Part shown: piece after piece, positions 1 through 32,000 of the stretch
How positions within the stretch are numbered: position 1 is the stretch's first letter
Layout: each line of letters begins with the position of its first letter
Source: Methanothermobacter marburgensis str. Marburg
Lineage (GTDB): Archaea; Methanobacteriota; Methanobacteria; Methanobacteriales; Methanothermobacteraceae
Direction: 5' to 3'
NCBI RefSeq assembly: GCF_000145295.1
Contig: NC_014408.1
Location: 510,001 to 542,000 of the forward strand
DNA length: 32,000 nt
The notes under the pieces: generated by a model
Told to the model about the DNA's origin: nothing
Seen by the model: only the letters and a program-made list of their open reading frames with translations
The model's database searches: none
Translations under genes and position numbers: made by a program

Positions 1-437
1 GTGGGTTTTTTGATTTCAAAGCCCCTCTGGATGTCGTTGACGTACTCCATAACGTCAAGGGCCTCCAGGCAGCCCTGTTCACAGGCAGCCACACATGCAG
101 GTGTATCACCGGGGCTTTCCATGCACTGCTGGTCACACTTAACCATCCCATCATCTGTGTATGTTATTGCACCTATTGGGCACATGAGCATGCAGAGTTT
201 GCAGCCCACACATGACTCCTGGTCGATCTTCACTGCACCGTTTTCCCTCTGGATGGCATCCCTGAAGCATCCCCGTGCACATGACGGGTCAACACACTGC
301 TGGCATACGATTGCATGGTATCCCGTGTCCATCTTGTTGAGGAATATGGCACTTCTTCCAAGGACCTCCTCACAGGCCTCCACGCACTTGTTACACCCAT
401 CACATTTTTCAGGTTCTGTTAAGAGTATCTGCACCAT
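1..437 (-). CDS. 4Fe-4S dicluster (ferredoxin-type) domain. This is the N-terminal part of a protein that runs off the window edge, probably the ferredoxin-fused FMN subunit of the split archaeal glutamate-synthase-like enzyme.
   Basis: My reverse-strand translation from ATG at 437 reads MVQILLTEPEKCDGCNKCVEACEEVLGRSAIFLNKMDTGYHAIVCQQCVDPSCARGCFRDAIQREN... My hand translation is stop-free down to about position 241; the rest, down to position 1, was read only approximately. It contains CxxCxxCxxxC cluster motifs. An AGGTGG SD sits just upstream, 9 nt after the stop of the GXGXG gene. It is absent from the ORF track; the listed + ORF 1..441 is its antisense shadow. Confidence 0.75.
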   Translation of the reverse strand, partial: MVQILLTEPEKCDGCNKCVEACEEVLGRSAIFLNKMDTGYHAIVCQQCVDPSCARGCFRDAIQRENGAVKIDQESCVGCKLCMLMCPIGAITYTDDGMVKCDQQCMESPGDTPACVAACEQGCLEALDVMEYVNDIQRGFEIKKP

Positions 438-446
438 TTAAACCAC

Positions 447-1115
447 CTAACCGTAGAATGGACGTATCTCCTTGCGCTGTATTTTTTTGAATTCCTCTGG
501 AGAGGCGTCTATTGAGTATCTGCTGAAGAGTGATGATAGTTTGTTCAGATCATCCCTTTCAGGTTCCAGGACCTTTGCATTGGTTCCGGTTTCGAAGTCT
601 CCAGCAACGTATATGTTGCCGCCAATTATCCAGTCACCTATATCTTTACCGGTGTCCCCTGTTATTATGAGGTCTCCGCTCAGCATGTAGAGACCTGCAA
701 GGTCACCTATGTCCCCATCGATTATGATCACACCGCCCTTGTTGAGCTGCCCGATTCCGTCACCTGCGTCTCCATGGATCACTATTGTTCCGTTGTAGGT
801 TCCAAAACCCACACCATCGTCTGCATCTCCGTGGACGATTATCTCCCCTGCGGTCATGTTGTTGCCAACGTATCTCCCGGTTTTTCCATGAATCTCTATC
901 TTTGGTCCGTGGTTGAGTGCCCCAACGAAGTCACCGAACCTTCCACTGAGGATGAACTCTGCTTCCTCCCTTATCCCCACAACAATGGAGTCCAGTTCAG
1001 CGTTGCTCTCTATGCTGAATTTCTTTATGTTATCCCTCAGCCCTTCCTTTATCTTCCTGTTGATGTCCCTTGTTGAGAGATCATCACCTGCGATTTTCAT
1101 CTCCTGAACAGTCAT
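447..1115 (-). CDS. GXGXG-motif protein (glutamate synthase large-subunit C-terminal domain / FwdC-like beta-helix)
   Basis: 222-aa ORF with repeated Gly-rich turns (HGKTGRYVGNNMTAGEIIVHGDADDGVGFGTYNGTIVIHGDAGDGIGQLNKGGVIIIDGDIGDLAG), typical of GltB domain 3 / formylmethanofuran dehydrogenase subunit C. It is translationally coupled to the downstream ferredoxin-domain gene. Confidence 0.85.
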   Translation of the reverse strand: MTVQEMKIAGDDLSTRDINRKIKEGLRDNIKKFSIESNAELDSIVVGIREEAEFILSGRFGDFVGALNHGPKIEIHGKTGRYVGNNMTAGEIIVHGDADDGVGFGTYNGTIVIHGDAGDGIGQLNKGGVIIIDGDIGDLAGLYMLSGDLIITGDTGKDIGDWIIGGNIYVAGDFETGTNAKVLEPERDDLNKLSSLFSRYSIDASPEEFKKIQRKEIRPFYG

Positions 1116-1264
1116 CTAACATCCCCTGTTGTTTAATGTTCTTTGATGAACATTTTCCACATATCATAATTTAAGGATTCCCATTTCTGGAAATCAGACA
1201 TATACGATTATATATTATGATGAGATTAGTATCTATTATACTGAGATCTGTAAATGGTGATGGT

Positions 1265-1813
1265 ATGAAGACGCTTGTGAGTAACCTGCGGGGAAGGTGC
1301 CTCTTTGATGTGGCTGTGAAGGCCCAGATAGATGGGCTGATATCGGTACAGGCAGAGGACTTCAATGATACATGTCTCGAGAAATTCATAAAGGGAGGTA
1401 TTATTCGGGTTGAGGGGCGAAACCCCATTGAGGCCGCCAGAAAGATAGCAGAGGTCATAAGGGGTGCTAAAAAGCATGGGGAGGTCTATGTTGCATTCGA
1501 TGGAAGTGACCTTGGTGGCCTACTCTCATTTTTAGCCCACCGTGAGGGGGTGGATGGTATCTACACGTGCTTTGGGGATTCTGCGGTGCGTCTTCCCCCA
1601 CTGAAACTTGACATATCTGATACCAGGCTCAGGATACTCGAGGCCCTTGAGGAGGAAAGCCTCAACGCGGTTTTAATTGCAAGGAAGGTCGGCATTTCAA
1701 GGGCTATGGTCTACAAGCATCTCTCTGGTCTGATGGAAATGGGGCTTGTGGAGCAGTCCCAGATGTTTGATAGATACTCCATTACAGATGCAGGTAAACT
1801 CGTTATAATATAA
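1265..1813 (+). CDS. Transcriptional regulator with a C-terminal ArsR/MarR-like winged HTH and an uncharacterised N-terminal domain
   Basis: Same frame as ORF track 1217..1813. The wHTH segment is LRILEALEEESLNAVLIARKVGISRAMVYKHLSGLMEMGLVEQ. I place the start at ATG 1265 (GGTGATGG SD 5 nt upstream) because a TATA-like ATTATATATT at 1207-1216 abuts the ATG at 1217. Confidence 0.75.
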   Translation: MKTLVSNLRGRCLFDVAVKAQIDGLISVQAEDFNDTCLEKFIKGGIIRVEGRNPIEAARKIAEVIRGAKKHGEVYVAFDGSDLGGLLSFLAHREGVDGIYTCFGDSAVRLPPLKLDISDTRLRILEALEEESLNAVLIARKVGISRAMVYKHLSGLMEMGLVEQSQMFDRYSITDAGKLVII

Positions 1814-1917
1814 TGAAGTTTAAGGTACGGGTTTACAAAAAAGGAGTTGGTTTGCGAATCAACTTACAAAAAAAAGGAGGTTTGATTTGAAGTTTGCGGT
1901 TATTACCAGAAAAATGT

Positions 1918-2151
1918 TTATTCCATTGGGTATCCAACCCTGAGCCTGTAGGATGCCTTTTCACTTATAAGCACAGTACCCGGCACAAAGAAGTCATCGA
2001 ATTCAGCAACCTTCTGCTTCATACAGGGCTTCAACTCATCCTTGCTGGCATAGGAAGCACATTCATCACTCTCCAGTATACCCTTCCTGACAAGTTCAAT
2101 GTACCTCATCTTCAGAGTTTCATCATCAAGAACGCTCATCATAATCACCAA
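1918..2151 (-). CDS. Hypothetical small protein (73-77 aa), no family recognised
   Basis: Its ORF reads more plausibly than the overlapping + ORF 1894..2259, which is low-complexity and hydrophobic/aromatic. A likely start is the internal MSVLDD. It lies in an A+T-rich stretch. Confidence 0.45.
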   Translation of the reverse strand: MVIMMSVLDDETLKMRYIELVRKGILESDECASYASKDELKPCMKQKVAEFDDFFVPGTVLISEKASYRLRVGYPME

Positions 2152-2299
2152 TATCTACTATATTCCAGCAATATATATATTTTTTGCAGTGCAATCTCTA
2201 TGGGGTATAAGTATTTATACTACATCGGACAATACTATATACAATGTTCAGAAAAATAAATTTCTGGCATCATGATAAAAAAGAGTTAAGGGGCCTGAA

Positions 2300-2680
2300 A
2301 TGATCAAAAGACCTTTAAATTACAGTAAAAACGAGGAGAAATATTCCATAATGTTAAAAACGGTTGTTGAACACCTCAGAGATCAGGGATACGATTTAAA
2401 GGTGAATAACGGTAAAAAGAAACTCAGACCACGTATGCTGAAAGGGTTCCTGCCTGATGTCCATGCCCTTAATGGCTCCGATGAAATTGTAGTTGAGATA
2501 AGCACCGATAATAGTGATATAAGAAAATGGAGAAGATTTGCATACACCGATGGCATCAGGTTCTGGATAGTTGCACCCTACCCAATCGCAGATTCTGTGA
2601 AAACCTGTGTTGAGACATTTTCAATACCTGCAGAGGTTTACGCATGTAACGGTACCATGGAACTCAAGCGTGTACTGTAA
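2300..2680 (+). CDS. Hypothetical protein, possibly a PD-(D/E)xK-like nuclease fold (weak)
   Basis: 126-aa ORF preceded by AAGGGGC SD-like sequence. The segment FLPDVHALNGSDEIVVEIST resembles a PD...(D/E)x(K) core but lacks the Lys. Codon usage is A/T-rich relative to its neighbours. A T6 run follows the stop. Confidence 0.6.
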   Translation: MIKRPLNYSKNEEKYSIMLKTVVEHLRDQGYDLKVNNGKKKLRPRMLKGFLPDVHALNGSDEIVVEISTDNSDIRKWRRFAYTDGIRFWIVAPYPIADSVKTCVETFSIPAEVYACNGTMELKRVL

Positions 2681-2760
2681 ATTTTTTATTAATAGGGGTA
2701 GTCATCATAAAAAGTTAAGCTTCACCATAAATTTTTTTATTAATTCACACGCTATCTCAC

Positions 2761-2775
2761 AAAAGGTTTATATGG
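2761..2775 (+). promoter_or_regulatory. Archaeal BRE/TATA-like promoter element for the secreted PLC-like gene
   Basis: AAAAGGTTTATATGG resembles the methanogen promoter consensus (purine-rich BRE plus TTTATATA). It lies about 55 nt upstream of ATG 2826, leaving room for a ~30-nt leader carrying GTGAGG SD at 2815-2820. Confidence 0.5.
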
Positions 2776-2825
2776 TGAGAACCTAATTATTTCTATAAAA
2801 ATTCTCTGATTACTGTGAGGTTGAG

Positions 2826-3392
2826 ATGAGGTCTATTTTTATAGCCGCGCTCCTGATTCTTGTGGCATCACAGATTCCGGGGGCATCGGCCTGGTCTGTA
2901 AAGAATCACCATGATATTGCAGAGAGGGTCTATCATGCAATGCCCTCTGATGTTCAAACCCGCCTGAGCCTTGATGAGATGAAGAATGGGGCAGACGACC
3001 CTGACACGGTTTTCTTTGATTTTGAATATCATGTATACCCATATAACCTTGAAAAGGCCAGGTTCTGGTTAGATCAGGGAAAAATCAGCTATGATTCAGG
3101 TAACTACAGTTATGCCAGCTACTGCTATGGTGTTGCAAGCCACTATATCTCTGATGGAATCTGCGGTCCACACACATCCTCTGGATCCAGCGGGTACCTC
3201 CACACCGTCTATGAGATACGTGCAATGATGCTTGAACCTGTAATGGTTCCTGTCCCTGATGACCCTGAAATGGAGGCAATGAAACTCTGGGGTTCATGGG
3301 TTTCTGAGGGTGACGACTCATGCATATCTGGGGCACTTGACCTGGCATGCAGTGTATCCTGTAGGGAGATCATGAACTCAATAGGGTCCTGA
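2826..3392 (+). CDS. Secreted zinc-dependent phospholipase C / S1-P1 nuclease-fold protein
   Basis: N-terminal signal peptide MRSIFIAALLILVASQIPGASA, followed by W-S-x-x-x-H-H. A mature N-terminal Trp is a zinc ligand in PLC and P1 nuclease. GADDPD and GVASHYISDGICGPH resemble the Zn_dep_PLPC motifs. Confidence 0.7.
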   Translation: MRSIFIAALLILVASQIPGASAWSVKNHHDIAERVYHAMPSDVQTRLSLDEMKNGADDPDTVFFDFEYHVYPYNLEKARFWLDQGKISYDSGNYSYASYCYGVASHYISDGICGPHTSSGSSGYLHTVYEIRAMMLEPVMVPVPDDPEMEAMKLWGSWVSEGDDSCISGALDLACSVSCREIMNSIGS

Positions 3393-3450
3393 TACTGTTT
3401 TTTCTCAAATTTTGAGATTGTAGTGGTATATGGGTCTTTATAAAGTGGGT

Positions 3451-3927
3451 TTAGCCAAATGTTGAGGCTATCCAGTCACCTGTGTAGTGTGTTATCACTA
3501 TAATCAGGATTGCCACCATGAGATGCTCACCAAGCACCCTCCAGAGGGGCGCATTCTGTGACCTTGCAATATGTACACTCAGGATACCCAGAAGTAGAAG
3601 GCCCCAGATGACTGACACTGCGATCGCAACTGTCAGGTCCAGTAAAAGAACAGGTAAGAGGAATGTGATGGCAAAGACGAATTTGCTCATGAAGGTTGCA
3701 ATGGTGGACTCCCACACCTCAACTTCGCTGTGCCGGTTTTCGGACTCCTCGGCGATGTGTATGCCCATGGCATCAGAGAAGGCGTCGGCTATTGCTATTG
3801 TGAGCACACCTCCAATCACCGCAAGCCTTGAATGGGTACCTGAATGGAGTCCCACCATAAGGCCAAGGGTGGTTATTATGGCCGATGTAAGACCGAAGCT
3901 GAAGCCGGTCTTTAATGAGTGTCTCAT
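3451..3927 (-). CDS. Small integral membrane protein, VIT1/CCC1-like (DUF125) family suspected
   Basis: 158 aa with 4-5 hydrophobic helices and an acidic loop (HIAEESENRHSEVEVWE). It starts 13 nt after the radical SAM gene on the same strand. The family assignment comes from motif memory only. Confidence 0.7.
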   Translation of the reverse strand: MRHSLKTGFSFGLTSAIITTLGLMVGLHSGTHSRLAVIGGVLTIAIADAFSDAMGIHIAEESENRHSEVEVWESTIATFMSKFVFAITFLLPVLLLDLTVAIAVSVIWGLLLLGILSVHIARSQNAPLWRVLGEHLMVAILIIVITHYTGDWIASTFG

Positions 3928-3940
3928 AGTTATAACTTTA

Positions 3941-5068
3941 TTATTTCATCATTATATCCAGCACGCCAGGTTTTGATTTCTTCTTCTGCCCTCCAAGGAT
4001 TCCAGATTCAAGAAACTCCCTGTTGGCCCTCCTGTTGATTTCAGTGAAGATCATCCTGTAGGCCTGGCACTGATGGTCGACGCCATCTATCCTCCGCACT
4101 CCATTTTCGACTGTTATGGCATTGTATGGGCAGCCACCGAGGCAGTATCTGTAGAATTCACAGTCACCGCATTCATCATCAACCATTTTTCTCCAGTCAT
4201 AGAGGGACCGGAGGGCATCACTTTCATTGAGATCCTCCATGCTGGGCCTGTCAGATACGTTACCCATTATGTAATCCTTCATGCCAACGAAGCGATAACA
4301 GGGGTATATGTCCCCGTAGGGGTCAACTGCAAAGGTATTCCCCACACAGTCCGCGTGTGTGCACACAACACCCCTGCGGAGGAACGCGCTCTTTGCAAAG
4401 TGGTCAATGTTCTGTATTTCGATTTCACCAAAGTGCTCAAGGTACCTCTCAAGGAGGTAGAGGAGGAGATCCCCGTACTCCTCTGCGGTTATGGCCCACT
4501 CCTCAGGGTCGGGGCTCTTGAGGGATGGGAGAGCCGGGTGGAGCTTCATGTTCATCTTATTCTCAAGGAAAAACTCGAATATATCCTCCTTTCTCCTTAT
4601 GGAGTAGGAGGTGAATGTGCTTATGAAGCTCACCTTCAGACCGTGCCTCCTGGCTATCTCATAGCCCTTCATGGTTTTATCGAAGTAACCATCACCCCTC
4701 TGGTGATCATTTATTTCTCGGGGACCATCAAGGCTTGAGCCGATGGGTATGCTGTACTCTGCAAAGAGTTCTGCCAGTTCGTCGGTCATGAGCCATAGAT
4801 TTGTCTGGATGGCAAATGCGGGCTTTAGAAAATCGAGTTCAGTGGATATCAGCTGCAGGGTTTTCCTGTAAAATTCGTAACCTGCAAGGAGAGGTTCTCC
4901 CCCATGGAAGGTGAAGGTGGCGGGTTCTTTTCTGAAATCCCTCAGCCATGAAACCATTTCCCTCACTGTTTCAGTGTCCATCACCTTTGAGTCCCGGTCA
5001 ACACCCCAGCAGTAGCTGCAGTCGGAGGGACAGTTCATTGAGGGGATGATCATAACATGGAATGCCAT
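3941..5068 (-). CDS. Radical SAM enzyme with C-terminal SPASM domain (anSME-like / peptide-modifying type)
   Basis: N-terminal CPSDCSYC (CX3CX2C) and HGGEPLL. The C-terminal part has CVGNTFAVDPYGDIYPC (CX10GX4C), CGDCEFYRYCLGGC (CX2CX5CX3C) and a later Cys, which is the full 7-Cys SPASM signature. GGTGATGG SD overlaps the stop of the upstream sORF. Confidence 0.9.
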   Translation of the reverse strand: MAFHVMIIPSMNCPSDCSYCWGVDRDSKVMDTETVREMVSWLRDFRKEPATFTFHGGEPLLAGYEFYRKTLQLISTELDFLKPAFAIQTNLWLMTDELAELFAEYSIPIGSSLDGPREINDHQRGDGYFDKTMKGYEIARRHGLKVSFISTFTSYSIRRKEDIFEFFLENKMNMKLHPALPSLKSPDPEEWAITAEEYGDLLLYLLERYLEHFGEIEIQNIDHFAKSAFLRRGVVCTHADCVGNTFAVDPYGDIYPCYRFVGMKDYIMGNVSDRPSMEDLNESDALRSLYDWRKMVDDECGDCEFYRYCLGGCPYNAITVENGVRRIDGVDHQCQAYRMIFTEINRRANREFLESGILGGQKKKSKPGVLDIMMK

Positions 5069-5076
5069 TCCATCAC

Positions 5077-5229
5077 CTAATCAGCGGTTTCAAATACATG
5101 GCCACACTTTTCACAGACGATTTCCTTCAGGGACGTCCTTGACTTGTGCTCATCCATGAATTTTCTCTTAACAACCTTGTCCCTGCAGCCGCACACAGGG
5201 CACTCCTTCAGAAACTCTTCCATCTTCAT
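5077..5229 (-). CDS. Unannotated 50-aa zinc-ribbon-like sORF (sORF-B)
   Basis: Hand translation: MKMEEFLKECPVCGCRDKVVKRKFMDEHKSRTSLKEIVCEKCGHVFETAD. It has CxxC...CxxC knuckles. GAGGT SD lies 6 nt upstream, the gene starts 2 nt after sORF-A, and its stop is 8 nt before the rSAM start. It resembles the 74-aa protein at 9871..10095 (CPxCGxxDK ... CxKCGxVFE). It is below the ORF-track length cutoff. Confidence 0.6.
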   Translation of the reverse strand: MKMEEFLKECPVCGCRDKVVKRKFMDEHKSRTSLKEIVCEKCGHVFETAD

Positions 5230-5231
5230 GT

Positions 5232-5384
5232 TCAGACCTCTATTATCTCTTCCACCACATATTTACCGCCACAGGGACACTCCTCTATTCTATCTCCAAT
5301 GGGGTAGGGTGGTGTTTTACCTTCAACTTCAAGGGTTCTCTTAGCCCTGCAGAGGTCACAGTAAGCTTCGACTATCCACATCAT
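5232..5384 (-). CDS. Unannotated 50-aa Cys-knuckle sORF (sORF-A)
   Basis: Hand translation: MMWIVEAYCDLCRAKRTLEVEGKTPPYPIGDRIEECPCGGKYVVEEIIEV. It has CxxC...CxC. It is exactly the same length as sORF-B and is the first gene of the operon. A TATA-like box about 26 nt upstream is compatible with a leaderless transcript. Confidence 0.5.
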   Translation of the reverse strand: MMWIVEAYCDLCRAKRTLEVEGKTPPYPIGDRIEECPCGGKYVVEEIIEV

Positions 5385-5392
5385 GTAACCTA

Positions 5393-5414
5393 GATATATA
5401 TGGTCTGATATATA
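5393..5414. promoter_or_regulatory. Back-to-back TATA-like boxes in the 51-bp divergent intergenic region
   Basis: GATATATA occurs twice (5393-5400 and 5407-5414), between the sORF-A start (5384, minus) and the SOUL gene start (TTG 5436, plus; GGGGG SD at 5423-5427). Confidence 0.45.
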
Positions 5415-5435
5415 AGTTGTAAGGGGGTTGTTTTT

Positions 5436-5990
5436 TTGACTGAGAGTCCAGATTATGAGGTTGAACTGGAAGACGGTGACTTTGAGATAAGGTGCTATCC
5501 CGGGTACATACTGGCACAGGTGGATGTTGAGGGGAACTTCAGGGATGCGATGCTTAGGGGATTTTCCATCCTTGCAGACTACATATTCGGGAATAACAGG
5601 CGCAGGGAGGAGATTCCAATGACATCCCCAGTAACTGGAGTCAGGCTGGGGGAGAAGATACCAATGGCAGCACCGGTTACAGAGGAGAAACTTGATGATG
5701 GGGGAGTCTACAGGATATCTTTTACCATGCCATCATCCTACACCCTTGAAACACTTCCAGAGCCCAATGACACACGTATAAGGTTCAGGGCTGAGAAGAA
5801 TCAGAGGTTTGCGGTCTATAAATTTTCAGGAAGGGTAAATGAGAGAATGGTGGAGGAAAGAACTGGTGAATTCAGGGAGTGGCTCAGAGAAAATTCCATA
5901 AAACCCAGGTCCAGCTTCATAGTTGCCCAGTATAACCATCCTGCAGTCCCCGGTTTCCTGAGAAGGAATGAGATCCTTGTGAAGATATAA
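5436..5990 (+). CDS. SOUL/HBP-family (heme/tetrapyrrole-binding protein-like) protein
   Basis: 184 aa with a TTG start. YEVELEDGDFEIRCYPGYILAQVDVEGNFRDAMLRGFSILADYIFGNN... and MTSPV / MAAPV match the SOUL heme-binding family pattern. Confidence 0.85.
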   Translation: MTESPDYEVELEDGDFEIRCYPGYILAQVDVEGNFRDAMLRGFSILADYIFGNNRRREEIPMTSPVTGVRLGEKIPMAAPVTEEKLDDGGVYRISFTMPSSYTLETLPEPNDTRIRFRAEKNQRFAVYKFSGRVNERMVEERTGEFREWLRENSIKPRSSFIVAQYNHPAVPGFLRRNEILVKI

Positions 5991-6006
5991 GTGTGGGGGG
6001 ATTCTG

Positions 6007-6750
6007 ATGAATGAGATTGAAAGGAACCGTTACTTCCTGAAGGACAGTATAAGGAAGAGGATAGATTTTTCAAAAACACCCCAGAGCATGGGTGTGGCTG
6101 CACCACCATTCGAGAAGCCATGGCCAGAGGATGCTGAAATGATTGACCTCCCGGTACTTGACTGGGCTGAAATGGTGGACGTGAATATTGTAAGCTGCAT
6201 AAGAAACCGTAAGAGCCGCAGGAGTTACACTGACAGGCCCCTGAAACTTGAGGAACTCTCTTTTCTTCTCTGGGCCACCCAGGGGATAAGGATGGTTGCA
6301 GGTTACAGTGCCTTCCGCACAGTCCCATCAGCCGGCTGCAGGCACACCTTTGAAACTTACCTTGCGGTATTCAATGTGGAGGGCCTCGAGGAGGGCCTCT
6401 ACAGGTACATACCATCGGTGCACCGGTTGCTGGTTGAGTACCTTGACGATAACCTCTCCCAGAGGATAGTGGAGGCATCCTTCCACCAGCGCTTCACAGG
6501 AGAATCCGCTGTGACATTCATCTGGACCACGATACCATACAGGATGGAGTGGAGGTATGGTCTTGCAGCCCACAGGGTGATCCTCATTGACGCAGGACAT
6601 GTCTGCCAGAACCTCTACCTTGCCTGTGAGGCCATAGGTGCGGGTACATGTGCGGTCGCAGCCTATGACCAGGAGTACCTTGATGAGGTGCTGGGGGTTG
6701 ATGGTGTGGATGAATTCACCATTTACATGGCGCCGGTTGGAAAGGTTTAA
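6007..6750 (+). CDS. SagB-type dehydrogenase domain protein (nitroreductase superfamily)
   Basis: RKSRRSYTDRPLKLEELSFLLWATQGI, FRTVPSAGCRHTFETYLAVFNVEGLEEGLYRYIPSVHRL and a C-terminal nitroreductase core. It starts 16 nt after the SOUL gene. Confidence 0.85.
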   Translation: MNEIERNRYFLKDSIRKRIDFSKTPQSMGVAAPPFEKPWPEDAEMIDLPVLDWAEMVDVNIVSCIRNRKSRRSYTDRPLKLEELSFLLWATQGIRMVAGYSAFRTVPSAGCRHTFETYLAVFNVEGLEEGLYRYIPSVHRLLVEYLDDNLSQRIVEASFHQRFTGESAVTFIWTTIPYRMEWRYGLAAHRVILIDAGHVCQNLYLACEAIGAGTCAVAAYDQEYLDEVLGVDGVDEFTIYMAPVGKV

Positions 6751-6803
6751 GAAAAAAATTGAAGTGTGGTGTTACCTTCACCTTATGAGGAGCCACTAAA
6801 AAA

Positions 6804-7820
6804 TTAGATTTTCACGGATGATGGTAGCTGCATTTTTTTACTGGATGTGTGGGTCCTTGTAATCCCTGAGTACATTCTGAGGAGGTCCCTGTAACCTATT
6901 ATTCCATTTTTAAACCGTATATAATTCGGTGCCCTCAGATACCTTCTCATGTAATTGTTGACATCGGCTGCAAGTTTCCGGTATTCGGTCCTTGAGAGGT
7001 AACCATGGAATGTGCTCTTAACACCAGGATTTGAGGGTCCCCTTACCTTCAGGTATCTTATGGGTCCGTTCATGTAGTCTGTTACCATGAGAAGGAATGT
7101 CTCTGGTCTGTAACCATTGTAGGTCCTTTTGAGTTTTCTGCCGTTTTTCAGGTCAGTGTGTATTCCATTAGCCACACGGGCCATAACTGCAGGGTCAATG
7201 CTGTGGTAGGCTATGAGTTTGCTGTTGTAGAATCTCCCCTTCTTCTGGGTAATCCCGGGGGTTTCATTCAGGATTCTCATGATCTCCGATGCTATGAACC
7301 GGCACTTCTCTTCCCAGGATGCGCCGGGACAGTCAATGTTCGGCTGTATGATTCTTACACCTGCGGAGGTGAGGAACCTGTAGGGGTACCTGATACCTGC
7401 AAAGTACCTGGTGGAGAAGTTATCGTCCCATGCCCTCCTCAGCATGTAGGTATTTTTGAGGTTGAGTTTCCCGGTGTTTACAAATATCACACCCTTGGAT
7501 GTGGTTGCTGCAAGTTTAGCGACTTCTCTCATTGCCCCAGGGCAGGAGGCTGCAAGGTAAATCGCTACTCCCCCCTGAGGAGTGCAGCTTATTGCACGGC
7601 CACCCTCACCAGGTTTCGGGGCTTTGGGGTCCACTGTAACATTGTGTTCACTTTCGTTTTCAATACAGCTCTTGATGAGGTTGAGGTTTTCAATGTCAGA
7701 GGAGCTGTTGCCTGTTATGCAGTCTGAGGTGAGGAATATATTAACTGCCGCAGCATCACTGATATTCACTGAAAAAAGGACAAGGGCTGTCATGAACAGT
7801 ATAATTCCCTTTAATTGCAA
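6804..7820 (-). CDS. Secreted protein with a C-terminal pseudomurein-binding-repeat-like segment
   Basis: TTG start with AGGTGAT SD. The signal peptide is MQLKGIILFMTALVLFSVNISDAAA. The C-terminal LSRTEYRKLAADVNNYMRRYLRAPNYIRFKNGIIGYRDLL resembles the PMBR motif (..Y..a..V..f......PnYv....). A T6 run on the minus strand (6798-6803) follows the stop. Confidence 0.75.
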   Translation of the reverse strand: MQLKGIILFMTALVLFSVNISDAAAVNIFLTSDCITGNSSSDIENLNLIKSCIENESEHNVTVDPKAPKPGEGGRAISCTPQGGVAIYLAASCPGAMREVAKLAATTSKGVIFVNTGKLNLKNTYMLRRAWDDNFSTRYFAGIRYPYRFLTSAGVRIIQPNIDCPGASWEEKCRFIASEIMRILNETPGITQKKGRFYNSKLIAYHSIDPAVMARVANGIHTDLKNGRKLKRTYNGYRPETFLLMVTDYMNGPIRYLKVRGPSNPGVKSTFHGYLSRTEYRKLAADVNNYMRRYLRAPNYIRFKNGIIGYRDLLRMYSGITRTHTSSKKMQLPSSVKI

Positions 7821-7884
7821 ACTATCACCTTTATAACCTCTCTTCGTGGTCCTTTAAGTAATTTTTCAGGAAGATTTATATAAG

Positions 7885-8115
7885 ATGAGGTTCTACATAT
7901 TCCCCGAATTTTTTCTTATAATCCTTTATGGTGATAATTTGGTTCCTGAGATAAAACAGAAGTGTTTGATCTGTGGCGAGCAGTGGATTGATGGAAAAGA
8001 TACCTGTCCATACTGCGGAGGCAAAAATAAGACTGCAAGTATAGATTCCGAGAATGATCTTGCTCTGCTGAGATCACTTAACAGCATCCTGAAAAAGGAG
8101 AAGGTTTCAGAGTAA
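7885..8115 (+). CDS. Putative small zinc-ribbon protein (start uncertain)
   Basis: CLICGEQWIDGKDTCPYCGG forms CxxC-x10-CxxC knuckles. The ATG at 7885 abuts a TATA box (7875-7882) that more plausibly serves the divergent gene. An internal TTG at 7939 after GGTGAT is an alternative start. Confidence 0.35.
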   Translation: MRFYIFPEFFLIILYGDNLVPEIKQKCLICGEQWIDGKDTCPYCGGKNKTASIDSENDLALLRSLNSILKKEKVSE

Positions 8116-8139
8116 ACTTCTCAAACCTTTTTATTTGTA

Positions 8140-8162
8140 TATCTGAAAAAGAAAATCAGATA
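8140..8162. terminator. Hairpin between convergent genes (7-bp stem, 9-nt loop) flanked by T/A runs
   Basis: TATCTGA-AAAAGAAAA-TCAGATA, preceded by CTTTTTATTTG. It lies between the 3' ends of 7885..8115 (+) and 8218..9204 (-). Confidence 0.4.
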
Positions 8163-8171
8163 ACCCATATC

Positions 8172-8273
8172 ATGTACTGTTTTATGTTTTCCCGTACTGT
8201 TGCTGATGCTCTGAAGCCTATCTTATGTACTGTTTCACGTTTTCTCGTACTATTGCAGACGCTCCGAAGCCCT
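8172..8273. repeat. Imperfect tandem duplication (period 53 bp) of the 3' end of the HisG-like gene
   Basis: 8172-8219 aligns with 8225-8272 in my hand alignment, with about 40 of 48 positions identical. The downstream copy would encode [16 protein letters not shown]... versus the genuine C-terminus [17 protein letters not shown]. Confidence 0.8.
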
Positions 8274-9204
8274 TTATCTCTTCAAGCATTTCAGGGAATC
8301 TCCTTTTATCTATGAGGACGTTGATCTGTGAAAATTCCCCGCCTGGAACGACGGTCGGCTCATCTGAGCAGTACTCCATCTTCATGAGGAACTCAACCAC
8401 ATCCTCTGCCCTGTGGTTTGCTATGTTGAACTTAACATCAAAGTAGTTCCTGGCCTTGGTGGCGCCGTAGAGCTGTTTGAATATCATCTCAGCCTTTTCA
8501 AGTTTTTCACCGGTGCATGATGGTCCAGCATAGAGCCCGGCGCTTGATTCCATTATGGTATCAATTATCTTGAGGCCCGCCTTTCTAAGACTGCTTCCTG
8601 TCTGGGTGTTGTCCACTATGAGGTCTGCGCCCTTGGCGATGTAAACCTCGGTTGCACCATCAGAGTTTATTATCTGGACCATCTCATTGTCACCATCCCT
8701 GAGGCCCCTTATCTGCACCACTGGTCTTGAGTCACCGAAGAGTTCCCTGTAGCCAGGATTATTCATGAAAAAGTCCCTTGTGAGGTTGGGATACTCTGTG
8801 AAGCAGAGTATGGGAGTGTTCCTATCAGCATTTTTCAGGAAGAAGTCCTCCAGTGAGGTGTAGGGTTCCTCTCTGGGAAGTGCCACTATAAGCCTTGTCT
8901 GACCGTAATCAAGATCCCCTATCTTTTTTATGGACTCATCGCCACTGTTTATGGATTCCTCACGCACCCAGTCCTCGCCGATTATTGCAATATCAAGCAT
9001 TTCACGGTTGAGCTCCACCGGGGCACTCTGGGGCCTTGTGAGGTAAGCCTTTATTTCAGGATCGTTGGTGATCTCTATTTCGTTTTCTTCACGCCCGGGC
9101 TCGTAGCCCTTAACCTCATAACCGGCGTCCTTGAAGAGCCTGTAGGTGTTTCCACGGTTAACATTGTTTAAACTACCCTTGGGTAATCCCAGAACTATCT
9201 TCAT
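8218..9204 (-). CDS. ATP phosphoribosyltransferase family protein (HisG-like long form with C-terminal regulatory domain)
   Basis: N-terminal [21 protein letters not shown], and the PRPP-loop-like [29 protein letters not shown]. The C-terminal ~90 aa resemble the HisG regulatory domain. At 328 aa with insertions it is atypical, so the orthologue/paralogue status is unresolved. Confidence 0.8.
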
Positions 9205-9273
9205 AGTTTCACCTGTAATCAGTTGATGATCTTCTTTTGCAAATCTTATGTTCAGTCAAATTAAGTGATTTTT

Positions 9274-9792
9274 TTACCATTTCTCAGTATGTATCCTTTC
9301 AGGGTCAAAAAGGTCCCTCGTTCCAGGGTCCTCTGCAGGGTAACCTATGGGTATCACTGAGAAGGGTATAACGTGGTCTGGAATCTGGAACAGCCTCCTT
9401 ATACCCTCAACACGGTCTTCAAGTGGGTATACACCTGTCCAGACCGCACCAAGACCAAGGGAGTGGGCCGCAAGCAGTATATTCTGTGACGCAATGGAGC
9501 AGTCCTGCACCCAGAATCCAGGGAATTTTTCAAGGCTGGTGTCACAGCATACTATGATTGCAAGGGGGGCATCCTTTACCATTGCCCCGTAGGGATGCAC
9601 CTCTGGTATCTTCTCAAGCATATCCCTGTTTTTCACTACTATGAAGTGCCAGGGTCTCTGGTCAACCGCTGATGGTCCGCACATGGCCGCCTCTAGGATC
9701 TTATTGAGCATTTCATCTGGCACGTCTCTCTTGGTGTATTTCCTTATGCTTCGTCTTGTTTTAATTGCTTCGAGAACTTCCATTTTCCTCAC
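9274..9792 (-). CDS. Nitroreductase-family FMN oxidoreductase
   Basis: EAIKTRRSIRKYTKRDVPDEMLNKILEAAMCGPSAVDQRPWHFIVV is the classic nitroreductase N-terminus. GGGTGAGG SD is present. Confidence 0.9.
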   Translation of the reverse strand: MRKMEVLEAIKTRRSIRKYTKRDVPDEMLNKILEAAMCGPSAVDQRPWHFIVVKNRDMLEKIPEVHPYGAMVKDAPLAIIVCCDTSLEKFPGFWVQDCSIASQNILLAAHSLGLGAVWTGVYPLEDRVEGIRRLFQIPDHVIPFSVIPIGYPAEDPGTRDLFDPERIHTEKW

Positions 9793-9870
9793 CCTAAAAC
9801 CTATATGGGTGGTGACCTTTATATGTTGGAAGGTTCATAATAGTTCTATAGAATACGAACGAGTGATACC

Positions 9871-10095
9871 ATGAGGGTTGAGGATTTAAAAAAGCCATGC
9901 CCTGAGTGCGGTGAAGTGGATAAGGACGTCTCAACGGTTAAATACCCCCAGAATAAGGAAAAACTGAAAGAGGCAGGCATACCTGAGGACCAGGAGATAG
10001 TTGGGGCCATAAAGTGCAGTAAATGTGGATATGTATTTGAGTACTGTGAAGGAGGAAAGTGCAGCATAGAGGTCAAGAAGGTTTCCATTGATTAG
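9871..10095 (+). CDS. Small zinc-ribbon protein (74 aa), paralogue-like to sORF-B
   Basis: KKPCPECGEVDK ... IKCSKCGYVFEY. GAGTGAT SD, with a TATA-like CTTTATATG about 45 nt upstream. Confidence 0.65.
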   Translation: MRVEDLKKPCPECGEVDKDVSTVKYPQNKEKLKEAGIPEDQEIVGAIKCSKCGYVFEYCEGGKCSIEVKKVSID

Positions 10096-10133
10096 GAGAT
10101 TTCAATCGGTGGATGTTTAAGAAGCCTTTACAT

Positions 10134-10589
10134 TCATTGCTTTCTTATGAATCCAAGAATATTTCTGAAACCTGACCCTTCACTTTTTCTTTCTACCTTC
10201 ATATCCTTCACAAAGTCCGCAAGCCAGTCTGCAAGTCTGTATTTCGAAAGACCAGCCGGTTCAACCCATGCAAAGCCCTCATGTTCGTGGCTCAGCTTCA
10301 CATTACCCGCGGCTTTGCACTGGATTATTATATGAACAGCGTTTATTATCGGGAACTTCTGTTCAACAACCCCCATAACATCACCAGGGGTTATTTCAAG
10401 GCCGGTTTCCTCCCTGACCTCCCTTTTGAGGGCCTCCTCAAGGGACTCGCCGGTACCCACCTTTCCACCGGGAAGCTCCCAGGTGGATGGGTTGGTCTTT
10501 GAATTTTCAGATCTTTTGATTATGAGAACCCTTCCGTTATCATCCTCAATGAATGCCCTCACAGCCAGTATATAAACACTTCCCACCAT
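10134..10589 (-). CDS. NUDIX hydrolase (MutT family)
   Basis: Nudix box [24 protein letters not shown] (GX5EX7REUXEEXGU). Confidence 0.9.
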
Positions 10590-10656
10590 AAAAATCCCTG
10601 TTTATGATTGGGGCTCTAAATATATAAACGGGGTATCGCTTGCAATGTTTGCTGGG

Positions 10657-11726
10657 CTACTTCCAGTCCCTGAACTCAATTGAGAAACGGGTCCCACCCT
10701 CTGATTCAACTTTGAGGTTACCATTCAGCTGGTCAGTAAGGCTTCTTACAAGCTGCATACCCATACTGGGCGTGCTCTGGAGGTCAAAGTTCTCTGGAAG
10801 ACCCACGCCGTCATCTTCAATCGCAAGAATGTAACTGCCATCCCCTTTTTTAAATGAAACCCTTATTCTACCTTTTTTCCCTCAGGGAATGCATGTTTGA
10901 TTGCATTTGTGAAGAGCTCATTTACAATGAGTGTCAGGGGGACAACCGTGTTTATATCGAGTTCAGCCTCATCTATATCTGTCTCAAGGGCTATGCGGCC
11001 CGGATCCGATAGGAATGTCTGATAGAGGTCCCTCACAAGTCCCCTCAGGTATTCACCGAAGTCCACCCTCCTGTGTTTACCTGAAGTGTAAAGCCGCTCA
11101 TGAAGCATGGCCATTGCTCTGGCCTTTGACTGGGCCTCCCTGAAGAGCATGAGATCATCCCTATCCTTCACATACCTTGACTGGATATTGAGGATGCTTG
11201 AGATTATCATGAGGTTGTTCTTGACCCTGTGGTTTATCTCCCGGAGGAGCATCTCCTTCTCTTTGAGGGCTTTTTCCAGTTCCATGTTCTTCTTTAGAAG
11301 TTCTCTTCTGGCTGCAGAGAGCTGGTTGTTTAGCCTTGTGAGTTCATCAAATAGTTCTTCTTTTACATCCCCACCAGCAGATGGACCCATTTCTGGTGTT
11401 TCAGGCAGCTCAGTATCAACAAGGCGGTAGATTTTTATCATATCCTCCTTTCTGGCTGCACCAACAGCGTAGATCCTTTCATCAGCCATGAAACCTGAAA
11501 AGTGGTAGGTCTTAAGGTTCTTTAAATTCAGTTCCCAGTTATAGGCGGCCCCTTTATCATTGATCTCCTGGATGAAAAGGGAGGCCTTTGCCTGGCTACC
11601 CATATCCATGAGGTCAACGAAGGATTCAATGGTCAGGGGTATGTTGGATCCATGGTCTATTATCTTTTCAATGAATCCATCCTTCCTCAGGATAAGGAAA
11701 ACACCCTCAGGTCCATTATTATTCAT
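10657..11726 (-). pseudogene. Sensor histidine kinase (HisKA_2 dimerisation/phosphoacceptor plus HATPase_c) interrupted by a -1 frame change. It is either a pseudogene, a homopolymer assembly error, or a recoded gene.
   Basis: Frame 0 (11726->10863) gives the sensor domain, the H-box ([16 protein letters not shown]) and the N-box ([20 protein letters not shown]), then VE-stop. The -1 frame continues without a stop as [71 protein letters not shown], ending at 10657. This is the missing G1/G2 half of the ATPase domain. Confidence 0.85.
10872..10878 (-). other. A_AAA_AAG heptamer at the exact point of the kinase frame change
   Basis: Minus-strand codons are GGA AAA AAG GTA GAA TAA. The X_XXY_YYZ pattern is in register with frame 0. 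A -1 slip reads GGT AGA ATA AGG, the continuing kinase frame. Confidence 0.8.
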
Positions 11727-11765
11727 TCTATAACCTTCAATAGCTTAAAGTCTAAAAAGGATCTT

Positions 11766-12830
11766 CTATTCTGTTTTCAGGAATTCTTCAGCCACCCTCA
11801 CGGCGCTGGAGGCACTGGCGGCGTGCAGATCGGCTCCGACCTTCCTCCAGAGTTCAGTGTCCACATTGAATGGGTAGCCACCCACCATTACAGGGGGAGA
11901 ATCATCCACTTCCCCAAGCAGTTTTATGAGACTTTTCACATGTCCAACGTTGAAGGTCATGGTGGCTGATACAGCAACAAGGTCAGGCTTCAGTTCATCC
12001 ACGATCTTTCTGAAATCCTCCGGTGGAGTGCTGGCCCCAAGGTAAACAGAATCCCAGCCATTGATTTCAAAGAAATCACTGACCATCCTTATTCCTATCT
12101 CATGCAGCTCATTGTTAACGCATGCAGCAACAAGCCTGAGGTTTTTCCGCTCTGATGCCGGGTATATGTACGGGTAGAGTTCTGACATTATCATCTGTGT
12201 CACTGACGTTGCATAGTGTTCGTGGGCAACCGATATCTGGTTGGTCTGCCATAACCTGCCGATTTCATGCTGGACAGGCTCAAAAACATGGAGGTATATG
12301 TCCTCAACACTCACACCGGAGTTCAGGGACGAGATTATGAGGGCCCTGGCCTTTTTTGCCTCTGTATTCAGAACAAGTTCAAGGTACTTCTCTGCAAGGT
12401 CCCTCAGGGGCTGATCCCTGATGTAGCTTGGCGGTTTATGTTCCATTTCAAGTTTCCTGAGGGAACCTGAGATGTAGCTGGAAGCAAGGGAAGCGGTTTC
12501 ATCGTCTAGAATTTCCAGCATAACCTTTTCCATACTTTTAAGTGAACCCCTGAGGCACTCTTCAGGGAGCCCAAGGTTCCTCAGAAGGATATCGGCCCAG
12601 AGGACGTAGTCCTCAAAGAGTTCTGGACTTGAATTTCTGATGGCCTCCTCCAGGTAGTCCAGATGGTAATTTATGTCTTGTATGCACAATTCCCTATCTT
12701 CAGGACTTACAAGGCCCTTCCCCTTAAGATCGTCATATATGGCGGATACAAGGGATTCCCTTGGGACATTGATCCCCATTAACAACACCCCAATATATTT
12801 AAGTTTGAACCCCAATAAGAGATTTATCAT
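11766..12830 (-). CDS. Cobalamin-binding protein: N-terminal helical domain, B12-binding_2 cap with Wx9EH, and a Rossmann B12-binding domain (CarH/AerR-like module)
   Basis: W194-x9-E204-H205 (RLWQTNQISVAHEH, nt 12216-12251). E241-L-H243-E-I-G246, then 41 residues, S288-A-T290, then 26 residues, G317-G318. This fits the canonical (D/E)xHxxG-41-Sx(L/T)-26/28-GG spacing exactly by my count. The start could instead be M18 (12779, GGGGTG SD). The gene ends 39 nt before the kinase start. Confidence 0.85.
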   Translation of the reverse strand: MINLLLGFKLKYIGVLLMGINVPRESLVSAIYDDLKGKGLVSPEDRELCIQDINYHLDYLEEAIRNSSPELFEDYVLWADILLRNLGLPEECLRGSLKSMEKVMLEILDDETASLASSYISGSLRKLEMEHKPPSYIRDQPLRDLAEKYLELVLNTEAKKARALIISSLNSGVSVEDIYLHVFEPVQHEIGRLWQTNQISVAHEHYATSVTQMIMSELYPYIYPASERKNLRLVAACVNNELHEIGIRMVSDFFEINGWDSVYLGASTPPEDFRKIVDELKPDLVAVSATMTFNVGHVKSLIKLLGEVDDSPPVMVGGYPFNVDTELWRKVGADLHAASASSAVRVAEEFLKTE

Positions 12831-12848
12831 TTTTTTGCAGTGTTAAAT

Positions 12849-13031
12849 ATGAAGTCATCGGAAGGTTTCAGAATAATTTCAACCACAGGAGAATGTCCGG
12901 AATGTGTCTACAGATGTGAGGTTGTCCTTGAGGATCTTGGAGAGATTAAGCTTTACTGCAGGCACCCCATGGGACCGGGTAGCCCCGCACACTGCATATA
13001 CTTTAAGAGGGATAGGAAAATCAGCAGATGA
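12849..13031 (+). CDS. Putative small Cys-rich protein (60 aa)
   Basis: MKSSEGFRIISTTGECPECVYRCEVVLEDLGEIKLYCRHPMGPGSPAHCIYFKRDRKISR has 5 Cys, including CxxCxxxC. The ORF track starts it at GTG 12840. The SD is weak and no family was recognised. Confidence 0.4.
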   Translation: MKSSEGFRIISTTGECPECVYRCEVVLEDLGEIKLYCRHPMGPGSPAHCIYFKRDRKISR

Positions 13032-13126
13032 TCAGCTTTTAGGATTTATAATTGACACAATATAAAAAAGCATATTAATTAAAAATAATTATAATTATTA
13101 TTCATAATAGATCATCAGGTGTTAAG

Positions 13127-14008
13127 ATGCTTACCTCTGTTCAGAAAGAAATACTCCAGACACTCATCAACCTCTACAGGAATTCAAACGGCAAATCCAT
13201 TAAGGGTGAGGAGATAGCAGCCATAATGAACCGCAATCCGGGCACAATAAGGAACCAGATGCAGTCTCTTCGAAGCCTGGGACTTGTGAAGGGTGTTCCC
13301 GGACCTCGCGGGGGATACAAGCCAACCATAAAGGCCTACCATCAGCTGAACATATCATCAACCGGAAGGGAAACTGCCGTCCCCATCTACAGGGGCGGTG
13401 AGAGAATCGATGACCTTTCAGTTGCAAAGATAGAGTTCACAAGCATTCCCGACCCTGGGGAGTGTGAGGCCGCAATAAAACTGGTTGGCAGCATAAGAAA
13501 ACTTGATCTGGGCGATAGGGTGCGCATAGGCCCAACTCCGGTTAACAAGCTCATTGTTGACGGGGTTGTAGTGGGAAGGGATGATATGGACAACATAATC
13601 CTCCTGGACACCACCGCCATAAGAAGCATACCCAAGAGGACGGTTGAGGAGGTTGCAACCCATGAACTTGTGACACTCACCCATGATATCAGTGTGAAGG
13701 ATGCCGCGGTTAAACTATCATCACTGGGAATCGAGGGGGCCCCGATAGTGGAGGATGATGAGGTGAAGGGCATAGTTACCCTCAGTGACATAACAGCATC
13801 CATAGCAGAGGGTACCGAGAACCTGCCTGTTTCAGAGATCATGTCAAAGAATATAATAACGGTTAAACCTGAAATGATGATCTCTGATGCAATAGAAATC
13901 ATGAACAAACACAATATAGGGAGACTGATCGTTACAGACAGTGAGGGTAAACTTTTGGGCATAATAACCCGTACAGATATCCTTGACAGCATAGCGGGTC
14001 TTGATTGA
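13127..14008 (+). CDS. HTH-domain plus CBS-pair regulatory protein (IMP-dehydrogenase-related CBS protein)
   Basis: N-terminal KEILQTLINLYRNSNGKSIKGEEIAAIMNRNPGTIRNQMQSLRSLGLVKGVPGPRGGYKPT. The C-terminal part has two CBS motifs (VTLTHDISVKDAAVKL..GAPIVEDD.. and IITVKPEMMISDAIEIMNKHNIGRLIVTD). Confidence 0.9.
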   Translation: MLTSVQKEILQTLINLYRNSNGKSIKGEEIAAIMNRNPGTIRNQMQSLRSLGLVKGVPGPRGGYKPTIKAYHQLNISSTGRETAVPIYRGGERIDDLSVAKIEFTSIPDPGECEAAIKLVGSIRKLDLGDRVRIGPTPVNKLIVDGVVVGRDDMDNIILLDTTAIRSIPKRTVEEVATHELVTLTHDISVKDAAVKLSSLGIEGAPIVEDDEVKGIVTLSDITASIAEGTENLPVSEIMSKNIITVKPEMMISDAIEIMNKHNIGRLIVTDSEGKLLGIITRTDILDSIAGLD

Positions 14009-14061
14009 GACTCAGTTTTTCCTGATTTTAAGTAAAGATACCGCAAAATCGGATCATAGTG

Positions 14062-14099
14062 GAGATCTGAATATTTAATAGAGATCTGAATATATTAAT
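14062..14099. repeat. Tandem 19-bp direct repeat carrying TATA-like sequence upstream of dys
   Basis: GAGATCTGAATATTTAATA followed by GAGATCTGAATATATTAAT (17/19 identical). Confidence 0.7.
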
Positions 14100-14193
14100 G
14101 ATGTGCAACAATTCTGTAGTTCTCTGGGTGCTCATGCATGAGTTAACTGTAATTTATCACTAACGGGAAGTGTTACTTTTGAATGTGAATCAT

Positions 14194-15123
14194 ATGAATA
14201 TAAAACCCGACATGAAGGCAGGGGACCTTATAAGGGAGATGGGGCGGTCAGGGGTCCTTGGAGCAGGCAGGGTCCACAGGGCAGCAGGGCTGCTCCGTGA
14301 GATGATTGATGACAGTGAAATGGCATTATTCATGAGCGTGGCAGGACCACTGGTTCCCGGTGGGATGAGGAGGATAATAAGGGATCTCATAGATCAGGAA
14401 GTTATATCAGCACTCATAACAAGCGGGGCTAACCTTACACATGACCTCCTTGAGGCCTTTGGAGGGGCCCATTACCGGGAATACGGGTTCGATGATGAAA
14501 GGCTTCATGAGGAGGGGATAGGTCGTATAGGTGACATATACACAAGGTCCGAGGACTTTGAGGTCTTTGAAGCCAGGATGCAGGACATCTTTTCATCCAT
14601 ATTCAAATCAAAACCCCATATTTCAATTCAGGAGCTCATTTACGAAATAGGGGGGCATCTAAAGGATGAGATGTCCATCATAAGAACGGCCCACATGAGG
14701 GGTGTTCCCATCTATGCCCCGGGGATCATCGACAGCATGCTCGGCCTACAGCTCTGGATGTACACACAGGACAACAGGGTATGTCTAGATGCTGTGAGGG
14801 ATATGCACAGCCTCTCTGACCTTGTATTCAGCCATGAGAGGATAGGGGCTGTTATACTTGGAGGGGGACTTCCAAAGCATTACACACTGGCATCCACACT
14901 CTTAAGGGGTGGTGTGGATGCTGCGATCCAGATAACCATGGATCGAAGTGAAACTGGAAGCCTCAGCGGCGCCCCCCTTGAGGAGGCCAAGTCGTGGGCC
15001 AAGGCACAGGCTGGTTCGAATCTTGTAACGGTGGTTGGGGATGCAACGGCCCTGTTTCCACTTATACTTTCAGCTGCACTCTCTGATGGGATTGATGGAG
15101 GTTTGAGGTCCTTTCATGATTGA
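14194..15123 (+). CDS. dys: Deoxyhypusine synthase
   Basis: The family pattern runs throughout (GAGRVHRAAGLLREM, ALITSGANLTHDL, GIGRIGDIY, ILGGGLPKHY, ITMDRSETGSLSGA). I prefer ATG 14194 to the ORF-track GTG 14170. Confidence 0.92.
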   Translation: MNIKPDMKAGDLIREMGRSGVLGAGRVHRAAGLLREMIDDSEMALFMSVAGPLVPGGMRRIIRDLIDQEVISALITSGANLTHDLLEAFGGAHYREYGFDDERLHEEGIGRIGDIYTRSEDFEVFEARMQDIFSSIFKSKPHISIQELIYEIGGHLKDEMSIIRTAHMRGVPIYAPGIIDSMLGLQLWMYTQDNRVCLDAVRDMHSLSDLVFSHERIGAVILGGGLPKHYTLASTLLRGGVDAAIQITMDRSETGSLSGAPLEEAKSWAKAQAGSNLVTVVGDATALFPLILSAALSDGIDGGLRSFHD

Positions 15124-15643
15124 ACTTCTTTTTCCAGTTTCAGGTTTCCTGATGAAGGTTGCGGATGACGCCGAGGATGAGTGGGGAAGGCCCCTCACAG
15201 GCATGGTGGCCGGTGCCCTCTGTGGGCTTTCCTCTGGTGTTCTCTCCACTGCCGATACGGCTGCTGCATGTATATTCCTCGGGATATTTGCAGGCACCCT
15301 CATATCATGTAAGATAGACTGCCCCAGCCACGTGCTTGCCGCAGTGGTATTCCTTCTGGTCCTTTTTTTTGGTGGAGTGCCCTCACTGAGCATCCCTGCT
15401 CTTGTTGCATGCACAGCGGGAGCCTACATTGATGAATATGGTAATGATAACCCCAGGGTATACGAAAAGGGTCGTTTTTTCAGGTTTTTCTTTGATTACA
15501 GGTTCTCCCTGAAGGCTGTGATAGTCATCCTTGCTGTTATTTCACTGCTTGGAGTTTCAGATACCGGTTTTGGTCCTGCAACGGTCCTCTTTTTCATACT
15601 CTTTGAGGTCGCCTATGAAATTGCAGGAAGAATCAGGATTTAG
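15116..15643 (+). CDS. Hypothetical integral membrane protein
   Basis: 175 aa with several hydrophobic helices. Its start overlaps the dys stop (ATGATTGA), which suggests co-translation. Confidence 0.7.
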   Translation: MIELLFPVSGFLMKVADDAEDEWGRPLTGMVAGALCGLSSGVLSTADTAAACIFLGIFAGTLISCKIDCPSHVLAAVVFLLVLFFGGVPSLSIPALVACTAGAYIDEYGNDNPRVYEKGRFFRFFFDYRFSLKAVIVILAVISLLGVSDTGFGPATVLFFILFEVAYEIAGRIRI

Positions 15644-15738
15644 GGGGCCGCTTGGGCCTGGTTGCATGTCATGTAAACTGTATAGTGGATAAAATAGTTT
15701 TGCTGGCTGTTTTCATGGACATTAAAAGTTAAAATGAA

Positions 15739-16494
<756 letters not shown>

Positions 16495-16599
16495 CAAACA
16501 CACCTCTCAAGAAAACTTTAATTTAAATCAGAAATTATAGAAAATATTATATACTCATATCTTAAAGTTTACTTTAGAAAGATTCAAGAAGGTGATAAA

Positions 16600-17268
16600 T
16601 TGCATATCATGGAAGGATTTCTGCCCCCGGAGTGGTGTCTCTTCTGGTATCTCCTATCGGCACCTGTCATAGTTTATGGTTTAATCAGGATAATAAGGAT
16701 TTCAGATGAGAGGCCCGAGGCAAAACCGCTTCTTGCAGTTAGCGGCGCGTTCATGTTTGTTCTATCATCCCTTAAACTTCCATCTGTAACTGGTAGCTGT
16801 TCACACCCCACAGGTAATGGGCTCGGGGCTGTACTCTTCGGCCCTGCAGTCACATCTGTCTTGGCACTCATTGTTCTCATATTCCAGGCGCTGCTCCTTG
16901 CCCATGGGGGCATAACAACCCTGGGGGCAAACGTGTTCTCCATGGGTATCATTGGCCCGGTCTGTGCCTGGGGAATCTACAGGATCACAAGGTCAGCGAT
17001 ACCCTCATCTGCCGCGGTCTTCCTTGCAGCATTTCTGGGCGACCTTATGACCTATGTGACAACATCAATCCAGCTTGCGCTTGCATTCCCTAAACCCGGT
17101 TTCATGGAAGCCCTTGTGAAGTTCATGGTGATATTCGCCTACACCCAGGTTCCACTGGCGGTTGCCGAGGGCCTTCTCACCGTGGTGATATTTGAGAACA
17201 TCCTCAAGCTCAAGCCTGATATAATGGAGAAACTTCAGGTTATAGGAAAACCTGCTGTGGAGGGTTAA
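16600..17268 (+). CDS. cbiM: ECF-type cobalt (or nickel) transporter substrate-capture component CbiM
   Basis: The N-terminus MHIMEGFLP is the conserved metal-ligating CbiM/NikM N-terminus, which fixes the start at TTG 16600 (AAGGTGAT SD, 3-nt spacer). The protein is multi-TM. Confidence 0.92.
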
Positions 17269-17269
17269 A

Positions 17270-17557
17270 ATGGATAAAAGACACACCATAATGCTCATTG
17301 CAGTTGCGGTGATTGCCATAGCACCCCTTGTAATCTACAGTGGCCTTGGAGAGGATCAGGGATACTTTGGGGGGGCAGATGACAGTGCAAGCAAGGCAAT
17401 ATCTGAAACAGGGTATAAACCCTGGTTCCAGCCAATATGGGAGCCACCAAGTGGTGAGATAGAGAGCTTGCTATTTGCTCTCCAGGCCGCCATAGGTGCC
17501 CTCATAATAGGATACGTCTTTGGCTACTACAGGGGGAGGGGAGAATCCCCTGAATAA
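17270..17557 (+). CDS. cbiN: Cobalt transport protein CbiN
   Basis: 95 aa with two TM helices and the motif GYKPWFQPIWEPPSGEIESLLFALQAAIGA. It starts 1 nt after cbiM. Confidence 0.9.
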   Translation: MDKRHTIMLIAVAVIAIAPLVIYSGLGEDQGYFGGADDSASKAISETGYKPWFQPIWEPPSGEIESLLFALQAAIGALIIGYVFGYYRGRGESPE

Positions 17558-17579
17558 AATTTTTTCATGGTGAAGGACG

Positions 17580-18344
17580 ATGAACATATCTGTTGACCAC
17601 TATGCACATACCAATGGCCTCAGAAACACGAGCCCTGGCTTTAAGATGGCCCTGGCCATTATCACAATGCTCATTTCAGTCCTATCACCAAACCCTGTTA
17701 TACCCCTCATCATCGCATTTCTAATGACACTCCTGATTCTCTTTGCAGCGGATATACCCGCCTCATACTACCTGCGGTTTGCCGCCATCCCTGTGGGATT
17801 CGGTGTTCTGACACTCGTGCTCATGGCGCTATTCTTTGGTGTGAACCCCCTTGTAACATTCATGGGCCTAAGGATCTACAGTGATGGCCTGCACACTGGT
17901 ATTCTAGTCTTCTCGAGGATACTCGGCGGGTTTTCATGTCTTGCCTTTCTCGCACTCACGACACCCCTCAATGAGGTCTTCCATGAACTTGGAAGGCTGG
18001 GTCTTCCAGCGGCTTTCATTGAGATAGCCCTCCTCATGTACAGGTCCATATTTGTTTTCCTTGAGGAGGCGTCAGTGATGTATAATGCCCAGGATTCAAG
18101 GCTAGGCTACAGTGGTATTAAAAATTCCTACAGGTCCCTGGGGCTCCTTGCAGGTAACCTCTTTATAAGGTCCTGGCTGAGGGGTGAAACGGTGTACCGT
18201 TCAATGGAGGCGAGGTGCTATCAGGGGACCATGCCATCCATCAGAAGGCAGTCCATTGGAGCCCGTGAAGCGGTTATGATAGCATTATTTGATGGGTTAC
18301 TTTTAGTGGGGCTTCTTTTCACATCAAAGGGTGTCATCTTCTAA
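17580..18344 (+). CDS. cbiQ: ECF transporter transmembrane (T) component CbiQ
   Basis: 254-aa polytopic membrane protein positioned between cbiN and cbiO. The C-terminal region has the RSxxxxxxAxxxRxY-like motif (RSWLRGETVYRSMEARCY). Confidence 0.88.
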   Translation: MNISVDHYAHTNGLRNTSPGFKMALAIITMLISVLSPNPVIPLIIAFLMTLLILFAADIPASYYLRFAAIPVGFGVLTLVLMALFFGVNPLVTFMGLRIYSDGLHTGILVFSRILGGFSCLAFLALTTPLNEVFHELGRLGLPAAFIEIALLMYRSIFVFLEEASVMYNAQDSRLGYSGIKNSYRSLGLLAGNLFIRSWLRGETVYRSMEARCYQGTMPSIRRQSIGAREAVMIALFDGLLLVGLLFTSKGVIF

Positions 18345-18430
18345 TCTGCTTCTGTGAGGATACCACCGGGGCACAGTTAAATATTAAATGAACACTATTC
18401 ATCATATGGTCAGTTTCCAGTGGTGTGAAC

Positions 18431-19267
18431 ATGAAGATTATTGAGGCAGTAAATATCAGGTACACCTACCCCGATGGCACCGAGGCACTGAAGGGTATAG
18501 ATTTCCATGCAAAAAAGGGTGAGGTGGTGGCCCTTCTTGGCCCCAACGGCGCAGGAAAGTCCACACTCTTCCTTCACTTCAATGGCATACTGCAGCCAAC
18601 CAGTGGGAAGGTGCTGGTAGATGGGAAAGAAATCGACTACAGTAAATCAGGGCTCATAAAAGTCAGGCAGAAGGTCGGAATCGTATTCCAGAATCCTGAT
18701 GACCAGCTGTTCGCACCAAGGGTTGACGAGGACGTTGCATTTGGACCCCTCAATATGGGACTTGATGAGGACGAGGTTGAAGAGAGGGTTAAGGACGCCC
18801 TGCGGAAGGTGGGAATGTCAGGCTACGAGGACAGACCCCCCCACCACCTGAGCGGGGGTGAGAAGAAGAGAGTTGCAATAGCAGGTATACTTGCCATGAA
18901 ACCTGATATAATGATACTTGATGAGCCAACCTCCGGCCTTGACCCGCGGGGGGCATCGCAGATACTCAGACTGCTGCATGAGCTGAATGAGGAGGGCATG
19001 ACCATAATCATATCCACCCATGATGTTGACCTGGCACCCCTCTACTCGGACAGGATATACATAATAAGCGGGGGAGAGATAATAAGTGAGGGAACACCAG
19101 GAGATGTTTTCTCAGATATAGATACCATAAGGGGCGCCGACCTCCGTCTTCCAAGGATAGCGCATCTGGTGGAGATACTTCAGAAGGAGGATGACCTCCC
19201 ATTCGGGGAGCCATACCCCCTCACTATCGGGGAGGCCAGGAGAAAACTCCGTGACCAGCTGAAATAG
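18431..19267 (+). CDS. cbiO: ECF transporter ATPase CbiO
   Basis: Walker A GPNGAGKST, signature LSGGEKKR, Walker B ILDEPTSGLD. I prefer ATG 18431 to GTG 18425. Confidence 0.92.
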   Translation: MKIIEAVNIRYTYPDGTEALKGIDFHAKKGEVVALLGPNGAGKSTLFLHFNGILQPTSGKVLVDGKEIDYSKSGLIKVRQKVGIVFQNPDDQLFAPRVDEDVAFGPLNMGLDEDEVEERVKDALRKVGMSGYEDRPPHHLSGGEKKRVAIAGILAMKPDIMILDEPTSGLDPRGASQILRLLHELNEEGMTIIISTHDVDLAPLYSDRIYIISGGEIISEGTPGDVFSDIDTIRGADLRLPRIAHLVEILQKEDDLPFGEPYPLTIGEARRKLRDQLK

Positions 19268-19738
<471 letters not shown>

Positions 19739-19759
19739 ATAGGATAGGAGGTGAATCTG

Positions 19760-20344
19760 ATGGTTAAGGTTATTGGAATTTGTGGAAGTCCAAGAAAAAA
19801 TGGTAACACTGAGATTCTGCTCAGGGAGGCCCTTGAGGCCGCTGCCAGTGAGGGTGCTGAAACCGAGCTTGTGAGGCTCGCAGGCAGGGATATAAACCCC
19901 TGCAGGGCCTGTGACTCATGTAAGAGTAAAGGAGAATGTGATATCGACGATGACCTCAATGAGGTGATTGAGCTTGCAGCAGACGCTGATGGGATAATAA
20001 TCGGAAGCCCGGTGTACTTTGGCTCTGTAACAGCCCAGACCAAGATGTTCATGGACAGGACAAGGCCCCTCAGAAGCAATTTCAGATTATCTGATAAGGT
20101 TGGCGGGGCCATAACTGTTGGGGGCTCAAGGAACGGTGGCCAGGAGACCGCATGTGGCGATATACACAACTTCTTCCTTATACACGAGGCTGTTGTTGTG
20201 GGTGATGCGGCACCAACAGCCCACTATGGGGGTACAGGTGTCGGTGGTGCGAAAGGGGACTCTGCAGAGGATGCAACGGGTATCGAGACATCCAGGAACC
20301 TTGGAAGGAAGGTAGCGTCCCTTGCAATGAAGATTCATGGTTAA
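19760..20344 (+). CDS. Iron-sulfur flavoprotein / NADPH-dependent FMN reductase family
   Basis: [11 protein letters not shown] flavodoxin-like P-loop plus the compact cluster motif [23 protein letters not shown] is followed by ATG 19760 (the ORF track starts at GTG 19751). Confidence 0.85.
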
Positions 20345-20426
20345 TTGAGGTATGAGTATTCGCTTTTCGACTGTACCATGCCACATAATCCCATGAAAAT
20401 TCATGGTTAATCGATATATGAGTGAA
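20325..20426. repeat. Imperfect duplication (period 66 bp) of the 3' end plus stop of the flavoprotein gene
   Basis: 20325-20360 (CAATGAAGATTCATGGTTAATTGAGGTATGAGTA..) versus 20391-20426 (CCATGAAAATTCATGGTTAATCGATATATGAGTG..), about 28 of the first 34 positions identical. The second copy contains the mini-ORF ATGAAAATTCATGGTTAA. Confidence 0.75.
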
Positions 20427-21127
20427 TGCCAATGGAATCGATACCAGGGAATGTCACTGTGGTTGTACCAGCCTATAATGAGGAGAAGACCATAGAGGAT
20501 GTCCTGAAGGCCCTTCTTGAAAGGGGTTACAGGGTTCTGGTGGTTAACGACGGCTCGAGGGACTCAACTCCAGAGATACTCAAAAGGATGTCCTCCAGGA
20601 ATGACAGGGTATCTGTCTATACCCACGTCATAAACAGGGGCCTCGGGGCGGCCCTCAGGACGGGCATCAGGGCTGCCCTGAAGGAGGGGGCAGACTACGT
20701 GGTGACCTTCGATGCCGATGGGCAGCATGACCCCGACGACATTGAAAGGGTCTTAAAACCCCTCCTGGAGGGTTCTGCAGATGTGGTTATTGGAAGGAGA
20801 GATTTCGAGGATATGCCCCTCTCAAGAAACCTTGGAAACACCATAATGAACCTTCTCACCCTCCTCTTCTATGGGTGCAGAGTCTCAGATTCCCAGTCAG
20901 GTCTCAGGGCATTCACATCCAGGGCGGCATCACTTATTGATATAAAAAGCAGGGGCTACGGTGTTTCATCAGAGATAATCGGGGAGATTCGCAGGAATGG
21001 CCTCAGAATGTGCGAGGTTACCATAAGGACCATATACACACCCGAAACAATTGCCAAGGGGACAAGCACATCGGTGGGTATAAGGATACTCCTGAGGCTT
21101 CTGCTCAATATATTCCGGAAGATTTAG
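20426..21127 (+). CDS. Family 2 glycosyltransferase (dolichyl-phosphate sugar synthase-like)
   Basis: VTVVVPAYNEE, VVNDGSRD, FDADGQHDP (DxD), SDSQSGLRAF. Confidence 0.9.
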   Translation: MPMESIPGNVTVVVPAYNEEKTIEDVLKALLERGYRVLVVNDGSRDSTPEILKRMSSRNDRVSVYTHVINRGLGAALRTGIRAALKEGADYVVTFDADGQHDPDDIERVLKPLLEGSADVVIGRRDFEDMPLSRNLGNTIMNLLTLLFYGCRVSDSQSGLRAFTSRAASLIDIKSRGYGVSSEIIGEIRRNGLRMCEVTIRTIYTPETIAKGTSTSVGIRILLRLLLNIFRKI

Positions 21128-21165
21128 GTTTTTTAACCATGAATACTTAAAAAGGTGGCGAATTC

Positions 21166-21492
21166 ATGATATACCAGGTTCTGGGAATTTTAATTGGAAT
21201 TGCAGGGATACTCATCTCTGTTCTGAGGTTCAGGGATTCAAGGACATCCCCTGGCGGCCTCATACTGTGGCTGATACTCTGGGTTTCTGTCATATTCTTC
21301 TCACTGAGACCCTCCTTTTCGACTGAAATCGCGAACATCCTTGGAATAGGGAGGGGACTTGATTTTCTCCTTATAATAGGCATACTGGGGGCCTATTACC
21401 TTCTCTTCAGGATATATCTAATGGTGGACAGGCTGCAGCAGGAGATAACAGAGCTTGTACATGAGATTGCACTTAGAGGGGATGATGAGTAG
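21166..21492 (+). CDS. DUF2304-like small membrane protein (GT2-associated)
   Basis: 108 aa with 3-4 TM helices and a C-terminal amphipathic helix (RLQQEITELVHEIALR). Its position right after a GT2 gene is typical for this family. Confidence 0.75.
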   Translation: MIYQVLGILIGIAGILISVLRFRDSRTSPGGLILWLILWVSVIFFSLRPSFSTEIANILGIGRGLDFLLIIGILGAYYLLFRIYLMVDRLQQEITELVHEIALRGDDE

Positions 21493-21520
21493 ATCCACTT
21501 CCCACAATTCAGTGATCGAT

Positions 21521-22651
21521 ATGAGAATATGTATCGTGACAGAGTACTTTCCAGCAGGTAAGAAACTCGACATAAGGGGCGGTGCAGAGGCCTGTGCATT
21601 CAACGAGGCCCTTAAATTGTCAGAGAAGCATGATGTGACGGTTCTAACCTCCAGGACGCCTGAAAATCCTGATGGATACACCAGCGGAAACATGGATGTC
21701 ATCTGCTGCGGTCCCATGAGGTCCTATGTTCAGGCAGGCTCCATAGGTGAGAGGCTCTCATTCATGCTGTCGGCCTACAGGGAGGGCCTGAAACTTGAAC
21801 CTGACGCTGTTATAGGGTACAATTTCATAACACATCCTGTGGCCTGGATGATAGCAGGGAAAACGAATGCGAAGGCCCTGGCACGTTACCATGATGTCTG
21901 GATCGGTGAGTGGCTCAGAAACATTGGTTTTTCAGGAATACTCGGTGAGATACTTGAAAGATACACCCTCTCAAGGAGGTTCGACAGGATGATAGCGGTG
22001 TCAGAATACACCGCCAGGAAGATACTTGAGAGGTACCCCTGGCAGAGGGTCTCAGTCGTCCACAACATGGTGGACTTCAGTCCGCCGCTGGTTGAGAAAA
22101 CCCCCAGCCCATCCATTGCATGCGTTTCAAGGCTCGTTGAATACAAGAGAGTGGGGGACCTCATAAGGGCGGTTTCAGTTCTCGCAGAAGAGTTTCCTGA
22201 TCTGAAGTGCAGGATAATAGGTACGGGTCCACTGGAGGGGGAGCTCCAGGACATTGCAGCTGAACTGGGAGTGGAGGATAGGGTTGAATTTCTTGGGTTC
22301 GTGGAGAAACATGAAGATGTCCTGAGGGTTATAGCGGAGTCCTGGGTCTTCTGCCTTCCAAGCGTGGTTGAGGGTTTCGGCATAGTCGTTGTGGAGGCAA
22401 TGGGCTGCGGGACACCCTTCGTGGCTTCCAGGATACCGCCTGTAATGGAGGCAAGCAGGGAGATGGGTGGACTCTTCTTTGAACCCTGTAACTGGAGAGA
22501 CCTGACTGATAAGCTCAGAACCCTTTTATCTGACAATGAACTCCACGGAAGACTCACAAAGGAGGCAGCAGATGTTTTCAGGGATTACAGTGCAGATACA
22601 ATCGGGAAAAAACTTGAGGAAATCCTGAGAGAGGTTACAGGTAGCATTTGA
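21521..22651 (+). CDS. GT4-family (GT-B fold) glycosyltransferase, RfbU-like
   Basis: MRICIVTEYFPAGK...GGAE N-terminus. The C-terminal part has PSVVEGFGIVVVEAMGCGTPFVAS (the EX7E region). The ORF-track start at 21455 overlaps the upstream gene, so I prefer ATG 21521. Confidence 0.88.
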   Translation: MRICIVTEYFPAGKKLDIRGGAEACAFNEALKLSEKHDVTVLTSRTPENPDGYTSGNMDVICCGPMRSYVQAGSIGERLSFMLSAYREGLKLEPDAVIGYNFITHPVAWMIAGKTNAKALARYHDVWIGEWLRNIGFSGILGEILERYTLSRRFDRMIAVSEYTARKILERYPWQRVSVVHNMVDFSPPLVEKTPSPSIACVSRLVEYKRVGDLIRAVSVLAEEFPDLKCRIIGTGPLEGELQDIAAELGVEDRVEFLGFVEKHEDVLRVIAESWVFCLPSVVEGFGIVVVEAMGCGTPFVASRIPPVMEASREMGGLFFEPCNWRDLTDKLRTLLSDNELHGRLTKEAADVFRDYSADTIGKKLEEILREVTGSI

Positions 22652-22740
22652 TCTTTTCTTTGAGATGGCAGCACCTACTTCTAACAACCAGTTCCTGAAA
22701 ACTCCAACATATTAATAGAATCGTTGGTATAACTAATATC

Positions 22741-23424
22741 ATGGTTATCTATTTCAGGGGATGTCTTGCAAGGGAGAGGCTCACAGCAATAGAAGAGGCC
22801 ACAGAGAAAATCCTCCAGGCAGCAGGGCTTGAATACAGGGTTATGGATGATGAAACTTGCTGTGGATCAGTACTCCTTAGAACAGGATTTCTGAAGGACG
22901 CTGAAAGACAGATTAAGAGGACAGGGAAAATGCTCCAGGGAAAGGAAGTTATCGTATCATGCGCTGGATGTTACCGGACACTCAACGAGGACTACAGGAG
23001 GATGGGCTACAGCATAGGGGTAAAGCACATCTCACAGGTTATCCTTGACCTTGTAGATGCAGGGGACATTGAATTTGATAAAACCGCCCTGAGGGTGACA
23101 TACCATGACCCATGTCACCTATCAAGGCACACAGACGAGAAGGACGCCACCAGGGAGATTTTAAAGGTGTTTACAGATTTCAGGGAGATGGAACACCATG
23201 GGAGGGACTCAAGGTGCTGTGGGGCTGGGGGTGGCTTGAGGTCAGCCCATAGGGACATATCAACCAGGGTTGCATCATCACGCATAGATGAGGCTGAGAG
23301 GACCGGGGCAGATATACTCTGCACATCCTGCCCATTCTGCCGCCTGAACCTTGAATCCACCTCCATGAGGGTAATGGACATAACAGAGCTTCTATCTGAA
23401 ATTATCAGGGAGGATAAAGGTTGA
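22741..23424 (+). CDS. Two-CCG-domain Fe-S oxidoreductase (HdrB / LutA / GlpC-like)
   Basis: Two cysteine-rich CCG domains: CCGSVLLRTGF...CAGCYRTL and HDPCHL...CCGAGGGL...CPFCRLNL. Confidence 0.85.
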   Translation: MVIYFRGCLARERLTAIEEATEKILQAAGLEYRVMDDETCCGSVLLRTGFLKDAERQIKRTGKMLQGKEVIVSCAGCYRTLNEDYRRMGYSIGVKHISQVILDLVDAGDIEFDKTALRVTYHDPCHLSRHTDEKDATREILKVFTDFREMEHHGRDSRCCGAGGGLRSAHRDISTRVASSRIDEAERTGADILCTSCPFCRLNLESTSMRVMDITELLSEIIREDKG

Positions 23425-24611
23425 ACGATGATGAAATCCGTCAGATGAGGATATCCTTCAACAAACTTGACGAGAGGCGTACTGGACTCCTGGACACTCC
23501 AGAACTTGATGGGCTGAGAGATAGGGTGGCGGGGATACGTAAGCTGGCAGTTGAAAAAACGGAGGAGCTCCTGTCAGAGGCACAGAGACGCTTCAGGGAC
23601 AACGGTGTTGAATTTCACCTTGCAGAAGATTCAGATGAGGCCTGCAGGATAATTCATGAGTCACTTGATGGGGGTCCTGTTGCAAAGTCCAAATCCAACA
23701 CCCTCTCTGAGATAGGCCTTTCCGATTATCTCCGAAAAAAAGGTGTGAAGGTTATTGAGACAGATCTTGGGGATCGAATACTTCAGCTTGCCGGAATTAA
23801 GAAACCCGCACATCCCGTTGGACCTGCACTTCACCTGGGAGTTTCTGAAATAGCTGAGATAGTAAGGGATAAGCTGGGGGTTGATATTTCAGATGATCCC
23901 TATGAGATAATGGCGGCTGTAAGGGAGGATATTCTCAGTAAGATCGAATCCTGCACCACGGGAGTGACAGGGGCAAATTCCGTGGCAGCACATGATGGAG
24001 CGGCTGTGATAGTCCACAATGAGGGTAATGTGGGAAGGTTATCCCTCATGGACACCCACATACTAGTATTCGGGATAGATAAGTTTGTACCTGAAATAGA
24101 GGATGCAGTGTCGGTTGTGAAACTCGAGACCGCCTATGCGACAGGTACAGGGGTTCCCTCCTACATCAATGTGATCTCCGGACCATCAAAGACCGCGGAT
24201 ATAGAAAAGATGCTCCTCAGGGGCATGTACGGGGCGTCAAGGGTAATTGCAGTTGCGGTGGATAATGGCAGATCCTCAGCTTACCCTGAGGCCCTCCTCT
24301 GCATAGGCTGCGGTAGCTGCATAGTGAGCTGCCCGGTTTACAATGCTGTTGGGAACAGGTTCGGGTACAGGGGGTACCTTGGGGGCAGGGGCGTTGTTAT
24401 GAGTTCCTTCCTTGCAGATAGAGAAACAGCAGTTGAATCAGGACTCTACATGTGCACCCTCTGTGGCCTCTGCACAGAGAAGTGCCCGGTGGGAACGCCA
24501 ACAGCCTCGCTCATGGAGAGGCTAAGGGGAGAGTGCAATGCCGCAGGCCTCTACCACAGGTCACATCTGAGGGTGGCTGAGAGGATAAAAAGAAGGGGTT
24601 CACCACTCTGA
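23421..24611 (+). CDS. LUD-domain plus 2x[4Fe-4S] protein (LutB-like)
   Basis: The central LUD/DUF162-like region (GVTGANSVAAHDGAAVIVHNEGN) is followed by CIGCGSCIVSCP and CTLCGLCTEKCP. The TTG start overlaps the upstream stop (GTTGA). Confidence 0.85.
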   Translation: MNDDEIRQMRISFNKLDERRTGLLDTPELDGLRDRVAGIRKLAVEKTEELLSEAQRRFRDNGVEFHLAEDSDEACRIIHESLDGGPVAKSKSNTLSEIGLSDYLRKKGVKVIETDLGDRILQLAGIKKPAHPVGPALHLGVSEIAEIVRDKLGVDISDDPYEIMAAVREDILSKIESCTTGVTGANSVAAHDGAAVIVHNEGNVGRLSLMDTHILVFGIDKFVPEIEDAVSVVKLETAYATGTGVPSYINVISGPSKTADIEKMLLRGMYGASRVIAVAVDNGRSSAYPEALLCIGCGSCIVSCPVYNAVGNRFGYRGYLGGRGVVMSSFLADRETAVESGLYMCTLCGLCTEKCPVGTPTASLMERLRGECNAAGLYHRSHLRVAERIKRRGSPL

Positions 24612-24713
24612 AAAGAAAGGTATAAAAGGGTGCTGTTCTAGATAAATTAAAAAAATTATCATGTAATGTTTCTTGGGATATCATTCCATAATTTTTACCA
24701 GGAGGTTATTGGT

Positions 24714-25424
24714 TTGCTTCTATTGATAAGTCCAATTAACACAGAGGAGGCACTTGAAGCCATAGAAGGCGGTGCAGACATAGTTGACGTTAAGAACCCC
24801 CGTGAGGGATCTCTCGGGGCCAACTTTCCCTGGGTTATCCGCCGGGTCAGGGAGATGACACCCGATGAGATGCTTGTGAGCGCCACCCTAGGTGATGTGC
24901 CCTACAAGCCAGGGACAGTGGCGCTGGCAGCCATGGGGGCCCTCGTATCAGGTGCAGACTACATAAAGGTCGGCCTCTACGGGACAAAGAACTACGAAGA
25001 GGCGGTTGATGTCATGAAGAACGTTGTGAGGGCAGTTAAGGATGAATCCGACGCAATCGTCGTTGCAGCCGGCTACGCCGACGCCCACCGTGTGGGTGCA
25101 GTGGACCCAATGGAGATACCACGTGTTGCTGCAGATTCAGGGGCTGATCTTGCAATGCTTGACACCGCTGTGAAGGATGGTAAGTCACTGTTTGATTTCA
25201 TGGACATGGAGCAGCTGGAATCATTTGTCTCAGAAACCAGGGACCATGGACTGAAATCCGCCCTTGCAGGGTCCGTTGGAAGGGAGCACCTCAAACCACT
25301 GCATGATATTGGATGTGATGTGGTCGGCATAAGGGGTGCCGCATGTGTTGGCGGAGACCGCAACACTGGCAGAATCCACAGGACAGCTGTGAGAGAACTC
25401 AAGGAACTGATAGAAAGCTTCTAA
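24714..25424 (+). CDS. mfnB: (5-formylfuran-3-yl)methyl phosphate synthase (methanofuran biosynthesis)
   Basis: [47 protein letters not shown] matches my memory of the MJ1099/MfnB N-terminus. That places the start at TTG 24714, 7 nt after GGAGGT; the ORF-track start at 24666 is an upstream extension. Confidence 0.85.
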
Positions 25425-25429
25425 AATAA

Positions 25430-26938
<1,509 letters not shown>

Positions 26939-26942
26939 ATCA

Positions 26943-26949
26943 TTTTTTT
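26943..26949 (+). terminator. Oligo-T archaeal terminator candidate after guaB
   Basis: A T7 run 5 nt after the TAA stop. Confidence 0.45.
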
Positions 26950-26965
26950 CTGTAATTTCAGATCA

Positions 26966-27565
26966 ATGAAGAACCGTGAACTGAAGTCCGCTGTGGTCCT
27001 CTGCGGGGGAATGGGCAGGAGGATGGGATCAGATAAGGGCCTTCTTGTGATGGATGGAAGGACATTCATTGAGATAATAACAGATAGGTTGCTGGAATAT
27101 TTCAGTGAGGTGGCCGTGGTCTTCCGTGACAGTAGCCAGGCTTGTAATTACAGGGATCTTCTTGATTCCAGTATCAGAGTCCTCACAGATGAGGTGCCGG
27201 GTGTCGGCCCGCTGGGGGGTATATTCACTGCACTTGGAAGAATATCAGGTTCTGCGGCCCTCTTTCTCCCCTGTGACTCCCCCCTTGTTACCCTGGAATT
27301 TCTCCTGAATATGAAGGATGCCTTCAGGGTGATGGGGGATAGGTGTGATGCCATTGTACCCTGCAGGGATGGTCTACCCGAGCCGCTACACTCAATCTAC
27401 TCGGTAAAAATAAGGGACCATATAAAGGGTCTGCTCGCCAAAAATGAAAGGAGAGTTAGGGTTCTCCTTGACTCCATTGAATCCTGCCGCCTAGACGCTA
27501 TCAGTCTGGATCCAACCCTTCGGAGTTTCAGGAACTTCAACCGACCGGAGGACCTCAGGATCTGA
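26966..27565 (+). CDS. mobA: Molybdenum cofactor guanylyltransferase
   Basis: AVVLCGGMGRRMGSDKGLL N-terminal motif, LFLPCDSP, and EPLHSIY. Confidence 0.88.
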   Translation: MKNRELKSAVVLCGGMGRRMGSDKGLLVMDGRTFIEIITDRLLEYFSEVAVVFRDSSQACNYRDLLDSSIRVLTDEVPGVGPLGGIFTALGRISGSAALFLPCDSPLVTLEFLLNMKDAFRVMGDRCDAIVPCRDGLPEPLHSIYSVKIRDHIKGLLAKNERRVRVLLDSIESCRLDAISLDPTLRSFRNFNRPEDLRI

Positions 27566-27767
27566 TATCAACTGTGCGCGGATTTCTTCCCATCTCAAGA
27601 ACAAACTTATTTACCCTCTCGATCATGTCGATGTAGTGTTCTTTGTGGATTTTCTTCCCATCGACGAGGGCATATTCCGGTAAAGACCCGTACAGATTCT
27701 TGAATTCAATTATCTCATTAACCATTTCCCTATACTGCTCAAGGGTCAAACGTTCCATGGATACCAA
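27555..27767 (-). CDS. Stand-alone 70-aa protein made of two pseudomurein-binding-repeat-like units, with no signal peptide
   Basis: LTLEQYREMVNEIIEFKNLYGSLPEYALVDGKKI and HKEHYIDMIERVNKFVLEMGRNPRTVDI both fit the PMBR pattern. Its 3' end overlaps the mobA 3' end by 11 bp (convergent). Confidence 0.6.
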   Translation of the reverse strand: MVSMERLTLEQYREMVNEIIEFKNLYGSLPEYALVDGKKIHKEHYIDMIERVNKFVLEMGRNPRTVDIRS

Positions 27768-27936
27768 CCATTGGAGTTTTTTTATAATCTCTCCGTCATA
27801 ATATATAAGTTATACGATTTTATTTTCAAAACAAGGCATTATTAAAAATTTAAATTAAAATATGAATGAATATGTCTCCTTATATTCCTCTTTATGGGGC
27901 CTCCTTTAGGTAAAATTCTCCAGTGTACTGAAATCA

Positions 27937-28695
27937 TCACTCAAGAATTTCCACCCTCGCGTCCCTGTTGAAGGGGTTCTTCCTCACGGCAAGTGAGAAG
28001 AGGTAGGGGTAGTTTTCACTGAGGTGTTCCATGTATCCCAGCCACTCAGAAACAACGGCAGAGTAGGCCCTCTGGAGGTCACCGGCCAGGTGATCATAGT
28101 CTGTGGGAGGTAGAGATGAGAGGTCCTCTCTTGCCTCAAGTTCCTCCATGAGATGAAAGACCGCCCAGAGCATGTCTGTGAAGCTTTCATGCTCAAGTAG
28201 ATTGGGGTTTTCAAGAAGCCCCAGTAGAAACTTCCTACGGGACGTTAGGAAAACTTTGAGGTACTTGAGGAGTTCAACACTTTCAGGGGACCCCAGCTCA
28301 AAATCAAATTCGCATCCCCTTATCTCACTGAGCATTCCCTTAAAGTCATCTGGGCTCCATGATGCATCTATCTTAAGTTTTGATGCAATTCTATCTGTAT
28401 TTGACTCGAAGGTGGATACCCTCTTAAGGAATTCGGTGCCCACCTCACTGAAGAACGCCCCCACGACCATGTTGAGTTTTTCGAGTCTCTCAACAAGTTC
28501 ACGCCGGGATATGGCGGCCTCCACGATTATAACCACTATAAGAATTTCCAGGGGCACAAATGCAAGGTCTATACCGATATAGAATAGTTCAGTCTCTGGC
28601 TTATGGAATATGAAGTATAGGAGAAGGTAGATGGAGGCTGATACAAGTACAAGCAGAATCCCCACCCTGAATTTCCAGTTTAGCCTTGAGTTCAT
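27937..28695 (-). CDS. Hypothetical membrane-anchored protein (2 N-terminal TM helices plus a helical cytoplasmic domain)
   Basis: 252-aa ORF with coherent amino-acid composition. The antisense ORFs here are Ser/Leu-rich shadows. No family recognised. Confidence 0.7.
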   Translation of the reverse strand: MNSRLNWKFRVGILLVLVSASIYLLLYFIFHKPETELFYIGIDLAFVPLEILIVVIIVEAAISRRELVERLEKLNMVVGAFFSEVGTEFLKRVSTFESNTDRIASKLKIDASWSPDDFKGMLSEIRGCEFDFELGSPESVELLKYLKVFLTSRRKFLLGLLENPNLLEHESFTDMLWAVFHLMEELEAREDLSSLPPTDYDHLAGDLQRAYSAVVSEWLGYMEHLSENYPYLFSLAVRKNPFNRDARVEILE

Positions 28696-28712
28696 ATCAT
28701 CACCTGAGAATC

Positions 28713-29279
28713 TTAATCTGAATTATCCGTGTAAACAACTGCGATGGGATTCTTTGAAACCATCATGGTCCCCCTTTCAAGTACACGGCCCCTTGTTATG
28801 CTCAGTTCGGTTATGTTCACGTCGAATCCAAGCTCCTTCAGGTACTTAACGGCCTCGCACCTTGTCTCAAGGAGTATTGCGGTTATAAGGATCCTTCCAC
28901 CATCTGTAAGCTTATCTGTAACCATTTCAAGTATTTCCCCAAGTCTACCGCCACTTCCCCCGATTACAGCAATGTCCAGCGCATCAATTTCAGAGAGAGC
29001 TTCCACCGCATCACTACATATAAGGGTGACGTTATCCCCCAGCCCATGCTTTTTAAGGTTCATCTCCGTTGTTGAAATTGCATCGGGGCTTTTGTCGATT
29101 GCATAGACCCTTCCAGCCCTCCTTGAAAGTTCAAGGGTCACTCCACCGGTTCCACACCCCACATCAACTGCGGTGTCCCCTTTCCCGGGATCTGCAAGGC
29201 ACATAAGTAGGCACCTAACCTCCATGGCTGTTGGTCCCGGTACAGAGGGATTCTTTATGAATTCATGGTCAGGTATCAA
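28713..29279 (-). CDS. cbiT: Cobalt-precorrin-6B C15-methyltransferase (decarboxylating), CbiT
   Basis: VPGPTAMEVRCLLMCLADPGKGDTAVDVGCGTGGVTLELS (SAM-binding GxGxG). The size and sequence match my memory of the M. thermautotrophicus CbiT structure protein. TTG start after GGTGGTG. Confidence 0.9.
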   Translation of the reverse strand: MIPDHEFIKNPSVPGPTAMEVRCLLMCLADPGKGDTAVDVGCGTGGVTLELSRRAGRVYAIDKSPDAISTTEMNLKKHGLGDNVTLICSDAVEALSEIDALDIAVIGGSGGRLGEILEMVTDKLTDGGRILITAILLETRCEAVKYLKELGFDVNITELSITRGRVLERGTMMVSKNPIAVVYTDNSD

Positions 29280-29300
29280 CTCACACCACCGTTACACTCA

Positions 29301-29389
29301 CTTTAAGGCCTTTTTATATCCTCACTTTTCTGTGAATAAGTGCATTGTGAACATGAAGTACCGGCTTTAAGGCCTTTCCATGTCCTCAC
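29301..29389. repeat. Imperfect duplication (period 64 bp) of the ubiX 3' end plus stop
   Basis: CTTTAAGGCCTTTTTATATCCTCAC (29301-29325) versus CTTTAAGGCCTTTCCATGTCCTCAC (29365-29389), 22/25 identical. The genuine copy encodes GEDMERP*, and the downstream relic would read SEDIKRP*. Confidence 0.8.
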
Positions 29390-29945
29390 CGCTCCACCTT
29401 CTGAAGAGTTCATTCTCTATCCCCAGGACGTCGAGCACCTTACCAGCTATGAAGTCGGCGATTTCCTCTATTGATGATGGTCTGTGGTAGAATCCGGGCA
29501 TGGCAGGGAGTATTATACCCCCCTCCCTTGAAACCCTCAGCATGTTCTCAAGGTGCACGCTTCTAAGAGGTGTTTCCCTTGGCACAAGGACGAGTTTACG
29601 CCTCTCCTTGAGACACACGTCAGCGGCCCTTGTGAGTGCATTGCCTGCATATCCGTTGGCTATCGCTGATAGGGTCTTCATTGTGCACGGCGCTATGACC
29701 ATGGCACTGAAACTGGAGGAGCCACTGTTAACTGCTGATGTGAAGTCATCAGAATCAAAGCACTCATCAGCCATCTCCTCCAGGGTTTCAGGGTCTCTTC
29801 CAAGTTCGTATCTGATTATATCACGTGCAGTATCGGTTATCATGAGTCCAACATTTTCCCCAGCGTCCTTCAGGGCCCTGAGTATTCTATCCCCGTAGAT
29901 AACGCCACTTGCACCTGTCATTGCCAGTATTATCATCTGAATCAC
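29367..29945 (-). CDS. ubiX: Flavin prenyltransferase UbiX
   Basis: ILAMTGASGVIYGDRILRAL, MVIAPCTMKTLSAIANG, LVLVPRETPL. Confidence 0.92.
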   Translation of the reverse strand: MIQMIILAMTGASGVIYGDRILRALKDAGENVGLMITDTARDIIRYELGRDPETLEEMADECFDSDDFTSAVNSGSSSFSAMVIAPCTMKTLSAIANGYAGNALTRAADVCLKERRKLVLVPRETPLRSVHLENMLRVSREGGIILPAMPGFYHRPSSIEEIADFIAGKVLDVLGIENELFRRWSGEDMERP

Positions 29946-30047
29946 TTCTGAGTGTTTTATGGATGATCATTTCTTTTTTGATGAGAATTTATCTGATTGA
30001 GGTACTTGGAGGGTTTTATTTTGTTATCCGCCATGATAGGGTGTTAT

Positions 30048-31268
30048 TTATCGGAATTTAAGGTAATCAGGTACCGTGAGGCGGAGCTGCCTGGGGTGTG
30101 ATGGTCTTCTCTCAGGGAGATCCATGTAGTCGTGGAGGCTGAATTCCCTGAATGCCGCAGCGGATTCACGTGGCACGTAGACACAGATATCTGCATGGTT
30201 GAACCTTGCCTCCTTCAGCGCCCCCACCAGACTTGATATATGGCTCAGGTTCACGATGGAGTCCCCCACAGAAACCTGGGTCCTCATCTCATCAAATGCA
30301 GGGTACTCGGGAAGGTTAACCACAACATAATCAGGGTCCAGGTCCATATCCTCTGCAATTTCCCTCTCGGCCTTTCTTATCTCAGCATCTGTGATCCTGA
30401 ATACCCTGTGGGGGTCCTCTAGTTCATTGAGTTTCACAGAGTCCACGGTCTTGAGGAGGTCACGGTTATCCAGTCTCCGTATCATATCCCCTGCAAGTCC
30501 ATCCTGATTTCTGCACATTACGATGAGGTCCATGTCGTCATACCGGTATATCCTGGACTCATCAAGCACCCCCTCAGATATGAGGCTCCTGAGGCACCTC
30601 CTGAACATGGAGTTCACGATCCTCGTGGTGTGGTGCTGGTAGACGCTGGGATACATGAAGTACCTTGCAAGCAGGGCAGACTCTGCGGCCTGAACACCCT
30701 TCCTGTCAAGGACAAGGTCGTTCTCCATCTTCATATTGTATATCAGCCTTTCAACGTCTATTATACCGTAGGCCACCCCTGTGTAGTGGGAGTCCCGCAG
30801 CAGGTAATCCATCCTGTCAACGTCAAGCTCCCCGTTGATTGCCTGTCCAAGGACACCCTCACCCCTCAGTATCCTCATAACCTGTTCAAGGTCGAACTCC
30901 TCTGATATTATCTCACCGAGCACAGATTCCCTTATGAGTTCCCTTGTGAGGCTCTCATGGGACCTTTCAAGAACACCCTCTGATACATGGGAGAATGGAC
31001 CGTGACCCACATCATGGAGGAGGGCGCAGAGCCTCAGTATACTCTTCTTTTCAGGTCCAAGGTTGAGGTGCTCTGCCAGCCTGGATGCCAGGTACATGGC
31101 ACCTATGGAGTGTTCAAACCTTGAATGGTTTGCCCCGGGGTATATCAGATTTGTGAATCCCAGCTGCTTTATCCTCCTGAGTCGCTGAAACTGGGGTGTG
31201 TCAACAACCCTCACCTCAAATTCGGTGAGTTTCAGGTTACCGTGGACGCTGTCCCTTATGAATTTCAT
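30048..31268 (-). CDS. HD-domain phosphohydrolase (dNTP triphosphohydrolase-like)
   Basis: RFEHSIGAMYLA ... LLHDVGHGPFSH ... DVDRMDYLLRDSHYTGV is the classic HD superfamily metal-binding set. Confidence 0.9.
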   Translation of the reverse strand: MKFIRDSVHGNLKLTEFEVRVVDTPQFQRLRRIKQLGFTNLIYPGANHSRFEHSIGAMYLASRLAEHLNLGPEKKSILRLCALLHDVGHGPFSHVSEGVLERSHESLTRELIRESVLGEIISEEFDLEQVMRILRGEGVLGQAINGELDVDRMDYLLRDSHYTGVAYGIIDVERLIYNMKMENDLVLDRKGVQAAESALLARYFMYPSVYQHHTTRIVNSMFRRCLRSLISEGVLDESRIYRYDDMDLIVMCRNQDGLAGDMIRRLDNRDLLKTVDSVKLNELEDPHRVFRITDAEIRKAEREIAEDMDLDPDYVVVNLPEYPAFDEMRTQVSVGDSIVNLSHISSLVGALKEARFNHADICVYVPRESAAAFREFSLHDYMDLPERRPSHPRQLRLTVPDYLKFR

Positions 31269-31278
31269 TTTAAGACTC

Positions 31279-31719
31279 CTAGCCGCCTGACATGATAACG
31301 TTCCTGCCGCTGGTGGTGTACTCCTCCTTTTTGAAGTCTATTTCATATTTTGTCCTCTCGATTATCTCTTTGAGGGCCTCAAGGGTTTCCCCGCGGTGGG
31401 GTCCTGCAACCGCCACCATGAAAAGGGTCTCTGATACGTAGAACTCCCCAACGTAGTGCACAACTGCCACGTCCCTCACAGGGTACTTCTCCATCACATC
31501 CTCCACTATCCCCTCCAGTTCCCTCTGGGCCTTTTCAATGTCAGGTGTTGTAAGTACAAGTTTCTCTGTCCTCTCATCATCAACACCACGGACGATACCC
31601 TCAAAGGTGAACACTGCTCCGCATTCATCAAGGTAGGGGCTCTTCTTCACATGTTCAAGGAGGTCATCCATTCTGAAGGCCTCCTTTTCATCTGTCACCA
31701 TGACCATCATTTCTGACAC
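31279..31719 (-). CDS. MoaE-like (molybdopterin synthase large subunit family) protein ending in Gly-Gly
   Basis: CGAVFTFEGIVRG, VVHYVGEF.., VAVAGPHRGE.., and IDFKKEE follow the MoaE pattern. The GTG start directly follows the nadM stop (an internal ATG at 31710 is also possible). The C-terminus is ...NVIMSGG*. Confidence 0.8.
   Translation of the reverse strand: MSEMMVMVTDEKEAFRMDDLLEHVKKSPYLDECGAVFTFEGIVRGVDDERTEKLVLTTPDIEKAQRELEGIVEDVMEKYPVRDVAVVHYVGEFYVSETLFMVAVAGPHRGETLEALKEIIERTKYEIDFKKEEYTTSGRNVIMSGG

Positions 31720-32000
<281 letters not shown>

What the first reader, a model, noticed from the sequence alone, without database searches (positions are those of the whole stretch)
3451..5384. 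Tight operon: two unannotated 50-aa Cys-knuckle sORFs, a radical SAM/SPASM enzyme and a small membrane protein (candidate peptide-maturation system)
Seen: four minus-strand genes are separated by only 2, 8 and 13 nt. They are sORF-A (5384->5232, MMWIVEAYCDLCRAKRTLEVEGKTPPYPIGDRIEECPCGGKYVVEEIIEV), sORF-B (5229->5077, MKMEEFLKECPVCGCRDKVVKRKFMDEHKSRTSLKEIVCEKCGHVFETAD), a 375-aa radical SAM protein with a complete 7-Cys SPASM signature, and a 158-aa polytopic membrane protein. Both sORFs are exactly 50 codons and fall below the 60-aa cutoff of the supplied ORF track. SD-like sequences precede sORF-B (GAGGT) and the rSAM gene (GGTGATGG, overlapping the sORF-B stop). Established: SPASM radical SAM enzymes (anSME, sacti/ranthipeptide synthases, PqqE, MftC) usually modify Cys- or peptide substrates encoded next to them. 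Inference: the sORFs are either Cys-rich substrates or Zn-ribbon partner proteins of the rSAM enzyme, and the membrane protein is an exporter or metal transporter. I know of no characterised product of such a cluster in Methanobacteriales.
Basis: partly seen in the sequence, partly recalled or inferred. Interest (0 to 1): 0.75.

Follow-up and report, generated by a model that had tools for sequence, protein, structure and literature searches.

The report
Methanogen radical-SAM and Cys-peptide gene pair
The region holds a gene pair that databases already recognise but nobody has tested biochemically: a 50-residue four-cysteine zinc-ribbon-like protein next to a radical SAM enzyme resembling the anaerobic sulfatase maturase. 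The other two genes of the apparent operon are neighbours found only in this lineage.

Summary
Four minus-strand genes lie 2, 8 and 13 nt apart: sORF-A, sORF-B, a 375-aa radical SAM/SPASM enzyme and a 158-aa VIT-family membrane protein. Both sORFs are real genes under purifying selection.

The window is Methanothermobacter marburgensis Marburg, and GenBank already annotates all four genes. The sORFs are missing only from the 60-aa ORF track.

NCBIfam places sORF-B in TIGR04165 ("methano_modCys" Cys-rich peptide) and the enzyme in TIGR04083 ("peptide-modifying radical SAM enzyme"). This pair was predicted in silico. I found no experimental paper on it.

Comparative genomics reduces the system to those two genes. 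sORF-B lies within 3 kb of the enzyme in 17 of 20 Methanobacteriales loci; the other three are cut off on one side. sORF-A and VIT are absent from a relative that keeps sORF-B and the enzyme. sORF-A occurs elsewhere next to SOUL without the enzyme.

Enzyme orthologues (50-60% identity) in Methanoperedens, ANME-2 and Methanocorpusculum have no such peptide nearby, so the peptide-substrate assignment stays unproven.

The enzyme is frameshifted in M. thermautotrophicus and carries a premature stop in M. wolfeii isolates.

A speculative link to the MCR didehydroaspartate modification is testable.

Verdict: known kind, function open, moderate interest.

The parts
5077..5229 (-). sORF-B: a 50-aa TIGR04165 'methano_modCys' Cys-rich small protein with a predicted zinc-ribbon-like fold. 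It is the candidate substrate or partner of the rSAM enzyme and the conserved core partner.
   Evidence: NCBIfam TIGR04165 scores 88.2 bits against a cutoff of 60. The exact sequence is ADL58157.1, which RefSeq names 'TIGR04165 family Cys-rich peptide'. Invariant residues in 45 homologues are C10 P11 C13 G14 D17 K18 C39 C42; C15 varies. The AF2 model (pLDDT 66) shows a helix plus three strands, and its best PDB folds are Zn ribbons such as Rpb9, TFIIS and TFIIB. dN/dS is 0.13.
3941..5068 (-). A 375-aa radical SAM/SPASM enzyme of family TIGR04083. It is anSME-like and has no N-terminal RRE extension.
   Evidence: TIGR04083 scores 577.5 bits against a cutoff of 300. The anSME model TIGR03942 scores only 178.7 bits against a cutoff of 349. 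Pfam finds Radical_SAM and SPASM domains. The best PDB sequence match is anSME 4K36-39 (E 7e-28, residues 10-342), followed by CteB 5WGG. Of its 11 Cys, three form CX3CX2C and eight are auxiliary-cluster ligands. dN/dS is 0.05.
5232..5384 (-). sORF-A: a 50-aa stand-alone zinc-ribbon micro-protein (CxxC...CxC). It is the first gene of the transcription unit here but not a conserved partner of the rSAM enzyme.
   Evidence: It hits no Pfam or NCBIfam family. Only two homologue clusters exist among 5.8 billion proteins. The AF2 model has pLDDT 96.4 with four strands, and its best folds are Zn-ribbon inserts of aRF1 and MCM. It is absent from L052/L053 and L002. In L048-L051 it lies next to SOUL without the rSAM gene. 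M. wolfeii L066/L068 carry a 28-nt deletion in it. It is not demonstrably homologous to sORF-B (hhalign probability 32%).
3451..3927 (-). A 158-aa VIT1/CCC1-family membrane protein, a putative Fe/Mn transporter. It is a neighbour specific to this lineage.
   Evidence: Pfam VIT1 scores 35.2 bits against a cutoff of 28.1. A homologue follows the rSAM gene only in Methanothermobacter loci (L001, L057-L064). It is absent in L052 and broken into three frames in all four M. wolfeii loci.
5385..5435 (.). A 51-bp divergent intergenic region between sORF-A and the SOUL gene. It carries conserved TATA-like boxes and is the probable bidirectional archaeal promoter that drives the sORF-A to VIT transcript.
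   Evidence: The sequence was read. CTTATATATC and ATATATCTAG are conserved in four Methanothermobacter lineages. Assigning them as a promoter is inference; no transcription-start data were available.
5436..5990 (+). A SOUL heme-binding-family gene transcribed divergently from sORF-A. It is the only neighbour of sORF-A that is conserved outside Methanothermobacter.
   Evidence: Pfam SOUL scores 153 bits. The arrangement SOUL(-)|sORF-A(+) is kept in L048-L051.

Best explanation
The functional unit is two genes, not four.

Shown: sORF-B is a TIGR04165 small protein with four invariant Cys and a predicted zinc-ribbon-like fold. The enzyme is a TIGR04083 radical SAM/SPASM protein. The two form a module kept together throughout Methanobacteriaceae.

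Shown by sequence: the enzyme is built like the anaerobic sulfatase-maturating enzyme. It has a CX3CX2C [4Fe-4S] site for SAM (C13/C17/C20) and eight further Cys that fully ligate two auxiliary clusters. It has no leader-peptide recognition (RRE) domain.

Inferred from the chemistry of anSME, CteB and PapB:
- The enzyme cleaves SAM reductively.
- The 5'-deoxyadenosyl radical abstracts a hydrogen from a residue of a bound polypeptide.
- The auxiliary clusters carry the electron away or hold the reacting thiolate.
- The product is an oxidised or cross-linked residue.

Inferred, and the weakest step: the most likely substrate in Methanothermobacter is sORF-B itself. The invariant C13-x3-D17-K18 stretch is the best guess for the modified site.

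sORF-A, a separate zinc-ribbon micro-protein tied to the SOUL promoter region, and the VIT transporter are co-transcribed passengers in this lineage. The module is dispensable in culture, because the enzyme gene is broken in M. thermautotrophicus and truncated in M. wolfeii isolates.
For: Family assignment:
- Both proteins score above the curated cutoffs.
- RefSeq gives the identical proteins these names.

Linkage:
- sORF-B lies 8 nt upstream of the enzyme here and 15 nt upstream in L052.
- It lies about 30 nt downstream in L017, L019-L021 and L024, and 0.6-2.7 kb away in other Methanobacterium loci.
- In total it is within 3 kb in 17 of 20 Methanobacteriales loci. The three exceptions are cut 0.2-0.5 kb from the gene on one side.
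- Linkage therefore survives rearrangement of order and strand.
- Many Methanobacterium loci carry a second TIGR04165 paralogue next to the enzyme. Multiple precursor genes are typical of peptide substrates.

Enzyme architecture.

Exclusion of sORF-A and VIT.

Dispensability:
- L061 has a 1-nt deletion in a G run, and only fragments are called in Delta H.
- M. wolfeii has TAC to TAG at codon 337.
Against: - Enzyme orthologues at 50-60% identity in Methanoperedens, ANME-2 and Methanocorpusculum have no TIGR04165-like ORF within about 4 kb.
- A profile search found named TIGR04165 proteins only in Methanobacterium, Methanothermobacter and unclassified 'Euryarchaeota archaeon' records. The enzyme family is therefore broader than its proposed substrate.
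- sORF-B is conserved over its whole length, like a folded Zn-ribbon protein. It shows no evident leader/core split.
- Divergent TIGR04165-like tandem genes occur with no rSAM gene within 5 kb (L054-L056).
- sORF-B stays intact where the enzyme is broken.
- No biochemical data exist.
Confidence: 0.5

Rival explanations
1. sORF-B is not the substrate. It is a small metal-binding partner of the enzyme: a Zn-ribbon adaptor that presents another substrate, or a rubredoxin-like Fe(Cys)4 electron carrier that feeds or drains the clusters.
For: - Exactly four Cys are invariant, in two knuckles: CPxCG and CxxCG(Y/H)xF. This is the rubredoxin/Zn-ribbon pattern.
- sORF-B gives weak Pfam hits to Zn ribbons and to the rubrerythrin rubredoxin-like domain.
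- The predicted fold matches Zn ribbons.
- The protein is conserved over its whole length.
- In two ANME-type loci (L014, L026) a 2x[4Fe-4S] ferredoxin sits directly upstream of the enzyme. That is the position sORF-B holds here.
- sORF-B stays intact when the enzyme is inactivated.
Against: - Two or three paralogues per locus are unusual for a redox partner.
- Orthologous enzymes in Methanocorpusculum have neither a ferredoxin nor a ribbon gene nearby.
- The sORF-B model confidence is modest (pLDDT 66).
Confidence: 0.2
2. The enzyme's real target is a conserved methanogen protein encoded elsewhere. The specific candidate is Asp450 of McrA, converted to didehydroaspartate by an anSME-like two-electron oxidation. 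The link to sORF-B in Methanobacteriaceae would then be secondary.
For: - The enzyme is 50-60% identical across three orders of methanogens and methanotrophs and has no conserved neighbour. That fits a shared housekeeping substrate.
- It is anSME-like and lacks an RRE domain. It therefore resembles an enzyme that acts on a protein rather than on a peptide with a leader.
- The enzyme that forms didehydroaspartate is unknown (PMC7581889; PMC8070964; two searches found no later identification).
- The modification is present in M. marburgensis, ANME-2c and ANME-2d, and absent in M. wolfeii (PMC9081873; PMC12413448).
- The enzyme gene is intact in M. marburgensis (window), Methanoperedens and an ANME-2 MAG.
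- It carries a premature stop in M. wolfeii isolates.
- The pattern-limited scan returned no hit from Methanococcales or Methanopyrus, which lack the modification. This is only weakly informative.
Against: - The correlation rests on about four organisms.
- Presence in Methanosarcina barkeri and M. acetivorans, which have the modification, could not be tested. None appeared in the scan, though the scan is insensitive.
- The truncated M. wolfeii protein keeps all 11 Cys and may still work.
- Some M. wolfeii MAGs have the intact gene.
- The gene is not near mcr genes.
- The hypothesis leaves the persistent linkage to sORF-B unexplained.
Confidence: 0.12
3. All four genes form one peptide-maturation system. 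Both sORFs are substrates or partners of the enzyme, and the membrane protein exports the product or supplies metal.
For: - The four genes are tightly spaced and co-oriented behind a single promoter region.
- The four-gene order is kept in the M. thermautotrophicus/marburgensis-type genomes.
- In one M. wolfeii lineage sORF-A, the enzyme and VIT are all damaged together.
Against: - L052/L053 keep sORF-B and the enzyme but lack sORF-A and VIT.
- sORF-A occurs with SOUL and heliorhodopsin and without the enzyme.
- L002 has sORF-B and the enzyme but no sORF-A.
- VIT is already a pseudogene in M. wolfeii MAGs whose enzyme and sORF-A are intact.
- VIT belongs to an Fe/Mn transporter family, not a peptide exporter family.
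- sORF-A and sORF-B are not detectably homologous.
Confidence: 0.05
4. The enzyme acts on a non-peptide substrate. Candidates are an AhbD/NirJ-type tetrapyrrole reaction (suggested by the adjacent SOUL 'heme-binding' gene) or a lipid reaction like that of GMGT synthase.
For: - SPASM enzymes include AhbD, NirJ and Gms (PMC10452713, seen; PMC11186832).
- A SOUL-family gene lies next door.
- In Methanobacterium loci a ferredoxin, a geranylgeranyl-reductase-like gene and a UbiA-like gene lie nearby.
Against: - The 25 best NCBIfam hits are all anSME or peptide/protein maturases. No tetrapyrrole family is among them.
- Gms has an N-terminal six-helix domain and clusters with the B12 enzyme Gmm. Neither feature is present here.
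- SOUL is absent from L052 and from the Methanobacterium loci.
Confidence: 0.04

Closest known systems
NCBIfam pair TIGR04083 (rSAM_pep_methan) and TIGR04165 (methano_modCys)
   Same: The window's enzyme and sORF-B are members of these families. Both score above the curated cutoffs, and the identical proteins carry these names in RefSeq.
   Different: Nothing differs in identity. Both models are 'hypothetical equivalogs': the peptide-modifying role is a computational prediction, and I found no experimental paper. This analysis adds that TIGR04083 extends to orders where no TIGR04165 gene is nearby.
Anaerobic sulfatase-maturating enzyme (anSME / AtsB; PDB 4K36-4K39)
   Same: It is the closest solved structure by sequence (E 7e-28 over residues 10-342). 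It has the same length, the same CX3CX2C motif and eight auxiliary-cluster Cys, and no RRE domain.
   Different: The window's enzyme scores below the TIGR03942 cutoff (179 bits against 349). In the alignment, a Tyr (YPC-Y-RF) occupies the position of the Asp after the YPC cluster ligand of anSME. From memory, that Asp is the proposed catalytic base D277. No sulfatase-type C/S-x-P-x-R motif is present in sORF-A or sORF-B (sequence).
Thioether-forming SPASM maturases (SCIFF maturase CteB, PDB 5WGG; ranthipeptide maturase PapB)
   Same: They are SPASM enzymes that act on small Cys-rich peptides encoded next to them. CteB is the second-best PDB match. PapB is among the best NCBIfam hits (108 bits). 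From memory, the invariant C13-x3-D17 of sORF-B resembles the CX3D motif cross-linked by PapB.
   Different: All scores are far below those families' cutoffs. CteB has an N-terminal RRE domain, and the window's enzyme has no room for one because its radical SAM motif starts at residue 13. sORF-B looks like a folded Zn ribbon rather than a leader-plus-core peptide.
Darobactin/dynobactin maturases (DarE, DynA)
   Same: DynA is the third-best NCBIfam hit (171 bits), aligned over the full length.
   Different: The score is below the cutoff of 450. Those enzymes link aromatic residues in short core peptides of Gram-negative bacteria. No comparable core motif is conserved in sORF-B.
Archaeal small zinc-finger micro-proteins (C(P)xCG type)
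   Same: sORF-A and sORF-B are each 50 aa with two Cys knuckles and predicted zinc-ribbon folds.
   Different: sORF-B stays linked to a radical SAM enzyme, which is not a general property of such proteins. No metal content has been measured.
VIT1/CCC1 iron/manganese transporters
   Same: The 158-aa membrane protein passes the Pfam VIT1 threshold.
   Different: It is short, and the best stretch matches only profile positions 120-213 of 214. There is no evidence that it belongs to the rSAM system.

Membership tests
TIGR04083 peptide-modifying radical SAM enzyme (NCBIfam) | Whole-protein score at or above the curated cutoff of 300 bits | tested here: met
   577.5 bits, with profile positions 1-376 covered.
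TIGR04083 peptide-modifying radical SAM enzyme (NCBIfam) | Radical SAM CX3CX2C motif plus a complete SPASM Cys set | tested here: met
   C13/C17/C20 plus C236, 241, 257, 300, 303, 309, 313 and 334. All eight align with anSME cluster ligands.
TIGR04083 peptide-modifying radical SAM enzyme (NCBIfam) | Actually modifies a peptide | not testable with these tools
   The model is a 'hypoth_equivalog'. No experimental paper was found.
TIGR04165 Cys-rich peptide (methano_modCys) | Whole-protein score at or above the curated cutoff of 60 bits | tested here: met
   sORF-B scores 88.2 bits over profile positions 1-50 of 50. sORF-A has no hit.
TIGR04165 Cys-rich peptide (methano_modCys) | Encoded near a TIGR04083 enzyme | tested here: met
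   The gap is 8 nt in the window. sORF-B is within 3 kb in 17 of 20 Methanobacteriales loci, and the other three are truncated. Divergent members in L054-L056 lack a nearby enzyme.
Anaerobic sulfatase maturase (TIGR03942 equivalog) | Score at or above the cutoff of 349 bits | tested here: not met
   178.7 bits.
Anaerobic sulfatase maturase (TIGR03942 equivalog) | Catalytic Asp following the YPC cluster ligand (D277 of anSMEcpe; residue role recalled from memory) | tested here: not met
   The alignment to 4K37 places Tyr at that position.
RiPP precursor/maturase system of the leader-dependent type (SCIFF, sactipeptide) | RRE (PqqD-like) leader-recognition domain on the maturase or as a separate gene | tested here: not met
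   The radical SAM motif starts at residue 13, so no N-terminal domain fits. Pfam finds only Radical_SAM and SPASM. No PqqD-like gene lies in the operon.
RiPP precursor/maturase system of the leader-dependent type (SCIFF, sactipeptide) | Precursor with separate leader and core regions | tested here: inconclusive
   sORF-B is conserved over its whole length, with invariant residues in both knuckles. That is compatible with a folded protein or with a fully conserved precursor.
AhbD / NirJ tetrapyrrole radical SAM enzymes | Match to the family models | tested here: not met
   None is among the 25 best NCBIfam hits for the window protein. All of those are anSME or peptide maturases.
GMGT synthase (Gms) | N-terminal six-helix domain before the radical SAM domain, and clustering with the B12 enzyme Gmm | tested here: not met
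   The features are described in PMC11186832 and PMC11214058. The window protein has no N-terminal domain and no B12 radical SAM neighbour. No direct sequence comparison with a Gms protein was possible.
VIT1/CCC1 family (PF01988) | Pfam gathering score of 28.1 bits | tested here: met
   35.2 bits in two stretches. Transport activity was not tested.
Zinc-ribbon fold (sORF-A, sORF-B) | Two Cys knuckles on a small beta-sheet that bind Zn | tested here: inconclusive
   The predicted folds match Zn ribbons, with TM-scores (query-normalised) of 0.55-0.70 for sORF-A and 0.43-0.51 for sORF-B. Foldseek E-values are only 0.1-5. Metal binding cannot be tested here.

The most novel reading that the evidence does not exclude
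TIGR04083 is the missing enzyme that converts Asp450 of the methyl-coenzyme M reductase alpha subunit to didehydroaspartate. It would do this by an anSME-like radical two-electron oxidation. The TIGR04165 zinc-ribbon protein would be a Methanobacteriaceae-specific accessory.

The gene is intact in M. marburgensis, ANME-2 and Methanoperedens, which carry the modification. It is truncated in M. wolfeii isolates, which lack it. The M. thermautotrophicus genome CP064337.1 (L061) carries a natural frameshift mutant that could be tested directly.
Probability: 0.1. Interest if true: 0.85.

Novelty: already known. Interest (0 to 1): 0.35.

Why it matters
Methanogens carry many radical SAM enzymes of unknown function. 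TIGR04083 is restricted to methanogens and anaerobic methanotrophs and is well conserved, yet it has never been studied.

Knowing that the conserved unit is only the enzyme plus the TIGR04165 protein narrows the experiment to two genes in a genetically tractable, mass-culturable organism.

Natural loss-of-function alleles offer ready-made controls. M. thermautotrophicus has a frameshift, and M. wolfeii isolates have a nonsense codon.

If sORF-B is modified, this would be the first characterised radical-SAM-modified small protein from Methanobacteriales. If the target is instead MCR, it would fill one of the remaining gaps in MCR maturation, which matters for heterologous production of the enzyme.

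As it stands, the finding is an existing database prediction, not a discovery.

Tried and rejected
- **sORF-A as a diverged paralogue of sORF-B.** hhalign gives only 32% probability over 16 columns around one knuckle, and MAFFT aligns different knuckles. Rejected as unproven.
- **Single-sequence homologue searches for the sORFs.** They returned only near-identical clusters. An alignment query was needed to reach the family.
- **GMGT synthase idea**, prompted by lipid genes near the enzyme in Methanobacterium. Rejected on domain architecture and gene context.
- **AhbD/heme idea**, prompted by the SOUL neighbour. Rejected on family scores and on the absence of SOUL in other loci.
- **Exhaustive phmmer of the enzyme against 1.84 billion representatives.**
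  - At 50% clustering the orthologues collapse into one representative. The search mostly returned 35%-identical double radical SAM fusions from metagenomes.
  - Cluster look-ups gave no organism names, so the taxonomic range, Methanosarcina in particular, could not be settled.
- **Contexts of two distant TIGR04083-scoring proteins** (L069-L073). They showed no Cys-rich peptide. One has an acidic 54-aa ORF upstream. Uninformative.
- **Literature searches** by family accession, family name, locus tag and 'peptide-modifying radical SAM' found nothing on this system. The paper I believe first described these families (Haft and Basu 2011, from memory) is not held.
- **The sigma-70 promoter/terminator scanner** was not used, because it does not cover archaeal promoters.


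Full report
**Observation.** They are sORF-A (5384..5232, 50 aa), sORF-B (5229..5077, 50 aa), a radical SAM protein (5068..3941, 375 aa) and a membrane protein (3927..3451, 158 aa). The gaps between them are 2, 8 and 13 nt. GAGGT precedes sORF-B. AGGTGATGG overlaps the sORF-B stop codon just before the rSAM start.

The enzyme has 11 Cys. C13/C17/C20 form the CX3CX2C motif. C236, 241, 257, 300, 303, 309, 313 and 334 each align with an auxiliary-cluster ligand of anSME. The SPASM claim therefore holds.

Both sORFs are genuine genes.
- Each exact sequence recurs in many Methanothermobacter assemblies.
- dN/dS against the 97%-identical locus L001 is 0.29 for sORF-A and 0.13 for sORF-B.
- In the distant comparisons synonymous sites are saturated while dN is 0.20-0.25.

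**Identity of the window and annotation status.** Exact look-ups identify the window as Methanothermobacter marburgensis str. Marburg.
- Enzyme: ADL58156.1.
- sORF-B: ADL58157.1.
- sORF-A: ADL58158.1, locus tag MTBMA_c05630, called at 49 aa.
- Membrane protein: ADL58155.1.

RefSeq names the enzyme 'TIGR04083 family peptide-modifying radical SAM enzyme' and sORF-B 'TIGR04165 family Cys-rich peptide'.

**Family assignment.**
- NCBIfam scores the enzyme at 577.5 bits on TIGR04083 (cutoff 300) and sORF-B at 88.2 bits on TIGR04165 'methano_modCys' (cutoff 60).
- Both models are 'hypothetical equivalogs', meaning they rest on an in-silico prediction.
- The next-best enzyme hits are all below their cutoffs: anSME (179 bits against 349), DynA, PapB, several cyclophane-forming maturases and the SCIFF maturase.
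- No tetrapyrrole family is among the best 25 hits.
- By sequence, the closest solved structures are anSME 4K36-39 (E 7e-28, residues 10-342) and then CteB.
- The residue after the YPC cluster ligand is Tyr here, where anSME has Asp. From memory, that Asp is anSME's proposed catalytic base. The enzyme is anSME-like but is not an anSME.
- The radical SAM motif starts at residue 13, so there is no room for an RRE domain.
- sORF-A matches no family.
- The membrane protein is VIT1/CCC1 family (35 bits against a cutoff of 28).

**Which genes travel together.** A genome scan returned 47 loci encoding relatives of the enzyme.
- One Methanothermobacter locus at 97% identity.
- Methanobacterium and other Methanobacteriaceae at 57-67%.
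- Methanoperedens, ANME-2 and other Methanosarcinales at 56-60%.
- Methanocorpusculum and other Methanomicrobiales at 50-53%.

I used tblastn and a scan for small CxxC...CxxC ORFs. They find a sORF-B homologue within 3 kb in 17 of 20 Methanobacteriales loci. The three exceptions (L003, L006, L028) are cut 0.2-0.5 kb from the gene on one side. The position of sORF-B is not fixed:
- directly upstream in L001 and, 15 nt away, in L052;
- 1.4 kb upstream in L002, with an ArsR-type gene and a membrane gene in between;
- about 30 nt downstream in L017, L019-L021 and L024;
- 0.6-2.7 kb downstream in the remaining loci.

Linkage that survives such rearrangement argues for a functional tie. Many Methanobacterium loci also carry a second paralogue (57-58 aa, MKTEEL...CPKCGC...CTECGYVF) convergent with the enzyme gene.

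sORF-A and VIT behave differently.
- Homologues of both accompany the enzyme only in Methanothermobacter loci.
- sORF-A has only two homologue clusters among 5.8 billion proteins.
- The 72%-identical homologue sits in the arrangement SOUL(-) | sORF-A(+) | heliorhodopsin(+), with no rSAM gene directly downstream (L048-L051).
- L002 has SOUL | heliorhodopsin | sORF-B ... rSAM and lacks sORF-A.
- L052/L053 carry a sORF-B that is 68% identical. Their order is HisG | sORF-B | rSAM | AHJR-like | 73-aa ORF | ArsR. The downstream synteny matches window positions 2680..1217, but sORF-A, SOUL, VIT and the phospholipase-C-like gene are all absent.

The conserved core is therefore sORF-B plus the enzyme.

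**The small proteins.**
- In 45 TIGR04165 sequences the invariant residues are C10, P11, C13, G14, D17, K18, C39 and C42. C15 varies (C/G/S/D).
- AlphaFold gives sORF-B a helix plus three strands at pLDDT 66. Foldseek's best PDB matches are Zn ribbons such as Rpb9, TFIIS, TFIIB and MqsA-N, with weak E-values of 0.1-5 as expected for 45 residues.
- sORF-A folds with pLDDT 96 into four strands. It matches the Zn-ribbon inserts of aRF1 and MCM, with a query-normalised TM-score of 0.55-0.70.
- A profile-profile comparison of the two families gives 32% probability over 16 columns. Paralogy is not supported.

**Breadth of the two families.**
- The TIGR04165 profile search found 107 clusters. Every named one is Methanobacterium, Methanothermobacter or an unclassified 'Euryarchaeota archaeon'.
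- None of the 27 non-Methanobacteriales enzyme loci has such an ORF within about 4 kb.
- In Methanoperedens the enzyme gene is followed by a conserved 53-aa MazE/AbrB-like ORF.
- In two ANME-type loci a 2x[4Fe-4S] ferredoxin precedes it.
- In Methanocorpusculum it has only unrelated neighbours: a cyclophilin, a thioesterase-like gene and a glyoxalase-like gene, judged from their sequences.
- An exhaustive phmmer search adds many proteins of 750-830 aa from metagenomes. Their N-terminal half scores 420-455 bits on TIGR04083 and is fused to a second radical SAM/SPASM module. Their organisms are unknown.

The enzyme family is therefore wider than its proposed peptide. This is the main reason that the claim 'sORF-B is the substrate' remains a hypothesis.

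**Gene decay.**
- In M. thermautotrophicus CP064337.1 (L061) a 1-nt deletion in a G run at nt 695 splits the enzyme gene into ORFs of 262 and 134 aa.
- The 1997 Delta H record likewise has only a 108-aa fragment, annotated 'arylsulfatase regulatory protein'.
- In M. wolfeii isolates and in loci L066/L068, codon 337 is TAG instead of TAC. This removes the last 39 residues but no Cys.
- The same L066/L068 loci carry a 28-nt deletion in sORF-A.
- VIT is broken into three frames in all four M. wolfeii loci examined.
- sORF-B is intact everywhere.

The module is therefore dispensable in culture and in digesters.

**Transcription (inference).** Only 51 bp separate the sORF-A and SOUL start codons. 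Two TATA-like elements in this interval (CTTATATATC and ATATATCTAG) are conserved across Methanothermobacter lineages. There is no room for a promoter in the 2- and 8-nt gaps. The four genes are therefore probably one transcript here. That explains the tight operon appearance without requiring a shared function.

**Mechanism.**
- Shown: the enzyme has the cluster-binding residues of an anSME-type SPASM enzyme, and it keeps genetic linkage to a four-Cys small protein in Methanobacteriaceae.
- Inferred from anSME, CteB and PapB chemistry: reductive SAM cleavage, hydrogen abstraction from a bound polypeptide, and electron removal or thiolate handling by the auxiliary clusters.
- Weakest step: that the polypeptide is sORF-B, possibly at the invariant C13-x3-D17-K18 stretch. 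From memory, this resembles the CX3D motif of ranthipeptides.

I put about 0.5 on the two-gene enzyme/substrate reading and 0.2 on sORF-B being a metal-binding partner. I put about 0.12 on a substrate encoded elsewhere and little on the four-gene model or a non-peptide substrate.

**A speculative lead.** The didehydroaspartate modification of MCR has no known biosynthetic enzyme.
- It is present in M. marburgensis MCR I and II, M. barkeri, M. acetivorans, ANME-2c and ANME-2d.
- It is absent in M. wolfeii, M. kandleri, M. formicicus, M. thermolithotrophicus, M. shengliensis, ANME-1 and Ca. Ethanoperedens.

TIGR04083 is intact in M. marburgensis, Methanoperedens and an ANME-2 MAG. It is truncated in M. 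wolfeii isolates. An anSME-like two-electron oxidation is chemically apt for this conversion. The sample is tiny, however, and I could not test Methanosarcina. I give the idea about 0.1, but it is cheap to test.

**Verdict.** The system is an NCBIfam-defined pair that has not been characterised, so its kind is already known. sORF-A and VIT are passengers. Interest is moderate (0.35), mainly because the biochemistry is open and natural mutants exist.

Noticed in passing
L061:4162-5288 (M. thermautotrophicus CP064337.1), orthologue of window 3941-5068: The rSAM gene is a frameshift pseudogene. One G is lost from a G run at nt 695, giving ORFs of 262 and 134 aa. The 1997 Delta H record also has only a 108-aa fragment, annotated 'arylsulfatase regulatory protein'. 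This is a natural knockout in a model strain.
   Followed up: yes
L066 and L068 (M. wolfeii-type contigs), against L065 and L067: One M. wolfeii lineage carries three lesions in the operon: rSAM TAC to TAG at codon 337, a 28-nt deletion in sORF-A, and a multiply frameshifted VIT gene. Other M. wolfeii MAGs have only the VIT lesions. sORF-B is intact in all four loci.
   Followed up: yes
window 5436-6750 (+): A SOUL heme-binding-family gene is followed 16 nt later by a SagB-type nitroreductase (TIGR03605, 120 bits against a cutoff of 78). The pair is transcribed divergently from sORF-A. SagB-type dehydrogenases are known from azole-forming peptide pathways, but no cyclodehydratase is nearby. 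The pair is absent from L052.
   Followed up: partly
L048:1418-2239, L049, L050, L002:1402-2226: In mesophilic or uncultured relatives a heliorhodopsin gene sits between SOUL/sORF-A and sORF-B. A light-sensing protein in Methanobacteriaceae, lying in the same syntenic block, is unexpected.
   Followed up: no
L004-L012, L047 (for example L005:5334-5507 minus strand, 5868-6035, 6588-6758): Methanobacterium loci carry two TIGR04165 paralogues flanking the rSAM 3' end. They also carry a 55-aa 2x[4Fe-4S] ferredoxin followed by a geranylgeranyl-reductase-like gene, and some have a UbiA-like gene.
   Followed up: partly
L013:5174-5335, L022:5174-5335, L023:5163-5324, L015:5920-6081: In Methanoperedens a conserved 53-aa MazE/AbrB-like ORF follows the rSAM gene. 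Its C-terminal tail reads ...EPFTCSGEPGARIKPKK. It could be an alternative small-protein partner or substrate in that lineage.
   Followed up: partly
P0169, P0170, P0175 and similar proteins (metagenome proteins): Dozens of 750-830-aa proteins have an N-terminal half that scores 420-455 bits on TIGR04083, fused to a second radical SAM/SPASM module (StsB/NirJ-like). Their organisms and contexts are unknown.
   Followed up: partly
L054-L056:4693-5243: Two tandem, divergent TIGR04165-like genes (74 and 80 aa, with an insertion between the knuckles) occur with no rSAM gene within 5 kb. The genome encodes PG_binding_1-domain proteins nearby.
   Followed up: no
window 7885-8115 (+); homologue at L001:953-1129: A third small CxxC...CxxC ORF (76 aa, or 58 aa from an internal start) is conserved in Methanothermobacter and has no Pfam hit. 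It is called as a 58-aa gene in most related loci.
   Followed up: no
window 1217-2680 and 2826-3392: The conserved downstream block comprises an ArsR/TrmB-type regulator with an N-terminal extension (1217-1813), a 77-aa conserved ORF (1918-2151, minus strand) and an AHJR-like nuclease-fold protein (2300-2680). There is also a zinc-dependent phospholipase-C-like protein (2826-3392) that is absent from L052.
   Followed up: no
window 6804-7820 (-): A 338-aa protein with a pseudomurein-binding repeat (PMBR, 48 bits) and an N-terminal hydrophobic stretch lies in the block between HisG and the SagB-type gene in Methanothermobacter genomes.
   Followed up: no

Follow-up and report, generated by a model that had tools for sequence, protein, structure and literature searches.

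The locus examined here encodes, in a methanogen, a cobalamin-binding protein next to a histidine kinase. It lies in a 32,000-nt stretch of the Methanothermobacter marburgensis str. Marburg genome (NC_014408.1, positions 510,001 to 542,000; hereafter the window, in whose own numbering all coordinates are given). A sequence-only reading had proposed a CarH-like B12 module that acts, as a stand-alone AerR-type sensor, on the adjacent kinase. Our sequence comparisons place the protein among the photoglobin-B12 sensors of photocobilin type, with its globin ahead of the B12 module. The two-gene cassette is real, but numerous bacteria and methanogens were already known to carry it, so that it does not represent a new kind of system.

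The sensor gene and its cobalamin-binding half

The longest form of the sensor ORF covers 11766-12830 on the minus strand and encodes 354 aa. Because the NCBI orthologues are all 334-338 aa long and residues 1-17 remain unaligned, the true start is probably M18 (ATG at 12779), which gives a protein of 337 aa and a gene spanning 11766-12779, as delimited by ORF translation, Pfam domains and orthologue lengths. Residue numbers are given here from M1 of the 354-aa ORF; counted from M18 they are lower by 17. The nearest relatives of the protein are other Methanothermobacter proteins. Its gene is intact, and a dN/dS of 0.13 against strain K4 points to purifying selection.

The two Pfam families that the earlier reading had suggested searching were both matched, far above chance: a B12-binding_2 four-helix cap (PF02607, E 4.5e-15; residues 145-218, 12177-12398) and a B12-binding Rossmann domain (PF02310, E 2.7e-24; residues 232-334, 11829-12137), both on the minus strand. 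In the AF2 model of the sensor (pLDDT 89.4, pTM 0.82) the secondary structure, including the helices of the cap, fits this assignment. Translation of the minus strand of 11766-12830 bore out both motifs that had been read from the sequence. The W194-x9-E204-H205 segment (12216-12251), which corresponds to the motif that forms the adenosyl pocket in photoreceptor-type B12 domains, reads WQTNQISVAHEH. The lower-ligand motif E241-x-H243-x-x-G246 (ELH243EIG, 12093-12110) lies within the Rossmann domain and is followed after 41 residues by S288-A-T290 and, after 26 more, by G317-G318. No MerR-type or other HTH DNA-binding domain was matched by Pfam in the sensor.

A photoglobin precedes the cobalamin domain

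The sequence-only reading had recognised no family in the N-terminal region of about 140 aa. Profile, fold and motif evidence now assigns this region to the photoglobins, globins of a bilin-binding family with five helices and a phycobiliprotein-like fold (residues ~24-130, 12441-12761, minus strand). Pfam gave only a weak Phycobilisome match, and a profile of the domain matched allophycocyanin (7e-7) as well as the globins of 8J2W/8J2X (1.5e-5), which are C-terminal in those proteins and align with the N-terminal region of the sensor. In fold searches the full-length model aligned through its B12 half only, since its domains come in the reverse order of those in 8J2W. The N-terminal domain was therefore modelled and searched separately. 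The resulting AF2 model (pLDDT 90.7) matched smURFP-biliverdin, allophycocyanins and the 8J2W globin in Foldseek with TM scores of 0.65-0.69. Alignments with allophycocyanin and SasPcob also place in this domain the CXQD motif C49-I-Q-D52 (12675-12686, minus strand), a photoglobin motif described in PMC10151467. C49 falls on the Cys through which allophycocyanin attaches its bilin, and the two residues that bind biliverdin in SasPcob (8J2W), Asp270 and Trp296, correspond to D52 and W78.

Conservation of pocket residues and comparison with known proteins

W194, E204, H205, H243, G246, S288, G317-G318, D52 and W78 are invariant in 121/121 homologues, as are E241-x-H243 and the Gln at position 195, beside the cap Trp. 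Of the 121, 78 have Cys and 32 have Ser at residue 49; the Methanothermobacter proteins all have Cys. Of the published SignatureFinder light-response signature (GxxW, EH, GxxH, GxxxP) the sensor has GRLW, EH and GASTP; the GxxH element reads N-E-L-H in Methanothermobacter proteins, and Gly occupies its first position in 86 of the 121 homologues.

The best solved relatives are the photocobilins 8J2W/8J2X (4.7e-23) and 8J2Y, together with the B12 domain of CtMerR (8JBS). These structure matches and the invariant W/E/H triad support the CarH-like B12 module proposed from sequence. W194, E204 and H205 align with W61, E71 and H72 of SasPcob, and the lower ligand H243 with its H108. SasPcob and AbPcob, the B12-first photocobilins of Zhang et al. 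2024 (PDB 8J2W/8J2X/8J2Y; PMC10979010), share with the M. marburgensis sensor a B12 domain of the photoreceptor type, marked by W-x-EH and E/DxH motifs, and a five-helix phycobiliprotein-like globin. SasPcob is likewise a stand-alone protein, and stand-alone photocobilins control a partner enzyme by protein-protein contact in vitro (PMC10979010). Both biliverdin ligands of SasPcob, Asp270 and Trp296, are retained. The differences are also clear: identity over the B12 part is about 28%, the globin comes first instead of last, the phycobiliprotein attachment position is Cys rather than Thr as in SasPcob, His137 of SasPcob, which contacts a bilin propionate, is replaced by Asp, and the partner is a histidine kinase rather than a diguanylate cyclase or SpoIIE/STAS protein. 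Binding of AdoCbl and biliverdin, light-driven Co-C cleavage and a change of oligomer are known for SasPcob and AbPcob only (PMC10979010).

Both arrangements, photoglobin before or after B12-binding_2 and B12-binding, were described computationally by Schneider et al. 2021 (PMC8717448), in the available part of which the family is reported from bacteria and archaea, including Methanoregula, and its operons are said to abound in genes for histidine kinases, for proteins with receiver or GGDEF domains and for ABM/heme oxygenases. That part of the article gives no definition of the ~110-aa domain common to the adjacent kinases and cyclases and does not discuss Methanothermobacter or heme-less hosts. 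The view that such a protein is unexpected in a methanogen does not hold: many anaerobes and several methanogen lineages have the family, which is a published one (PMC8717448, PMC10979010).

CarH of Thermus thermophilus and Myxococcus xanthus also combines B12-binding_2 with B12-binding, uses AdoCbl as its light-sensing chromophore and has equivalents of the motif residues (W131/E141/H142 and H177). However, CarH carries a MerR DNA-binding domain and acts by binding DNA, whereas the present sensor lacks such a domain and would use a separate kinase for output. The NCBIfam model TransRegCarH, whose cut-off is 400, gave 61.7 bits and covered profile positions 81-262 only. In TtCarH the His beside the cap Trp that forms the bis-His light state is H132. 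Since the sensor has Gln195 and no His at this position, a CarH-like bis-His light state is unlikely here, as judged from the alignment. SasPcob also lacks a bis-His state (PMC10979010).

The AerR-type assignment stood in part. The B12 module is indeed stand-alone and its linkage to the kinase is conserved; beyond that, the likeness to AerR was not upheld, since the photoglobin makes the protein photocobilin type. AerR/PpaA proteins are stand-alone cobalamin-binding antirepressors that act on a partner regulator. They bind hydroxocobalamin via an upper His (SCHIC-type), are not known to carry a fused globin and target CrtJ/PpsR. Compared by description, they resemble the sensor only in their stand-alone mode of action.

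Some observations would fit a corrinoid protein for methyl transfer, like MtaC, MtbC or MttC: NCBIfam weakly matches its MtgC, MtbC and pyl_corrinoid models (E ~1e-15), JGI labels the protein 'methanogenic corrinoid protein MtbC1', and its fold neighbours include MttC and MtmC structures. Indeed MttC (7XCN), MtmC (3EZX) and MtaC (2I2X) share the cap, the Rossmann fold and base-off/His-on motifs with the sensor. However, the weak NCBIfam matches, at 56-60 bits, are far under their curated cut-offs of 215-370, scores across the methyltransferase corrinoid families are 31-60 bits against cut-offs of 215-450, and MttC has F/V/L in the alignment where the 121 homologues have W/E/H. Methyltransferase corrinoid proteins lack a globin, which is fused here, and are encoded beside methyltransferases; no MT1/MT2 methyltransferase genes occur in the window or at orthologous loci, and the conserved neighbour is a signalling protein. 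This identity was rejected on scores, triad, neighbours and globin; the evidence already contradicts it, and we give it hardly any credence.

Pairing of the sensor with a signalling partner

The stop codon of the sensor (11766-11768) is separated from the downstream kinase ATG by a 39-nt spacer (11727-11765, minus strand), which contains a T5 run and a Shine-Dalgarno-like GAAGGT 6 nt 5′ of that ATG; spacer and GAAGGT are as first read from the sequence. The closest genome used for comparison, that of strain CaT2, has the same 39-nt spacing.

Wherever a Methanothermobacter locus was examined (four lineages, 56-96% identical), an intact kinase gene lies directly downstream. This synteny comes from a separate look-up of orthologue loci, as the best 80 loci of the contig scan include none from the genus. 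At 64 of those 80 loci, all in other phyla, the downstream gene carries the ~110-aa N-terminal domain of the kinase. The partners there are mostly HisKA + HATPase_c kinases, with some GGDEF proteins, and at many loci the two genes overlap by 4 nt. Relatives in Methanobacterium lack an adjacent partner gene. Across phyla, the sensor is strongly linked to a signalling protein, be it a kinase or another kind.

The partner domain (11406-11714, minus strand) is a candidate docking or input site. It had no Pfam match at E up to 1 and no PDB sequence match by profile search. A leave-out HMM that drew on bacterial partners alone, 31 proteins in all, matched the N-terminus of the window kinase (E 2.8e-19), and it matches exactly one ORF per locus. 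In pairwise phmmer comparisons, residues ~5-180 of the K4 kinase align with bacterial partners.

At about 24-28 bacterial loci, an HmuQ/IsdG-like heme oxygenase gene lies directly upstream of the sensor; such an enzyme is a plausible supplier of bilin. The cobalt transporter genes cbiMNQO are found about 3.8 kb from the cassette, with four unrelated genes between. These genes, a SOUL protein, a NUDIX gene and a small Cys-rich ORF were considered as cassette parts and set aside: they are genus-specific and missing from the cassette in other phyla.

A frameshift interrupts the kinase

In its first frame (10863-11726, minus strand; 287 aa) the kinase comprises the partner domain, a coiled-coil linker, a HisKA_2 domain (PF07568, E 2.2e-26; kinase residues 163-237, 11016-11240) with the H-box EINHRVKNN, and the start of HATPase_c. 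The rest of the protein lies in a shifted frame of 72 codons plus stop (10657-10875, minus strand), which holds the G-boxes DDGVGLP..GMGMQL, so that an intact in-frame HATPase_c is absent. The sequence-only reading had implied that the frame needed correction, and the break was located at an A6 run (10873-10878, minus strand) where one base is missing in DNA alignments with K4, a 76%-identity lineage and CaT2; the site reads GGGAAA-AAAGG in the window and GGGAAAGAAAGG in CaT2. Kinase orthologues are intact, with 353-356 aa and both HisKA_2 and HATPase_c. Programmed frameshifting was set aside, since the relatives all have a single uninterrupted frame. Because the 1-nt deletion interrupts the reading frame, the output arm of the cassette in this genome is either inactive or mis-sequenced.

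If the mutation is real, the cassette would here be a decaying relic, a sensor without output. The single base is deleted relative to three relatives, one of them 96% identical in DNA, and the truncated product lacks the ATP-binding G-boxes. Moreover, the relatives read AAAGAAA or AAGGAAA at this site instead of an unbroken homopolymer, so that a plain homopolymer length miscall is less obvious. However, the A6 run of the window is a classic site of sequencing error, and no further lesion closes the shifted frame over the 72 codons up to the stop shared with intact orthologues, with whose C-terminus it aligns (dN/dS 0.36 over this part; 0.10 for the kinase). The sensor gene, too, is whole and under purifying selection, and the kinase is whole in all other lineages. 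We regard decay as a real possibility, though one that we hold at less than even odds.

No receiver domain or response regulator was found in the window by a CheY phmmer search over every ORF of 60 aa or longer and by Pfam scans, in agreement with the earlier reading.

Proposed mechanism and chromophore supply

Domain identity, motif conservation, purifying selection and the conserved pairing with a partner that carries a specific N-terminal domain are established here. We favour, with a probability of about 0.68, a stand-alone photoglobin-B12 sensor with its globin N-terminal to the cobalamin domain, which would pass a light-driven change to the adjacent kinase. If the protein works like its homologues SasPcob/AbPcob and CarH, its C-terminal half would hold an adenosyl-cobamide base-off/His-on via H243, with the adenosyl group packed on W194/E204/H205. 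Likewise by homology, the N-terminal globin may keep a linear tetrapyrrole beside the corrin via D52, W78 and possibly C49, and the dark state would be a head-to-tail dimer. The same relatives suggest that light would cut the Co-C bond, green directly and red through the bilin, upon which the cap helix with E204/H205 would shift and the oligomeric state change. The conserved gene pairing suggests that this change could reach the ~110-aa N-terminal domain of the kinase by protein-protein contact and set its autophosphorylation, and then gene expression via an unlinked response regulator. Points that count against this reading are the frameshift of the kinase, the absence of a response regulator nearby, N-E-L-H in place of GxxH, the missing partner gene in Methanobacterium and the bilin supply.

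Protoheme synthesis is lacking in Methanobacteriales, with AhbABCD in 0/102 genomes (PMC8351635), and strain delta-H has no ahb-nir genes (PMC3004389). No heme oxygenase gene was found in the window. As both the pathway and a heme oxygenase in the window are missing, these organisms have no obvious endogenous bilin. Nothing specific was found in the literature on light responses or photoreceptors in Methanothermobacter. A photolyase gene is present in the genus.

The same module could therefore, with no obvious bilin at hand, report the supply or form of cobamide (adenosyl, hydroxo, methyl), or redox state or O2 via the oxidation state of cobalt, rather than light; the kinase would then tune corrinoid- or stress-related genes and the globin would be a structural lid only. 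AbPcob works despite binding biliverdin poorly, its globin being partly a structural lid (PMC10979010). The host is anaerobic and rich in corrinoids, the family is common among non-phototrophic anaerobes and occurs in several methanogen lineages, and cbiMNQO is not far away. However, the four intervening genes weaken this last point, and the invariant W/E/H triad, D52 and W78, together with a Cys49 kept throughout the genus, are hard to reconcile with a ligand-free domain. The characterised relatives switch their output by AdoCbl photolysis only and not with other cobalamins, and the photolyase gene implies that light exposure is part of the biology of the genus. A sensor of cobamide or redox state alone thus appears unlikely.

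The light-driven photoglobin-B12 sensor remains our preferred reading, and one extension of it can be offered only as a speculation with little weight behind it. The photoglobin pocket, which heme-less methanogens conserve strictly (CXQD, D52, W78), might bind a bilin scavenged from outside or a tetrapyrrole not derived from heme, such as one arising from the siroheme, F430 or corrinoid branch. In that case archaea would use the cassette, with its two chromophores, to sense light or the status of tetrapyrroles or redox, and the ~110-aa partner domain would be a previously undefined receiver module for photocobilin-type sensors.

Databases list this gene under the bare name 'B12-binding domain-containing protein' or, in error, under MtbC1 or MerR regulator; the present assignment provides an identity that can now be tested. 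A globin-first photocobilin with a dedicated kinase or cyclase, here from a thermophile, makes a two-protein system simple enough for following B12 photochemistry to a kinase, and the sensor-kinase pair may serve the building of optogenetic tools. For the organism, the cassette raises the questions of light sensing in a strict anaerobe that lacks heme and of which tetrapyrrole occupies the globin pocket.

Domain architecture of the sensor

The minus-strand ORF at 11766-12830 translates into a 354-aa protein, the sensor, numbered here from M1. W194, E204 and H205 are carried by WQTNQISVAHEH; ELH243EIG is followed after 41 residues by S288-A-T290, and after a further 26 by G317-G318. All these motifs and spacings had been listed in the sequence-only reading and were found as stated. 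They lie inside genuine domains and are not chance strings, because they are covered by the Pfam families B12-binding_2 (residues 145-218, E 4.5e-15) and B12-binding (residues 232-334, E 2.7e-24). The nearest homologues all come from Methanothermobacter, at 92% identity in strain K4 and then at 76%, 69% and 56% in other lineages. The dN/dS against K4 is 0.13, indicating purifying selection. In a rough neighbour-joining tree without support values, the Methanothermobacter clade is nearest other methanogen sequences. Since the NCBI orthologues are 334-338 aa long and begin at M18, with nothing that aligns to residues 1-17, the true start is probably at 12779; residue numbering would then shift by -17.

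The extra N-terminal domain of about 140 residues had been described as belonging to no recognised family. It can now be placed as a photoglobin. In Pfam this region gives a sub-threshold Phycobilisome match. Among solved structures, the whole sensor is closest to the crystallised photocobilins SasPcob (8J2W/8J2X, E 4.7e-23) and AbPcob (8J2Y), whose C-terminal globin domain aligns with sensor residues 49-109. In a profile search with the N-terminal domains of 26 homologues, allophycocyanin beta (7e-7) and the globins of 8J2W/8J2X (1.5e-5) and 8J2Y (4.4e-5) were matched, and C49-x-x-D52 was aligned with CLRD, the chromophore site of allophycocyanin. The AlphaFold model of the domain has five helices (pLDDT 90.7) and superimposes on biliverdin-bound smURFP, many allophycocyanins and the 8J2W globin with TM scores of 0.65-0.69. 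Moreover, the sensor C-I-Q-D corresponds to the CXQD motif given for photoglobins by Rockwell et al. (PMC10151467). Once PDB chain indices are converted by their offset to the published numbering, D52 and W78 are equivalent to SasPcob Asp270 and Trp296, which hold biliverdin and touch the corrin. Because sequence matches, profile search, fold model and these residues agree, the sensor is a photoglobin-B12 fusion in which the globin precedes the B12 domains.

This architecture is already in the literature: Schneider et al. (PMC8717448) described photoglobins that either precede or follow the two B12 domains, archaea included, and Zhang et al. (PMC10979010) sorted predicted photocobilins by N- versus C-terminal AdoCbl domain. 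The sensor therefore belongs to a published kind, of which only B12-first members, with other partners, have so far been studied experimentally.

Class of the B12 domain

A methyltransferase-type corrinoid domain was the alternative to be weighed. The NCBIfam models for CarH, MtgC and MtbC all score low and similarly (57-62 bits against cut-offs of 350-400), so HMM scores alone leave the class undecided. The motif evidence decides for a predicted photoreceptor-type domain. W194, E204, H205, H243, G246, S288, G317, G318, G191 and P269 are invariant across 121 aligned homologues, and the W/E/H triad, kept in 121/121, is matched by the same residues in SasPcob, AbPcob and the light-responsive CtMerR B12 domain (8JBS); in MttC, a trimethylamine corrinoid protein, the aligned residues are F, V and L. 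The methyltransferase type was ruled out on this ground, and the CarH-like class proposed earlier holds. Three of the four parts of the SignatureFinder light-response signature (GxxW, EH, GxxH, GxxxP) are present in the sensor. GxxH reads N-E-L-H in the Methanothermobacter proteins, a small deviation, as most homologues have Gly at that position. Unlike CarH, the sensor has no MerR domain according to Pfam and NCBIfam. It also lacks the CarH-type His beside the Trp, position 195 being Gln in all 121 homologues; SasPcob, too, is without the bis-His light state.

Partner kinase and its putative input domain

The sensor stop codon is separated by a 39-nt spacer (11727-11765, minus strand) from a kinase gene on the same strand, whose HisKA_2 domain is matched by Pfam at E 2.2e-26. 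GAAGGT lies in the spacer, 6 nt ahead of the kinase ATG. No receiver domain was found in the window by CheY phmmer against all ORFs of at least 60 aa or by Pfam scans of the ORFs. The layout read from the sequence, including the absence of a response regulator from the window, was thus borne out. The spacer also contains a T5 run (CCTTTTTAG, 11740-11755, minus strand), which could be a partial archaeal terminator yielding more sensor than kinase.

In all Methanothermobacter loci examined, which span four lineages (K4; the 76% lineage including the delta-H orthologue cluster; a 56% MAG; CaT2), an intact 353-356-aa HisKA_2 + HATPase_c kinase lies directly downstream on the same strand. The gap varies from -4 to 91 nt and is 39 nt in CaT2, as in the window. 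A scan of one genome per species gave 590 confirmed relatives, of which the best 80 loci were examined; they include Anaerolineae, Acidobacteriota, Azospirillum, Heliobacterium, Planctomycetota, Methanobacteriaceae, Methanotrichaceae and Methanohalophilus. In 64 of these 80, the gene immediately downstream, often overlapping the sensor gene by 4 nt, bears the N-terminal domain of about 110 aa found in the kinase, followed by a coiled-coil linker with the consensus LYDELSRLNNEL..QRELAKKN. The linkage to a partner, one of the points on which the sequence-only reading depended, is therefore strongly conserved. Among 59 downstream proteins scanned (58 from the 80 loci and the K4 kinase), HATPase_c was found in 52, HisKA in 50, and GGDEF and receiver domains in 5 each. 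In bacterial loci the third gene often has a receiver domain. Five Methanobacterium/Methanobacteriaceae loci (L014, L019, L020, L031, L075) are exceptions: the sensor relative has no adjacent partner gene and is followed by a DUF5518 protein and a GMC-type FAD oxidoreductase, with two HisKA_2 kinases 2-5 kb off on the opposite strand.

The partner domain, at 11406-11714 (minus strand) in the window kinase, has no Pfam match, and a sequence search of the solved structures yields no relative. An HMM built from 31 bacterial partners only matches the window kinase at E 2.8e-19 and picks a single ORF at each locus, 72 out of 3448 altogether. By pairwise phmmer, K4 kinase residues ~5-180 align with bacterial partners, although the phosphoacceptor families differ (HisKA_2 in K4, HisKA in the bacterial partners). 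Across many phyla, the domain recurs in both the kinases and the diguanylate cyclases whose genes directly follow a photoglobin-B12 gene. What is conserved is therefore the sensor together with a partner protein bearing this domain, which looks like a dedicated, unannotated input domain family. We infer that the sensor acts on it, the conserved pairing being the best available evidence.

In this genome sequence the kinase reading frame is broken. The A6 run at 10873-10878 (minus strand) is one base short, reading GGGAAAAAAGG against GGGAAAGAAAGG in CaT2 (96% identical DNA), and the deletion is seen relative to CaT2, K4 and the 76% lineage. The in-frame product ends after 287 aa and does not reach the ATP-binding G-boxes. 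In the shifted frame the next stop is the orthologous one (10657-10659), 72 codons on, and dN/dS over this stretch is 0.36; the first 282 codons of the kinase give 0.10 against K4, indicating purifying selection. The break is either a recent genuine mutation, making the gene a pseudogene, or a sequencing error at the A6 run.

Neighbouring genes

Every Methanothermobacter lineage has a NUDIX hydrolase gene (10134-10589 in the window, minus strand) behind the kinase in the same orientation, only 8 nt away in the most divergent lineage. The two may share an operon; in other phyla the NUDIX gene is no member of the cassette. A 69-nt spacer separates the sensor gene from a divergent Cys-rich 60-aa ORF (CPEC...C...HC; 12849-13031, plus strand), conserved in the K4, CaT2 and 76% lineages (E 1e-33 to 1e-38). 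It has no Pfam match and was not found in other phyla, nor in the 56% lineage locus L005, whose contig extends only 161 nt beyond the sensor gene on the upstream side. The cobalt-uptake genes cbiM-N-Q-O (16600-19267, plus strand) lie about 3.8 kb upstream of the sensor, beyond four unrelated genes (pyrF, an unknown gene, deoxyhypusine synthase and an HrcA/Rrf2-CBS regulator), and nothing pointed to a functional link.

Bilin supply and proposed mechanism

In about 24-28 of the best 80 loci, all bacterial, a gene for an ABM protein of about 99 aa lies directly upstream of the sensor (e.g. L013:5661-5957, L025:5572-5868, L028:5560-5856, L045:5578-5874). Because its best matches are the heme-degrading HmuQ and IsdG/IsdI (E ~1e-12, under curated cut-offs), the protein may be a local bilin supplier for the globin in bacteria. 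Neither the window nor any archaeal locus among those examined has this gene, and the window encodes no heme oxygenase. Methanobacteriales have no protoheme pathway, AhbABCD being found in 0/102 genomes (PMC8351635), and strain delta-H is without ahb-nir genes (PMC3004389). In this order without heme biosynthesis, the window carries a SOUL heme-binding-protein homologue (5436-5990, plus strand, Pfam E 8.5e-45) about 6 kb from the photoglobin gene, a position kept in the K4 and 76%-lineage loci.

The bilin-pocket residues are fully conserved among homologues, and no Methanothermobacter protein has lost the Cys. Such a pocket does not fit a host without a protoheme pathway, and for this reason other tetrapyrroles and non-photic roles come into consideration: the bilin is possibly scavenged, another tetrapyrrole may be bound, or the globin may be only a lid. 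The earlier remark that such a sensor would be unexpected in a dark-dwelling methanogen carries little weight, as the genus has a photolyase gene and members of the sensor family are common among other anaerobes and methanogens.

Past domain identity and gene pairing, we infer each step of the mechanism by homology with SasPcob, AbPcob and CarH. An adenosyl-cobamide would be held base-off/His-on through H243, its adenosyl group packed on W194/E204/H205 at a head-to-tail dimer interface, and the globin would hold a linear tetrapyrrole with its edge towards the corrin. On illumination the Co-C bond would be cleaved, shifting the E204/H205 helix and changing the dimer, and the partner's N-terminal domain would sense this change by protein-protein contact. 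Stand-alone photocobilins acting on a diguanylate cyclase provide an in-vitro precedent for the contact step (PMC10979010).

The proposal of a B12 sensor with a kinase is thus supported and sharpened to a predicted photocobilin-type sensor with a dedicated partner kinase. What is new is the defined input domain of the partner, the heme-less host, and the broken kinase in the genome sequence of this strain.
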